From assembly GCA_963767115.1 (NCBI GenBank), contig CAVYCR010000001.1, positions 2,430 through 66,429 on the forward strand: a stretch of 64,000 nt of DNA, in the 5' to 3' direction. The translations under genes were made by a program, and so were the position numbers. The notes under the pieces are model-generated. The model was not told the origin of the DNA and ran no database searches. It worked only from the letters and a program-made list of their open reading frames with translations. Below are positions 1 to 64,000 of this stretch, one piece after another. The number at the start of each line of letters is the position of its first letter. The first letter of the stretch is position 1. The stretch is from Candidatus Kaiserbacteria bacterium (GTDB lineage Bacteria; Patescibacteriota; Minisyncoccia; Phycocordibacterales; UBA2100).

Positions 1-76
1 TGTATTCATAGTCTTTGCCATGGAATTGCTTCTTATATGCTCCTGCGACAAAGTTGTCCTTGTGGTTTTTGTTCAT
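1..76 (-). CDS. hypothetical protein, N-terminal end only (gene runs off the left edge)
   Basis: A minus-strand ATG at 74-76 opens MNKNHKDNFVAGAYKKQFHGKDYEY and continues past position 1. The AT-rich upstream region holds two TTGCAATAT copies (81-89, 121-129). Confidence 0.3.
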   Translation of the reverse strand, partial: MNKNHKDNFVAGAYKKQFHGKDYEY

Positions 77-186
77 AAACTTGCAATATACATCTTTATA
101 TTATCAGAAAATCAATTAAGTTGCAATATGAATTTTTATATTATTAGTTGGCTTCGGGTGTATTTCCAACATGTCTTGCGAAGCGC

Positions 187-672
187 TTACTTCGAAAGCT
201 CCTGGAGCAGATCTTCGAGATCGAGCGGCTCCGTGACCATTTCCACCTGGCCGTCGTTCCCGACCTTCCACGTGTCGCGCGGACGATCGACATAGAGCTC
301 GACGCCATTGCCGTCGGGGTCGTCCAAATAAATCGCCTCTGATACGCCGTGATCCGCAGCGCCGGTGATTGGATACGTAGCGTCAACGAGATTCTGCAGG
401 GCCTGCGCGAGCTCGCGCCTATTCGGAAAGAGAATTGCAAAATGATACAGCCCTGCATGCCCTTTCGGCGCGGGCGTCGCGCCTTTGCCCTGCCAGGTAT
501 TCAAGCCGATATGGTGATGATACCCGCCCGCCGAAAGAAAGACGGCCGAATCACCGTAGCGGGCGGTGACCTCAAAGCCCAAAATATCGCGATAAAACCT
601 GAGCGATCGATCAAGATCGGCAACGTGTAAATGGACATGCCCAATCACCGTCTCTGCGTGCGCTTTTTTCAT
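187..672 (-). CDS. VOC/glyoxalase-family protein (catechol 2,3-dioxygenase-like fold)
   Basis: 161-aa ORF. HVHLHVADLDRSLRFYRDILGFEV and GHAGLYHFAILFP are typical of the vicinal-oxygen-chelate fold. Confidence 0.85.
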   Translation of the reverse strand: MKKAHAETVIGHVHLHVADLDRSLRFYRDILGFEVTARYGDSAVFLSAGGYHHHIGLNTWQGKGATPAPKGHAGLYHFAILFPNRRELAQALQNLVDATYPITGAADHGVSEAIYLDDPDGNGVELYVDRPRDTWKVGNDGQVEMVTEPLDLEDLLQELSK

Positions 673-771
673 TCTTCGATTGTATCAAATTGGTGAAATG
701 GTGGCTGACCACGTTTCTTTCGGGATTGATAAACACATTTCTCATATAAACGTCATGTACAATAAAATACC

Positions 772-1005
772 ATGATGAAGCTTCTGTTCCCGAAACACTT
801 TCAATATCGCCTTATGGAACGCGGTATAGATGTCGACCACGTGAAGCACGCAATCAGGGATCCTGACTTTACAGAGACAACATTTCAAGGTAGAATCTTA
901 GTACGAAAGGAAATCGACGAGAAGCGTGTAATAGAGGTTATATACTACAGACAAGGATTCAAGGGTGCGAACGATTACGTGATAATCACCGCCTATTACA
1001 AGTAA
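772..1005 (+). CDS. DUF4258-like small toxin-type protein
   Basis: 77 aa. The pattern HFQYRLMERGIDVDHVKHAI...VIYY....VITAY is typical of DUF4258. A DUF2283-like gene follows 11 nt downstream. Confidence 0.6.
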   Translation: MMKLLFPKHFQYRLMERGIDVDHVKHAIRDPDFTETTFQGRILVRKEIDEKRVIEVIYYRQGFKGANDYVIITAYYK

Positions 1006-1016
1006 AAACAACGAGT

Positions 1017-1256
1017 ATGGAAATCAACTACGACATCATGGCAGACGCGGTGTATATCGCTGTGAGCAAAGAAAAAATTGCTCGCACCATCAAGACCAAC
1101 GAACGTTTCTTGATCGACGTCGATGCCGCCGGTAACGCGGTAGGTTTCGAGATACTTGATGCCTCGTCCCAGCAAAATCTCGTTGAGAATCTCAAAAAGA
1201 ACGTCGGCAGCGGCGTCCCCGTATCCATTCAAGAAAGCACTCCGGTCATTGCGTAA
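1017..1256 (+). CDS. DUF2283-like small protein (putative antitoxin partner)
   Basis: 79 aa. MEINYDIMADAVYIAVSKEK...IDVDAAGNAVGFEILDAS matches the DUF2283 pattern. It is tightly linked to the upstream DUF4258-like gene. Confidence 0.6.
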   Translation: MEINYDIMADAVYIAVSKEKIARTIKTNERFLIDVDAAGNAVGFEILDASSQQNLVENLKKNVGSGVPVSIQESTPVIA

Positions 1257-1282
1257 AAATTACGACAGCAAAGAAATGACTC

Positions 1283-1310
1283 GAAAAGCCCGGTATACGC
1301 CGGGCTTTTC
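1283..1310. terminator. bidirectional hairpin terminator
   Basis: GAAAAGCCCGG-tatac-GCCGGGCTTTTC is a perfect stem flanked by an A-run and a T-run, lying between convergent genes. Confidence 0.6.
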
Positions 1311-1386
1311 AGTAAAACGCTTTGTGCAAAATCGATTGCTTGAGCGCCTTGAGATCCGTCGCCTGCTGCGCTTGTAGATCGCGGAA
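1309..1386 (-). pseudogene. relic C-terminal tail resembling a type I R-M specificity subunit (HsdS)
   Basis: Directly downstream of fic, one frame reads FRDLQAQQATDLKALKQSILHKAFY-stop, preceded by an in-frame TAA. LKQSILHKAF resembles the conserved HsdS C-terminal tail. Confidence 0.3.
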
Positions 1387-1431
1387 TTAAAGTGTGACTG
1401 TCCCACTTATCACAGTTTCGCTTCCATAGCA

Positions 1432-2001
1432 CTATTCTCTATAGAAATCCGGCTCTTCGTAATAGTACGACTGCTCTATACCTTTCATATATACCTCGCG
1501 ACTCTCGATATCATCGGTGAGGCCGCTCTTCAAAAGCTCTCGTATCTCAAGCGAATTGACGGGGCTGCGCTCCATCGCGTTCAAATAGCTCGCCTTGTCT
1601 ATGCGCGCCCAATCGATGCACATCTGCAGATTCTTCTTCAGCATCAGATCAAGCCACAAGCGCATAGAGCGGCCATTGCCCTCCATAAACGGATGCGCGA
1701 TGTTCATCTCGACGTATTTGTCGACGATATTCTCAAACGTCGCTTCAGGCATCCGCTCGATCTTCTCCAAGACCTCGGCAAGATACAGGTGCGAGGCAAA
1801 GCGAAAACCGCCCTTACTGATGTCTTTGGTACGGATCTTCCCGGCAAAATCATAGAGACCCTCAAAGAGATATGTGTGGATCTGCTGCAAACCGTGAGTC
1901 GTACCAACCTCAAGGCCAGCAAGCTCCGCGCTTCCAAAAAGCTTTTTTGCCCGCTCCAAACTCACCGCATCAATATCCGTCATAATCGCATTATACCACA
2001 A
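1432..2001 (-). CDS. fic: Fic family protein (AMPylase-type, about 190 aa)
   Basis: Carries the canonical Fic motif [10 protein letters not shown]. The C-terminal TDDIES lies close to the (S/T)xxxE(G/N) inhibitory motif. An alternative start is at 1983. Confidence 0.85.
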
Positions 2002-2192
2002 ACTTCATTTTATTTTAAGGTCTTATTTTTTACAGATTCCAATCGGCAGCAGAATATTTCACCACGAATTTCCAGATTTTGAGGGGCCTGACCCCAGCTT
2101 CCACGAGAGGGTCATACTTTTTTCCAATCCTAAACCGCCAACACCTCTTGCAAAACCGACGTTTGAGCACCTTGACTTTTAATATTCAATAG

Positions 2193-2777
2193 TTGACAGG
2201 TATCAAATATATATGCATGATGTCCCTCGGTACACAAGAAAGGAAAATGGCAATGACGGCAAACATCATCACCCTAGGTAGCGTACGTCGCAGCAAAGTT
2301 CGCTGCGTCGAAAACAAAGTCACCTTCCCCGTACTCTTCCGGATGACAGCTTTTTACTGGAATCTGGACGACGACTCGTGCATGAAGGATGCCCTTTTGA
2401 CCGACGATGCGAAACTTTCACCGGACACGGATCGGCCTTCGGGTCCGATCTACACGCTCGACAAGAGCACGGCCGCAGAATTTTACGCGCTTCCGACATG
2501 GATCGAGATTACGTGCCTCGATCCGGATATCGACGACGGCACAGTCATCGTTCGCCACCACGCTTCCGAGGAGGCGCTCGAAGCGTACACAGACGCAATA
2601 TGGGATACCGACGCCTATGATGAAAAAATCGAGGAGCGCTTCCAGGCGTTCAAGACAAGTCTCGGAATCTTCACAGTACTGCACCGTCGTTCCAAACCTG
2701 GAGGAGTCAATTGCGCGCTAGTCTTTACCACCAGACTTAAGCACCCAAGTCACGGTTACGTCCCGTGGCGGTTATGA
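2193..2777 (+). CDS. hypothetical protein
   Basis: 194-aa ORF with no recognisable motif. The start is uncertain because several in-frame Met codons exist. Its 3' end overlaps the MazG-like relic on the other strand. Confidence 0.35.
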   Translation: MTGIKYICMMSLGTQERKMAMTANIITLGSVRRSKVRCVENKVTFPVLFRMTAFYWNLDDDSCMKDALLTDDAKLSPDTDRPSGPIYTLDKSTAAEFYALPTWIEITCLDPDIDDGTVIVRHHASEEALEAYTDAIWDTDAYDEKIEERFQAFKTSLGIFTVLHRRSKPGGVNCALVFTTRLKHPSHGYVPWRL

Positions 2778-2863
2778 AACTGCTTCCAATCCCGCGCATC
2801 ACGGAATTTTATGACTGCCTTTTGAAGGTCTTCGAGGGTCTTTTGGGGTCGTTTTGTAGCCAT
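2756..2863 (-). pseudogene. truncated MazG-like nucleotide pyrophosphohydrolase (N-terminal 35 codons only)
   Basis: MATKRPQKTLEDLQKAVIKFRDARDWKQFHN matches the conserved N-terminus of small MazG-type NTP pyrophosphohydrolases, then stops after 35 aa. Confidence 0.4.
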
Positions 2864-3012
2864 ATCATTCAAGCCCCTCAATGCTAGCAAAAAATGGTAC
2901 CTGACACCATTTCCCCATTTCCTTCAATACTTTTTTGAAAATGCATTACTTTAGTAACCCTTTATAAACAGGGTAGGCATCGAGTACGATTTTCTTCCAC
3001 TGAGCCGTTTCA

Positions 3013-3627
3013 TTACCTCCCGCAAAATCCGTCTTGCTGTACACCATCCGACGGATTGACTTTGTACATCATCTTGCCGAGCTTTTGCGCCGTTGCGGTC
3101 TTGAGCCTTTTGACCTGCTCATTTTCCTTCTCCCCACTCTTGCCATAGAGCCAGATCGTCGCCTCTTTGTTGCCTGCCCACTCGTATTCGCGCAGGAGCA
3201 GGATCTGATCGAGCAAGTCGGCGTCTTTGGAGATGATCGCCTCCTTGCTCTCTCGCTCATCGTATTCGTCGACGAAGTCTTTGAGCTCCGGGTACGGCAA
3301 CTGCCCTAGTTGATCTTCGTGAATCTCATCTTCAAAAATCTTTATGTATTTCTTGTGGATCCAATTGTGGTCGTTGCTGCGCGCTTCGGCCATGTCGTGC
3401 AAGAGGCTCATCATCACCGTCTTGTACGGATCGGCTCGCTCTTCTTTGGCAATGAACCAGCCTATGATCGCGACGCGGTACGAGTGCGAGGCGATACTGT
3501 CAGACATATCGTCGGTGAGAAGTGCCTGACGATGCATACGCATGATCTTCCTCATCGTGCCGACTTCGTAGAGGAAGTTGACGATCTTTTCTTGGCTCTG
3601 CCTTTTGATCTTTTTCTTGGCCGCCAT
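3013..3627 (-). CDS. HD-domain phosphohydrolase (YfbR/5'-nucleotidase-like)
   Basis: HSYRVAIIG ... LLHDMAEARSNDH gives the H...HD...D metal-binding pattern. The start is taken at MAAKKK (3627) rather than the longer ORF. Confidence 0.75.
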   Translation of the reverse strand: MAAKKKIKRQSQEKIVNFLYEVGTMRKIMRMHRQALLTDDMSDSIASHSYRVAIIGWFIAKEERADPYKTVMMSLLHDMAEARSNDHNWIHKKYIKIFEDEIHEDQLGQLPYPELKDFVDEYDERESKEAIISKDADLLDQILLLREYEWAGNKEATIWLYGKSGEKENEQVKRLKTATAQKLGKMMYKVNPSDGVQQDGFCGR

Positions 3628-3811
3628 AGGTGCACGATACCAAAGATGAAGAAGGCCTACCAGTCCAAGTGACATAATATGGGAGACCGATTGTACGACT
3701 TTACAATCCCCGAAATAATGCAATTATTGATTTTCAAAGGCTCTTTGACAGCCGCTTGAAAACATCAGTGGGAGGATTTTCCTAGTCTCCAACCCAGATC
3801 TCGAGGAGTAT

Positions 3812-4228
3812 GTGATGAGAACTTCACTTATGCTCTGTGCACTCGCCGCCGCTTTGGTTGACAGTCCCGCACTCGCGGCACCACCTTCGCCAGACACCGT
3901 CTATAGCAGCCCCATAGGAACCTTCGATTGGGGCTGCAATGATCGGTCCCAAATGCAGCAGCTGGTGGCTGCAGTGAAGGATGGCCCGGAGGCCGTAAAC
4001 GCAACTGCTTACGAGGCAAAATGCGAGCGGACGCAATCGAGGATGGTACGGGTCGGTGAATCGATCGACTATGATGTCATTCCGACAAACAAAGGCCAGC
4101 GCGTGCATGCGTGGGCTTTCTGGGTTGATGTACCACAAGGCGGACACCTCACCCGCCGCCTCCTCTTTCACTGGGAATTGATGTACCAGCCACCTTCTGA
4201 CGGACAAGCGCTTGGTAGTCCAACCTAA
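3812..4228 (+). CDS. secreted hypothetical protein
   Basis: The N-terminal signal peptide is MMRTSLMLCALAAALVDSPALAAPP. No family was recognised. Confidence 0.5.
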   Translation: MMRTSLMLCALAAALVDSPALAAPPSPDTVYSSPIGTFDWGCNDRSQMQQLVAAVKDGPEAVNATAYEAKCERTQSRMVRVGESIDYDVIPTNKGQRVHAWAFWVDVPQGGHLTRRLLFHWELMYQPPSDGQALGSPT

Positions 4229-4258
4229 CATCTACGGGCCGCCTCTCAAGGCGGCCTT

Positions 4259-5260
4259 TTAGTTGCTGCCATCGAGCAGCGCGGTGATGAGATCGCTGTA
4301 GGAGATCCCCAGCTCCGCGATGAGCTTGGGGTACATCGAGATGTTGGTGAAGCCGGGCAGTGTGTTGATCTCGTTGAGGATGAAATGACCTTGCTCGTCT
4401 AGGAAGTAATCGATGCGCGCGAGGCCACTGCATTCTAGTACCGTGAATATTTTCTTCGACAGTTCCTGAATCTCCTCGATTTTCTCGGCTGATATATCTT
4501 GCGCCGGGATACATGTCTTCGATCCTTCGCTATCGAAATACTTCGCATCGTAATCATAAAACTCATGGCTGCCGGTGGGGACTACTTCGCCCGGCGGCGA
4601 TGCCTGCAAATTGCCCACTGAACTACTGCATCCGAGCACCGCGACTTCGAGTTCCCTTCCCCGCACCGCCTTCTCAATGATCACCTTCGTATCGTATGTA
4701 AATGCCGCATCGATCGCAGCGAGTAATTCATTCGCATCCTTTGCGCGTGTAATGCCGATCGAGGAGCCGAGATTGGCCGGCTTCACAAAAGCTGGTAATC
4801 CAAGCTCGCTTTCAACCTTTTGCGCAATACTTCCCTTTAACGACTCATATTCATGAGCACGAATCGTGATCCAATCAGTGACGAGGATGCCGTGCGAACG
4901 CGCGAGCTGCTTCTGTACGTCCTTGTCCATGCAGAGAGCCGAGCCGAGTACCTTGGAGCCGACATACTTCACGCCGAGCGTCTCGAAGAAACCTTGCATC
5001 GCACCGTCTTCACAATGCGGCCCGTGCATCACGGGGAAAGCGACATCAATGCCTTTCCAAAAACTGATTTCAACGGTTTCACCCTCGGTATCTCCCACAT
5101 TCTTTACGCATGCAAATTCCCCGCTCTCGTTTTGATACACCAGCTCGAGGTCGAAGCGTGCGCGGTCGATAGCAGCCGCCACGTTTTTGGCCGACATGAG
5201 AGAGACCTCATGCTCAGCCGAGCGTCCGCCGAAAACGAGTGCGACTCTCTTCTTAATCAT
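4259..5260 (-). CDS. ddl: D-alanine--D-alanine ligase
   Basis: 333 aa. VALVFGGRSAEHEVSLMSA, the ATP-grasp core and NEINTLPGFT are all present. Confidence 0.95.
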   Translation of the reverse strand: MIKKRVALVFGGRSAEHEVSLMSAKNVAAAIDRARFDLELVYQNESGEFACVKNVGDTEGETVEISFWKGIDVAFPVMHGPHCEDGAMQGFFETLGVKYVGSKVLGSALCMDKDVQKQLARSHGILVTDWITIRAHEYESLKGSIAQKVESELGLPAFVKPANLGSSIGITRAKDANELLAAIDAAFTYDTKVIIEKAVRGRELEVAVLGCSSSVGNLQASPPGEVVPTGSHEFYDYDAKYFDSEGSKTCIPAQDISAEKIEEIQELSKKIFTVLECSGLARIDYFLDEQGHFILNEINTLPGFTNISMYPKLIAELGISYSDLITALLDGSN

Positions 5261-5280
5261 TATCCGATACTAGCACAAGC

Positions 5281-5311
5281 AAAACCCGCACATCGCTGCG
5301 CGGGTCTTTTT
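5281..5311 (-). terminator. hairpin terminator (copy A of a duplicated terminator)
   Basis: On the minus strand it reads ACCCGCGCA-gcga-TGTGCGGGT followed by TTTTGCTTG. A near-identical copy lies at 5860-5890. Confidence 0.55.
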
Positions 5312-5319
5312 ATTTGGTG

Positions 5320-5784
5320 TCACACCACTTGTCCGAGGAGCACATTGGTGCCAGCGAGCAGGTCGTTGGGTGCAAAGACGAAGAGCCATGCACTACTCGA
5401 CCCACTGGCGCATGCAAGGATTTCGGACAGTTCGTCCCACTCTGCAGGCCGGAACGTGCGGTCCCTTTTCTCGACAGCTATGTCGCGAGAGATATCGGGA
5501 GAATCACTGTAGATGTCTCGCAAACACCGTACCGCACAGTTTCGCGCTTTGTACTTCAGAGCGAGAGCCTTTCGCAAGAAGCGACGACTTCGCCAATTGA
5601 GCCACCGGCGAGGCAAGACCTGGCGGATTGCGGAGACCGTCTTGCAACGTGGCATTGCGCCCGACAATACGAGTGAGCACGCCCGTCGTGTCAAAGAAAC
5701 GGACAGTGGTCTTGGTGCGCGGGTAGCCGTCTTCACCTTCTATGGCGCCGTGGAAGAATTCGGCCTGTACGACGTTCGACATTG
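5320..5784 (-). pseudogene. hypothetical gene, apparently frameshifted
   Basis: The N-terminal frame (MSNVVQAEFFHGAIEGEDGYPRTKTT...) and the C-terminal frame (...RDIYSDSPDISRDIAVEKRDRTFRPAEWDELSEIL...WLFVFAPNDLL) overlap around 5600-5660. Neither frame alone spans the interval. Confidence 0.3.
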
Positions 5785-5859
5785 TTGAGTCTCCTCTGTT
5801 GGGATTCCTTCGCCACCTTACTGTATGGTCAAGCAAGAGTAAAGGCGATATGCCAAGCA

Positions 5860-5890
5860 AAAACCCGCACAGCGATGCGCGGGTTTTTAG
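5860..5890 (-). terminator. hairpin terminator (copy B)
   Basis: On the minus strand it reads ACCCGCGCA-tcgc-TGTGCGGGT followed by TTTTTGCTTGG. Stem and tail match copy A, but the 4-nt loop is reverse-complemented. Confidence 0.55.
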
Positions 5891-5905
5891 GGTCGCATTT
5901 GGCGC

Positions 5906-6112
5906 TCAATGAGCGCCGACTTCTTGATTGATTGCATCGCAGTACACACTCGCCGCACCTTCTTCGATTAGCCTGACGGCAACCAAGGCAGAGAAGTCTG
6001 AAGCCTTACCATCTGGTTCGGCTGGTCCCTCTGTGCCGCCGATGACGAGGTCGTCGATAGTTGCAATAGCGATCGAGGTACCGACCAAGGGCCGTCTGGG
6101 ATCATAATTCAT
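5906..6112 (-). CDS. small hypothetical protein (68 aa)
   Basis: The ATG at 6112 is preceded by a GGAGGAG Shine-Dalgarno sequence. It sits just downstream of the 6165-6809 gene and is followed by terminator copy B. Confidence 0.45.
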   Translation of the reverse strand: MNYDPRRPLVGTSIAIATIDDLVIGGTEGPAEPDGKASDFSALVAVRLIEEGAASVYCDAINQEVGAH

Positions 6113-6164
6113 AGTTACGTCTCCTCCTCTTCCACAAACAGCATACCTTAAAGATATGAAGATG

Positions 6165-6809
6165 TCACGAAGATCCTTTTTCTGTATGAGTCTGGCAGAC
6201 GAGGCGACAACCCTCAGCATCTTTAATGAAATGTAGTGCGAGTTCAGAGCCGCAGATAGAACAAGCGCCGCGCGAAGCCTGCCATGCCGCGAGCTTGTCA
6301 GGAAGCGCGATCATGCGTTCGATACCGTAGAGATCAGCAAGGTCGCCCTTCGGCAGAAGAGAGAATTTGAATACCTTGCGGCCGGCCTCTTCGACATACT
6401 GCGCGTCGACAAGACTGAAGAGACCCTTGTCGTACCAGACGCCCGCGTCGAGCCATTCGTATACCTGTATTTCCAATGCTTCGCGCTTGCCGTCTTTGAA
6501 GGCATTCGCCTCTTTGAAGAACTTGCCGTTGTCGCTCAAGATCCCCTCTTCTTTGTACATCGGCTGGTCAACCTTCTTCCTGTCTTTGCCGGCGCTCGTC
6601 GCGTCGTGCCCGTCGTATACCACTAGTCCTGTATGCGGATCGAGGTGCTCAGCATGCGAAGCGACCGACATGAGGAAGAGCGACGGGCGGTCGTCGTAGC
6701 GGATATTCATACCCTTGCTCACGCTCGTGCCCTCGCGGAGCATCAGCTCGCTTTGCGAAATGATATGTGAACGATCAGGATCGTCCGCTATGTCGCCGAG
6801 GAAGTTCAT
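6165..6809 (-). CDS. hypothetical protein with a PUA/SRA(YDG)-like core and a C-terminal Cys/His cluster
   Basis: The pattern GLVVYDGHDA...VYEWLDAGVWYDKGLFSLVDAQYVEE resembles SRA/PUA-like folds. The C-terminal CSICGSELALHFIKDAEGCRLVCQTH resembles a degenerate HNH or zinc ribbon. Confidence 0.5.
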   Translation of the reverse strand: MNFLGDIADDPDRSHIISQSELMLREGTSVSKGMNIRYDDRPSLFLMSVASHAEHLDPHTGLVVYDGHDATSAGKDRKKVDQPMYKEEGILSDNGKFFKEANAFKDGKREALEIQVYEWLDAGVWYDKGLFSLVDAQYVEEAGRKVFKFSLLPKGDLADLYGIERMIALPDKLAAWQASRGACSICGSELALHFIKDAEGCRLVCQTHTEKGSS

Positions 6810-6811
6810 CG

Positions 6812-8524
6812 TTACATCTTCTCCGGCGTAGGTATACCGAGGAGCCCGAGACCAGTTTTGAGTGTCTTTGAAACAGCTTCAACGACCCCTACCTTATGCG
6901 GCTCCTGTGGAGATTGGTCGAGGATTTGAACTTGCGCATACCAGGAGTTGTAGGTGCTCGCTATCAAGATGAGATAGGTCGCCAAATAATGCGGCTCGTA
7001 TTCGGCGGCGGCTCGCGCGACTATTTCAGGGAATCGCACGAGGAGGCGTGTAAGCTCGCTTGGCGTGGCTGATGAATCGAGTTTTGCTTTTATGCCATTT
7101 TCTTTTGCACGCGCAATGATCGCACTCGTGCGCGCATAGGCATATTGCAGATACGGTCCGGAATCCCCTTCGAGCGACAGTGCTCGTTCACGGTCGAAGA
7201 TGATGTCCTTGCCAGCAGCCTGTTTGAGAATTTGATATTTGATAGCACCAACGGCGATTTGTTGTGCGAGCAGGTCATGATCTTCTGCACGACTTTCGCT
7301 CGCGCGCCCCTTGGCAGCTTCTGAGAGCTCGGATATAAGTGACTCTCCAGTAATAATAGAGCCTGTACGCGAGCTCATTTTGCCCGTCGGCAATTTCATA
7401 ATTCCATGACTTACATGCACGAGCTCTGCTGCAATTTCTGGATAGATAAGTCCGAGCGCTGTTTTAATCACTTTGAAATATTCTGTGATTTCGTTTGCGG
7501 TCTCGATAATGAGCTTAGTCGTCTCGGGATGTAACTCTTTTTTAAGCTTTTCCAATCCAAGCTCTTTGGCTTCATAGGTTGGCAGGCCTTTGGCATTGAT
7601 GAACACACGCGTATGCAAACCGTATTCTTCGCCCTTGAATATTCGTGCACCGTCTGACTCAGGGAAAATCTCTGGATGAGCCACCACGATCTGCGTGCCT
7701 ATTGGTCCGGTCTCGCTCTCGAAAAAGTAATGATCGAAGTTCGTCCCAAGAATCTTATAAATATCTTCAAAATGTTCGAGGCTTGCGTGCTTTCCCCAAT
7801 CATATAAGTTACTTACTTCCTGATTACTTTTCTCATAAATAATTTTATTCAATGTATCAATCTGCTCTTTCACTTCGGGGTTGGTTTCATATGCATGGGC
7901 TCCTGCGGCATAAGAGGCACCAAGGAATTGAGCTTTATCAATTGTTTCTTTGAAATCGGAGAGCGTAGTCTGTGTAAGCATTACCTGCATACCATGTATT
8001 GCCTTTGCAACATGTAAGCCGACATCACCCTGATAGTTCACGCGAATTACTTTTGCGCCAGATGATTCGATGAGACGCGAAAGAGATTCGCCAATAACAC
8101 TACCCATGAGATGACCGACGTGAAATTCTTTGAATGGGTTCGGCTGAGAATACTCAACCATAATAGTCTCACTTGTGAGCGAATTATTCTTTCCCCAATT
8201 ACTGTCTGAGCGTGCTTCTTCGAGGCCTGCTGCAACAGCTTCTGGAGCAAGCGTGAAATTGATGAATCCAGGGCCGGCGATCTCGACCTTCTCGACGCCA
8301 TCGATCGCACCGAGCTTGGTCACGATCTCCTGTGCCAAATCCCGGGGATTCTTGCCCAGCTGCTTTGCGTACTTGAGCGCGATGCCAGTCGCATAATCAC
8401 CATGGCTCATTTCGGCCGGATACTCGATCGGATAGGTATAGAAACCATAATCGACGCCGAGCGCCTTCAGCGCATCAGCGAGCTTGACCTCTATGATGTC
8501 GCGGGTCCGCGAGGATGTCTCCAT
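6812..8524 (-). CDS. argS: arginine--tRNA ligase
   Basis: 570 aa with a class I HIGH motif (HVGHLMG), the ArgRS N-terminal domain and the anticodon-binding C-terminus (YLQYAYAR). Confidence 0.95.
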   Translation of the reverse strand: METSSRTRDIIEVKLADALKALGVDYGFYTYPIEYPAEMSHGDYATGIALKYAKQLGKNPRDLAQEIVTKLGAIDGVEKVEIAGPGFINFTLAPEAVAAGLEEARSDSNWGKNNSLTSETIMVEYSQPNPFKEFHVGHLMGSVIGESLSRLIESSGAKVIRVNYQGDVGLHVAKAIHGMQVMLTQTTLSDFKETIDKAQFLGASYAAGAHAYETNPEVKEQIDTLNKIIYEKSNQEVSNLYDWGKHASLEHFEDIYKILGTNFDHYFFESETGPIGTQIVVAHPEIFPESDGARIFKGEEYGLHTRVFINAKGLPTYEAKELGLEKLKKELHPETTKLIIETANEITEYFKVIKTALGLIYPEIAAELVHVSHGIMKLPTGKMSSRTGSIITGESLISELSEAAKGRASESRAEDHDLLAQQIAVGAIKYQILKQAAGKDIIFDRERALSLEGDSGPYLQYAYARTSAIIARAKENGIKAKLDSSATPSELTRLLVRFPEIVARAAAEYEPHYLATYLILIASTYNSWYAQVQILDQSPQEPHKVGVVEAVSKTLKTGLGLLGIPTPEKM

Positions 8525-8728
8525 GGCCGCATTGTAGCAGCGAGAGCAGAATTTGGCATTCTTGCCGTCGGGGTGTATGTTTGGTAAGGCTGCTGGAGAG
8601 TTCCCGCATTCCTCCCACGGGAACCCTACACACCGCGGAGCATCTCCAACGAGAGCTCCGCATTTTCTTTCCCTGTTCTCGCATACCCGGCTTGCCTTGC
8701 GCGGCTACGAAGAGATCGCGCTTTCCGG

Positions 8729-8759
8729 ACCACTCCGTCATCGAGTGGTTTTTTATTTT
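8729..8759 (+). terminator. plus-strand intrinsic terminator with no upstream CDS
   Basis: ACCACTC-cgtcatc-GAGTGGT is followed by TTTTTTATTTT. It lies 50 nt upstream of the 8809 start codon. Confidence 0.6.
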
Positions 8760-8808
8760 GGTACTGCTATAGTCGCGTAAGTATCAACCGTACTTTGGGA
8801 GAACACAC

Positions 8809-9579
8809 ATGCGTCCGAGACCGTATATCGGCATCACCGGCGTCACCACAAGAGAACAGTCCGAAGCGATTGTCGAGAGAATCCCGGAAAATCCCTCGCA
8901 TTGCGTCATGATCGGCCTCTTGATGAGCGGCAAGACGATTCGCGGCGAGGCCAACAGATGGCCACATCGCTATCCGACGCGGGACATGGCGGCTACCGTT
9001 TTCGTGCGACACCCGCATATACTCAACCTAGTTCACTTCAATACCAAGGAGGTGCCGGAAAAGCTACATCACGACATGCTTACAGCGCAGGCGCTCGCTG
9101 GACCGCACTGCGACGGCTTCCAGCTCAACATCGCTTGGCCTGACATGAACGCGCTCGCCGACTATCGAGCAACTCTTCGTTTCGAGAACAGATACGTGGT
9201 GTTGCAGTGCGGCGAACAAGCGCTCGCTTCGGTCGGGCATTCGGGCAGAGGGCTCGCCCGACGAGTGCGCGAATATGTGCGCTTCGGACTTATCGATTAT
9301 GTACTCGTTGATCCGAGCGTTGGGGTCGGTAAAGAGTTCGACATAAACCTCGCCCTGGATTGCTTCCATCACATTTCGGAAATCGAGACGATTGGGATGG
9401 GTATTGCCGGCGGATTATCTGCCGCGACACTCTCTCGGCTCGATTCTATCCGCAAGCACCACGGCAATTTCAGCATCGATGCTGAAGGTCGTCTGCGAAC
9501 GCCGGAAGATGAATTGGACCTCGCCGCAGTCCGAGAATATCTCGATGCGTTCTTTGTATCTCAACGTCTGACTGCATAG
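8809..9579 (+). CDS. hypothetical TIM-barrel-type protein, phosphoribosylanthranilate isomerase (TrpF)-like
   Basis: 256 aa. IGITGVT at the N-terminus, VLVDPSVGVGKEFD and GIAGGL resemble PRAI-family motifs, but the match is weak. Confidence 0.55.
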   Translation: MRPRPYIGITGVTTREQSEAIVERIPENPSHCVMIGLLMSGKTIRGEANRWPHRYPTRDMAATVFVRHPHILNLVHFNTKEVPEKLHHDMLTAQALAGPHCDGFQLNIAWPDMNALADYRATLRFENRYVVLQCGEQALASVGHSGRGLARRVREYVRFGLIDYVLVDPSVGVGKEFDINLALDCFHHISEIETIGMGIAGGLSAATLSRLDSIRKHHGNFSIDAEGRLRTPEDELDLAAVREYLDAFFVSQRLTA

Positions 9580-9595
9580 GTCGACGCATCAACTC

Positions 9596-9624
9596 AAAAC
9601 GGAGCCGCGAGGCTCCGTTTTTTC
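9596..9624. terminator. bidirectional terminator
   Basis: AAAACGGAGCC-gcga-GGCTCCGTTTTTT lies between the convergent 8809 gene and rplK. Confidence 0.65.
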
Positions 9625-9640
9625 TTTCTATTGTTTTTAT

Positions 9641-10063
9641 TTAGACCTCCGCATCGATCCCCATGGAGCGAGCGGTGCCGGCGATGATCTTCATCGCGTG
9701 GCTGAGGTCGTAGGCGTTGAGGTCTTCCATCTTTTCCTTGGCCACCTCCTCCACCTGCGCCTTGGTCATCTTGGCGACTTTGTTCTGCGCCTTGTCTGAA
9801 CCCTTCTCTTTGCCCACCGCCTTCAGGACGAGGCGCGAGGCCGGCGGCTTCTTGACGATGAAGTCGAAGGAACGGTCGCTGTAGACCTTCATCACGACCG
9901 GCAGGATCGAGCCCATAAGCGGACGCGTCTGGTCGTTGAACTGCTTGACGAATTCGCCAATGTTGACACCAGCCGGACCGAGCGCGGTGCCGACCGGCGG
10001 CGCAGGCGTAGCGGCTCCTGCCTGGATCTGGAGCTTGATGATCTTGGTGACTTGCTTTGCCAT
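9641..10063 (-). CDS. rplK: 50S ribosomal protein L11
   Basis: 140 aa. [35 protein letters not shown] is the canonical L11 sequence. Confidence 0.97.
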
Positions 10064-10184
10064 ATGTAGGGAGGACTATACCCTTTTATTATGAGTATTT
10101 CAAGCCCTCTGTTGGAGGGACGTCGCCTTGCATTCTTACACACAAAGATTGTATAGTCGGCAGCAGACAGAGAGGAGACATATC

Positions 10185-10727
10185 ATGAGTGAACGAGGCC
10201 GTTGGTATAACGATACGCCCATCACCGATATTCACGAGGCACTCGGTATCTTGAATGTTCAGTCGCCGCTTCTCAATGAAGTTGTCCGCCTCGCACGGCG
10301 TTGGGCAGACGGCATAGTGACATGGGAGATCGTAGTCCCTTGGTATACGCACGGCGACAGCGGCGGAGAGAGGGCTGGAGAAAACTATTTTCAGATCGAC
10401 ACGGCTCTCGCACAGCGGCTTGTCGACGAAAAGATGGTTACTCCCTACATCGAGGCGCGTTGGGGCTATTCGGAAACGCATCGAGACCGACTGGTAATTA
10501 CCAAGCACGGCAAAGATGCTTTGAAGATCTTCGAGGAACATGCACTTGCAACAGCCGTCGCCCTACTCACTCCGGGCATCCATACTGATCTTGTTGGTGA
10601 ACCTGTCATAGCACATATACGACGCGAGGAGTGGCGGACCGGCCACTACTATATCGAATTCCGAATGCCCGACGAAAGGAGATGTCGAGTATATCCAGAC
10701 ATCGGGATGCTGATTGTCCAGTCCTGA
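10185..10727 (+). CDS. hypothetical protein
   Basis: The start at MSERGRWYND is preceded by AGAGGAGA. No family was recognised. The gene is inserted between rplK and nusG. Confidence 0.5.
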   Translation: MSERGRWYNDTPITDIHEALGILNVQSPLLNEVVRLARRWADGIVTWEIVVPWYTHGDSGGERAGENYFQIDTALAQRLVDEKMVTPYIEARWGYSETHRDRLVITKHGKDALKIFEEHALATAVALLTPGIHTDLVGEPVIAHIRREEWRTGHYYIEFRMPDERRCRVYPDIGMLIVQS

Positions 10728-10829
10728 AGGATTTTATTGGCGCGGCTACGGCCGCGCTTTTTCTTTTCATAGAGAACGCACCATGCCGTGTGCTACTATG
10801 GCGGCATTATCCAATTCACACGAAACATT

Positions 10830-11234
10830 ATGGCAAATCCGGTGATTCATTTCGAGATACAGGCAGACGACGCGGCGCGTGCGCAGAAGTTTTATGAGAC
10901 GGTCTTCGGCTGGGACGTGAGTCAGATGATGACGAAGGATGCGAATCAGCCCGGCAGCATGAACTATTGGGGCCTCAAGACGCGGCCCGACGGCGAAGTC
11001 GGCATCAACGGCGGCATGTACGAGCGTGCGGGGGCGAGCATGCCACTCAACACCTATGACTGCACCATACAGGTCGTCGACATCGACAAAGCGATCGCTG
11101 ACATCAAGGCGCAGGGCGGCGAGATCGTCATGGAGAAGGGCGAGATCCCGGGCGTCGGATGGTTTGCCCGCGGCAAGGACACCGAGGGCAATGTCTTCGG
11201 GCTCATGCAGCCGACCGCTTGGGAGGCGAAATAA
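10830..11234 (+). CDS. VOC/glyoxalase-bleomycin-resistance family protein
   Basis: MANPVIHFEIQADDAARAQKFYETVFGW...GGEIVMEKGEIPGVGWFARGKDTEGNVFGLMQ is a typical small VOC protein. Confidence 0.8.
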   Translation: MANPVIHFEIQADDAARAQKFYETVFGWDVSQMMTKDANQPGSMNYWGLKTRPDGEVGINGGMYERAGASMPLNTYDCTIQVVDIDKAIADIKAQGGEIVMEKGEIPGVGWFARGKDTEGNVFGLMQPTAWEAK

Positions 11235-11415
11235 CTACATTGAGAGAAACAGTTTCTCTCAAAAACGAGGTCGAACCTTGCTGTGTTTAAACCTTGCTGT
11301 GTTTATGAATTGCAGAGGTCAGACCTCTGCAACAGACCTCTGCAACAAAAAAGAAAAAGCGGGCTCTACGGTAGTCCGCTTTTTCTTTTTACAGAATATT
11401 TTTTGTTATACGATT

Positions 11416-11962
11416 TTAGACGCGCTGTACCTGGTCGGCTTCGAGCTCGACAGGAGTCTCGCGGCCGAACATCGGCACGAGGACTTTAACCTTTCCGCGC
11501 TCTTCGTCGATCTCTCCGACTTTGCCTTCGAGGTCCTTGAAGGGCCCGTCGATGATGATGACCGCGTCGTCGAGTGCCAGGTCGATCGCGTGACGGACGA
11601 TGTCACCCGCCGCGCGCTTCAGGATCTTGTCGACTTCGTCTTGCTCCAAGCGGGACTGCTTGGTTGGCCGTGCCGACGAAGCCGGTCACCTGCGGCGTGT
11701 TGCGCACGACCGACCACGCCTCGTCTGTCGCGATCATGTCGACGAGCACGTAGCCCGGGAAGATCTTCTCTTTGGTTTCGGTCTTGCGGCCGTTCTTGAT
11801 CTTGATCTTCTTCTCGATAGGAACGACGACCTTGAAGATCTGCTCGCCCATGCCGAAAGCTTCGATGCGCTGCTTCAGGTTGCGCGCGACCGCGTCTTCG
11901 TAGCCGGAGTAGGTGTGCACCGCATACCATTTGCGCTCAGATCCGTGTGTTTGTTTTGCCAT
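11416..11962 (-). CDS. nusG: transcription antitermination factor NusG, interrupted by an apparent +1-nt frameshift near 11644-11650
   Basis: The NGN domain (WYAVHTYSGYE...VTGFVGTANQAVPL) is in one frame. The KOW domain (EQDEVDKILKR...IIIDGPFKDLEGKVGEID...VLVPMFGRETPVEL) is in the next. Removing one g from CTTgGAG joins them. Confidence 0.85.
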
Positions 11963-11973
11963 ACTGTAGAAAA

Positions 11974-12264
11974 TTATTTGGTAGTGATAGGGATCGTCGT
12001 GGTGCCGATCGTGACATTGGCGCCCGTGACGAGCGGGGTCGTCGACGCGGTCGTTGCAGCGGGAGTGGTCGCGGCCGGCGTGTTCTCAACGACGTTGGTG
12101 AGCGCTGTTGTGAAAAGGAAATCGAAGAGGCCGAGATACGCGGCGATGCCGAGGGAGATGCCGGCGACCAGGAGCGTGTAGACGATCGTCTGCGTGCGGG
12201 AAGGCCATGCGACGTGGCGCAACTCGGCGCGCGTATCTTTCAAGTATTGTCCGATGGCTGACAT
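11974..12264 (-). CDS. secE: preprotein translocase subunit SecE with a Thr/Ala-rich C-terminal extension
   Basis: YLKDTRAELRHVAWPSRTQTIVYTLLV plus one TM helix is canonical SecE. It lies immediately upstream of nusG. The start is taken at 12264. Confidence 0.8.
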   Translation of the reverse strand: MSAIGQYLKDTRAELRHVAWPSRTQTIVYTLLVAGISLGIAAYLGLFDFLFTTALTNVVENTPAATTPAATTASTTPLVTGANVTIGTTTIPITTK

Positions 12265-12373
12265 AGAGGTTTTTATAAGATTACTATTTTTAGGCAATTT
12301 TAAAACCCCTCTCGGGGCTTCTTCATATAGTATCTGAAATGGACGATGTGTCAAGTATTTGCTGGCACATAGC

Positions 12374-12670
12374 TCAGCCGCGCACAGCCTTCAATAATCG
12401 CAACAAGACCTTTGCAGTCGGGCTACTCGCAAGCGCATACACAACGACGCGGCCGTCGCGCTTGGAAGAAACGACGTCCTCATCGTATAGGCTCGAAAGC
12501 AAATGACTCATCGCCGATTGGCTCATATCGATCTCTTTGGCGAGGTCATTGACGGGCATTCCGCGCTTGGTGCGAGAGAGCACCATGATCGCGCTGCAGC
12601 GATTCTTGTCGGCAAGAATCTTAAAGAGTGCGGAAATTTGTTCCGCTTTTGAGCGCGCAGATTTGGCCAT
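12374..12670 (-). CDS. ArsR/SmtB-family transcriptional regulator
   Basis: 98 aa. FKILADKNRCSAIMVL...PVNDLAKEIDMSQSAMSHLLSSL is a winged HTH. Confidence 0.85.
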   Translation of the reverse strand: MAKSARSKAEQISALFKILADKNRCSAIMVLSRTKRGMPVNDLAKEIDMSQSAMSHLLSSLYDEDVVSSKRDGRVVVYALASSPTAKVLLRLLKAVRG

Positions 12671-12675
12671 AGCTA

Positions 12676-13494
12676 CTAGCGGATCTGGTACGTCACGCTT
12701 ACGTCGGAGGTGATGGTGTTTTGTCCTGCAGGAATGGTTGGTGTCGGCACTGCTTCAGCGGCAGGTGCCGCAGCATTACTCGCCATCGCATACATAGGGG
12801 TCACCGGCGTGACCTGGTTGTCGTTGTAGCCGACTACGCTCACGATCGAGACTCCGAGCGCCTTGGCGAGATCTTGCGCATTACTCTGTGCATCGGTGAT
12901 CGCCATGTCGCGTGCCTGATTCTCGAGATCCTGCTGGTTGGAAACGCTGAAGGTAAGGCCGCTCACGTCGGAGACACTGCGCTGCCCGACACCTGCAAGC
13001 AAGGTACCGGCCTTAGTGATGTCGGTCACTTTGACAGTGTCGGTCTGCGAGACCTCGTAGCCGCTGATCGTCTGCTTCTGCGGCGGGCAGTAGCCGTACG
13101 CAGGGCACGCTTGGTCGCTGTATTGGTACTGCGGGTTGATGGAATAATCGGTGGTCTGGATGTCGCTCTCATCAATGCCTGCACTCTCGAGATAACTGAT
13201 GATCGTATTGGCTTGCGTCGTCGACTTGGACTGCGCTGTCGCGACATCTGCCGCGGTGTTGTCGACCGTGAAGGTGAAGGTTGCGGTGTCGGGCTTGGCG
13301 GTCACCTTACCCTCGCCGTTCACCACAATCGTGTCGGTCGGCTGGATGCCCGCGCCGATGTATTTGAGATTCATAATTTCCCCAAGCGTCGCTACCAGAA
13401 GAAAGAGTGCGAGAAACGTAAGTGCAAACGCCGCAGCGATACGCGGATAGTACGTCGCTGTGATAACTTTCTGGATCCCCTGTTCGTCCATCAT
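12676..13494 (-). CDS. SIMPL/DUF541-domain protein (membrane-anchored)
   Basis: One N-terminal TM helix followed by a SIMPL-like pattern (VNGEGKVTAKPDTATFTFTV...AITDAQSNAQDLAKALGV). The start is taken at MMDEQG (13494). Confidence 0.8.
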   Translation of the reverse strand: MMDEQGIQKVITATYYPRIAAAFALTFLALFLLVATLGEIMNLKYIGAGIQPTDTIVVNGEGKVTAKPDTATFTFTVDNTAADVATAQSKSTTQANTIISYLESAGIDESDIQTTDYSINPQYQYSDQACPAYGYCPPQKQTISGYEVSQTDTVKVTDITKAGTLLAGVGQRSVSDVSGLTFSVSNQQDLENQARDMAITDAQSNAQDLAKALGVSIVSVVGYNDNQVTPVTPMYAMASNAAAPAAEAVPTPTIPAGQNTITSDVSVTYQIR

Positions 13495-13540
13495 ATTATA
13501 GAGAGAAATGATTGCTAACCCTAGAAGTATATCACGCCCT

Positions 13541-14197
13541 TTATGAGTCTGCTTCCAGAAAGAGCTTGTATGGGCTCGGGAAGAAATAGATCGCGAGATG
13601 GTAGGTGCTGTACGTGATGAAAAAAGCGGCGAAGACGTCGATCGAATAATGCAGGTGCCCGAGCAATACGACGACTCCGAAGAAGACCGACCATGCGAGA
13701 AATATATATCGCAAGATGTTCTCGCGCCAGAAGACGAGCGCGAGCATGAAGGGCGTCGCGGTGTGCCCAGAGAAGAAGAGGTCGCCGCCGCTGAAGAACA
13801 TGCGCGTGATGAGCGTGCCAAAGTCCGAAGTGGTTTCTTCCGGGAAGGGCGCGATATGCGTGAGCGATACGAAACACGAGCGTATGATCCACAAGAGGGC
13901 GAGCGCGCAAAGTGCAAAAGGCAGGCGCTTGGGGCGCGTGAGGACCAAGAGCACGGCAAAGACGATGAGCAGGATCGTGCCGTAGACGAAGAGCCCGTCG
14001 ACGTCAAAGACCGGGATGTTGGAGAGGATGATGTCGGTGACGGGGTTACTCACGGAGCTCGTCGCATAGGCGATCGCCTCGAAGGAAATGAAAATAGCGC
14101 CGGCAAAGAAAGCGATCGAGGCCAAGATCATGAGTGCGCTCTCGCGCCGCGAGAGCGCGTGGCGCCAGCGAAGAGCAAGTACTCTGAGGTATGCCAT
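13541..14197 (-). CDS. PAP2_C/sphingomyelin-synthase-like membrane phosphatase family protein
   Basis: A multi-TM protein with FFSGHTATPF and GHLHYSIDV motifs. The long N-terminal extension of the ORF is GC-driven read-through, so the start is taken at 14197. Confidence 0.7.
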   Translation of the reverse strand: MAYLRVLALRWRHALSRRESALMILASIAFFAGAIFISFEAIAYATSSVSNPVTDIILSNIPVFDVDGLFVYGTILLIVFAVLLVLTRPKRLPFALCALALLWIIRSCFVSLTHIAPFPEETTSDFGTLITRMFFSGGDLFFSGHTATPFMLALVFWRENILRYIFLAWSVFFGVVVLLGHLHYSIDVFAAFFITYSTYHLAIYFFPSPYKLFLEADS

Positions 14198-14245
14198 ATC
14201 GCGCAAGTATACCGTCACACTGCGCTCCACGGTATACTTGGCTCT

Positions 14246-14872
14246 ATGACCTTCGCCTACGCAGTCCAGCTGATCCTCGAGTACCGCTACTGGATCATCG
14301 TGCCACTCTCCTTCATCGAAGGCCCTATAGTCGCCTTCATCGTCGGAGCACTCGCGCTTCTCGGCTACTTCAACCCGTACGGCATGTTCGCCTTCCTCTT
14401 GGCGCGCGACGTGGCGGTCGATAGTATCATGTACTTCATCGGCCGCTACGGCGGACAGTCGCGCTTCGCGCAGAGCCTCCTCAAGAAGATCCATTTCACC
14501 GACAACTACCTCGCCGACGTGCGCCGACTCTGGGACGAGCATCCTTTGCGTACGATGTTCTTCAGCAAGCTCTCCTACGGACTCTCGGCGACCTTCCTCG
14601 TGGTCGCCGGCATCGTCGGCATGCCATTCAGCGTCTTCTTCCGTTACGGATTCCTCGTCGCGGTATTGCAATACGGCCTGCTCTTCATCCTGGGCTACTT
14701 CGTCGGCCGATCCTTCACTTCTTTTGGCAACACCCTCAACGACGTACTCTTCGCGCTTGGCATCATTTCCCTCTTCATCATCGCCTACTATGTCTTCACG
14801 CACTTCATGCGCGGCAAGCTGATCGCAGCAGAGAAGTCGATGGAGAACAGTACCGATACGACAGATCTGTAA
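14246..14872 (+). CDS. DedA/SNARE-associated family membrane protein
   Basis: VPLSFIEGPIVAFIVGALA...FIGRYGG and the multi-TM layout fit the family. The start is taken at MTFAYAV (14246). Confidence 0.75.
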   Translation: MTFAYAVQLILEYRYWIIVPLSFIEGPIVAFIVGALALLGYFNPYGMFAFLLARDVAVDSIMYFIGRYGGQSRFAQSLLKKIHFTDNYLADVRRLWDEHPLRTMFFSKLSYGLSATFLVVAGIVGMPFSVFFRYGFLVAVLQYGLLFILGYFVGRSFTSFGNTLNDVLFALGIISLFIIAYYVFTHFMRGKLIAAEKSMENSTDTTDL

Positions 14873-14875
14873 TGT

Positions 14876-16012
14876 ATGCGCATCGCGATTTGCACCGACC
14901 AATACCTGCCGCTTCTCTCGGGCGTCGCCGACTCGATCGAGACCCTCAAGACGGAGTTGAAAAAGAACGGCCACGAGGTGCGCGTATACGCGCCCGCGAT
15001 GCCCGGCTCCGTGCCCGATGAAGACGTCTACCGGATCTCACAGATCGGGATCCCTGGTGCCTCGGAAGCGGGCATGGGTGTGGCAGTGCCGTACGGCATG
15101 CTCGCGAGCATGCGCGCCTTCAAGCCCGACGTGATCCATACGCACATGACGGGGATCGTGGGCTTAAGCGCAGTGCACGCCGCACGGCGCCTCAAGGTGC
15201 CACTCGTCGGCACGAGCCACACGCTTCCGGCCTTCTATCTGCATTACCTCGAGTTTGATAATGCGCTCGGCCGCTACCTGATCAGGAAATACAATGCGTG
15301 GTACTACCATTTCTGCCGCATCGTCTCGGCGCCGAGCATGATGATGATCGACGAGCTCAAGGCGTACGGCTTCAGAGGTGAATCGCGCGTCATATCGAAC
15401 CAGATCCGCACCGACCTCTTCAGACCGCTCGGCAACAAAAAAGAACAGAAGGACGCGCACAGCATCATGCCGAAGGCGGTGCTCCTCTTTGGTCGGATTG
15501 CCAAGGAAAAGAATATCGAGGGTGCGCTCGATGTCTTCCAAGAGATTCTCAAGCACGCTCCCGACGTACAGCTCGTCGTCGTCGGCGACGGACCGTACCG
15601 CAAGGAATTCGAAGGGAGCGTCAAGCGCCGCACACTCACTGACTATGTGAAGGACTTCGGCGTGCAACGCGGTGAGGAGCTCGTGCAGATCGTGAACGCG
15701 TGCGACGTGCTCCTCATGACGAGCGAGTCGGAGACGCAGTCGATGACGGTCCTGCAGACGATGGCCTGCGGCATACCAGTCGTCGCCGTGCGCGCGGGAG
15801 CACTTCCCGAATACGTGAGAAACGGCGACAATGGCTACATCTGCGAGCCGAAAGACATCAAAGGATTTGCCGAGAAAATCATCGACATCCTAAAGAGCCC
15901 CGAGCTCGCTGAGCGCCTCGGTATAGAAGGCCACAAGACGGCGCTGCGGTATTCGCCCGGCGAGATCGTGAGGCAGTTTGAGCAGATGTATATGGACGCA
16001 CTACGGAAATAA
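14876..16012 (+). CDS. glycosyltransferase family 4 (GT-B, group 1)
   Basis: 378 aa. MRIAICTDQYLPLLSGVA at the N-terminus and the C-terminal E-x7-E region (SESETQSMTVLQTMACGIPVV). Confidence 0.9.
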   Translation: MRIAICTDQYLPLLSGVADSIETLKTELKKNGHEVRVYAPAMPGSVPDEDVYRISQIGIPGASEAGMGVAVPYGMLASMRAFKPDVIHTHMTGIVGLSAVHAARRLKVPLVGTSHTLPAFYLHYLEFDNALGRYLIRKYNAWYYHFCRIVSAPSMMMIDELKAYGFRGESRVISNQIRTDLFRPLGNKKEQKDAHSIMPKAVLLFGRIAKEKNIEGALDVFQEILKHAPDVQLVVVGDGPYRKEFEGSVKRRTLTDYVKDFGVQRGEELVQIVNACDVLLMTSESETQSMTVLQTMACGIPVVAVRAGALPEYVRNGDNGYICEPKDIKGFAEKIIDILKSPELAERLGIEGHKTALRYSPGEIVRQFEQMYMDALRK

Positions 16013-16099
16013 GCAGCTAATAAGCCACAGAAATAATTATTGACTATAATCATAAAAGTGATATAATTGCAGTAGTAATCCAAACACTCGGAGGGTACG

Positions 16100-16705
16100 A
16101 TGTTTATCTTTGTCGTCTTTTTCGCGCTCTGGCTTATCGGTTTTGTATTCGCCTATCGGGACAACTTCCTGACAGTCGAACAAATGCAGGGTCACGGGGT
16201 AGGATTCGAGAAAGGAATCCCGCTCGTCGGTCACATGGGATGCTTGGTACTCGATCTGCTCCCTTTCCCGCTCTTGATGACTTACTGGACAAGTACGGTC
16301 AGTAACAGTTGGGAATTCTTGGACATCATCTTGATGTGCTTACTCGGCCTGATTGTGAGTGCATTTCTGCATGTGAGCTATATCAAGGGCGGAAGGATCT
16401 TCCCAGAGTTCGTAACGTACGGCGGCGACCTCACCGCAGCAGGGTGGACGCATGTCGTATATATGGGGGTGGGCTTTGGGATGATCGGACTCATCTACTT
16501 CTGTACGAAACATCCGAATCCGTACATGCTCTGGCTCACGACGGTCTATCTGATCAGCCATGTGATCGTCGGTGTGCACGTGATCCATAAGATCTGGGCG
16601 CCCGAGTGGTTTCCCTACGATACAATATGGGACGCCGGCACACTTAGACCAATCTTGGGCACAACCGTGATCCTTCTGGGTTTGACCTGGTGGGCACTTC
16701 ACTAA
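16100..16705 (+). CDS. integral membrane protein, unknown function
   Basis: 201 aa with about 6 predicted TM helices. No motif was recognised. Confidence 0.6.
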   Translation: MFIFVVFFALWLIGFVFAYRDNFLTVEQMQGHGVGFEKGIPLVGHMGCLVLDLLPFPLLMTYWTSTVSNSWEFLDIILMCLLGLIVSAFLHVSYIKGGRIFPEFVTYGGDLTAAGWTHVVYMGVGFGMIGLIYFCTKHPNPYMLWLTTVYLISHVIVGVHVIHKIWAPEWFPYDTIWDAGTLRPILGTTVILLGLTWWALH

Positions 16706-16786
16706 ATTCGCACATTCATCATATCGAGACGCCGAGCACCTGCCCGGCGTTTCTTCTTTTTTATAAGCATGTACACTGTTCGGAAT

Positions 16787-17521
16787 ATGAAGATCAGTTT
16801 CGTGATCCCCGCCTACAACGAAGAGGCGCTGGTGGGCAAGTGTTTGGAATCCGTCGAGCACGAGATCGCGCATGCGCCTTGCGAGACGGAGATCATCGTG
16901 GTCGACAACGCATCGAGCGATCGCACCGGAGACATTGCGCGGAGCTTCAACCATGTGCGCGTGGTCGAGGAGAAGCGCAAGGGCCTCACCTTCGCGCGGC
17001 AGGCGGGCTTTGCCGCTTCGACCGGGGACATCATAGCGAACATCGATTCCGATACGATGCTCCCGGCAGGATGGCTCTCGAGAGTCGTGCACGATTTTAG
17101 CCGCGACCCGCAGCTCATGGCGCTCAGCGGCCCGCACATCTATTACGACATGAATGTCTTCGAACGTGCCTTGGTGAAGATCTTCTACGGCGGCGGTTAT
17201 GCGCTCCATATCATCAACAGCATCTTGGGCCGCGGCGCAATGCTCCAAGGCGGCAACTTCGTGCTGCGCAGAAAGGCTCTCGAGTCGATCGGCGGCTTCG
17301 ACACTTCGATCGAGTTTTTCGGCGAGGACACCGACATCGCGCGACGCGTCGCGAAGGTTGGCCGTGTGAAATGGACCTTCGCGCTCCCGATCTACGCTTC
17401 CGGCAGGCGCCTCAAGAAAGAAGGCATCGTGCGCTCCGCGCTTATCTACACGATCAATCACCTCTCGATCCTCTATTGGCACAAGCCCTATACCCCCACG
17501 CACCGCGACATCCGCACCTAA
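16787..17521 (+). CDS. glycosyltransferase family 2
   Basis: MKISFVIPAYNEE...IIVVDNASSDRT...NIDSDT is GT-A with a DxD motif. Confidence 0.85.
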   Translation: MKISFVIPAYNEEALVGKCLESVEHEIAHAPCETEIIVVDNASSDRTGDIARSFNHVRVVEEKRKGLTFARQAGFAASTGDIIANIDSDTMLPAGWLSRVVHDFSRDPQLMALSGPHIYYDMNVFERALVKIFYGGGYALHIINSILGRGAMLQGGNFVLRRKALESIGGFDTSIEFFGEDTDIARRVAKVGRVKWTFALPIYASGRRLKKEGIVRSALIYTINHLSILYWHKPYTPTHRDIRT

Positions 17522-17539
17522 CCATGCGATAGTAGTGGC

Positions 17540-18010
17540 ATGGTAGACAACCACGACCTCACGATTACCAAGACCTTTGACGTGGAGCGCACCGTAGTGT
17601 GGCAGGCATGGACCAACCCTGAATCGGTCGCACATTGGTGGGGTCCGCGCGGCGTCACCTGCCCCACCTGTGTGTGGCATGCCGAGCCGGGCGGCATGAT
17701 TCATATCGTCATGCGTGCAGGCGAAGCGCTTGGGTCGCTCGCCGGACAGGAATGGCCAATGAACGGTGTGATGCATGAGGCCACGGCACCAGAGCGGCTC
17801 TCCTTCAGCGCGAGCGCGATCATGAGCGGCAAGCCGGTCTTGGAGACTCGCTGCACGGTGACGCTCGAGGAGAGCGAGGAGGGCAAGACGAAGATGACCG
17901 TGCAGGTGAAGGTGACCATGCAGACGCCAGAAGCCGCTGGCCCCCTACAGGGCATGGCGCAGGGCTGGAGTGAGCAGATCGAAAAGCTCGGAGAATTCCT
18001 CGCACGGTAG
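17540..18010 (+). CDS. SRPBCC/AHSA1-domain protein
   Basis: LTITKTFDVERTVVWQAWTNPESVAHWWGPRG is typical of Aha1-like START-fold proteins. Confidence 0.8.
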   Translation: MVDNHDLTITKTFDVERTVVWQAWTNPESVAHWWGPRGVTCPTCVWHAEPGGMIHIVMRAGEALGSLAGQEWPMNGVMHEATAPERLSFSASAIMSGKPVLETRCTVTLEESEEGKTKMTVQVKVTMQTPEAAGPLQGMAQGWSEQIEKLGEFLAR

Positions 18011-18055
18011 ATAATTGTAATTGTTATCAACGTTAAAAAAATAATCGAAACACCT

Positions 18056-18403
18056 ATGAACAAATACATCGCAATCTTCCGCATCCCGACCGCGACCATC
18101 GATGAGTGGCGCGCTTCGACCGACCAAGCCAAGATGCAAGAGACCAACCAGAAAATGATGGACGACATGAACGCGTGGATGAAGGTACATGAGGCGAGTT
18201 TCGTCGATCGCGGCATGCCGCTCGGCAAGACCAAGACAATAACGGCGCAAGGTGTGAGCGATTCGAGGAACGATCTCGTGTATATACTCATCGTGCAGGC
18301 AGCCTCGCACGACGATGCAGTCGCGATCTTCAAGGATTGCCCCCATAATCAAATTCCGACTTCATCGATCGACGTGATAGAAGTACCGCACATGGGAGTG
18401 TAA
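18056..18403 (+). CDS. hypothetical protein
   Basis: 115-aa ORF followed by a clean terminator. No family was recognised. Confidence 0.55.
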   Translation: MNKYIAIFRIPTATIDEWRASTDQAKMQETNQKMMDDMNAWMKVHEASFVDRGMPLGKTKTITAQGVSDSRNDLVYILIVQAASHDDAVAIFKDCPHNQIPTSSIDVIEVPHMGV

Positions 18404-18416
18404 AACCTCCCGCAAA

Positions 18417-18443
18417 ACACCCGCCGAGAAGGCGGGTGTTTTG
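18417..18443 (+). terminator. intrinsic terminator
   Basis: ACACCCGCC-gagaa-GGCGGGTGT followed by TTTTG. Confidence 0.65.
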
Positions 18444-18476
18444 TAAGTGATGAAATACCCCCTCATCACGATTTTG

Positions 18477-26240: not shown

Positions 26241-27950
26241 CTAACCCTTTTGATCGACGTACACTGTAGCGCTGCAGCTGCCGGAATTTCCAGCGCTATT
26301 GTAGGCCGTGACAGTGTATACATTCGTTGCAGCGGCGAGGCCACCAATCGTCAAAGAACCGCTCGTCGCGCCGCTACCGTTACTGAAGTTGCTTGTCGTC
26401 AATGTCGCATTTTGACTAGTCCATGTGAGCGTTACCGAAGAACCCGGCTTTACATAAATCTGCCCTGGTACGGAAGTGTACGGGCTCGGCGTGTATCCGC
26501 TTGCCGCCAGAGTGCAGGTCGGTGCTGTTGCGGAACTTGAAGCAGTGCTATTTATCGTCAGCGTGCCGGTAGTAAGCAGGGTGTGTGTTGAGGCATCGTA
26601 CACAAGGATCGTGGCGACCAGCGCGGGGTTCAACGTAACGACGTTGACACTCCAGTGATTAGTCAAGACCGGTTCGGGCTGGAAAAATGCGACTCCCGGA
26701 TTTTGAGCGACAAAAGCCGAAACGGAGTTGTAATCGGTGCTTCCGGAATAGTTGGAATGAACCGACGCAACAATGACAGCGTTCGTGTTATAGGCTTCAC
26801 CCGTAATCGCGTACGATCCGAGCGCAGGATTGAGTGAATTTTGATCGATCGTCGCGGAGGGCGGCGAACTTGGCGTGGAACCGCTGCCGACTGTCAGAAC
26901 GCCGGTTGCAAGCGGAGCTAAAGCACTTTGCAATAGTTGTTGCAGCGTGCTCGCCGTGTCGGCGTCGCGCACATGAATCGTATACGCGCCAGACCCGATG
27001 CCTTGGAACGGAACCGACCAGCGCCCGTTTACAACTGGAACAATGGTGCCGATAGAAACTACATTCGCGCCCCCCACGTTTGTGGTGAAAGTAATATAAC
27101 CGGCCTGACTGGGAGGCGTGCTTCCGAAACCGGCAACGTCAACGCTCACCTTTTGCGCATTCGTTGCAGATCCCGAAATAGTGAAGTTTGAGGACGACTG
27201 GGCGAGAGAGCTTTGATCAATACTTGCGGAGGGTTGGCTTGCACTGCTTCCAGTGACCGTGATTGTTGCAGTGCCGAGCGAGTTGCCCGAAGAATCTGCT
27301 ATCCTCGCAATGTAGCTACCGGGCTGAGTGTAGGTATGCGTTCCCTGACAGACGGTGTCTTGACCAGCTGCAGAGCAGGATACGTTGTCAAAACTATTCG
27401 CCGCACCCACGGAAAATACCGCTCCATCGCCGAAGTCGAACGTGTTGAAGGCGACGGTGCTTCCTTTCATCGTAAAGGTAACCTGTAAAGGCGCTGCGCC
27501 AGACGTAGGTGTGGCGATGAAATTTTCAGTATTGCTCGATGTGACCGTCTGAGTCCCACCGTTATTCCCGCATGCCATCGCCCCTCTCGTGAGCACTCCA
27601 AAATATCCCGTTGCCGAAACATCGTGTGCGGATTGCCATGCCGCGAGTGCAACTTGTGTTTTTGTTCCAAAATAACCGGTTGATGGATTTATTCCGAGAA
27701 ATGTTTGAAGTGACGACACTTGATTGCCCGTAGTACCAATGCCGCCGAAGAAAGTAAGGTTGATGCAACTTTCTGAATTTGACCCGCTTGTCGATCCAGA
27801 CACATTTGCCGTGCCCTGCGCTTGCAATGTTGCAATTTGGCTTAGGAGGCTTTGAATCTCAGCTTGCAGAGAACTAATTGTCTGCGCCGACGCAAAAACT
27901 GGCGAGATGAGTAACGCGACCGCGACCCCCAAAGAGATGTATTTTTTCAT
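26241..27950 (-). CDS. secreted surface protein: coiled coil, PG-binding domain, PKD domain and Ig-like repeats
   Basis: Signal peptide, GNQVSSLQTFL...GYFGTKTQVALAAWQ (PG_binding_1-like) and GAAPLQVTFT...FDFGDG (PKD). The C-terminal Ig-like module is shared with the 40197 and 60282 proteins. Confidence 0.8.
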   Translation of the reverse strand: MKKYISLGVAVALLISPVFASAQTISSLQAEIQSLLSQIATLQAQGTANVSGSTSGSNSESCINLTFFGGIGTTGNQVSSLQTFLGINPSTGYFGTKTQVALAAWQSAHDVSATGYFGVLTRGAMACGNNGGTQTVTSSNTENFIATPTSGAAPLQVTFTMKGSTVAFNTFDFGDGAVFSVGAANSFDNVSCSAAGQDTVCQGTHTYTQPGSYIARIADSSGNSLGTATITVTGSSASQPSASIDQSSLAQSSSNFTISGSATNAQKVSVDVAGFGSTPPSQAGYITFTTNVGGANVVSIGTIVPVVNGRWSVPFQGIGSGAYTIHVRDADTASTLQQLLQSALAPLATGVLTVGSGSTPSSPPSATIDQNSLNPALGSYAITGEAYNTNAVIVASVHSNYSGSTDYNSVSAFVAQNPGVAFFQPEPVLTNHWSVNVVTLNPALVATILVYDASTHTLLTTGTLTINSTASSSATAPTCTLAASGYTPSPYTSVPGQIYVKPGSSVTLTWTSQNATLTTSNFSNGSGATSGSLTIGGLAAATNVYTVTAYNSAGNSGSCSATVYVDQKG

Positions 27951-28094
27951 ATTGAAAATGGTGCCAATAACCCCTTTACGGTAGCATCTTTCCGCAATAT
28001 CGGATACCGACTTGCCAACAGTCCCTCCTGGACTCCCACCACCGTTGCGTCATCCCTGTACCTGTCGAATTAGCAGGTCTTAACAGGGAAAAAT

Positions 28095-29429
28095 ATGGAG
28101 GCATCGATAGCAGAGGGTTTGGCAAAGATGGGCGTAGCGGCTCCGCAGGAGCAGAAAGCGATTGCGATTAAATATTGCCTCTACGCGCGCAAGAGCACCG
28201 AAGATGATGAGCATCAGGCGCTCAGCATCGAGTCGCAAATCAAGGAGATGGGCGCATTGGCGGCGAAAGAGAAATTGGAAGTGGTCGAGATCCGTTCAGA
28301 GAAACACTCCGCCAAAGCGGCAGGACAACGGCCGGTATTCCAGCAATTGCTCGCAGATATTCGCGAGGGAAAGTTCAATGGGATTCTCACATGGGCACCG
28401 GATCGTTTGTCACGTAACGGCGGCGACCTCGGCGTACTCGTCGACTTGATGGATCAGAAAGTGCTGGTCGAGATACGCACGTACACGCAGAAATTCACGA
28501 ACAACCCGAACGAGAAATTCTTGTTGATGATTCTTGGTTCGCAAGCCAAACTCGAGAACGACAACAAAAGCCTCAACGTAAAGCGCGGGCTGAAAGCTCG
28601 ATGCGAGATGGGCCTGTGGCCCGGCATCGCGCCGACAGGATATCTCAATGACAATCGGAGCGATCACAAATGCGAAATCCTTGTCGATCCGATTCGCTCG
28701 TCGGTAGTGAAGCAGATATTCGAAAAGGTCGGGCGCGACCGGATCAGCGGTAGAAAAGTGTACGCATGGTTGAAATATGAAATCCGATTTACCCATCGCT
28801 CCGGCAAACCGCTTAGTTTGAGCAATGTGTATAACGTACTCAAAAATCCCTTCTACTGCGGTATGTTCGAATATCCGCGCGGGGGTGGTCAGTGGTACAC
28901 CGGCAAGCACACGCCGCTCATCACCAAAGAGCTCTTCCAGCTGGTGCAGGAGAAAATTGCAGAGGAGAATCGGCCCAAGAAGAAATTCCAAGACTTCACC
29001 TTCACCAAGCTCATGACGTGCGGATACTGCGGTTCCGGCATCACCGCGCAGGAAAAGTCCAAAACCATCAAATCAGATGGCTCCGTACATTGGTATATCT
29101 ACTACAGCTGCGACAAGTTCAAGGATCACCACTGCAAGAATCCGTTCATTCGCGAGGACAATTTGGTCATGCTACTGCTCGAACTGATTGATCAGATCTC
29201 AATCGATGAAATCGGGGCGCGGCATCTCATCGAGCTGGAGGTACAGCGATACAACCAGCTGCGAGCCGCGATGGGTCATACCGATAAAGACAAGGCGAGA
29301 GATATGGACGTAAGAAAATATGCAAAATATCTCTTGCAGCACGGCGCATCAACAGAAAAGCGTGAATTGTTGCAGCATCTCCGCAACCGTATCGTGATGA
29401 AAGACAAGAAAATATTTCTCGAAAGTTGA
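28095..29429 (+). CDS. large serine recombinase (resolvase domain, recombinase domain, zinc ribbon)
   Basis: [22 protein letters not shown] holds the catalytic Ser region, followed by [12 protein letters not shown] and a Cys cluster CGYCGS...YYSC. Confidence 0.9.
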
Positions 29430-29550
29430 CCGACACGAAAACGTCGAGCGATTTGCTCGGCGTTTTCGCGTCATCGACCCCTCTCGGTTGCGAACCGGCC
29501 TCGATGAGTTTTGAGGCCTCATGGACGCATGAATGGGCTGCTGACTGCTG

Positions 29551-29622
29551 TGCTCTCGGTAGGAATCGAACCTACATTAAGGCCTTAGAAGAGCCCTGTT
29601 CTATCCATTGAACTACAAGAGC
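29551..29622 (-). tRNA. tRNA-Arg (TCT)
   Basis: Hand-folded. Acceptor GCTCTTG/CGAGAGC, anticodon loop CTTCTAA, T-arm GTAGGTTCGATTCCTAC. Confidence 0.85.
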
Positions 29623-29655
29623 GTCCCCATATCGTATCCGCCCGCTCATATGCGG

Positions 29656-29982
29656 TCAATGCGACGGGTCTGCGATACTCGGGAGGGTTGCGGCGGCTTG
29701 GAAGTTTGTCGAGCGCGATTGGATTGCCTGTAGTGTCGCGTTTAATTGCGCTGTATTGAGAAGTATCTTACTCGCGGCGTCCGGTGAATCACCGGAGCCA
29801 AACTCATCGATGATGGCTACTGACTGCCATGCGCCAATGACGCACGCGATAATGACGACACCAAGCGCGACCAGGAGCAACATGCGCCAATACAGATCAG
29901 CGAACAAGACCGCATAGAGAGGCTCGTGGCGGCGCGCGTAGGTAGCGCGGATCATACCCAAGAGATGTGGTTTAGAATTCAT
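29656..29982 (-). CDS. small membrane protein, last gene of the pilMNO-like operon
   Basis: The start at MNSKPH overlaps the upstream stop by ATGA. It has one TM helix. Confidence 0.5.
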   Translation of the reverse strand: MNSKPHLLGMIRATYARRHEPLYAVLFADLYWRMLLLVALGVVIIACVIGAWQSVAIIDEFGSGDSPDAASKILLNTAQLNATLQAIQSRSTNFQAAATLPSIADPSH

Positions 29983-30527
29983 GACGAGATGACTGAAGAA
30001 GTAAATACACGCATCTGGACTTGGAGTTGCCACGACGACGCCTGGCCGGTCTGCGCGGGTGTGAGCGAGATGTTCATAGCTTGTACCGATGCAGGGACCG
30101 GCAACTGTTCGAGCATTTCGGCCGCACGCATCACGGACGGGAATGCGCCCTGCGCCTGCCCGGTAAAGGTGAAGGCACTGAGTCCGACTTTGCTCGAGAG
30201 CGTTTGTGGGATCGCATTGCCCAACTGGATAGGGGTGCCTATGGCACTTGCCCCTGATTGAATGAGGCCGGCAAGTGCGACCGGGTCAACCTGCATAAAA
30301 GACTGGAGAGATGAGCGGCTCGATGCCGTAGCATCTGCAAGCGCGGCGATAGTGTCGGCATGCTTTTGTTGGGCAGAGGTGTTGCCGAGGACGGAGAGCA
30401 TCGCAACGTATGCCGATTGCTGGAGCGCCACCGTGTATACGAAATATCCGACTTCACACCACGCGAGTACGGCAAGCGTAAGCACGATCCACGATATGTA
30501 TATGATGCGGTTGTTCGAGTTGTTCAT
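29979..30527 (-). CDS. PilO-like pilus assembly membrane protein
   Basis: 182 aa with an N-terminal TM helix. Its position after pilN is the main basis for the call, and similarity is weak. Confidence 0.5.
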   Translation of the reverse strand: MNNSNNRIIYISWIVLTLAVLAWCEVGYFVYTVALQQSAYVAMLSVLGNTSAQQKHADTIAALADATASSRSSLQSFMQVDPVALAGLIQSGASAIGTPIQLGNAIPQTLSSKVGLSAFTFTGQAQGAFPSVMRAAEMLEQLPVPASVQAMNISLTPAQTGQASSWQLQVQMRVFTSSVISS

Positions 30528-30530
30528 AAT

Positions 30531-31046
30531 TTAGAAGGCTCCGGAGAGCTTGACGGAGAAACTACCGCCGTTTTCTCCGAAGAGTACGCTTACCGGCACG
30601 GAGACCGTGGTGAAATGAGGGTCGTGGGCGAGCGCGGTGCGATACGAGTCGATGTCGCTCTCGGCTTGCGCCGTACCTACGAGCATGAGACTCCCCGGCG
30701 CATACGTGATCCCGGTGACGCTGATGCCGGCGGGCCTGAGCGAAAGCGCCGCAGTGATCGCATCGGTAGGGCTGGTCGTTGCCGTGAGGAGGGGCGTGAT
30801 TTGAGTGAGCACGTTTTGCGCGGAGGTGAGGCTTGCGGTCTGTGCCGTCGTAGGATTTGTACTCGAAGCAACGGCAGAATTTTGAATCGTATCCATCCCC
30901 TCGCGGATCGCGATCGACGCCGGCACGAAGGCAAGCATCGATAGAGCTGCCGCAACGATCGCCACCATCGAGCCGGCAATAGTGAGGCGCGCTCGCTCGA
31001 GGCGCGCGTTTCTCTTTCGCAATTCTGTAGGAAGGATGTTGGCCAT
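30531..31046 (-). CDS. pilN: PilN-like fimbrial assembly protein
   Basis: NILPTELRKRNARLERARL followed by a TM helix is the typical PilN N-terminus. It lies directly downstream of pilM. Confidence 0.7.
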   Translation of the reverse strand: MANILPTELRKRNARLERARLTIAGSMVAIVAAALSMLAFVPASIAIREGMDTIQNSAVASSTNPTTAQTASLTSAQNVLTQITPLLTATTSPTDAITAALSLRPAGISVTGITYAPGSLMLVGTAQAESDIDSYRTALAHDPHFTTVSVPVSVLFGENGGSFSVKLSGAF

Positions 31047-31052
31047 AAGATA

Positions 31053-32186
31053 TTATGCGCGCGCATTGCGCAGCGCGAGTCCGATTGCAGTTGCGTATTC
31101 GAGCGAAATGCGCGCGTCGATGGGCGGGATATAGTCTTCGAAAGAGCAAACGTGCCGCCAGACTTCCCCATAGGAGACCGGCGCCTGTATGCGCGCAGCA
31201 ATATAATCAGGAAGTCCGCGCAAATTGGCGCTCCCGCCGACCAAGAGCACGTGCGCAACCGGTGAGACGCGCTCACCGCGCTCATTGCGGCGCGTGTCCC
31301 AGTAATGGTAGTGTCGGGCAACTTCGTCTGAGAGACTCGAGGCGACTCCGACAAGTGCTTCGATGCCCTTAGAATCCTTGCCCCCTTCGGCAAAAAGTCC
31401 CTCGTCATTTTTGAAATGTTCGATATCATCGCCTGAGAGCTTGAGGTTGTCAGCAACAGCACGCGTGATCGCGTCGCCACCAAGCTCGACAGTCGAAGTA
31501 AATATCGGAATACCCTGCTTCAAAACTGAAAAGCCGGTGCGTGCGCGGCCGATGTCAGCCAAGAGCGTTACCGGCTCGTCCGGTCCGCTCCCCGCAACAG
31601 AGCGCCCTATCGAACGACCTTCAAGCTCGAGCGAGCGCAGCGTAAGCCCTGACATGCCGAATGCGTCGGCATAACTCTGCGAGACGTCGCGCGGGAAAAC
31701 ACTCACTGCGATCTCAAGCCCCTCGTCGGCGTCTTCACCGATCTCATCGAAATCATACACGGCGTCTTTGAGCGCGATCGGCACCCGACCCTCGAATTCA
31801 AACTCGACCATGCGCAAGATCTGGTCGCGCGCAGTACCTGACGGGACGTGCATACTGAAAACATACGCGGATTCTTCGGGGAGTGCGGCATGCACCGTGG
31901 CAATATCGCCAAGCTGTCCCTTGAGTATAGAAAGTGCTTGCGAGAGCGCGGGAGGATCGATCACCGAACCGCGTTCGACGATGCCAGGGGTGAGCTGTAT
32001 GGCACCGTAGCTTTTCACGTGCATGTGACCGAGCTCACCTACAAAGGCGATCCATTTGACCGATGTATCCGAAATGTCGACGCCTGCGACCGGCGGCGTA
32101 AGAAATCGCGGCGTCGGAAACGCGCGCGAAAGAGTTCTCGACACGCGCGTACCAACCGATTCATGAGAAAAGACCTCGCCACTCAT
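31053..32186 (-). CDS. pilM: type IV pilus assembly ATPase-fold protein PilM
   Basis: 377 aa with an actin-like fold. GVDISDTSVKWIAF, ADIGRARTGFSV and LVGGSANLRGLPDYI are present. Confidence 0.9.
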   Translation of the reverse strand: MSGEVFSHESVGTRVSRTLSRAFPTPRFLTPPVAGVDISDTSVKWIAFVGELGHMHVKSYGAIQLTPGIVERGSVIDPPALSQALSILKGQLGDIATVHAALPEESAYVFSMHVPSGTARDQILRMVEFEFEGRVPIALKDAVYDFDEIGEDADEGLEIAVSVFPRDVSQSYADAFGMSGLTLRSLELEGRSIGRSVAGSGPDEPVTLLADIGRARTGFSVLKQGIPIFTSTVELGGDAITRAVADNLKLSGDDIEHFKNDEGLFAEGGKDSKGIEALVGVASSLSDEVARHYHYWDTRRNERGERVSPVAHVLLVGGSANLRGLPDYIAARIQAPVSYGEVWRHVCSFEDYIPPIDARISLEYATAIGLALRNARA

Positions 32187-32217
32187 TGCTTTTAGTATAC
32201 CATCGCCCCTGCGCGCA

Positions 32218-32547
32218 TCAGCGCAGATTGGTACCGGGTACTACTGCGCGTTCAGGCACAAGCAGCGCGACGCCGCTCTCGTCGGAAGCGGCGACGAGCA
32301 TGCCTTGGCTTTCGACACCGCGCAAGCTACGGGGCGCGAGGTTGACGACATACGGCAACTGCTTGCCGACGAGTTCTTCTGGTTTCTTCCACAGCGCGAT
32401 ACCTGAGACAATCGTGCGCGTACCGATCTCGCCGAAGTCAACGGTGCACTTGATGAGCTTGTCAGTCTCCGGGACCATCTCAGCCGCAATGACCGTACCG
32501 ATCCGCATCTCGAGCTTGGCGAAATCATCGTATGAAATTTCTGGCAT
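32218..32547 (-). CDS. tRNA-binding domain protein (CsaA/EMAP-like)
   Basis: FAKLEMRIGTVIAAEMVPETDKLIKCTVDFGE...VVNLAPRSLRGVESQGML is the OB-fold tRNA-binding domain. Confidence 0.85.
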   Translation of the reverse strand: MPEISYDDFAKLEMRIGTVIAAEMVPETDKLIKCTVDFGEIGTRTIVSGIALWKKPEELVGKQLPYVVNLAPRSLRGVESQGMLVAASDESGVALLVPERAVVPGTNLR

Positions 32548-32551
32548 ACAA

Positions 32552-32950
32552 TTACTCTACACCCGCCGGCTTCATATCCAAAAAGCGCTGGAGGATGAAG
32601 GCTGCGGCGGCACTGTCGTCGTGCCCGCTGCCTTCCGGCGCGTAGCGAGAGGCTTCGACTGAGGAGAAGAGCTCGAGGGCACGCGAGATCGGCACGTCGG
32701 TTTCATGCGCGAGACTTTCAATGAAAGATTCCGCCTGCGTTGTCACCGGATTCTTGGCACCGTTGTGCGAGCGCGTATCGCCGACGACGATATGCCCGAT
32801 CGCCCCATCCTTCACCATAGCGACGATGCTCTTCAGCGCAGAAGCGTCGTTCTCGATCGTCGAGCGCGGGAATGCGATCGTGCCGCCAACGTCGGAAATC
32901 GCGAGTCCGATGCGTTTGCCGCCATAATCAATGCCGAGGTATTTCATCAT
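32552..32950 (-). CDS. ruvX: putative pre-16S rRNA nuclease/Holliday junction resolvase YqgF
   Basis: YLGIDYGGKRIGLAISD is the canonical YqgF N-terminus. Confidence 0.9.
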   Translation of the reverse strand: MMKYLGIDYGGKRIGLAISDVGGTIAFPRSTIENDASALKSIVAMVKDGAIGHIVVGDTRSHNGAKNPVTTQAESFIESLAHETDVPISRALELFSSVEASRYAPEGSGHDDSAAAAFILQRFLDMKPAGVE

Positions 32951-32969
32951 TGTGAGTATAGCAAAATAG

Positions 32970-33090
32970 AAGGCCCCCTACGGGAAAACATATTTTGCCG
33001 TCTACGCAGGCCCGGCGGGGCCGAGTCCGAGCGCTGGGCCAGCAGGCCCAGATAGCGACGGCAAAATATGTTTTCCCGTAGGGGGGCCTT
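32970..33090. repeat. long inverted repeat (33-bp arms, 54-nt GC-rich spacer holding two internal hairpins)
   Basis: AAGGCCCCCTACGGGAAAACATATTTTGCCGTC (32970-33002) pairs with GACGGCAAAATATGTTTTCCCGTAGGGGGGCCTT (33057-33090). The spacer contains GGCCC-ggc-GGGCC and CTGGGCC-agca-GGCCCAG. Confidence 0.8.
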
Positions 33091-33182
33091 TCCTCTATGT
33101 AATATATAAATGAAACGGCTGCACCGGGGTCTGGTGCAGCCTGTTTCGCTCATAATACTACCACGCCTTGGGAAATATTTCA

Positions 33183-33923
33183 CTATTCATCTGCCTCGCG
33201 CACGCCGAACGCCTCGACCGTACCAGTTGCGACCTGGTCGCCTATCATCAATACACGTTCGCCGATGTCAAAATTAGCGCCATATGGAAGCCTCGTTCGG
33301 GCAGTGACGATAACCGTCGTCGTACTGCTGCGGTTCTCGTCGTACAATATGAACCCGTCCTTTGTCAATGAAGCAATCGTACCGTAGTAGGCGTCTGGCG
33401 GCGGTGGCGGACGCAAGCCCGAGCCATAGGCAAAGCTTAGGAGCGCGGGAAGCTCGTTGTGGCGCGCGAAGAATTCCATTCTGCGGTGGAAAGAGGTCGC
33501 AGCAAGCGCGATCCCCCCGGCGAGCACGAGCATCACTATCACACACACCGATGCGATGAGCGGTTTGCGATAGACGAAAGCGAAGCGTCGCGCCAAGATC
33601 TCGAGCGACACGAGAAATACGACAATAAGGACGACCAAAAGCCATGGTATGGAATGCAGGAGCGAGAACCACCCGCGCATACCGAAGCTCGGTGCAAAAA
33701 GCGCGCCGTTGTCCCGCAAATAGAAGACAGAGAGGCTCACGATGTAGAGCAAAGTGAGAAGCAGGATGAGTATGCCGGTCGTGACTAGTGCTGAGAGTAG
33801 GAAGAAATGCCAGCGCGGGCGCATTTGCACGCGTCCTTTGCGGATCGCATCCATCACGTTGGTGCGTATGGAGAGCTGCGCGTTGGTTTTGGGGTCGTTC
33901 ATATCGGTATTCATATCAATCAT
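33183..33923 (-). CDS. membrane protein, putative anti-sigma factor partner
   Basis: It overlaps the end of the ECF sigma gene and has 4 TM helices plus a C-terminal soluble domain. The role is inferred from position only. Confidence 0.55.
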   Translation of the reverse strand: MIDMNTDMNDPKTNAQLSIRTNVMDAIRKGRVQMRPRWHFFLLSALVTTGILILLLTLLYIVSLSVFYLRDNGALFAPSFGMRGWFSLLHSIPWLLVVLIVVFLVSLEILARRFAFVYRKPLIASVCVIVMLVLAGGIALAATSFHRRMEFFARHNELPALLSFAYGSGLRPPPPPDAYYGTIASLTKDGFILYDENRSSTTTVIVTARTRLPYGANFDIGERVLMIGDQVATGTVEAFGVREADE

Positions 33924-34479
33924 AGAGTACTCCGGTATCGGAGGCTTTCTTCAAGGCGGCACGGCCACGGGCAAGGCGCACGCCCACCGTGGAGACAGGC
34001 ACCTGCAGTATTTCTGAGATTTCCTTGTAGTCCATGCTTTCCAGATAATACAAGACGAGCGGCTCGCGATATTTCGCATCGATCTTATCGAGGAAGCGCT
34101 CAAGCGTCGCGCGCATGTCGCGCTCGAGAGCGGCACTATCGGCAGTATCCGGTGCGGCGAGATGCGGAAAGAGCGTATCGATGTCGAAGGCAAAGACCGT
34201 ACGACGGCTTGCACGACGCTTCAGCGCGTTGACGAACTCGTTGTGCGCGATGCGATAGATCCACGGGCTAAACCTACGCGAGACGTCGAAACTCTGAATG
34301 TTTTCGTAAGCCTTGATGAAAATATCCTGCACGATGTCCTTGGCATCATCCGGATCCAGAAGGAATTTGCGCGCGTAGCGCAAGAGCTTCTCTTGGTAGC
34401 GTTCTACGAGCTCTCCAAAGACGTCTACTCCCCCGCCCTGAACGTGCGCGGCGATCTGTTCGTCGGTCTCAGCTTCCAT
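33916..34479 (-). CDS. RNA polymerase sigma-70 factor, ECF subfamily
   Basis: Region 2 (DIVQDIFIKAYENI...FSPWIYRIAHN) and region 4 (REPLVLYYLESMDYKEISEILQVPVSTVGVRLARGR) are both present. Confidence 0.85.
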   Translation of the reverse strand: MEAETDEQIAAHVQGGGVDVFGELVERYQEKLLRYARKFLLDPDDAKDIVQDIFIKAYENIQSFDVSRRFSPWIYRIAHNEFVNALKRRASRRTVFAFDIDTLFPHLAAPDTADSAALERDMRATLERFLDKIDAKYREPLVLYYLESMDYKEISEILQVPVSTVGVRLARGRAALKKASDTGVLYD

Positions 34480-34523
34480 CGTAGTAGGATACACAGGTAT
34501 CAGCAAGATGTATACTTGCATCT

Positions 34524-35540
34524 ATGAGAGTACGTCACGGGGTCGCTCTGCTCGTTGCTGCTGCGGCGCTTGTGGGCTTAGCGCTCCTGCGCGCGCACTC
34601 ATCTCCCCCATTCATACAGCGTGTGACACCGGCAACGCTTGGCACAACGTCCCTCATCACTGAGCCAAGCGATGGCATCACACCCCTCATTACCGCGATA
34701 GAAAATGCATCGTCATCTGTCGATCTCGTCATGTATCAGCTCGAAGATCCGCAGATAGAGCAGGCACTCGCGCAAGGCGCGTCGCGCGGTGTCAGCGTAC
34801 GAGTACTGCTCAACGGCGGGTATTACGGCAAGAAGGAAAACACCGACAACGACGCGGCGTACCAGTATTTCCAGTCGCACAATGTGGCAGTGCATTGGGC
34901 ACCGTCATACTTCGCGCTCACCCACCAGAAGACGCTCATTGTCGACGACGACCGGGGATATATCATGACACTCAATTTCACGCCGCAATACTATGCATCG
35001 AGCCGCGACTTCGCACTCGTCGATACTGACACCACTGACGTCTCGGCAATCGAAGCTGCGTTTGATGACGATTGGAACGGCACGCAGGCGACTGCGCCGG
35101 AGGGCGATGACCTCGTGTGGTCGCCCGGGTCCGAAGCATCATTGATCGACCTCATCGAGGGTGCGACGAGCTCGCTCGATATCTACAACGAAGAGATGGC
35201 GGACCCTGCTATTACCCAAGCACTCGAAGCTGCCGCCGCGCGCTCTGTCACGGTACGTGTTGACATGACCTACTCGAGCGAATGGAAATCCGCTTTCACC
35301 GCACTCACGCAATCAGGCGTACAGGTGCGCACCTATGCTGCCGACGCGCCGCTCTATATACATGCGAAGTTGATCATCGCCGACGACGCGCGCGTATTCC
35401 TCGGTAGCGAGAATTTCTCATCCGCCTCGCTTGAGAAGAACCGCGAACTTGGCATCACCCTCTCAAACCGGAGTGTCATTTCCTCACTCGAAACGACATT
35501 TCAAAAAGATTGGGCAGCCGCGACACCCTTTCAGCACTAG
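34524..35540 (+). CDS. secreted phospholipase D-family protein (two HKD motifs)
   Basis: HQKTLIVDDDRGYIMTLN and HAKLIIADDARVFLGSEN, with an N-terminal signal sequence. Confidence 0.85.
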   Translation: MRVRHGVALLVAAAALVGLALLRAHSSPPFIQRVTPATLGTTSLITEPSDGITPLITAIENASSSVDLVMYQLEDPQIEQALAQGASRGVSVRVLLNGGYYGKKENTDNDAAYQYFQSHNVAVHWAPSYFALTHQKTLIVDDDRGYIMTLNFTPQYYASSRDFALVDTDTTDVSAIEAAFDDDWNGTQATAPEGDDLVWSPGSEASLIDLIEGATSSLDIYNEEMADPAITQALEAAAARSVTVRVDMTYSSEWKSAFTALTQSGVQVRTYAADAPLYIHAKLIIADDARVFLGSENFSSASLEKNRELGITLSNRSVISSLETTFQKDWAAATPFQH

Positions 35541-35552
35541 CGACACTGCTCG

Positions 35553-36593
35553 TCATGTGTGGAAGAAAAAAGCGATACCAATGATTGCATAGGCCGCGAG
35601 GAGTTGTATACCCTCGAGCCAGTTGCTCTCGCCGTCAGCGATGACGAAGTTGACAATGATGACTGAGAGCACGATCGAGACGAGCTCGAAAGTATTGAAG
35701 ACGAGGTTCATGCTCTGGTGCATGAGGATGCCGACGAGTACGAGGATTGGCGCCACGAACATCGCCATCTGTGTCGCCGAGCCGATCGAGATCTGGAGCG
35801 AAAGATCCATGCGATTCTTGATGGCGACGGAAACCGCAGAGAGATTCTCGGCGGCATTCCCGATGATCGCAAGCACGATGACGCCGATGAAAAGCTGCGA
35901 CCACCCGAGAGCGGCCGCAAGCGGCGTGATCGAATCGACGAGGATATCGCTCACCCACGCTACGGCGAGGGTCGCGACAAGGAGCGTCAGGACGGCGCGC
36001 GGCAAGTTCCAGCGCGGTTCGAACTTTCCCGCCTCTTCCATATAGAGATGCTTGTGCGTATGGAGAGAGAAGAAAAGATTGGCGCCGTAGACCAAGAGGA
36101 GCGCGAGCGCGACCAAGATACTGAGTCCCTCGACGTCGCTCGCCGATCCGCCCGACTGCGAGAAAATCGCCGGCATGACGAGCGCAATAGCCCCAATGAA
36201 AAGCGTCGAGCCGCTTGCAAGCGCGGCGGTCTTGTTGAAGGTCTGGGCCTTCTCGCGGCGGCCGCCGAGGTACATCGCAAGGCCCAAGACGAGCAGGAGG
36301 TTGCTGATGATCGAGCCCGTGATCGAGGCCTTCACGATCTCGATGAGGCCAGCATGCAGTGCGAAGAGGCCGATGATGAGCTCGGTCGCGTTGCCAAAAG
36401 TCGCGCTCAAGAGCCCGCCGACGGCGGGGCTGGTGCGCGTCGCGATCTCCTCGGTCGACTCCCCGATAAACTTGGCCAAGGGCACGATCGCGATCGCGGC
36501 GAGGAAGAAGACAGCAGTCGGCGAGAAACCGATGAAATGAACGCCGATAGCGATCGGCACGAACACAAGGAGTCCGGCGAAAAATGCATCCAT
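35553..36593 (-). CDS. Ca2+/H+ antiporter (CaCA family)
   Basis: Alpha-repeat motifs GNATELI and GNAAENL, with about 11 TM helices. Confidence 0.9.
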   Translation of the reverse strand: MDAFFAGLLVFVPIAIGVHFIGFSPTAVFFLAAIAIVPLAKFIGESTEEIATRTSPAVGGLLSATFGNATELIIGLFALHAGLIEIVKASITGSIISNLLLVLGLAMYLGGRREKAQTFNKTAALASGSTLFIGAIALVMPAIFSQSGGSASDVEGLSILVALALLLVYGANLFFSLHTHKHLYMEEAGKFEPRWNLPRAVLTLLVATLAVAWVSDILVDSITPLAAALGWSQLFIGVIVLAIIGNAAENLSAVSVAIKNRMDLSLQISIGSATQMAMFVAPILVLVGILMHQSMNLVFNTFELVSIVLSVIIVNFVIADGESNWLEGIQLLAAYAIIGIAFFFHT

Positions 36594-36860
36594 GTTTTTT
36601 ATTATAGCAATGTCACCTTCGCGAACCTACCAGCGGACTGTGTCCGCCGAAGGTAGTTTCGGCGACCGAAGGCGGGAGTGGTTAGATGCGTTCAGAACTA
36701 TCAATTTGCAGCCAATAAGACAGGAACTTGAGCATAGTGGCATTCTATCGCTCTTTGCGAACTCGGCACGTACCACGGCGGTCTAGGTTTGGCGCGGCAT
36801 GTAGTGCGACCAATAAACTCTTTTCTTTCAAGGAAGCGGGGCAGCCCGCATCAGTTCAGT

Positions 36861-37826
36861 TTAGATTTTTACTGCACTAGGTGCAGTAAATGCGAGCGTA
36901 GGAATTAGCTCTTCAAGTTTCAACAGATTGGTTATATCCTCAATCGGCGTATTTTCTTCCCACAGAAGCAAGCGGATGACGACCATCACATAGTTGCGGA
37001 AGAAAACTACATTGGACAAGGCTTCGTATTCAGCTGGCGTAAGTGGACGCACCTTTTCGTATTCACTCAGATAGTGCCTCATTGCATCAATGCCCTCATC
37101 ATCAAGCATGTTCCATAGGCTATAGCCGAGGCACACAACTACAGGCGAGTATTGCAGGTCTTCAAAATCAACGATGCCGCTCACGTGGTTATCCTTTGTA
37201 AGCACATTGCCGTCAAAATCTATGTCCAAGTGGTTATAGCCGTACGGAAGGCCAGGGCTAAGCGGATAGCTATATGCTTTTATCCTTTGTAGCAAATCGC
37301 GCACTTCCTGACCGCCGACAGAAGTTCCCTCAACTTTTGAAACCAAACTATCGCGCAAGTCTGCCCACAATTTCTTTGGTCTATTCGTTCCCATCTCAAA
37401 CTCCATTCCGAGCAGGTGCATTTTCGCCTGTAGATTAGCCAGCTCCGCAATCAGTTCGTAAGAAGGATTGGTCGTAGTACTCTGACCATCTACAAAGTCC
37501 ATCAAAATGACTTGCCAAAGCTTTCCATCTGCCTCTATGGCTGTAAGCTCCTTGCCGCCCTTGTTCGTATATATAACTGGAATTGGTATGCCGCGCGTTC
37601 GTAAGTAATCCTGAAAGCCTATTTCAAAGGCAATGTCTTCACTGTCCTTACCTTGCGCGTAAACTCGCACCACATACTTCTTATCACCAGCCTGAATACG
37701 AGCAGACGTGTTAGCAATCCCTTCATTTATTGGCTCAAAGGTAAAATCCCGAATACTGTACGCATCGAGCAGAGTTGCAAGCACCTCTTTAGTGAGACTA
37801 ATTTGATTGGCGGGTTCTAGTTTCAT
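36861..37826 (-). CDS. phosphotransferase (APH/homoserine kinase type II) family protein
   Basis: GYNHLDIDFDGNVL...GIVDFEDL is the Brenner and DFG-like kinase motif of the APH family. The ATG start is taken at 37826. Confidence 0.8.
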   Translation of the reverse strand: MKLEPANQISLTKEVLATLLDAYSIRDFTFEPINEGIANTSARIQAGDKKYVVRVYAQGKDSEDIAFEIGFQDYLRTRGIPIPVIYTNKGGKELTAIEADGKLWQVILMDFVDGQSTTTNPSYELIAELANLQAKMHLLGMEFEMGTNRPKKLWADLRDSLVSKVEGTSVGGQEVRDLLQRIKAYSYPLSPGLPYGYNHLDIDFDGNVLTKDNHVSGIVDFEDLQYSPVVVCLGYSLWNMLDDEGIDAMRHYLSEYEKVRPLTPAEYEALSNVVFFRNYVMVVIRLLLWEENTPIEDITNLLKLEELIPTLAFTAPSAVKI

Positions 37827-37937
37827 ATTTTTATTATCTTGAGACCGCGTCACCACAGAGATTTAGAGCTACGGCAAGCAATTGAAGCGTACCACGCGCA
37901 TCTTTTCCCTTCAAAGGAAACGGGCGAAGCCCGTCTA

Positions 37938-38378
37938 TCATCGCTTTACCTTATCGGTTTCTAGATGATTTTGCGTTATCGCTACGACGTAAAAAGTGCG
38001 GTCTGGTTCAATATCAAAATAGAAAATGCGTGCGTCTTGCTGAAGTTTTATCTCTTTCAATTCAATGTCGTCCTTCAAGCCACTATAGAGTTTTTTGTAA
38101 TCACCTTCCCCTCGCACTGGTATTCGGTCTATATGATGTCTTTGAAAATCAGCCTCGGAGCGAACTTTCGTACCAATAGCTTTGAAGGTTTCTACTGCCT
38201 TTCGTGCCTTGTTGCTGTTTAGGTGCTCAATCTCACAAAGCTTCTCGTTATACTTGGCAAACGAGATGACATAAGGACTTACCTCAGGCGCTTCAATTTC
38301 CTGAGGTATTTCGGCAACAGACTGGGGTATCTCACCATTTGCCTCTGGCTGAGCTACCTCTTTGGGAATATCGGTCAT
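37938..38378 (-). CDS. putative toxin partner of the Panacea-domain antitoxin (RelE/ParE-like C-terminus)
   Basis: ATGA start/stop overlap with the upstream DUF4065 gene. It has an acidic N-terminal region, and the C-terminal DARIFYFDIEPDRTFYVVAITQNH resembles the RelE/ParE core strands. Confidence 0.55.
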   Translation of the reverse strand: MTDIPKEVAQPEANGEIPQSVAEIPQEIEAPEVSPYVISFAKYNEKLCEIEHLNSNKARKAVETFKAIGTKVRSEADFQRHHIDRIPVRGEGDYKKLYSGLKDDIELKEIKLQQDARIFYFDIEPDRTFYVVAITQNHLETDKVKR

Positions 38379-38863
38379 TTAGCTTGAGCTACTTTTAGTT
38401 TTCTGGAATAGAAACTCTTCATTGTCTTGAGAGATATTTCTTTCTGAGAGTTTTCGGAGCCCTCAAGTCCTTCTCGTGCTTCCTGCCAAGGTTTTTCGGA
38501 ATGCGTCAACATTTCCAAATAACCTGCATCCATTTTTCCGTAGATACGCCAAATCTGGTCAAGTAGCTTCTGTGTCTTTGAAGAAAGTTTAATATCATCG
38601 GAGTTGACCTCTTCTTGTATCGGACTAAATCCAAAGTGTCTGTATTGCACATACAGACTTCTAACGGCTGGTCCGTGTACCCACGCCTCAATAGGTTCAC
38701 TGAAGAGCTTTTTATCGTTTAGTACTAACGACCACGCTTGCGCATAGTAGACGAGCTTTTGAAGCTTTTTGTTAGTTATAGGCTTATGCGCTTGATTTGA
38801 AAGGTGTATGAAGTACCTTCCTATATCTTCCGCTTTGGCTGACTTTGTGGTGTGCAGAACCAT
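38375..38863 (-). CDS. Panacea (DUF4065/SocA-like) domain antitoxin
   Basis: ITNKKLQKLVYYAQAWSLVLNDKKLFSEPIEAWVHGPAVRSLY is the DUF4065 signature. Confidence 0.8.
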   Translation of the reverse strand: MVLHTTKSAKAEDIGRYFIHLSNQAHKPITNKKLQKLVYYAQAWSLVLNDKKLFSEPIEAWVHGPAVRSLYVQYRHFGFSPIQEEVNSDDIKLSSKTQKLLDQIWRIYGKMDAGYLEMLTHSEKPWQEAREGLEGSENSQKEISLKTMKSFYSRKLKVAQAK

Positions 38864-38943
38864 AGTCTCTTTATACTATCCCGTGTGCAAGAAAATGTGA
38901 AGAAACGATATTTCGTATCTTTTTTCAAAGGGAACGAGCCCAA

Positions 38944-39168
38944 TCAGTTGGCCGCCATGTCTTTTGCTACAAGCGACTGAAAATCTTGCTGACTCATTGG
39001 TGGCGCGGCAGGAATACCGTTGGGGTTAGTACTATATTGGTCTGTCCAATCCGTAAAGGTTTGACTCCCCATGATTTCGTCTTTCTCTATCGGGTCATAA
39101 TAATTGCACGATATTGAATTATTAGCTGCTGCATTATTTGTATTTCGTTGTGTAGCGCAAGTTGCCAC
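38944..39168 (-). CDS. small hypothetical protein (doubtful)
   Basis: 74-aa ORF with N/A-rich low complexity. It occupies the spot where the 5' part of the recombinase gene is missing. Confidence 0.3.
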   Translation of the reverse strand: MATCATQRNTNNAAANNSISCNYYDPIEKDEIMGSQTFTDWTDQYSTNPNGIPAAPPMSQQDFQSLVAKDMAAN

Positions 39169-39500
39169 TTCAACTCCCAGAGGAACAGTGGAGTATTACG
39201 GATGAAATGTATGACAGCTTCTTGCGCGAGTACAAGACGAAGCAAGCAGAAATACTTGAGCAAATGCAGAGCCACTCTGATGCTGATGAGCAGTTCTATC
39301 TGACTGCAAATATGACGCTGAATATAGCTAAAAGAGCGAAAGAGATTTTCGCGAGTTCCGAAGTAGACGAGAAAAGGCAATTTTTGGGTTTCCTACTTCA
39401 GAACTGCGAGCTGAACGAGAAAAAGCTAGAGTTTTCAATGCGTTCTCCGTTCAACCTGCTACTAAATAACGACGATAATCTTACTATGCGGATGGGGTGA
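39162..39500 (+). pseudogene. C-terminal fragment of a large serine recombinase
   Basis: DEQFYLTANMTLNIAKRAKEIFASSEVDEKRQFLGFLLQNCELNEKKLEFSMRSPF matches the conserved C-terminal coiled region of large serine recombinases. The catalytic and zinc-ribbon domains are absent. It overlaps tRNA-Ser by 12 nt. Confidence 0.6.
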
Positions 39501-39573
39501 GATTCGAACTCACGACACGTTTCCGTGTGACGGTTTTCAAGACCGTTGCCTTAGACCACTCGGCCACCCATCC
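39489..39573 (-). tRNA. tRNA-Ser (TGA), long variable arm
   Basis: Hand-folded. Acceptor GGATGGG/CCCATCC, anticodon loop CTTGAAA, variable arm CACACGGAAACGTGTC, T-arm GTGAGTTCGAATCTCAC. Confidence 0.9.
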
Positions 39574-39717
39574 TTTATTTCAACTCTTTTCTGTCACAGA
39601 CGGACCCCTGCGGCTGATATACGTATACCTCTCACCATCGGCCACCCATCCGTCCTCCCTTTGTACCACGACTCTCATATCCCCGCACGCAGGAGTGATA
39701 CAATACTAGGCACGAGT

Positions 39718-40191
39718 ATGCCGCAAGAAAGAGTCATTTTGCGCTGGAGCGCGTACGAGCACGAGCACATCGAGCGCGGGAGCGATTGGTATATCGCGCT
39801 CACGATCACGACGGTCGCGATAGCGATCATCGCGATCCTCTTCAGCGATCTTCTCTTTGCACTCCTCATCATCATCGCGGCATTTGTAATAGCGCTTCTT
39901 TCGAGAACGCCGCCGGAGCTCGCGCAGTTTGAGCTCTCCGAGCGCGGCGTGCGCATCAACGGCCGGCTGCATCGCTATCATGAGATCATCTCCTTCTGGG
40001 TCGAGGACGAACACCACACCGACCGGCCGCTCCTTCTCATCGACACGACCAAATTTATGGCACCCAACTTCATCATCCCGATCGAGCACATCGAGCCGCA
40101 TGTGGTGCGGGCATATCTCAAAGAGCACGCGAAGGAGGTCCCGATGCAAGAGCCTGTCGGGCACAAGATACTAGAATTCTTCGGCCTTTGA
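39718..40191 (+). CDS. membrane protein (2 TM plus a PH-like soluble domain), unknown function
   Basis: The start is taken at MPQERV. WYIALTITTVAIAIIAILF...IIIAAFVIALL is followed by a soluble C-terminus. Confidence 0.6.
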   Translation: MPQERVILRWSAYEHEHIERGSDWYIALTITTVAIAIIAILFSDLLFALLIIIAAFVIALLSRTPPELAQFELSERGVRINGRLHRYHEIISFWVEDEHHTDRPLLLIDTTKFMAPNFIIPIEHIEPHVVRAYLKEHAKEVPMQEPVGHKILEFFGL

Positions 40192-40196
40192 CAGGA

Positions 40197-42386
40197 TTAC
40201 TGCACGACGACGTTCGTAGTAGTCGCGGTAGTTTGTCCACCGAGCGTTTGGCACGTCAGCGTGTAGGCGGTCGAGGTCGAGAGCAATGAGGTCGTCGCGA
40301 CGCCACTTACACTCGTGAAGCTTGCATTAGCAGACGTAAAGGCGCTGTCTTGTGCGCTTGATGCCACGCACGAATTCATGCCCGCAGTGACCCATGCGAT
40401 GACCGAAGAGGTGCCCGGTGTAGTCGTTGCAGGGTACGCGACGAGGTCGATCATAGGCTGGTTGATGGCGACGGAGCACTGCGCACCAGTCATCTGGCCC
40501 GCGAGATTCCCGCAGGCGAGCGTGTAGGTCGCGGTGTTGTCACCTTGCGGAGGTGTCGACATGAGTGCCGTCGTAGTACCTACGAGACCAGCCGTGGGGA
40601 AACCGCTGCCGCGCGCCGAGATCGCGTTGGTGCATGCGTACGAGATCGATACACTTTGCCCGACGTCGACAGTCGACGGTGCACACGAGAGCTGTGCAGT
40701 GGTGCTCGCGGTTACACTCGCATTCCCGTTCGTATTTGAATTGTTGGCGGTGTTGGTAGTGGCGCACTGCCATCCGGTCACACAACCGTTGTTGCTGGCC
40801 GAAGTCTGCTGCCACGTCCCTGTCGTGCACTGCGAAGCAGTGGGCTGTGTCGGCGGTTGCGGACAGATGCTCCCGTCGGTGCCGTAGCCGTAAGGCGCTG
40901 TGCTTTGGTTGGATGCGGCACAGCTATTGCCATTGCAACCATATTGACACTGCTGCATCGCTTGCTGCACGCAGTTGTTCTGCTGGTAATAGAGCATGTT
41001 GTTGCTGCAAATATATTGTGTAGAGCAGGTGCCGGGAGTCTGCGCGACGGTGTTGCCGGGCGTTGCGATGCCGTTGTTCACCCCGCTGATGAGGCTCGGT
41101 GCCACACCTTTGAGGAGACCCGTGAGAAACGAAGCGCCGAGCGACTCTACCGTGCCAAGCGTACTGTTGCCGTTGGTGGTCGATTTGCTCGTGCTGCAAT
41201 TCCAGAGATTGAGAATGCTCGGGGTACATGCAGCTTGCGCAGGCGCAGCAGGAGCCGCCGGCGCAGGCGCTGTCGCCGTGCATGGAGTGCCGGATTGTCC
41301 TGCAGGACACGGTGCCTCTGGTGCTGTATCGCTGCCACCGCCACTACATCCTGCTGCCGGATCACCACCGCCGGCACACGGCTGGAGCTGAGCGATGCCA
41401 TTATTATCAAAAGTATCCGCGGGAGCTTGTGAGAAATGATCGGGCGTATCTGAATTCGGCGGGCAGGCTCCTCCCAAGTCGCACGGCCGTACAGGCGGCT
41501 GAGCCGTATCAACATCTGAGAGGCTTGGATTAGTAGCTACGGAACCACTGCCCGCACTCGGCACAGTGACTGTCGGCGCACAACCAGATGCAGTGGTATC
41601 ACAAGGGGCACTTCCCTGTTGAACTGCGTTTGCGAGAGCTGACAGCTGTGTATCGCCACCGGGAACTTGCTGATTTACTGAAGATACGTAGTTACTCACG
41701 CTCTGTGCGGCTGTCGGGCTCAACGCTTGTGTCAGGAACTGCGCCTCGTTTGAAGTACCGATGGTAATTGCCGCCTGATTATTGGCGATCAAAGTTGCGC
41801 CGACGACAGTCGCCGGCCCCGATACGGTATTTGTGAGCGTACTCAAGGTGGTCTGCAGGCATTGTGCTCCTCCGACAGAGCCGCAGTTGACCACAAAACA
41901 TCCGCTCGCACTCCCCTGCTGTGCAGAAGCGAGGCTTTGGCTCAACATCGTGGATGGCACGCAATACTGCACGACGCATTTGTCAGGCTGCGAAAGCTTA
42001 CAGGCAGCAGAGCCGGCGTCCGGCCCCGGCATCATGGTGCCCACGTCTTTCGGATTTGCCTGTGGCGTACCGGCTTTGGGGTCGGGCACCCAGCACTTCG
42101 CGCCGCCCGGCGGGCTTTCTTGCGGATTCTGTACGGCACCTGTTGACTCGTCGATCGTATGTACCGAGCCGTTCGCGCATGCGTCATTTATGCTTCCCGA
42201 CGAGGCTCCGCTGCTTGCCGCGCTTGCTTGGGCAAGCAGACTCTCGTTGGTACTCGCGGCAATCGAGCCGGTCGCTTTGCCGAGATACTGGATCCCGAGG
42301 GCGACAGTGCCGAGCACCGCCACCATAACGAGCGCGGCAAGAATCGAAGCGCCGCGACCACTCTGCCGCATTCGAGGCAAGTACAT
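40197..42386 (-). CDS. large secreted Cys/Thr/Ala-rich surface protein with C-terminal Ig-like modules
   Basis: 729 aa with an N-terminal signal anchor and a low-complexity body with many Cys. Two C-terminal about-80-aa modules end in the T.Y.L.C pattern. Confidence 0.75.
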   Translation of the reverse strand: MYLPRMRQSGRGASILAALVMVAVLGTVALGIQYLGKATGSIAASTNESLLAQASAASSGASSGSINDACANGSVHTIDESTGAVQNPQESPPGGAKCWVPDPKAGTPQANPKDVGTMMPGPDAGSAACKLSQPDKCVVQYCVPSTMLSQSLASAQQGSASGCFVVNCGSVGGAQCLQTTLSTLTNTVSGPATVVGATLIANNQAAITIGTSNEAQFLTQALSPTAAQSVSNYVSSVNQQVPGGDTQLSALANAVQQGSAPCDTTASGCAPTVTVPSAGSGSVATNPSLSDVDTAQPPVRPCDLGGACPPNSDTPDHFSQAPADTFDNNGIAQLQPCAGGGDPAAGCSGGGSDTAPEAPCPAGQSGTPCTATAPAPAAPAAPAQAACTPSILNLWNCSTSKSTTNGNSTLGTVESLGASFLTGLLKGVAPSLISGVNNGIATPGNTVAQTPGTCSTQYICSNNMLYYQQNNCVQQAMQQCQYGCNGNSCAASNQSTAPYGYGTDGSICPQPPTQPTASQCTTGTWQQTSASNNGCVTGWQCATTNTANNSNTNGNASVTASTTAQLSCAPSTVDVGQSVSISYACTNAISARGSGFPTAGLVGTTTALMSTPPQGDNTATYTLACGNLAGQMTGAQCSVAINQPMIDLVAYPATTTPGTSSVIAWVTAGMNSCVASSAQDSAFTSANASFTSVSGVATTSLLSTSTAYTLTCQTLGGQTTATTTNVVVQ

Positions 42387-42543
42387 AGCCCAATAATGCT
42401 GCTTTACCGGCTCATCCGCAACGCAGATACTGGATTTTTTGTGGACAATGGGTGGAAAAAGCGTTGATAGGCTGTGGATAAGATGTGGTTAAAACAACAG
42501 CTATCCCTTGACGTGGTAATACTGGGGTGTATACTTCCTGTAT

Positions 42544-43452
42544 ATGAATAAGAAGTACGGCGTTACAAGCCTTCGCAAACAATTCCCCACAGATCAAGCC
42601 TGCGTCGAATTTTTGTTTGATACATTGCACAGCCGCGAGTGCTCCTGTGGTGGTACCTATTCCCTGATGTCGAATGGGCTCAAGAAGGATGGTATGACGC
42701 CCCGTCTGATGCGTACTTTTCAATGTTCCAAGTGCCGCAACAAGATATCGCCTACGGCGGGTACGATCTTCCACAAGAGCGATACACCCCTTACCCTCTG
42801 GTTCCACGCCATCATGGTGTTTTCTAACGCCAAGAGCGGGATTTCGGCCAAACAGATGCAGCGCGATCTCGAAGTTACCTACAAGACTGCCTACCGCATG
42901 CTCATGCTCATAAAGAAGGCGCTCAAGCAGGATAAAGACCGATTGAGTGGCGACGTTGAAATGGATACAGGTTTCTTTGGCGGCAAGGGTAACGGCGGCA
43001 AGAATAACGAAAACATCGGCAACGTCATGAGGAACAAAGGTATTGTCTTCGCCGCGGTAGAACGCGGCGGCCGTATGAAGGCTGAGGTTATGCCCGACGC
43101 CACCGCGAAAAGTCACAAAGACTTCCTTATGAAGAATGTGTCAGTTACCGGAACACGCCTTCTTACTGATAGCGCAAACCGATACGATAAAATTGCTGTC
43201 GGTTATGACCGCCATATGGTCGATCACCACCGCAAAGAGTACGTACGTGGGGATATTCATGTGAATAATGTGGAAACCTTCTGGGCGCACGTAAAGCGCT
43301 CGATCAAAGGCACCCACAAGGTTGTCTCTAAGCAGTTTTTGCAGGCTTACCTTGACGGTTTCGTTTGGCAGTACAACGCACGCACTTGCAGCGACGCCGA
43401 GCGCTTTGGTCGCCTTCTTGGTGCCGTATTGCAGCCTGCAAGACAGCTTTAA
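42544..43452 (+). CDS. IS1595-family (ISXO2-like) DDE transposase
   Basis: N-terminal zinc ribbon (CSCGG...CSKCRNKISPTAGTIFH) and a DDE_Tnp_IS1595-like core (VEMDTGFFGG...LLTDSANRY...HVNNVETFWAHVKRSIKGTH). Confidence 0.9.
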   Translation: MNKKYGVTSLRKQFPTDQACVEFLFDTLHSRECSCGGTYSLMSNGLKKDGMTPRLMRTFQCSKCRNKISPTAGTIFHKSDTPLTLWFHAIMVFSNAKSGISAKQMQRDLEVTYKTAYRMLMLIKKALKQDKDRLSGDVEMDTGFFGGKGNGGKNNENIGNVMRNKGIVFAAVERGGRMKAEVMPDATAKSHKDFLMKNVSVTGTRLLTDSANRYDKIAVGYDRHMVDHHRKEYVRGDIHVNNVETFWAHVKRSIKGTHKVVSKQFLQAYLDGFVWQYNARTCSDAERFGRLLGAVLQPARQL

Positions 43453-43747
43453 TATTTTGTGTTCTCATGCGTTATCCACAGTTTTTTCAGCGGTTTCTAG
43501 TCCTCACATACTACCACAGACATGGTACCCTATTAAGGCGACGCTAGGTGATAGGAGTTTTGGATTACTAGGATTTATCAATGGGCTCGTGAGTGGTAGC
43601 GGCGGCATCCGGGGAAACCTAGGTGTCGCAATCGAAGGGAAGGATAAATCAATAAGTATTCATTCTTCTCCCGGTGCCGTCGCTATCTCCCGCGAGCTCT
43701 TTTATTTTGCCTGAGAGTGCGTGCGCAAGCGACACTCTGCCTCAAAC

Positions 43748-43872
43748 AAAAAAGCACCAACTTGGAGTTAGTGTGGTGTCGCTAGCTTAATTTGCAAAGC
43801 CCCCGACCCGTAATCGGGAGAACTGGGAGTATGACCCAGGCGACACCCCACTGCCTCTAAAGGTGCTTTTTT
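43748..43872 (+). ncRNA. candidate structured RNA: tRNA-like cloverleaf (43776-43850, encoded CCA) capping a long rod helix
   Basis: Acceptor GTGTCGC/GCGACAC, spacer TA, D arm GCTT-AATTTGCA-AAGC, anticodon arm CCCGA-CCCGTAA-TCGGG, variable AGAA, T arm CTGGG-AGTATGA-CCCAG, then C and CCA. Outer helices AGTGTG/CCCACT, TTGGAG/CTCTAA and AAAAAAGCACC/GGTGCTTTTTT. Confidence 0.5.
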
Positions 43873-43956
43873 GCTATGGACAGACCAGAACCAGGGCTGT
43901 CATTACCAATGTATACCAATTTTTCATGGTTTCAAAATGAAAAGTGGATATCCTGT

Positions 43957-44121
43957 TTATATCCCATCTTCATTATCATTCATACCAATTCGCAATTTAA
44001 GCTCCTCTAATTCACTATTTATCACCTCCATGAGCTCGTTGGTATAATTTCTCTGCTCAAATATCCCGATTGTTAATATGACAATCCACACCCCTGCGAC
44101 GATATCAAATGTAAGCTGCAT
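43957..44121 (-). CDS. possible small membrane protein (54 aa) inside the IS passenger region
   Basis: MQLTFDIVAGVWIVILTIGIF is one TM helix, followed by an amphipathic acidic tail. It is below the ORF-track cutoff and has no clear Shine-Dalgarno sequence. Confidence 0.3.
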   Translation of the reverse strand: MQLTFDIVAGVWIVILTIGIFEQRNYTNELMEVINSELEELKLRIGMNDNEDGI

Positions 44122-44242
44122 AGATGAAGATTATCATTTTTGAGGGATATAGCTTACTTCCTTGTTAGTACCACGTCAGGGGATAGGTGTTGTTAAAACA
44201 GAGATGGCGACGAGACGCGCAATGCAAAAACAGTGAGTCGTG

Positions 44243-47200
44243 CTACCCCACGACAAACGATCGACTGATCACCCCTTCCTCGGGCGCAACCTCCGTCTCG
44301 AAGACCTTTGTTGATTCTTCCGCGCCGGAGCGCTTATCTATCTCGACATGGTAGACGCCGGGCACGACGAGGACGAAGTACCGGCCATAGGCATCAAGGA
44401 CCTTGGTGGCAATGAGATTGTCCTTCGCGAAGACCTTAACGATACCAAAGGAGAGCGGATAACCGTCGCGTGTGCGCACCGTACCGTACAGGCGCGGTCT
44501 ACCTATCTTGAGCCGGAGTCCGACGAGAACGACATACATGAGAACAACGCCTATATTGAGGGGCGACTGTCGCACAATGAGCTGGTAGAGGGAGAACGCA
44601 AGACCTCCCACGAAGATCAGGTCAGTAATGGCGAGGAGCACGGGGTCGAGGTAGCTCACGTAGCGCAGCCGGTCGCTCGCGCGCTTCTCTACTTGGTTCC
44701 AGTCGGTCTCGACGGGATCCATCGGAATGTCTCTTCGAACGGTGCCGTCATCGCCTACCGTGAACGCGCCGCCAAAGTAGAGGTCGTTGTATATAATATC
44801 GTGATCGCGCCCGGAGAGATATTTCGAGGGGAAGGTGTAGTGCGTCTTCGACGCCTCCATCCGGTACGTGCCAGGCGTAGCGAGAAAGCCGTAACGGCCG
44901 TCGAGATCGGTGATGGCATCCCTGATACGTTCGCCGCGCTCATCGAAGAGCACTACATAGGCCGGGTCGATAGGCTCCTTGGTGACGGAGTCATAGACCG
45001 TCCCCCAGGGAAAGCGGCGTTTGCGCGACATAAAGAGTCCTATGAACGTATTGGTTCCTTTGTTGGCGGTATGGGCGATATTGAGAAGCGAGAACGGAGC
45101 GCCTGAGGAGGCCACAAGGACAGACGCGAGCGAGACGAGAACACCGAAGCTCTCGAGAGCACGTGCTGCTACGGGGACAGTAGGAACGGGAGGCGGAGAT
45201 GCGTTTGCCGCGCCCGTACCGGCAACTACGGGACTCGGGACAGTCGTTGTGACAGGCGTGACCACAGGAACAGGCGTGGTGATTGGCGGCGTTTGCGGCG
45301 GCGCAGTGGTTCCGGGGGACGAGGACGGCGGCGTCGGAACAACAGGAGAATTCGTCGCGGGAGGCGTGGCCGGCGGTGCGGGGCTTGATGTAGTCGTCGG
45401 AGGTGGAGTCGATGTGGTCGGTGGCGGTATCGGCTGGACGACAATTACCGGCGGGGTTATGGGCTGCGTAACCGGCGGCCCGTTGGAAGGAGGCGCGACA
45501 ACAGTAGGAGCTGGTGGAGCGGGAGACGCGGGTGATGATCCGCACGGGCCGGTGGTGAACGTATCATCGTTGCCGTAGCCGGCGCTGGCACCGTTGATTG
45601 CATAAGCGGCATAATGGTAGGTGGTGCCGCAGGAGATGATGGAGTTGGTCCAGATGTCGCCGCCATACGCTACTGCAGTGAGATGCGTGCCATCGGAAGA
45701 GGAAACGATGGATTGCCAGTTTTGTCCGCTCGCGCTCGTGCCAGCGGTCTCGTCGGTCCAGGTGGCGCCGGAGTCGGTAGACGTCCAGATGTCGCCATTT
45801 TGAGCGTTAGCAGCCAGATGTGTGCCATCTACTGATGAAGTGATGCTATACCACTGTTGATTTGCAGCGCTCGTGCCGGCGGTTTCGTCGGTCCAGGTAA
45901 CACCGCTATTGGAAGAAGTCCAAATGTCGCCATTATAGGCATCGGCGGCGAGGTGCGTGCCGTCGATGGAAGATGCAATAGCACTCCAATTCTGCCCGCT
46001 CGCGCTCGTGCCGGCGGTTTCGTCGGTCCAGGTAACGCCGCTATTGGAAGAAGTCCAAATGTCGCCGTTGCTATCTTCAAAAGCCGCGAGGTGCGTGCCG
46101 TCGGAAGAGGAAGTGATAGAGGTCCACTCGAGGCCGCTCGCGCTCGTGCCGGTGGTTCGGTTGATCCAGGTGATACCGCTGTTGGAAGAGGTCCAGATGT
46201 CGCCGTTACTCACGACTGCCGCGAGATGCGTACCGTCGGCGGATGAAGACACGGCATACCACTGTTGATTTGCAGCGCTCGTGCCCGTGGTTCGGTTGAC
46301 CCAGGTGACGCCGCTGTTGGAAGAGGTCCAGATGTCGCCGCCATACACAACTGCTGCGAGGTGCGTGCCGTTGGAAGATGCGGTGATGGAATTCCAATTC
46401 TGTTCGCTTGCGCTCGTGGCTATCGTTTCGTCATTCCAGAGTGCGCCGGAGTCGGTAGAAGTCCAGATATCGCCGCCGTAGACGACCGCGGCGAGATGCG
46501 TGCCATCGGCTGATGAAGATACGGCATACCACTGCTGGTTTACAGCGCTCGTGCCGGTGGTCTCGTCGATCCACGTGGGGTTAAATACATCCGTCGAAAA
46601 TGAACTGGCTGCGAAGTCGCCATTGGTCGTCGTCGTAGCACCATAGGCAGTGGTAAGGCCGTATATGAATCCTTCGGCAGTCGCATCATATCCTTGTATT
46701 GAGGTGATCTCGCCGTTAAGTTGAGTGCTGGTAGCCGTGGGAAAGCTTGCAGCGTCCGTAACGACCGTTGGCGGCGGGTACACTCTACCGATAGCGATGT
46801 TGCCGCCGCTAACCGCCACCAATACCGACGCGTCGGAGGACATCGCTATCGATCCCGCAGAGTTACCTAGAATTCCGCTGCATGGAGATGCTACGATGCA
46901 GCCGTATTCTCCATTGACCCAATATGCTCCGGTATCATCGGATAAAAAGATATTGCCCTGGGTACCGATCGCTGCCAGTCTGGTACCATCAGAAGACGAA
47001 ATTATGGAGGTTCCATTGTATGGGAAGCCGGCTTGATTCGTCCAGGTGACACCGGAATCATCAGAGGTCCAAACGCCGTAGGCACCGGAGTCAACTTCAG
47101 CAGCGAGATGCGTGCCGTCGGAAGAGGAAGTGATAGAGGTCCACTCGAGGCCGCTCGCGCTCGTGCCGGTGGTTCGGTTAATCCAGGTGACGCCGCTGTT

Positions 47201-48847
47201 GGAAGAGGTCCAGATGTCGCCGTCGAACACTACCGCAGCGAGATGCGTGCCGTCGGAAGATGAGGTTATTGAAAACCATGTCTGTCCGCTCGCGCTCGTG
47301 CCGGTGGTTCGGTTGACCCAGGTGACGCCACTGTTGGAGGAAGTCCAGATGTCGCCACCTCCGTATGATGCAGCAGCCAGGTGCGTGCCGTCGGCGGAGG
47401 AAATGATGCCGCCGTTGCTAAATTGGCCACTGGCGCTCGTACTCGCGGTTTCGTCGTTCCAGGTGAGGCCGGAATTACTCGAAATCCAAATGTCACCGTC
47501 CGAGTTGTTTATCGCCGCCAGCCTTGTCCCGTCTGCCGATGAAGTGACGGCGGCCCAATTATTATTGGCTTCGCTGGTATTCACAGTTTCGTCCGTCCAC
47601 GTGGCCCCGGTGTCGGCTGAAGTCCAGATATCTCCTCCCCAGGCAACTAATGCAAGATGCGTACCGTTGGCGGAGGACGTGACCACCGTTGAAGCGATGT
47701 TCCCGTCTTCATTAGATATGCGTCTAAGCCACGTCACGCCTGCATTAGACGAGGTCCACAGGAACCCCCCGAGAGCGGCGGCGGCGAGATGCGAGCCGTC
47801 GGCGGAAGATGCAATGGACGCCCAAACTTGACCGCTCGCGCCGGTGCCCGTCGTTTTGTCGGTCCAGGTAACTCCGGAGTCGGTGGAGACCCAAATATCG
47901 CCGACATCTACTGCAGCCGCGAGATGCGTGCCATCGGAAGAGGCAGTGATCGAAATCCAATTCTGTCCGCTCGCACCGGTGCCCGTAGTTTCGTTGGTCC
48001 AGGTGACACCAGAGTTGGTGGAGACCCAGATGTCTTCGGTGCCATTATTGGTAGCCGCCGCGAGATGCGTGCCGTCAGAGGATGAAGTGATCGACACCCA
48101 AGGTTGGTTGCCTGCACTCGTGCCGGTGGTCCGGTCTATCCAGGTGATACCGCTGTTGGAGGAAGTCCAGATGTCACCGTTATTCGCGACTGCTGCGAGA
48201 TGCGTGCCATCGGCGGAAGATGCGATGGAGGTCCAGGTTTGTCCGCTCGCGCTCGTGCCGGTGGTTCGGTTGACCCAGGTGACGCCACTGTCAGAGGAAG
48301 TCCAGATGTCGTCATCGCCACTCTCGACTACCGCCGCAAGATGTGTGCCGTCGGAAGAGGACGTGACGGAGATCCAGTATTGTCCGCTCGCGCTCGTGCC
48401 CGTGGTTTCGTTGGTCCAAGTGACACCTGAATTCGCGGAAACCCAGATGTCACCGGGAAATGTCACTGCCGCAAGATGCGTGCCGTCGGCGGAGGATGCG
48501 AGTGAACTCCAGGCTTGTCCGCTCGCGCTCGTTTCAGTAGTCTCGTTCGTCCAGGTGGCGCCACTATCAGAGGAGGTCCAGATATCGCCGGTAGTATCGC
48601 CTACAATACTCATATCGGGATCATTTGCAGCCACCAGATGCGTGCCATCGGCGGAGGATGCGATGAAGGTCCACATCTCTGGACTGGGGGCCCGAATAAG
48701 CGTGTAGGCCCAGTCATATCCCAAAGCCGCAACCATCGACAGCGGGAGAAGTGAGACCGCGAGCAGCGCGATATATGGTGCCACCTTCACTCCAAGGAGA
48801 TTCCGCAAATGACCGAGCAGATCCCGCTTATGTGCTGAAGTGCGCAT
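44243..48847 (-). CDS. giant surface protein: about 20 BNR/Asp-box-type beta-propeller repeats, Pro/Thr linker, TM segments and C-terminal carboxypeptidase-regulatory-like domains
   Basis: 1534 aa. The unit W.SI.SS.DGTHLAA....GDIWTS.NSGVTW..(E/R)T.GTSASGQ recurs about 21 times by eye. A PPxT-rich linker follows. The C-terminus has RIRDAITDLDGRYGFLATPGTYRMEA and DAYGRYFVLVVPGVYHVEI. Confidence 0.85.
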   Translation of the reverse strand: MRTSAHKRDLLGHLRNLLGVKVAPYIALLAVSLLPLSMVAALGYDWAYTLIRAPSPEMWTFIASSADGTHLVAANDPDMSIVGDTTGDIWTSSDSGATWTNETTETSASGQAWSSLASSADGTHLAAVTFPGDIWVSANSGVTWTNETTGTSASGQYWISVTSSSDGTHLAAVVESGDDDIWTSSDSGVTWVNRTTGTSASGQTWTSIASSADGTHLAAVANNGDIWTSSNSGITWIDRTTGTSAGNQPWVSITSSSDGTHLAAATNNGTEDIWVSTNSGVTWTNETTGTGASGQNWISITASSDGTHLAAAVDVGDIWVSTDSGVTWTDKTTGTGASGQVWASIASSADGSHLAAAALGGFLWTSSNAGVTWLRRISNEDGNIASTVVTSSANGTHLALVAWGGDIWTSADTGATWTDETVNTSEANNNWAAVTSSADGTRLAAINNSDGDIWISSNSGLTWNDETASTSASGQFSNGGIISSADGTHLAAASYGGGDIWTSSNSGVTWVNRTTGTSASGQTWFSITSSSDGTHLAAVVFDGDIWTSSNSGVTWINRTTGTSASGLEWTSITSSSDGTHLAAEVDSGAYGVWTSDDSGVTWTNQAGFPYNGTSIISSSDGTRLAAIGTQGNIFLSDDTGAYWVNGEYGCIVASPCSGILGNSAGSIAMSSDASVLVAVSGGNIAIGRVYPPPTVVTDAASFPTATSTQLNGEITSIQGYDATAEGFIYGLTTAYGATTTTNGDFAASSFSTDVFNPTWIDETTGTSAVNQQWYAVSSSADGTHLAAVVYGGDIWTSTDSGALWNDETIATSASEQNWNSITASSNGTHLAAVVYGGDIWTSSNSGVTWVNRTTGTSAANQQWYAVSSSADGTHLAAVVSNGDIWTSSNSGITWINRTTGTSASGLEWTSITSSSDGTHLAAFEDSNGDIWTSSNSGVTWTDETAGTSASGQNWSAIASSIDGTHLAADAYNGDIWTSSNSGVTWTDETAGTSAANQQWYSITSSVDGTHLAANAQNGDIWTSTDSGATWTDETAGTSASGQNWQSIVSSSDGTHLTAVAYGGDIWTNSIISCGTTYHYAAYAINGASAGYGNDDTFTTGPCGSSPASPAPPAPTVVAPPSNGPPVTQPITPPVIVVQPIPPPTTSTPPPTTTSSPAPPATPPATNSPVVPTPPSSSPGTTAPPQTPPITTPVPVVTPVTTTVPSPVVAGTGAANASPPPVPTVPVAARALESFGVLVSLASVLVASSGAPFSLLNIAHTANKGTNTFIGLFMSRKRRFPWGTVYDSVTKEPIDPAYVVLFDERGERIRDAITDLDGRYGFLATPGTYRMEASKTHYTFPSKYLSGRDHDIIYNDLYFGGAFTVGDDGTVRRDIPMDPVETDWNQVEKRASDRLRYVSYLDPVLLAITDLIFVGGLAFSLYQLIVRQSPLNIGVVLMYVVLVGLRLKIGRPRLYGTVRTRDGYPLSFGIVKVFAKDNLIATKVLDAYGRYFVLVVPGVYHVEIDKRSGAEESTKVFETEVAPEEGVISRSFVVG

Positions 48848-48911
48848 GATACTTCTCGTTGGGACTGATTTGAGATGGAGTCATAGAAAAGTAATCAGCG
48901 ATTCCTGCTTG

Positions 48912-49724
48912 TTATTTCGATGAGGACGTTGCGATAACCCAGGCGCTGGTGCTTGCCGCATCATCAGTACTACTGCTGTTTGATAAAAAAGCATCGGGGG
49001 AGGGCAGGAGGAGGGCATTGGGCTCGATGATGACGGTCCGCGTCGAAGTGCTGGTGAGGTCATTGCTATCAGTAACGACATATTCAATCGTATCGGTCGC
49101 CGACGCGCTCGTATTGATTTGTATCGGGCTCATTGGCGAACCATTGAGAAAGGTCTCGACACCGAGATTGAGATCAGATTGAGGACCGGTTATCGTCGCC
49201 CCGAGATCGTTATAGGTATCCCCGATCGTGACGATCGCGGGGTTATTGCCGTTGATGGAGATCGATGGCGGCGTCGTGCTTGCATCACCGGACAGCTCAT
49301 TGGTTGATGTCGCATCGGTTGATGTTGATGAAAGCGTGTTGTCGCTATCAATATTCCCGACTGACTGGCCTGCGGCAATCGCGCTCTCAATGGCTTGGAA
49401 CTGTGCGGCATCCACGCAGGTGGAGCCGACACAGAGCGTGTCCACCGTGAGCTTACTGCCGGTCCCTTTCGAGAAGGACAGGGTACCGGTCGTGAACGAA
49501 TCCGCGAAGCCGCTGATCGTACTTCGGAGATCCATGACTTCCTTTGAAATCGGCTGGATGAATCTCATGAAATCGAAGTTGGATTCCGACGGGGATGATG
49601 TTGGGGAAGGTGTCTCGACGCTCGCATGCGCGGTATTCGTGTATGAATAGATAACGCCCACTATGGCAGCTATGCTTAAAATACTTGCGAGAAGACTGTG
49701 CCGGTACTTCAATAGAAATCCCAT
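48912..49724 (-). CDS. secreted/anchored protein with a DUF5011-type Ig-like domain
   Basis: Signal anchor, plus INGNNPAIVTIGDTYNDLGATITGP...TIEYVVTDSNDLTSTSTRTVIIE, which fits the DUF5011 pattern. Confidence 0.75.
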   Translation of the reverse strand: MGFLLKYRHSLLASILSIAAIVGVIYSYTNTAHASVETPSPTSSPSESNFDFMRFIQPISKEVMDLRSTISGFADSFTTGTLSFSKGTGSKLTVDTLCVGSTCVDAAQFQAIESAIAAGQSVGNIDSDNTLSSTSTDATSTNELSGDASTTPPSISINGNNPAIVTIGDTYNDLGATITGPQSDLNLGVETFLNGSPMSPIQINTSASATDTIEYVVTDSNDLTSTSTRTVIIEPNALLLPSPDAFLSNSSSTDDAASTSAWVIATSSSK

Positions 49725-49996
49725 ATTAGATTAATTATAGCACGCTGAGGACCTGGAAATCGTCCGCTTTTAAAGACCTGTTGATTTCACGACGAGGCAT
49801 GCACCCCGCGCACAGCGCGTGGTAAATAGTCCCAGAATAAGCCATTCCAGCGCCGACGTGGATACGTCCACTGGCTTCGATTTTCGACCCCGCATGGTCG
49901 GAAAGTTCGGCTCAAAAACACCAATCTCATCTCGGCTATATTTCTCTTTTTTATAGAATATGGTATAGTTAGCGTTGGTTTTCCAAGGAGGCAGAA

Positions 49997-50140
49997 ATGT
50001 GGGTTCCTCTATTCTTGTATGCGGTTGCACTGCTGAGCGGCATTGCATTACTTGTAGACGAGCGGCGCAAGGAAACGCAACGATTGGTTCTCATGAATCG
50101 CAGGGCCATAGATGCCCTGAAATCCCCGGACCGAGAATGA
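49997..50140 (+). CDS. small membrane protein (47 aa)
   Basis: AAGGAGG lies 5 nt upstream of the ATG. MWVPLFLYAVALLSGIALLV is one TM helix. A strong terminator follows directly. Confidence 0.45.
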   Translation: MWVPLFLYAVALLSGIALLVDERRKETQRLVLMNRRAIDALKSPDRE

Positions 50141-50154
50141 GACATCGTCCAACC

Positions 50155-50187
50155 CCGCCGCGAGAAATTCGCGGCGGTTGTCTTTTT
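50155..50187 (+). terminator. intrinsic terminator
   Basis: CCGCCGCGAG-aaa-TTCGCGGCGG followed by TTGTCTTTTT. Confidence 0.65.
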
Positions 50188-50217
50188 GGGATGAATTAAT
50201 CGGCTGCTTACTGTAGT

Positions 50218-50289
50218 GCTCCCGGCAGGAATCGAACCTACATCACGACCTCCGCAAGGTCGCGTCCTATCCGTTGAACGACGGGAGCA
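50218..50289 (-). tRNA. tRNA-Arg (GCG)
   Basis: Hand-folded. Acceptor GCTCCCG/CGGGAGC, anticodon loop TTGCGGA, T-arm GTAGGTTCGATTCCTGC. Confidence 0.8.
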
Positions 50290-50339
50290 TGTACCCAAAT
50301 ACCCAAATCATTTTTGGGCGGGTCGATCACAATCTAACA

Positions 50340-50606
50340 CTATTTCGAAATCACCGCGAGGCGCTTGGCGAGTCGCGACTTCATGCGCGAGGCGGTGTTT
50401 TTCTTGATCGTGCCGTTCTTCTTGGCCTTGTCGATCGCCTTGTACGCGGCCGGGAGCGCAGCGGAGGCTGCCTTCGCATCCTTGCTCGCGATCAGCTTGC
50501 TTGTCTCTTTGATGGAATCCCTCATCGCCTTCTTGCGGCGCGCATTGAAGACCTTGCGGCGCAAGGAGACGCGGTAGGCTTTCTTGGCTGAACTTGTCTT
50601 TGCCAT
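50340..50606 (-). CDS. rpsT: 30S ribosomal protein S20
   Basis: MAKTSSAKKAYRVSLRRKVFNARRK...GTIKKNTASRMKSRLAK is canonical S20. Confidence 0.95.
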   Translation of the reverse strand: MAKTSSAKKAYRVSLRRKVFNARRKKAMRDSIKETSKLIASKDAKAASAALPAAYKAIDKAKKNGTIKKNTASRMKSRLAKRLAVISK

Positions 50607-50775
50607 AGTTCGGCGATAATAGCGTAATTCGCACGGAATGGCAACTCCCCCACGCGTGGCCCCAGCCTCTAGCTAATAGATGCTCAATTCCCAAATAGCG
50701 ATGTCCGACATCACTATTTTTAATTTTATTTTCTAGAAGCTAGCAGCGAGAAGCGAGAAGCTGTATTCTTTAGAG

Positions 50776-51363
50776 ATGATCGGCTACATCGAGGGCACCG
50801 TCCGCGCAGTGCACGACACTCATTGCCTCGTCCTTACGGGCGGCATCGGCTACAAGATCTTCGTCTCCAAAGAAACGCTCGCGCGGCTCGAGCTCGGCGA
50901 GCCGGCGCAGTTCTGGACGTATCTCGCAGTGCGCGAAGACGCGCTTGACCTCTACGGCTTCGTCTCCGAGACTGAGAAGCGGTTCTTTGAGCTCCTCTTG
51001 AGTGTCTCGGGTATCGGTCCCAAGTCAGCTCTCGGTATTCTCGACATCGCCGCGGTCGAGACCCTGCGTAGTGCGATTGCCGGCGGCAACGCGAGCTATC
51101 TCACCAACGTCTCGGGTATCGGCAAGAAGACAGCCGAGAAGATCGTACTCGAGCTCAAAGACAAACTCTCCAAGACAGACCTCGCTTCAGCGCTTCCGCA
51201 AGGCGACGCCGAGGCACTCGAAGCGATGCGGAGCCTCGGGTATTCGGCGCATGAGGGCCGCGAGGCCTTGCGACAGGTACCTGCGGAAGTCGAAGGATCG
51301 AGCGCACGCCTACGCGAAGCACTGCGGATCCTCGGTTCCTCCAGTTCATCAGGCTCGCGATAA
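50776..51363 (+). CDS. ruvA: Holliday junction branch migration complex subunit RuvA
   Basis: MIGYIEGTV...GGIGYKIFVS...FELLLSVSGIGPKSALGIL has the HhH motifs. Confidence 0.93.
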   Translation: MIGYIEGTVRAVHDTHCLVLTGGIGYKIFVSKETLARLELGEPAQFWTYLAVREDALDLYGFVSETEKRFFELLLSVSGIGPKSALGILDIAAVETLRSAIAGGNASYLTNVSGIGKKTAEKIVLELKDKLSKTDLASALPQGDAEALEAMRSLGYSAHEGREALRQVPAEVEGSSARLREALRILGSSSSSGSR

Positions 51364-51369
51364 TCAATT

Positions 51370-52668
51370 ATGTGGCGGATCAAGTACACGCTTCGCAAGT
51401 TCGTGCCCGCGCCAGTCGTCGCGGCATACCACTTCTGCGTCGCGGAGCTTTCCGCGCTCGTCTACTACTTCCCTTCGCGCCGCATGACGGTGATCGGCGT
51501 CACGGGTACCAAAGGCAAATCGTCGACGACCGAGATGATCAACGCGATCTTCGAAGCCTCCGGCCATCAGACCGCACTTCTCAATTCGATCCGCATCAAG
51601 ATCGGACCTTCCTCCGAGCCCAACCTCACGCGCATGTCGATGCCGGGGAGATTCTTCATCCAGAACTTCCTCGCCAAGGCCGAGCGCGCCGGCGTCAAGA
51701 TCGCGATCCTCGAGATGACCTCGGAGGGCGCGCGCCAATATCGGCACCGCGGGATCGACCTCGACGCGCTCGTCTTCACCAACCTCGCGCCCGAGCACAT
51801 CGAATCGCACGGCTCGTACGAAGCCTATGCCGATGCCAAGCTTGAACTCGGCAAGCAACTTGTCCGCTCACACAAAAGACCGCGCATCATGGTAGCCAAC
51901 GCCGACGACGCGCAATCGCCGCGCTACATGGCGCTTGGTGTCGAGACCAAAATCCCCTTCACACTCTCTGCGCAGAAGCCGTATAGCTCAGACGAGCACG
52001 GCGGTCATTTCCACTTCGACGATGTCGACATGCACGTGCAGCAGCCCGGAGAATTTTCGCTCAAAAACGCGCTTGCTGCCACGAGTGTCACGCATGCATT
52101 CGGCATATCGTCTGCACAGATCGCCGCAGGTTTGGAAAAGCTCACCGTGATACCGGGGCGCGCGGAGCGTATAGAAGCGGGGCAGGATTTCGCTGTCGTT
52201 GTCGATTATGCACATACGCCGGATTCTCTCGCTGCGCTCTATGACGCCTACGGCTCCGCACACAAGATCGGTGTTCTCGGCGCAACCGGCGGCGGTCGCG
52301 ATCTCTGGAAAAGGCCCGTCATGGGTAGCATCGCTGACGAGCGTTGCGACACCGTCATCCTCACCAACGAAGACCCGTATGACGAAGATCCGCGCTCTAT
52401 CGTCGATGCACTCGCTTCCGGCATGAAGCGCAAACCCATGATCATCATGGACAGGCGCGAGGCGATCGGTAGGGCAATTGAGATGGCTGCCATGGTTCGA
52501 CAATCTCACCATGACCAAGACGTCGCCATCTTGATCACAGGCAAAGGCACTGACCCCAATATTCGCGGAGCGCGCGGTAGCTCGCAGCCATGGAGCGACG
52601 CACAGGTGGCACGTGAGGAGATCGTGCACATACTAGAGACACCAAATAGACCACAAAGCGCGTTATAA
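51370..52668 (+). CDS. Mur ligase family protein (MurE-like)
   Basis: P-loop VIGVTGTKGKSST, EMTSEG, FTNLAPEHIESHG, and C-terminal domain DYAHTPDSL...TNEDPYDEDP. Confidence 0.85.
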   Translation: MWRIKYTLRKFVPAPVVAAYHFCVAELSALVYYFPSRRMTVIGVTGTKGKSSTTEMINAIFEASGHQTALLNSIRIKIGPSSEPNLTRMSMPGRFFIQNFLAKAERAGVKIAILEMTSEGARQYRHRGIDLDALVFTNLAPEHIESHGSYEAYADAKLELGKQLVRSHKRPRIMVANADDAQSPRYMALGVETKIPFTLSAQKPYSSDEHGGHFHFDDVDMHVQQPGEFSLKNALAATSVTHAFGISSAQIAAGLEKLTVIPGRAERIEAGQDFAVVVDYAHTPDSLAALYDAYGSAHKIGVLGATGGGRDLWKRPVMGSIADERCDTVILTNEDPYDEDPRSIVDALASGMKRKPMIIMDRREAIGRAIEMAAMVRQSHHDQDVAILITGKGTDPNIRGARGSSQPWSDAQVAREEIVHILETPNRPQSAL

Positions 52669-52675
52669 TCGAGCA

Positions 52676-53086
52676 ATGATAAAGACCATTCTGAAGGTCG
52701 TGGTCGCGATGATCGTCGTGATCTTCGTTGCGGTGTGGCTTCTGAGCGGTGGCATACAGGCGATCGAAGTTGCCTCCGGTCACTACAGTCTCCCGAGCGG
52801 TAACCTCATCGAATTTATCTCCGGCACAGGCCCTGATTCGATTGGTGAGCAATTCACGCTTCCCGGCACGCCGTCGTCCTTCCCCTCGCTTACCGTGCCC
52901 GACCAAAGCACATCGTCTCTTTCACAAGAGGAAGATGCCACTGTCGCTCCCACTGATTCGTCCGATCGTGCGCAACAGCTCCAGCAACTGCAACAGCTTG
53001 AAGCGCAGTACCAAGAGACTCAGCAACAAATACAGCAGTCGCAACAACAGACCAACCAAGCGCCCTCGTACAACTACAATTATTGA
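52676..53086 (+). CDS. membrane-anchored hypothetical protein with a Gln-rich tail
   Basis: N-terminal TM helix and a C-terminal QQLQQLQQLEAQYQETQQQIQQSQQQ low-complexity stretch. Confidence 0.5.
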   Translation: MIKTILKVVVAMIVVIFVAVWLLSGGIQAIEVASGHYSLPSGNLIEFISGTGPDSIGEQFTLPGTPSSFPSLTVPDQSTSSLSQEEDATVAPTDSSDRAQQLQQLQQLEAQYQETQQQIQQSQQQTNQAPSYNYNY

Positions 53087-53544
53087 ACCTGAAAGAGCGC
53101 GATCCCTGCAGCGACCGAGATATTGAGTGACTCTTTCACTCCATGCATCGGGATCTCGAGCAGCACATCGCAACGATCGCGCAAACCTTTCGAGATGCCG
53201 CGCACTTCGTTGCCGAGTATCACGAGTGTCGGAGACTCTGCCTTGAATGATCGATAGTCGATCGCATGTGCATCTTGCTCGATACCAACGATCTTCCATC
53301 CTGCTTTTTTCAATTTCGCTATGACAGATGCCGGCGATTTCATATATTCCCACGCGAGGGAGCGCTCCGCGCCGAGCGCCGTCTTCGCGATCTCCTTCTG
53401 TACTCGGCCGAAGCGGTCGAGGGGAGTCGGCGTGTAGCCGCACAGGTAGATATGCCGCACCCCCGCGGCATCCGCTGTGCGGAAGATCGAGCCGACGTTG
53501 TGCGCGCTGCGCACATTGTGGAGCATGACGGCAATTGGCTGCAT
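53080..53544 (-). CDS. SpoU/TrmH-family RNA 2'-O-methyltransferase
   Basis: LHNVRSAHNVGSIFRTADAAGV...LVILGNEVRGIS...IPMHGVKESLNISVAAGIALF shows the SPOUT motifs. Confidence 0.85.
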   Translation of the reverse strand: MQPIAVMLHNVRSAHNVGSIFRTADAAGVRHIYLCGYTPTPLDRFGRVQKEIAKTALGAERSLAWEYMKSPASVIAKLKKAGWKIVGIEQDAHAIDYRSFKAESPTLVILGNEVRGISKGLRDRCDVLLEIPMHGVKESLNISVAAGIALFQVQ

Positions 53545-53635
53545 TGCCGCACAGTATCATGCGGCGCTCCTCTGACCGAGGCCCGGCCTCGACCAAACAC
53601 TTGCTATTTTCGACATTGGTATATACTTCATATCC

Positions 53636-54049
53636 ATGCAGGCCCTGATGATGTGGTTGTCACAATTCCTCTTCCTTGCGCCGATCTCGGCGAGCCTTTT
53701 GCGCGTCACGCTCGGGCTCTACGTGCTCTATTTCGCTTATCACCTCTATGGTGTGCGCGAAGCGCTGACGCACCGCAAGCTGCCCGTCATCGGCCATATG
53801 AAAGCGTGGCTCGTATGGATCGGGGTTGTCGTAGCAGGCGTCGTCGGCACAATGCTTTTTGTCGGCTATCTGACGCAGCTGGTAGCGATCATCGCGGGCG
53901 TAATCTTCGCCAAGCTCTGGTGGTTCTCGCCGGATCTTGATGGTCTTGGTTTCTATAACCGAAGCACGATTTTCCTCCTGATCGTCATCTGCATCTCGAT
54001 CTTCATGACCGGTGCGGGACTCTACGCCTTCGACCTCCCCCTCTATTAA
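53636..54049 (+). CDS. DoxX-like membrane protein
   Basis: 137 aa with 4 TM helices. LLRVTLGLYVLYFAYH is consistent with DoxX, but the match is weak. Confidence 0.6.
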   Translation: MQALMMWLSQFLFLAPISASLLRVTLGLYVLYFAYHLYGVREALTHRKLPVIGHMKAWLVWIGVVVAGVVGTMLFVGYLTQLVAIIAGVIFAKLWWFSPDLDGLGFYNRSTIFLLIVICISIFMTGAGLYAFDLPLY

Positions 54050-54144
54050 AATAATGTAATTTCTTGTAAAGCCCCGGCCTTTACAAAGAGTTCGCATTCG
54101 CGCTTCTGAATGCTATATTTTCCCTGTTCGTATAAAGGATGTAC

Positions 54145-54217
54145 CCGCCCATAGCTCAGCTGGTAGAGCAGCTCCCTTTTAAGGAGTTTGTCCCTGGTTC
54201 GAATCCAGGTGGGCGGA
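54145..54217 (+). tRNA. tRNA-Lys (TTT)
   Basis: Hand-folded. Acceptor CCGCCCA/TGGGCGG, D-loop AGCTGGTA, anticodon loop CTTTTAA, T-arm CCTGGTTCGAATCCAGG. Confidence 0.85.
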
Positions 54218-54233
54218 CAGATTTTTTGCAAAC

Positions 54234-55355
54234 TCAACGCACCGACGTGTAGCTACTTTTCTCGCTAATCTTGGTGAAGACGATCTGCCAGAGTTGGAGG
54301 TAGCGCACGCGGAAGGACGCCGCGCAGGAGAGCAGGTAGTATTTCCACATGCGGTAGAAACGGTCGTCGTATACGCCCGTGCCCTTGAGCTCTTCCCAAT
54401 GCGCGTCGAAGTTTGCAAACCACGCCATCAGAGTCTTGTCGTAGTCTGGTCCGAAGTTGTGCCAGTCTTCCATCGAGAAGAGGTTGTCGGATGCCGCGCC
54501 GATCTGCTTGATCGAAGGGATCATCCCGTCGGGGAAAATGTATTTGCCGTTCCATTCGTCGTTCTGGAAGACGGTCAGGTTGCCGCCGATCGTATGCAGG
54601 AGGAAATAGCCATCGTCTGCGAGGAGCGAGTGCACCTTTTCCATATAGGCGCGGTAATTCTTGTATCCGACATGCTCGAACATCCCGACCGAGACCACGT
54701 GGTCATACGTGCCCGTGAGGCTGTGATAATCCAAGAGCTTCGTCTCGACCGACAAGTCGCCTTTGATCGAGTCGACGTACGCCGCCTGCTCCTTCGAGAC
54801 CGTCACGCCGAAGCCTTTGGCGCCGTAGTGCTCTGCGGCATAGAGGAGGAAGCTTCCCCACCCCGAGCCCACGTCGAGCACACTCTGCCCTTTTTGCAGC
54901 CCGATCTTCCTGCAAATCAAATCGAGCTTCGCCTCCTGCGCCTCATCCAACGTCTTTGCGTCTTTCCAATACCCGCACGAATATGTGAGGCGCTTGTCGA
55001 GCATCGCGCGATAGAGATCGTTGCCGATGTCGTAATGATGCTCCGCCACGCGGAAAGGATTCCACTTCTGCGGGTTGAAGAGCTTGGCGCGCACGTAGCT
55101 CCAGACGACTCCCGGGTTGATCCGTACCTGGTCCTGCAGATGATTCTTGAGGATCTTGTAGATCAGCTCGTCGACATGCTCCGCATCCCACCAGCCGTCC
55201 ATGTAGGATTCGCCGAAGGCGAGCGAGCCGCCGGAGAGCACGCGGTCGTAGAAGGCGGGGTTGTGCACTTGGATATCTGACGGACGATTGCCATCTATCT
55301 GAATGTCGGCTTTTTCAAAAGCGTCCCTGAATACGTTTTCGGTGTTTGAGCTCAT
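54234..55355 (-). CDS. cfa: cyclopropane-fatty-acyl-phospholipid synthase
   Basis: 373 aa. HYDIGNDLY, the SAM motif VLDVGSGWGSF, FEHVG, and a C-terminus typical of the CFA/mycolic acid methyltransferase family. Confidence 0.9.
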   Translation of the reverse strand: MSSNTENVFRDAFEKADIQIDGNRPSDIQVHNPAFYDRVLSGGSLAFGESYMDGWWDAEHVDELIYKILKNHLQDQVRINPGVVWSYVRAKLFNPQKWNPFRVAEHHYDIGNDLYRAMLDKRLTYSCGYWKDAKTLDEAQEAKLDLICRKIGLQKGQSVLDVGSGWGSFLLYAAEHYGAKGFGVTVSKEQAAYVDSIKGDLSVETKLLDYHSLTGTYDHVVSVGMFEHVGYKNYRAYMEKVHSLLADDGYFLLHTIGGNLTVFQNDEWNGKYIFPDGMIPSIKQIGAASDNLFSMEDWHNFGPDYDKTLMAWFANFDAHWEELKGTGVYDDRFYRMWKYYLLSCAASFRVRYLQLWQIVFTKISEKSSYTSVR

Positions 55356-55449
55356 GAAGCAATTATACGTTCACTAACCGAAACCTGCCACCGGACGTCG
55401 CTTATGAACCCGAGTATCGATCATAGGAAAACCGCGTTCAGGGAGTACA

Positions 55450-57849
55450 ATGGGTTGTATGGACAACGACTCATCGGCGGCGAAAGCATCCACATCCCCC
55501 GAAGCGCCGGCGATCTTTACAATCTTCGGCATTACGGGCGATCTTGCCGCAAAGAAGATCATTCCCGCGCTCTGGTTCTTGAAACGCGAAGGGCGACTGC
55601 CGCGAGAACTCTCGATTGTCGGGTTCGCGCGGCGCACGCTCTCCGAGGATGATTTCAGGAAGATGGTGCGCGAGGCCGTGGAGAAAGTGGCGAAATCTGC
55701 AGCGCCAGATGAAGAGTTCGATGCCTTCTTCAAAATGTTCTCGTACCGCTCGGGCACGTTTGATACGACGGAGGGTTTCGCTCCGCTTGCGGAGCGCATC
55801 AAGGAAATCGAGGCTGCGTGGAGCACGCCGACCAACAAGCTCTTTTATCTCGCCGTCCCGTCGGAAGCGTACGAAGCGATATTCTCACGCCTCGCCGGTG
55901 CGGGGCTTAACGTACCAGCGACCGATCAAACGTGGAGCCGCATACTCATCGAGAAGCCATTCGGCCATGATCGCGCGAGCGCGCGAGAATTGCGCGCACT
56001 TCTCTTGAAATTCTTCACCGAGGACCAGGTCTATTCCATCGACCACTATCTCTTCAAGGAGATCGTGCAGGGCATCGAGAATTTTCGCTTTTCCAATAAC
56101 CTCTTCGAGAAGAATTGGGATAGAAGCACCATCGAACGCATCGACATCCGCCTGCACGAATCGATCGGCGTCGAAAAACGTGGGAGCTTCTACGAGGGCG
56201 TCGGATGCTTGCGAGACGTTGGAGAAAACCACGTCCTTGCCATGCTCGCCGCGATCACCATGGAGTATCCGCCAACCATGGAGGTGGCCGCAGTGCGCAA
56301 AAACAGGGCCGAAATCCTCGAGACCTTGGCGCCATGGGGCGAGGAGTCGATACGGTCCGACACCTACCGCGCGCAGTATGAGGGCTATCGCGCGATCGAG
56401 GGCGTTGCGCCTAATTCCAACGTTGAGACATACTTCGCGCTCAAGACGACGCTCGAGCACCCACGCTGGAAGGGCGTGCCCATCTACATGGAGGCCGGCA
56501 AGCGCATGGCGGAATCGCGCAAAGAAGTCGTGTTGACCCTGAAGCATCCCGAGGTATGCTTCTTGTGCGAGACGAACCAAAAGCACGGCCCCAACCGCAT
56601 CTCCTTCCGCCTCGAGCCCAACGACGAGATCATCATCGACTTCTGGACGCGCAAGCCTGGCTTTGAAAACGTGCTCGAAGAGCGCGCGATGTCCTTCTTT
56701 CTCTATGAGAAAAAGAACAAAGTACAATACGTCGAGGAATACGCCAAGGTAATCCACGCGGCGATCGAAGGCGACCAATCGTTCTTCGTTTCGCCGGAGG
56801 AAATCGATGCGCAGTGGCAATTCGTCGATCCGATAGTCGAGGGTTGGGCGCATGGCATGGTACCGCGCAATTCATACGCGCCTGATACGAATCCCGCGCC
56901 GGCACTCTGGCAAACGGGCATTTCCCAGCCATCGAGGCGTGCCGCGCAAAGACCCGCAATCGGATTCATCGGCTTGGGTAAAATGGGCGCCAATCTCACC
57001 CGACAGCTTCACAAAAAAGAATGGGATGTCATCGGCAACAACATCACTCCCGATGCGGTGAAGCAGATCGAAACAGAAGGCATCCGCGGCGCGTATACGC
57101 TCAGCGATCTCGTCGCGGCACTTCCGTCCCCGCGCACGCTCTGGCTCATGGTGCCGCATCAGGCAGTTGACGCGGTGATTGATGAACTCGTTCCCCTGCT
57201 TACAAAGGGCGACACGATCATCGACGGCGGTAATTCTCCGTACAAAGCTTCTCAGAAGCGACATGCAAACCTTGCTGCTCATGGCATCAATTTTATCGAC
57301 GTCGGAGTCTCTGGCGGCCCGGCAGGCGCGCTCAACGGCGCGTGCCTGATGGTCGGCGGAGAGCGTGCGCTCTTCGACCAAAACGAGCAACTCTTCAAAG
57401 ATCTCTCCGTCGCTGACGGTTATATGTATGCGGGCTTGCCCGGAGCAGGACATTTCGTGAAGATGATCCACAACGGGATCGAATACGGCATGATGCAGGC
57501 GATCGCCGAAGGATTCGAGATATTGAAGAAATCACCACTCGCTATCGACCTGCCAAAGACTGCCGAGACCTACGATCACGGCTCGGTGATCGAGTCACGG
57601 CTCATGACATGGCTCTCAGCGGCATATCAGGAGGCGGGAGCTGGTTTGGATCAGTACTCAGGATCGGTCGATCAGAGCGGTGAAGGACAATGGACTGTCG
57701 ACGAAGCGCGCGAGCTCGGCGTACCCGCCCCCGTCATCGAAGCCTCGCTCGAATTCCGGAAAAGATCTGCGCAGTCGCCCTCGTATACGGGCCGCGTGCT
57801 CTCAGCGCTGCGGAACCAGTTTGGCGGACACGCCACCCGCCACCAATAA
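55450..57849 (+). CDS. zwf: fusion protein: glucose-6-phosphate dehydrogenase (N-terminal part) plus short-form 6-phosphogluconate dehydrogenase (C-terminal about 300 aa)
   Basis: Zwf motifs FGITGDLAAKK, EKPFGHD and IDHYLFKE. After a linker comes the Gnd-like IGFIGLGKMGANLTRQL...GGNSPY...HFVKMIHNGIEYGMMQAIAEG, all in one uninterrupted 799-aa ORF. Confidence 0.85.
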   Translation: MGCMDNDSSAAKASTSPEAPAIFTIFGITGDLAAKKIIPALWFLKREGRLPRELSIVGFARRTLSEDDFRKMVREAVEKVAKSAAPDEEFDAFFKMFSYRSGTFDTTEGFAPLAERIKEIEAAWSTPTNKLFYLAVPSEAYEAIFSRLAGAGLNVPATDQTWSRILIEKPFGHDRASARELRALLLKFFTEDQVYSIDHYLFKEIVQGIENFRFSNNLFEKNWDRSTIERIDIRLHESIGVEKRGSFYEGVGCLRDVGENHVLAMLAAITMEYPPTMEVAAVRKNRAEILETLAPWGEESIRSDTYRAQYEGYRAIEGVAPNSNVETYFALKTTLEHPRWKGVPIYMEAGKRMAESRKEVVLTLKHPEVCFLCETNQKHGPNRISFRLEPNDEIIIDFWTRKPGFENVLEERAMSFFLYEKKNKVQYVEEYAKVIHAAIEGDQSFFVSPEEIDAQWQFVDPIVEGWAHGMVPRNSYAPDTNPAPALWQTGISQPSRRAAQRPAIGFIGLGKMGANLTRQLHKKEWDVIGNNITPDAVKQIETEGIRGAYTLSDLVAALPSPRTLWLMVPHQAVDAVIDELVPLLTKGDTIIDGGNSPYKASQKRHANLAAHGINFIDVGVSGGPAGALNGACLMVGGERALFDQNEQLFKDLSVADGYMYAGLPGAGHFVKMIHNGIEYGMMQAIAEGFEILKKSPLAIDLPKTAETYDHGSVIESRLMTWLSAAYQEAGAGLDQYSGSVDQSGEGQWTVDEARELGVPAPVIEASLEFRKRSAQSPSYTGRVLSALRNQFGGHATRHQ

Positions 57850-57930
57850 CCACACCGTCTTCGAGTCGGTCCTGTAAAATTACAGTCAGCAAGATTGTAT
57901 TAACAGCGTTATAGGATAAAACAAGCAAAT

Positions 57931-58476
57931 ATGTCATTTTTTCAACCTCTTATCAGCTTCTTCGCGGGTATCTCCATGGGATTCGGCTCGCTCTTTGGCG
58001 GGCATGCCGCCATGCCAACTGATGCGCAGACGCCTCCTCCACCTAGCTATGCCGACAACGGCTCCGGCATGGGCGCGCAGGGAGGCTATGCCTCGTCGAC
58101 CGGCGGCTACGGCCACATGGGATCTTCGACGCACGCGATGGGCATGCCCAATATCCCCGTAGGCGGTGCAGTGCGTGGCTCCATTACTGCCATCAGCGCC
58201 GATAGCATCACCGTAACGGACGCGAGCAGCACCACTCATATAATCGACATCACGAGCTCAACCAAGATCCAGAGCTTCGATGCTACGTCACATCAGATGA
58301 CGACGCTCTCCGTCGGCGACCTCAAGACCGGTGAGTCTGTCTTCGTGCTCGGACAACCCCAGAGCGACGGGTCGATCAGCGCGATGATGATAAGCGAAGG
58401 TACAAGCTTCCCTACGCCAGGTAGCAACGGCGGCGTACGCTTGCACGGCGGCGTGAATATTTCGGTGCAGCAGTAA
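57931..58476 (+). CDS. secreted protein with a DUF5666-like beta domain
   Basis: Signal sequence and a Gly/Met-rich linker. GSITAISADSITVTD...TKIQSF...LKTGESVFVLG fits the DUF5666 pattern. Confidence 0.6.
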   Translation: MSFFQPLISFFAGISMGFGSLFGGHAAMPTDAQTPPPPSYADNGSGMGAQGGYASSTGGYGHMGSSTHAMGMPNIPVGGAVRGSITAISADSITVTDASSTTHIIDITSSTKIQSFDATSHQMTTLSVGDLKTGESVFVLGQPQSDGSISAMMISEGTSFPTPGSNGGVRLHGGVNISVQQ

Positions 58477-58554
58477 CAGACCCATACAGACATTCGAAAC
58501 AGCCGTGTCACACGCGGCTGTTGTCGTTTGCATTAGAAGCCAAATCACTCCATA

Positions 58555-59283
58555 GTGGCCGGGATGTCAGACATTCTTTCCCCCATTCAAAATCACATAA
58601 TTTCTCGGCTCAAGAACGCCGCGAGCTTGCGGTATCGCGACCTACAGCCCGATCTCGTACCCAACGACCTCTTCAACTACCATCTGCAATTCCTCGTCAA
58701 GAAAGGTTTGGTCGACCGCTCCGATGAAGGTTATGCACTCTCAAAAAACGGCATAGGGGTCGTTGCTGATACGAACGTCCGCACTGTTGACGCAAAAATC
58801 GCAAGCACCTTCAAGTTCAATGTGATCACGATCGTCTCACGTGAGAACAATGGCAAGATCGAAATTCTCAACCAGTTGCGTAAGAGTCATCCGTCGTACG
58901 GCAAGATCGGCGTGGTGGGTGGCATCGTGCACAAAGGCGAAGCTCTGGAAGATGCGGCTACACGCAAGCTCAAGGAGGAAACGGGGCTCGATGCAGCTTT
59001 CAAGATCATTGGGATTGAAAGGCGATTTCTCTATAAAGATGATGCACTATTTTCTGATGTCTTATTCCCTATCGCGTATTCCGATGATGCGACCGGGGGA
59101 TTGCGTGGAGAAACGGAATTCGGCGAGAACTTCTGGGTACCGATTGACGAGGCGATCAAAAATGAGTCAGTGGAATTTGATTCGATCACATCAATCGTCG
59201 ACGTCCTTAGGGCGGTCAAGAATGATTCGATTTCGGCGATGCGGTTTTTCTACAACGAGCAGACCCAAAAAGACCAATTGTAG
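58555..59283 (+). CDS. NUDIX hydrolase with an N-terminal winged-helix domain
   Basis: The Nudix box GGIVHKGEALEDAATRKLKEETGL is present. The N-terminal about 70 aa (ISRLKNAASLRYRDL...FLVKKGLV) are wHTH-like. Confidence 0.8.
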   Translation: MAGMSDILSPIQNHIISRLKNAASLRYRDLQPDLVPNDLFNYHLQFLVKKGLVDRSDEGYALSKNGIGVVADTNVRTVDAKIASTFKFNVITIVSRENNGKIEILNQLRKSHPSYGKIGVVGGIVHKGEALEDAATRKLKEETGLDAAFKIIGIERRFLYKDDALFSDVLFPIAYSDDATGGLRGETEFGENFWVPIDEAIKNESVEFDSITSIVDVLRAVKNDSISAMRFFYNEQTQKDQL

Positions 59284-59392
59284 AGCCACAAAAAATTGCC
59301 GAGGACATCCTCTCTTTTCTAGATTATATAGATGCATATAGTGGCTCGTGGTTTGTTCCTTTACAAACTACACGCCTTCTATGGAGGAAGTC

Positions 59393-60238
59393 ATGAGCAT
59401 CAGATGCGCTGAACTGGATTATTCGAGTGGCTTGGGGCGTGCGTCATTCACCTACACTTCGATAGGCGCTTCGGCGATCCACGAGGCGATCGATTACTGG
59501 AAACAGTTCTGCAATTTGGGCATGGAGGATAAGCTGCGATTGGCCTACGAACATCTTGATGGTCTCGGAATCGGGTATGAGTACAAACCCGGGATCGGAG
59601 GGACATTCGATCGCAAGGAAAATTTCCACGTGAACATGAACGGAATGGATCGCTTACGGACTCTTCTGCAAGAGTATCCTCAAGATGATGTGCAGAGATC
59701 TCTTATCCTTGCAACGAATTCCCTCGTGGACGCAATCGCGCCACTCGCTGTCGAATACGCCAATGCGATAGAAATGCGCTGTGGAATCACCGGGCTAGTG
59801 TCGGAAGTTCTCAGCGGCATAAGCCGATGGCTTTTTCGATATCTGCACTACTTCGAAGGCCACACGGTGGGCGACGAGATCGCATCAGCGCACGCGGACA
59901 AAAGCGGGTTCACGATCTATCTCTATGAGAGTACGTCGGGCGTGGAGTGGCTCGATGCCAGCCTTCAGTGGAAGGGTGCTTCCGGGCCGATCATCGGTTA
60001 TACGGTGATGCCTGGCATGCAGTTGCAGTATCGGACACAAGGCGTGATCAAGGCGATGTATCATCGTGTGGTCGCAGACGAATATATAGCAAGACACGGC
60101 AGGTACGCGATGGTCTGTTTCATCCCGCTTATGAATACGCCAAAGTATGACAAGGTGCGCGCGGGACGACTGCAGGATGCCCTGGTTGGTTTCAACTATT
60201 CGATGCCGTTCGAAAAGTTCGCGGAACTTTTCGTGTAA
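59393..60238 (+). CDS. 2OG-Fe(II) oxygenase superfamily protein (IPNS-like)
   Basis: FRYLHYFEG...SAHADKSGFTIYL...GVEWLD...HRVV...GRYAMVCF gives the HxD...H...R facial triad pattern. The start is taken at the ATG preceded by GGAGGA. Confidence 0.6.
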   Translation: MSIRCAELDYSSGLGRASFTYTSIGASAIHEAIDYWKQFCNLGMEDKLRLAYEHLDGLGIGYEYKPGIGGTFDRKENFHVNMNGMDRLRTLLQEYPQDDVQRSLILATNSLVDAIAPLAVEYANAIEMRCGITGLVSEVLSGISRWLFRYLHYFEGHTVGDEIASAHADKSGFTIYLYESTSGVEWLDASLQWKGASGPIIGYTVMPGMQLQYRTQGVIKAMYHRVVADEYIARHGRYAMVCFIPLMNTPKYDKVRAGRLQDALVGFNYSMPFEKFAELFV

Positions 60239-60281
60239 TCAACGCCGTCAGCCCAAGGCTGGCGGCATTCCTTTTTCTTAT

Positions 60282-62969
60282 TTAAATCGCCATCGAGACC
60301 GTCACATAACCGGTGACGGGATTGCCTTTGGTATCGACACACGAGATCGAGTAGGTCGTCGCTTGGGTGAGTGGCACGGTGTTGGCACCGCCCGAGAGCG
60401 TGTTCTCGCTGAAGCTGCCGTCGGGTGAAGTCTCAGCGCAGCCGGTGACGCCCTGCGTGTTCCAATAGATCGTAGTGCGCGCACCGAGCGTGACAGAAGC
60501 CGGCACTGCCCAGATGTCGACCTTCGGGACGACACTGAGCGTCGTCGAAGCGGCCGGCGGCGATTGGGTAGTATTGGCCGGAGTAGTTGTCTTAGCAGGT
60601 GTCCTTGTTTGCTGCACCGATGTTTGTGTCAGGCTCACTTGCGGGTTCGCGCTCGCTTGAGTCGCTGCTGTGGGCCCGACCGTATACCCTGCCCACGTGC
60701 AGAGCCCGTCGAAAAATGACGGCGGAAAAATATTGGCCAAGAAGTTGGTAGACCACGGGCGGCTCGTGCACCAGCTCGAGACGAGCGCAGTCACTGCACC
60801 AGCGATGGTATTGCCACCGAAGAAACCAGCGACTTCCGTATCGCCATTAGTGCTATTGGCAGTGAAGGTGCCGCCGTTGGGTGTCGTAACGATGTTGCCC
60901 GAGACACTGCCCTGACGGTAAGGGCCCGTCGTCGATGCGCCCGCAGTAGAGTTTTGTGTGAAAGTACCGGTAACGTCTGCAATACTCGGAGCGCCGTTTG
61001 ATCCGCCGTTCGTATAGTAGGTGCCGATGGTACCCCCGGTGTTGTTGGTTGAGCTCGCAGTCACAATTACCACTGAAGATTGTAGCGCGAGACTGGTGTT
61101 GGCATTGATGAGCGAGAGTGTGTAGTTGCCGGAAGTTTGATAGGTATGATTAATCTTGCCGGTGGAACCCACCAGACAATCCGCGGTCGCACCGTCGAAG
61201 ACGGTCTCATCAGCAGTGTTGTCGCCAAAGGAAAGTACGATCGGCGAGTGCGGACACGATCCCGACGTATCATTTACGGCAACAGAGACCGTAAGCGGTG
61301 CAGTGCCGGAGCTTGGCGTAGGAGTGAGAGTGCCGTTGGTCGTATCGGTAGTTCCAGGAGTATTACTTGCAGCATAGACAATAATAGACGACTGTTGCAG
61401 TGTTCCACCCGTGTTGAGGTTGCCAAGCTCGGCCGAATAAGTATCGGCATTTTGATACGTATGACCAAACGTTTGAGTTGCACCTACAAGACAATCTGTA
61501 CTCAGACCATCGAAGACCGTTTGGTTGGTCGTACTATCGCCGTAGGAGATTGCAATCGGCGAATGAGGACATGAGCCTGAGGTGTCGGTAACGGTAAACG
61601 AGACAGCAAGCGGTGCTACACCCGAGCCCGGTGTGGGGGTGAGGGTAGCGTTGGTCGTATCAACCGGAGGTTTCGCAGCTGTCACGATGACCGAAGATTG
61701 CTGCAAAGCATTGCCAGTTTTTAGGTTGATAACGGCAGCCAAATAGGTACTCGCATTTTGATACGTATGACTAATCGTCTGTGTCGCGCCTATCTGACAG
61801 TCGCTACTCGCACCGTCGAAGACCGTTTGGTTGGTAGTACTATCACCGTAAGAGATTGCAATCGGCGAATGAGGACATGCGCCTGAGGTGTCAGTAACGG
61901 TAAACGAGACGACGAGCGGTGCTGTGCCGGAGCTTGGTGTCGGTGTCAGTGTGGCATTGGTCGTGTCGGTCGCTCCGAGATTACTTGCGCTCGATACAAC
62001 GACAGACGACTGTTGCAGCGTCGCGCCCGTGTTGAGGTTGCTTAGCTTGGGCGAATAGGTACTCGCATTTTGATATGTATGATTCAACGTCTGTGTCGCG
62101 CCTATCTGACAGTCGCTACTCGCACCGTCGAAGACCGTTTGGTTGGTAGTACTATCACCGTAAGAGATTGCAATCGGCGAATGAGGACATGCGCCTGAGG
62201 TGTCAGTAACGGTAAACGAGACGACGAGCGGTGCTGTGCCGGAGCTTGGTGTGGGTGTCAGTGTGGCATTGGTCGTGTCGGTCCCAATAGATGCAATACA
62301 CCCAGTGGACGGTGTTCCAGTATCGCCAGTCGGGCATACACTACCCGTAGTAATGGGACAAGTCCCTGCTTCTTCCTGTGCAAGCGAACAGCTTGAGCCT
62401 GTGTCTGAGCTACAGTTCGGGTACGTGCCGGTCTCGCCTATAGGGCAAGTCCCGGTGATGTTCGTCGAGGGAATATATTGTGCACACGGATCGCTCGGGG
62501 AGGGGTTGGTGGACTCGGTGTAATAGCTACTCGTGCAGCTTGCTGCGGTCGTTCCCGTATCACCGCTGCCACTCCCTCCGCCGCTACCCTGCATAAGCTG
62601 GCCGAGGATCTGGCCGACCGTTTGCGCAAGTTGGCCGAGGCTGCTCATTGCGTTACCTCCGCCACCGAGGCCACTCGCAGATACCGCCTGACATTCATTG
62701 GGAAGAATACATATACCCGCAGTCGAGCCACCGGGGAATGATGCGCTGCAGGGAGCCATAAACTTATTCAATCCCGCCTGGCAACCGTTTGCGCCGGGCA
62801 CTTGATTCATAGGACAGCTCGGAATGACAGGATTGCATTCGGTATCCGCTACAATGGCCGCGTTGGCTTGGGCGTGAGCAGTATTCGCAACAAGAAAAAA
62901 CAAGATCAGCGCAGAAGAAATAATTCCGCACAGAACAATAACGATGCTCCTTCGGAGAGCTTGTGACAT
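60282..62969 (-). CDS. large secreted protein with four tandem PKD-like repeats and a C-terminal Ig-like module
   Basis: 895 aa with a signal peptide and a Cys-rich N-terminal region. A 4x 104-aa repeat follows (TDTTNATLTPTPSSGTAPLVVSFTVTDTSG.CPHSPIAISYGDSTTNQTVFDG...). The C-terminal module matches the 26241 and 40197 proteins. Confidence 0.85.
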   Translation of the reverse strand: MSQALRRSIVIVLCGIISSALILFFLVANTAHAQANAAIVADTECNPVIPSCPMNQVPGANGCQAGLNKFMAPCSASFPGGSTAGICILPNECQAVSASGLGGGGNAMSSLGQLAQTVGQILGQLMQGSGGGSGSGDTGTTAASCTSSYYTESTNPSPSDPCAQYIPSTNITGTCPIGETGTYPNCSSDTGSSCSLAQEEAGTCPITTGSVCPTGDTGTPSTGCIASIGTDTTNATLTPTPSSGTAPLVVSFTVTDTSGACPHSPIAISYGDSTTNQTVFDGASSDCQIGATQTLNHTYQNASTYSPKLSNLNTGATLQQSSVVVSSASNLGATDTTNATLTPTPSSGTAPLVVSFTVTDTSGACPHSPIAISYGDSTTNQTVFDGASSDCQIGATQTISHTYQNASTYLAAVINLKTGNALQQSSVIVTAAKPPVDTTNATLTPTPGSGVAPLAVSFTVTDTSGSCPHSPIAISYGDSTTNQTVFDGLSTDCLVGATQTFGHTYQNADTYSAELGNLNTGGTLQQSSIIVYAASNTPGTTDTTNGTLTPTPSSGTAPLTVSVAVNDTSGSCPHSPIVLSFGDNTADETVFDGATADCLVGSTGKINHTYQTSGNYTLSLINANTSLALQSSVVIVTASSTNNTGGTIGTYYTNGGSNGAPSIADVTGTFTQNSTAGASTTGPYRQGSVSGNIVTTPNGGTFTANSTNGDTEVAGFFGGNTIAGAVTALVSSWCTSRPWSTNFLANIFPPSFFDGLCTWAGYTVGPTAATQASANPQVSLTQTSVQQTRTPAKTTTPANTTQSPPAASTTLSVVPKVDIWAVPASVTLGARTTIYWNTQGVTGCAETSPDGSFSENTLSGGANTVPLTQATTYSISCVDTKGNPVTGYVTVSMAI
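61000..62280. repeat. 312-bp tandem DNA repeats (PKD-repeat coding), two copies nearly identical
   Basis: The about-180-bp block starting TATCTGACAGTCGCTACTCGCACCGTCGAAGACCG occurs at 61791 and 62103 with only isolated differences. Outer copies are more diverged. Confidence 0.8.
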
Positions 62970-62982
62970 GCGTCAAATAATA

Positions 62983-63621
62983 TCACGAGACTGAGAGCAC
63001 AAATCGCTCAAGTGCATATTCGAGGTCTTCTCCCTGCCTTCGCGCCTCGTGCGGCAATACTGCAAGCTGTGCGATTAGTTTTTTGGCCCGACTTTTTTCT
63101 TGGTCAGTATGCGCTTTGAGGAAGAAGTCTTTCGCGCCCCAGAAGAGTACGCCATGGATCGCCTCGGGCGCGTCACCGTTGAGTAGTTGGCGCTGATAGC
63201 CTATCCACAAATTCTTCTTGTCGCCGCGCCTCAATGAATTGGCAAGTGCGAAGATTGTCGATCCCCCGTCTGCCTTCTTCGTTGCATCGAATTTCTCGGA
63301 TGTCTCTGCGTACTTTTCGACCATTTTCTTCGTAGCGGCGTCCGGCTTCTCTTCGAGGATGAAAAAAGATTCTTCCGAAGATTTGAGCATGGGCAATGCA
63401 TCGAGGAGTGCTTGCCGCATTGATTCATTCTCCAAGACGTTTTCGAAAACCACCGCGCGCTTCTCGGCAAACATTCCCACGCCCCGCAATGATGCCGCGA
63501 AGTCTTCCACGCTGTTTGCATCGCTCACGCGCACGACGCGCGCGCCCTGTATCTTCTCAGTTGCCTTACCAAGCGCAGCGCGCGCCTTTTGGCGATCAGT
63601 ACCTGAATAGAAATGGAGCAT
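62983..63621 (-). CDS. holA: DNA polymerase III delta subunit-like protein (short)
   Basis: MLHFYSGTDRQKARAALGKA...GMFAEKRAVVFENV...IFALANSLRRGDKKNLWIGYQRQL resembles HolA. The start is taken at 63621. Confidence 0.55.
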   Translation of the reverse strand: MLHFYSGTDRQKARAALGKATEKIQGARVVRVSDANSVEDFAASLRGVGMFAEKRAVVFENVLENESMRQALLDALPMLKSSEESFFILEEKPDAATKKMVEKYAETSEKFDATKKADGGSTIFALANSLRRGDKKNLWIGYQRQLLNGDAPEAIHGVLFWGAKDFFLKAHTDQEKSRAKKLIAQLAVLPHEARRQGEDLEYALERFVLSVS

Positions 63622-63697
63622 TGAGCACAGTGTACTGCCGAACGTTTTCTCATCAAAACGAAAAGGGCCCGCAGGCCCTCTCGAATAATTCGATTCT

Positions 63698-64000: not shown

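Follow-up and report, generated by a model that had tools for sequence, protein, structure and literature searches.

A non-canonical tRNA-like element with a tRNA-His-type acceptor end carried as cargo by an IS1595-type insertion sequence

Introduction

Several groups of natural tRNAs are known that depart from the canonical form. Irregular tRNAs with G-1 and a GGU anticodon are charged by E. coli HisRS and do not decode ACC in E. coli (Mukai 2017, NAR 45:2776, PMC5389517); the same authors linked irregular G-1 tRNAs to toxin-antitoxin loci, and allo-tRNA(UAU) to transposable elements (PMC5389517). Allo-tRNAs have serine identity and highly diverse non-Ser anticodons, and some of them are active in translation (PMC5389517; review PMC7609411). 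In Staphylococcus, a non-proteogenic tRNA-Gly with altered D and T loops and weak EF-Tu binding is used outside the ribosome and is still aminoacylated (PMC7826273). As to possible carriers, insertion sequences of the IS1595 family with passenger DNA have been described (Siguier et al. 2009, as cited in PMC12561309), and an 8-bp target duplication is typical for the family (PMC12561309).

Here we describe a tRNA-shaped element at 43776-43850 of the window, by which we mean the whole 64,000-nucleotide stretch of a Candidatus Kaiserbacteria contig (CAVYCR010000001.1) that was analysed. A first-pass annotation made from the sequence had read it as a non-canonical, tRNA-shaped cargo in an IS1595-type element, and the boundaries and target duplication of that element reported below support this reading. 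It had also remarked that no structured RNA was known for IS1595 elements, which agrees with our finding no description of a tRNA or tRNA-like passenger in the searchable literature. Related copies of the insertion sequence (IS) are referred to by their locus numbers (L002, L217 and so on).

Results

As expected for the IS1595 family, the carrier element (1,696 bp, 42496-44191) encodes a DDE_Tnp_IS1595 transposase, ends in terminal inverted repeats and is flanked by a target duplication of 8 bp. The duplication, read directly, is GTTAAAAC at 42488-42495 and is repeated identically at 44192-44199. The left inverted repeat (AACAGCTATCCCTTGACGTGGTAATA, 42496-42521, + strand, PWM 29.8) and the right one (44166-44191, - strand, PWM 25.8) are 85% complementary over 34 nt. 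A promoter-like TTGACG-16-TATACT at 42508-42535, with its -35 box inside the left inverted repeat, stands before the transposase gene (42544-43452, + strand, 302 aa; PF12762, E = 1.3e-30), for which 2,744 homologues were found. The first-pass annotation had placed the tRNA-like element on the transposase strand and between IS1595-like inverted repeats; both statements are correct, and the perfect 8-bp duplication adds to the second. Because the element lies inside a 1,696-bp IS with such a duplication, it has moved as cargo.

Directly 3' of the transposase stop codon is a degenerate sequence that resembles the right end of the IS, followed by TTATCCACA (43456-43480, + strand; 13/20 matches to the right-end core). 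This segment, whose minus strand has TGTGGATAA at 43472-43480 and which can be aligned in L002 and L082, may be what remains of the original IS end. The recurrence of TGTGGATAA had raised the idea that the IS targets DnaA boxes, and this was rejected, the motif arising where the duplicated GTTATC-type target meets the CAC of the IS end. Farther on, within the cargo that is shared among copies, folds and a long-hairpin alignment reveal a long branched hairpin, one arm of which is capped by GAAA, and then a T-run (43583-43709, + strand). The window, L002 and L217 all keep this T-run and the motif G(G/A)GAAACCT, and the hairpin is a 3' element of the transposase unit that resembles a terminator. 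A T-box-like reading of the RNA upstream of the cloverleaf had no Rfam support and was set aside. The cargo also includes a 54-aa ORF with one hydrophobic segment (43957-44121, - strand), the reality of which is unproven; it has no Pfam or PHROG match and no counterpart was seen in L002. Pfam and PHROG searches of the cargo ORFs did not point to any function and detected no toxin-antitoxin family.

The body of the element (43776-43850, + strand) is an exact cloverleaf with stems of 7, 4, 5 and 5 bp. Its acceptor stem (GTGTCGC/GCGACAC, 7 bp) is wholly Watson-Crick and is followed by TA at positions 8-9; the D arm has the stem GCTT/AAGC and the loop AATTTGCA; the anticodon arm has a 5-bp stem and the loop CCCGTAA, with C33 and the anticodon CGT; the variable region is 4 nt long; and the T arm (CTGGG/CCCAG, loop AGTATGA) is succeeded at the 3' end by discriminator C73 and CCA. 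All 21 stem pairs are Watson-Crick, despite the rewritten loops. Compared with canonical elongator tRNAs, the stem and loop sizes, positions 8-9 and the 7-nt anticodon and T loops are as usual, while G18-G19, T54-Psi55-C56 and U33 are absent. The earlier description of this geometry was accurate in every listed feature, the outward helices included, as was its remark that the conserved loop identities are missing (no GG in the D loop, AGTATGA in the T loop, C33). For 43748-43872 the MFE and centroid structures from RNAfold agree in giving the cloverleaf with its outward helices, at -59.1 kcal/mol versus -33.2 +/- 3.9 for 200 shuffles (z = -6.64); none of the 200 folded as well, so that the shuffled control proposed at first pass leaves the real fold far more stable. 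The extensive pairing claimed there also stands, although the figure of more than 45 bp in about 125 nt was marginally high, the MFE containing 44 pairs in 125 nt.

The tRNA detectors divide on this element. ARAGORN calls a tRNA-Thr(cgt) at 43776-43850, whereas Rfam RF00005 gives no match to it either at gathering (29 bits) or, on a 1-kb slice, at E <= 10; a genuine host tRNA-Leu reaches 49 bits in the same search mode. Across the region Rfam returned no known family, only a weak match to DUF805 and, on the upstream hairpin, a spurious alignment of microRNA type.

Leader and trailer sequences clamp the body. The 5' arm (43748-43775, + strand), as paired in the MFE, consists of AAAAAAGCACC, a 3-nt spacer and TTGGAGTTAGTGTG, and the 3' arm (43851-43872, + strand), seen both in the MFE and as inverted repeats, of CTGCCTCTAA, an A and GGTGCTTTTTT, which forms the T-run. 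The G at 43775 is G-1 and pairs with C73 (43847) in the MFE. The same clamp frame occurs in the window, L002, L217 and, inverted, L009; the clamps of L298 (14 bp) and L232 (its own) have different sequences. Two G.U pairs occupy identical clamp positions on the tRNA-sense strand of the window, L002 and L217, and inspection of the sequence places G.U pairs there in the inverted L009 copy too, and hence the helix is specific to the tRNA-sense strand in all of these. An encoded CCA is common to the window, L217 and L255b, with L002 having CAA in its place. As CCA and G-1 are both base-paired in the window precursor, the CCA with the leader, maturation of that precursor is uncertain.

This arrangement invites a reading in which the element acts purely in cis, as a bidirectional terminator or insulator, or as a signal for stability and for processing by RNase P/RNase III at the end of the transposase unit, the tRNA shape being only a stable scaffold in its loop. 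An A-run, an 11-bp stem and a T-run are arranged symmetrically, the "loop" being a 103-nt structured insert, hence the absence of a plus-strand call from a simple terminator scanner; the minus-strand scan does find a terminator-like site at the clamp. The module lies 170-330 nt past the transposase stop codon in most copies, and is inverted in L009, L232 and L212 with the outer clamp retained in L009. Neither in the window nor in L217 could a promoter be recognised between the clamp and the terminator-like hairpin that precedes it, a gap of only ~12 nt in L217, so that expression of the tRNA element would depend on read-through. However, a terminator needs no cloverleaf, and here the D, anticodon and T stems are all kept by compensation and the acceptor identity nucleotides, CCA and both odd loops are conserved. 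The helix is tRNA-sense-specific through its G.U pairs even in the inverted copy, and a separate terminator-like hairpin is already present 3' of the transposase gene. In L255b, moreover, a promoter-like TGCTATAGTAAT box lies 10 nt upstream of the tRNA and an ordinary terminator downstream, with no clamp. We regard a purely cis-acting role as distinctly unlikely.

An orthologue of the element was found in L217 (4130-4203), the transposase of which is 67% identical to that of the window. It has the same frame and clamp sequence, and its D loop (AGTTGCA against AATTTGCA) and T loop (AGAATGC against AGTATGA) share UUGCA and AGWAUGM respectively with those of the window. Both copies have G-1:C73 and CCA; the L217 anticodon is AGT, and this element too has no match to the Rfam tRNA model. 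Many of the stem differences between the two are compensatory. Between the window and L002, 13 pairs are changed on both sides with 97% of cells paired, and over all three copies the number rises to 16, the inner helices being 93-100% paired as against 39-52% in slid controls; these values come from few sequences, the window-type members found being two close ones and one distant one (L255b). A comparison of homologous IS copies had been recommended with the first-pass annotation, and in the window, L217 and L002 it shows stems kept by compensation. Since two homologous copies keep the structure through such changes, the cloverleaf is real and not a chance fold. Pattern scans added only chance matches: 120 in viral contigs for the flank pattern TTGGAGTTAG..CTCTAAA (L084 onward to L203, all noise), 8 without a cloverleaf in the metagenome scan for GCACC..TTGGAGTTAG..CTCTAAA, which was too strict as the orthologue reads TTGGAGTTAT, and, in two further viral scans, 0 for a relaxed clamp pattern and 2 for a D-loop/T-loop pattern.

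These comparisons bear on whether the element is a decaying pseudogene, that is, a host tRNA beside an insertion site that was taken up through a new right end and has drifted since without function. The degenerate inner right end 3' of the stop codon does suggest cargo gained by end replacement, cargo content is very variable among relatives, and the cargo tRNAs of L262, L065 and L298 look damaged. Drift would nevertheless hardly rewrite the loops while leaving 21 Watson-Crick pairs, nor would the orthologue share the rewritten loops and differ in its stems by compensated changes. The clamp frame, further, is conserved in four ISs with different tRNA bodies, and drift leaves unexplained why all cargo tRNAs, and essentially no neighbouring host tRNAs, are mismatched. 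Decay seems very unlikely to us. The earlier suggestion of a tRNA-derived relic is therefore retained as to tRNA derivation, for which the His-type acceptor end speaks, and not as to decay, the odd loops and compensated stems being conserved.

A G-1 paired with C73 provides the major determinants for HisRS. The string GGTG...CACC-C is invariant in the window, L217, L255b and the host tRNA-His (18474-18549), and the acceptor end of the element, with G-1, G1-U2-G3/C70-A71-C72 and C73, is the same as that of the host tRNA-His; L255b also keeps a His-like D arm. Because the acceptor-end signature of bacterial tRNA-His is kept as in the host gene, the element is tRNA-derived and, judged by sequence, probably of the tRNA-His lineage. 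It has the encoded G-1:C73 of a bacterial tRNA-His and lacks the GUG anticodon, reading CGU; L217 has AGU, yet GUG at positions 35-37. In E. coli, ThrRS identity involves the acceptor pairs G1:C72 and C2:G71. Among such tRNA-Thr features, G35-U36 and G1:C72 are present in the window element, pair 2:71 is U:A and not C:G, and the paired G-1 is atypical for a tRNA-Thr.

Cargo is highly variable among the relatives of this IS, comprising a 290-aa ORF, other ORFs or nothing, and blastn among cargo regions joined only L081 and L083. A tRNA is carried by 9 of ~38 close copies and about three quarters have none, so the IS can dispense with it. The closest transposase relatives (L081, L082, L083, L215, L216, L300-L302 and L304) have other cargo and no tRNA, L006 is a minimal copy of 986 bp lacking one, and L303, from the same organism and identical over 2.2 kb, adds nothing. 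Every cargo tRNA examined is aberrant, combining a Ser-, Leu-, Ala- or Arg-type body with a foreign or damaged anticodon arm. Ser-type bodies (G73; L003, L008, L212, L255a) have the anticodons CCT, TAT, ATC or CTT; a Leu-type body (A73) has CCA; L298, with G3:U70 and A73, is of Ala type and its anticodon arm is irregular; and L002, L232 and L297 have Arg-type bodies and the anticodon ACT or GCT. Apart from the window type, they score 42-59 bits as tRNA. The anticodon loop CTACTAA, with its ACU, is identical in L002 and L232 although their stems differ. Read by hand, 8 of the 10 seven-nt anticodon loops combine U33 with a purine at 37 and look decoding-competent; L262, with a 4-nt anticodon loop, and L065, with an insertion of ~33 nt, cannot decode as their loops are unusable. 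The ~26 tRNAs outside the ISs at the same loci look ordinary, except for one upstream call in L046 with a 4-base anticodon. The window element is one of many aberrant tRNAs in the cargo slot of these ISs and not an IS-specific structured RNA, and carrying tRNAs whose body no longer matches the anticodon arm seems to be a habit of this IS group. The cargo tRNAs differ in predicted amino-acid identity, and no single role fits all.

The same survey weighs on the idea that the RNA serves the transposase as a cofactor, with a guiding, bridging or regulatory task like that of the bridge RNA of IS110 or the omega RNA of TnpB. Within the IS, a structured non-coding RNA does adjoin the gene for the transposase, and in the window, L002 and L217 the two share a strand. 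Against this, a guide or bridge RNA would be expected in nearly every active copy, only the above minority of close copies has the RNA and minimal ones such as L006 do without, its orientation and position vary, no Rfam family was matched, and by eye the variable loops show no complementarity to the IS ends or target. The 8-bp duplications of L002, L005, L007, L009 and L010 also share GTTATC/GATAAC, although L002 carries an ACU tRNA, L009 a CCA tRNA and L005, L007 and L010 none; this argument rests on only two tRNA-carrying copies, and the window duplication GTTAAAAC differs. The guide-like or target RNA raised at first pass is accordingly disfavoured, and we hold a cofactor role of any kind to be extremely improbable.

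Discussion

The explanation that we favour, and which in our judgement stands about evenly between right and wrong, is that a tRNA gene of the tRNA-His lineage has diverged strongly, is still functional and rides as an IS1595 passenger, and that its chargeable product would act in trans. A precursor would be transcribed on the transposase strand, its leader and trailer pairing into a ~30-bp helix that ends in the T-run and that would serve as terminator and probably also as a processing stem. The product would keep the parts that allow charging independently of the anticodon, namely G-1:C73, G1-U2-G3/C70-A71-C72 and CCA, the identity set of bacterial HisRS, while the anticodon would have turned to NGU, that of a Thr codon reader, position 33 to C, and the elbow of D and T loops would have been rebuilt (UUGCA/AGWAUGM). 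With the HisRS identity parts kept while anticodon, position 33 and elbow changed, a tRNA-sized RNA that can be aminoacylated would be expected, most likely with histidine and possibly with threonine through G35-U36; the window RNA is probably still chargeable. In trans it may act as a "non-proteinogenic" aminoacyl-tRNA that decodes poorly or not at all, or else as a missense decoder. Among other roles proposed at first pass, that of a decoy is possible; for a primer we found no reverse transcriptase or other support.

A rival reading is a deliberate missense tRNA, matured, charged with histidine via its acceptor end, accepted by EF-Tu and the ribosome and inserting His at ACG, with other cargo tRNAs doing likewise at foreign codons with Ser, Leu, Arg or Ala and the IS serving as vehicle for mobile modifiers of codon meaning. 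Charging of Ser- and Leu-type tRNAs is independent of the anticodon, and all class II cargo tRNAs are Ser- or Leu-type bodies with foreign anticodons. The U33 and purine 37 in most seven-nt anticodon loops (8/10), the CTACTAA loop shared by L002 and L232 over differing stems, and the NGU common to the window, L217 and published G-1 tRNAs all point in this direction, as does the insertion of Ser in E. coli by allo-tRNAs with non-Ser anticodons (PMC5389517). However, the window copy has C33 and is without G18, Psi55 and C56, the published G-1/GGU tRNAs are charged without decoding ACC in E. coli (PMC5389517), and a usable anticodon loop is missing from L262 and L065. Nor is the IS itself recoded: a recoded transposase gene was considered and rejected, its conserved His positions being ordinary His codons in the standard code. 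Constitutive missense would also be costly to the host. Overall we think deliberate missense decoding unlikely.

On a wider scale, we tentatively propose, as a conjecture that is more doubtful than not, that this IS1595 subgroup of Patescibacteria-type genomes and ~40-kb viral contigs is a dedicated vehicle for tRNAs whose identity and anticodon are uncoupled, acting as mobile modifiers of codon meaning that can pass horizontally, or as mobile suppliers of aminoacyl-tRNA outside the ribosome; the window RNA, with its new elbow motif UUGCA/AGWAUGM, would be the most derived among them.

This transposon family appears to move aberrant, structurally maintained tRNAs between the genomes and phages of ultra-small bacteria. 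There is an annotation gap here, as the most derived members, the window RNA and that of L217, are missed by the Rfam tRNA model. If they are charged, they would be mobile missense tRNAs or mobile non-ribosomal carriers of amino acids: the former would offer a horizontal-transfer route to codon reassignment or programmed mistranslation, and the latter would point to tRNA-dependent chemistry new for Patescibacteria. If not, they would be only a curiosity about DNA acquired by an IS. The group also makes a compact natural test set, one frame with varied bodies and anticodons, for the requirements of charging, EF-Tu and the ribosome, and the rebuilt elbow conserved in two copies may interest tRNA engineers as a scaffold.

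How the locus compares with known systems can be set out from carrier to cargo. The carrier resembles known IS1595 elements in its DDE_Tnp_IS1595 transposase, terminal inverted repeats, 8-bp duplication and variable passenger region. The cargo resembles bacterial tRNA-His in G-1:C73 and G1-U2-G3/C70-A71-C72, and departs from it in having CGU instead of GUG, no G18-G19, no T-Psi-C, C33 and no Rfam tRNA score. The Staphylococcus tRNA-Gly is our working analogy, but it is chromosomal, keeps its cognate anticodon and has known users, the Fem transferases; no users of that kind were identified for the window RNA. Allo-tRNAs parallel the Ser-type cargo tRNAs of L003, L008, L212 and L255a. They are defined by an 8/4 or 9/3 acceptor/T branch and a long variable arm, however, whereas those Ser-type cargo tRNAs have ordinary 7/5 branches and the window element is class I, 7/5 (8/5 with G-1:C73), with a variable region of 4 nt, and so falls outside the definition. 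The irregular G-1 tRNAs (Mukai 2017), compared by their description, are alike in G-1 and the Thr-box NGU anticodon, and the GUG at positions 35-37 described there is found also in L217. Those tRNAs are polycistronic, come from Acidobacteria-like contigs and in part have an 8/4 structure, while the window element is a single clamped gene in an IS1595 element of a Patescibacteria-type genome, with a 7/5 structure plus G-1, rewritten D and T loops and C33.

A tRNA-like RNA within a leader-trailer helix

The RNA at 43776-43850 (+) is a tRNA by structure, with loop sequences that are not tRNA-like. It reads GTGTCGC TA GCTT AATTTGCA AAGC C CCCGA CCCGTAA TCGGG AGAA, followed by CTGGG AGTATGA CCCAG GCGACAC C CCA. 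The cloverleaf proposed here by the first-pass annotation is borne out by the sequence, by ARAGORN, which calls tRNA-Thr(cgt), and by RNAfold, whose MFE and centroid structures for 43748-43875 are this same cloverleaf tipping a leader-trailer helix (the clamp, 43748-43872). The Rfam tRNA model is silent, giving no match at the gathering threshold and, for a 1-kb slice, none even at E <= 10. Shuffled controls, which the annotation had suggested along with these searches, leave the real sequence far more stable (MFE -59.1 kcal/mol; mean of 200 dinucleotide shuffles -33.2 +/- 3.9; z = -6.64). The annotation was also right about extensive pairing, although its count of more than 45 bp in about 125 nt was slightly too high, the MFE structure having 44.

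The host tRNAs of the window are ordinary, since five score 58-70 bits in Rfam with canonical T arms (GGTTCGAATCC) and tRNA-Leu(GAG) at 20520-20602 (-) reaches 49.2 bits in a permissive search of a 501-nt slice. The latter was absent from the gathering-mode search of the whole 64-kb window, a speed-filter artefact, and was rejected as an odd tRNA.

The carrier element and its passenger region

The RNA lies in a 1,696-bp unit (42496-44191) with a gene for a 302-aa IS1595-family transposase (42544-43452; PF12762, E = 1e-30) and terminal inverted repeats at ~42496-42521 and 44166-44191, the left one containing a promoter-like TTGACG-16-TATACT. By direct reading, a perfect 8-bp direct repeat, GTTAAAAC, bounds the unit (42488-42495 and 44192-44199), and 8 bp is the usual duplication size in the IS1595 family (PMC12561309). 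Inverted repeats and duplication surround the whole unit, and therefore the RNA moved together with the transposase, in agreement with the annotation's view of it as IS1595-like cargo.

Among loci with related transposases in other genomes and contigs (L numbers), a position-weight scan with the end-sequence core CTATCCCTTGACAACATAA located both IS ends in many, and the 8-bp duplications beside them conform to NNGTTATC or GATAACNN. The group strongly prefers such targets (junctions including L002, L005, L007, L009, L010, L220 and L222), for example CAGTTATC in L002 and L005, GATAACTA in L007 and L010, and GATAACCT in L009, whereas the window IS duplicated GTTAAAAC. Joined to the IS end CAC, the target duplication gives junctions that read TTATCCAC and so resemble a DnaA box. 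L212 holds two tandem copies (right end 4438-4458, next left end 4473-4493), and an AI-2E transporter gene is interrupted by the IS in L298 and L299, which indicates recent activity. Close transposase relatives (54-63% identity) are common on contigs classed as viral (L218-L232, IMG/VR, ~14-52 kb), and phage capsid genes on its contig adjoin the L217 copy, so this IS group is in circulation among the phages of these bacteria. The window IS sits between two very large ORFs encoding probable surface proteins: 44243-48847 (-), 1,534 aa with a Pro/Thr-rich linker and the unit 'SSxDGTHLAA...GDIWTSxxSGxTW' repeated in tandem more than 25 times, and 40197-42386 (-), 729 aa, Ser/Thr/Gln-rich and without a Pfam match.

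The passenger region is very variable among relatives. L006 (986 bp) has none at all, L081 and L083 carry a 290-aa ORF (uncharacterised PHROG), further relatives have other ORFs or non-coding DNA, and L219-L229 and L004 have their passenger DNA upstream of the transposase rather than downstream. That the window RNA acts as a transposase cofactor is hardly credible. Right after the transposase stop codon, at 43456-43480, stands a degenerate right-end-like sequence and then TTATCCACA, with alignable segments in L002 and L082; the degenerate end suggests that the passenger was gained through the use of a more distal right end once an older one had decayed. At 43583-43709 there is a long branched hairpin, one arm GAAA-capped, with a T-run after it, and its motif G(G/A)GAAACCT plus T-run is kept in the window, L002 and L217. 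The hairpin fits no Rfam family, its sole match, to a microRNA-type family, being rejected as a spurious alignment. Downstream of the RNA, still within the passenger region, a 54-aa ORF (43957-44121, -) with one hydrophobic segment matches no family and has no equivalent in L002; it may encode a small membrane peptide or may be meaningless.

Homologous copies and selection on structure

L217 (transposase 67% identical) carries an orthologue of the window RNA, GTGACCA TA GTTT AGTTGCA AAAC T CTCGT CTAGTGA ACGAG CGTC and then GCGGG AGAATGC CCCGC TGGTCAC C CCA, in an almost identical clamp and likewise without an Rfam tRNA match. In these two, the only close members found of the window type (n=2), the unusual D loops (window AATTTGCA, L217 AGTTGCA) and T loops (AGTATGA, AGAATGC) are conserved and stem differences are compensated. 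L002, from a Kaiserbacteria MAG (transposase 55% identical), shares with the window the frame AAAAAGCACC...TTGGAGTTAGnn-tRNA-nnACTGnCTCTAAA(A)GGTGCT, at the same distance past the stop codon, around a tRNA body that differs in having canonical D and T loops and the anticodon ACT.

Counted on the named structure, 97% of cells are paired between the window and L002 and 13 pairs are altered on both sides, apparent breaks in the outermost helix of L002 being a 1-column alignment shift; adding L217, in the compensatory-change comparison the annotation had proposed, brings the altered pairs to 16. Across the three, the cloverleaf and inner clamp helices are paired at 93-100%, against 39-52% for slid partners. 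Read on the tRNA-sense strand, two clamp positions are G.U pairs in all three, and by inspection also in L009, which has the same clamp with its tRNA inverted relative to the transposase; the clamp helix is therefore selected as RNA, from that strand. The clamps of L298 (a perfect 14 bp) and L232 are unrelated in sequence to that of the window. The homologous copies prove selection on the structure of the window RNA. A drifting pseudogene is accordingly very unlikely, and of the tRNA-derived relic that the annotation had entertained, the derivation stands, probably from tRNA-His to judge by the acceptor end, but not the drift.

Probable derivation from tRNA-His

Aligning the window RNA, its L217 orthologue, the distant member L255b and the host tRNA-His (18474-18549, minus strand), we found G-1 G1 U2 G3 ... 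C70 A71 C72 C73 invariant in all four. For HisRS the dominant identity element is G-1:C73, and the acceptor end of E. coli tRNA-His reads GGUG...CACC-C. In L255b the D arm, too, is still His-like and the T loop is near-canonical, and this member bridges tRNA-His and the window type. CCA is encoded in the three cargo RNAs, where the host tRNA-His reads CAA. Their anticodons are CGU (window), AGU (L217) and AGA (L255b), none of them GUG; L217 has GUG at positions 35-37. The window RNA joins a Thr-box anticodon to an acceptor end of His type, and its elbow, the region of D-loop/T-loop contact, is rebuilt.

Aberrant tRNAs across the IS group

A tRNA occurs in the IS or its cargo zone in 9 of about 38 distinct IS copies with transposases at least 49% identical (window, L002, L003, L008, L009, L212-214, L217, L232 and L298/299), and in the more distant L065, L255 (two tRNAs), L262 and L297. 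It lies inside both located ends in the window, L002, L008, L212, L217, L232 and L298; the right end of L009 was placed by eye (12/20 match) and that of L003 was sought and not found. All these IS-borne tRNAs are aberrant. Those of class II, at 51-57 bits as tRNA, have a tRNA-Ser body (in L003, TGGCnGAGTGGTyTAAnGC, long arm, G73) with the anticodon CCT in L003 (4634-4724), TAT in L008 (4628-4716, -), ATC in L212 (4134-4219, -) and CTT in L255a (L255 4141-4226, -), or a tRNA-Leu body (GAATTGGTAGAC, A73) with CCA in L009 (4132-4213, -). Their anticodons are foreign, and charging by SerRS or LeuRS would make missense tRNAs of them.

Class I body types, assigned from short signature motifs and literature identity rules, comprise tRNA-Ala in L298 (4120-4192; G3:U70, A73, irregular anticodon arm) and an Arg-like D arm in the remainder: L002 and L232 (..GGATA.., anticodon ACT, the loop CTACTAA in both, and a central mismatch that their anticodon stems share), L297 (anticodon GCT), L262 (3349-3420, -; a 4-nt loop replaces the anticodon loop) and L065 (3955-4055, -; a ~33-nt hairpin inserted in the anticodon loop). 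The cloverleaf is intact apart from the anticodon loop in L262, L065 and L298. The Ser, Leu, His and Ala bodies encountered are of the types charged independently of the anticodon, and Arg with C35 and U36 is also tolerated. Cargo tRNAs other than those of the window type all clear the Rfam threshold for tRNA (42-59 bits), and L298 and L255b share an upstream promoter-like box, TGCTATAGTAAT.

Outside the ISs, about 26 tRNAs from the same loci and the window have body types matching their anticodons, with a single exception in L046, where ARAGORN calls a tRNA (2701-2777; Rfam 55 bits) whose anticodon (agcg) has four bases; a distant IS1595-type transposase follows ~220 nt downstream of it. Ordinary tRNA-Leu and tRNA-Ala lie 30-90 nt upstream of the transposases of L012 and L022.

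Expression and function

The gene for the window RNA is conserved, specifies a cloverleaf set within a leader-trailer helix that closes with a T-run, and is mobile as IS cargo. Because no promoter fits between the terminator-like hairpin at 43583-43709 and the clamp (a gap of ~12 nt in L217), its precursor would be made by read-through from the transposase unit, and the clamp may end transcription and then be taken off by RNase III or RNase P, plus trimming. A role confined to this, as a terminator or processing element acting only in cis, we consider rather improbable. The product would then be aminoacylated, most likely with His, and we give about an even chance to a conserved, trans-acting, probably chargeable tRNA-His derivative.

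On decoding as such the evidence points both ways: the NGU anticodon is conserved, 8 of 10 cargo loops have U33 together with a purine at 37 and the ACU loop is conserved between L002 and L232, but the window copy carries C33 and has lost the G18/Psi55/C56 contacts, some cargo tRNAs lack an anticodon loop and published G-1 tRNA1 species gave a negative decoding result (PMC5389517). Frank missense decoding is a separate claim, and one that we regard as doubtful.

Comparison with known systems

In the searchable literature we found no tRNA passengers in IS1595 elements, no such clamp frame and no such elbow motif, in line with the annotation, which knew of no structured RNA for the family. Mukai et al. 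described the nearest published counterparts of the window RNA, allo-tRNAs and irregular G-1/GGU tRNAs. Their G-1 tRNA1 species combine G-1 with a GGU anticodon and with GUG at 35-37; E. coli HisRS charges these RNAs better than it does tRNA-His, and in E. coli they did not decode ACC (PMC5389517). Compared by description only, the window RNA and its L217 orthologue are closely alike in G-1 and NGU, and L217 shares GUG at 35-37; the 8/4-9/3 feature that defines allo-tRNAs is absent from the window RNA. Staphylococcal non-proteogenic tRNA-Gly is charged, yet withheld from EF-Tu and the ribosome through D/T-region changes (PMC7826273), so a bacterium can keep charged tRNAs apart in this way. Mukai et al. 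suspected ties of irregular tRNAs to transposable elements and toxin-antitoxin loci (PMC5389517). Irregular tRNAs on mobile DNA, with identity and anticodon uncoupled, are thus known already; what is new is their systematic association with one IS group.
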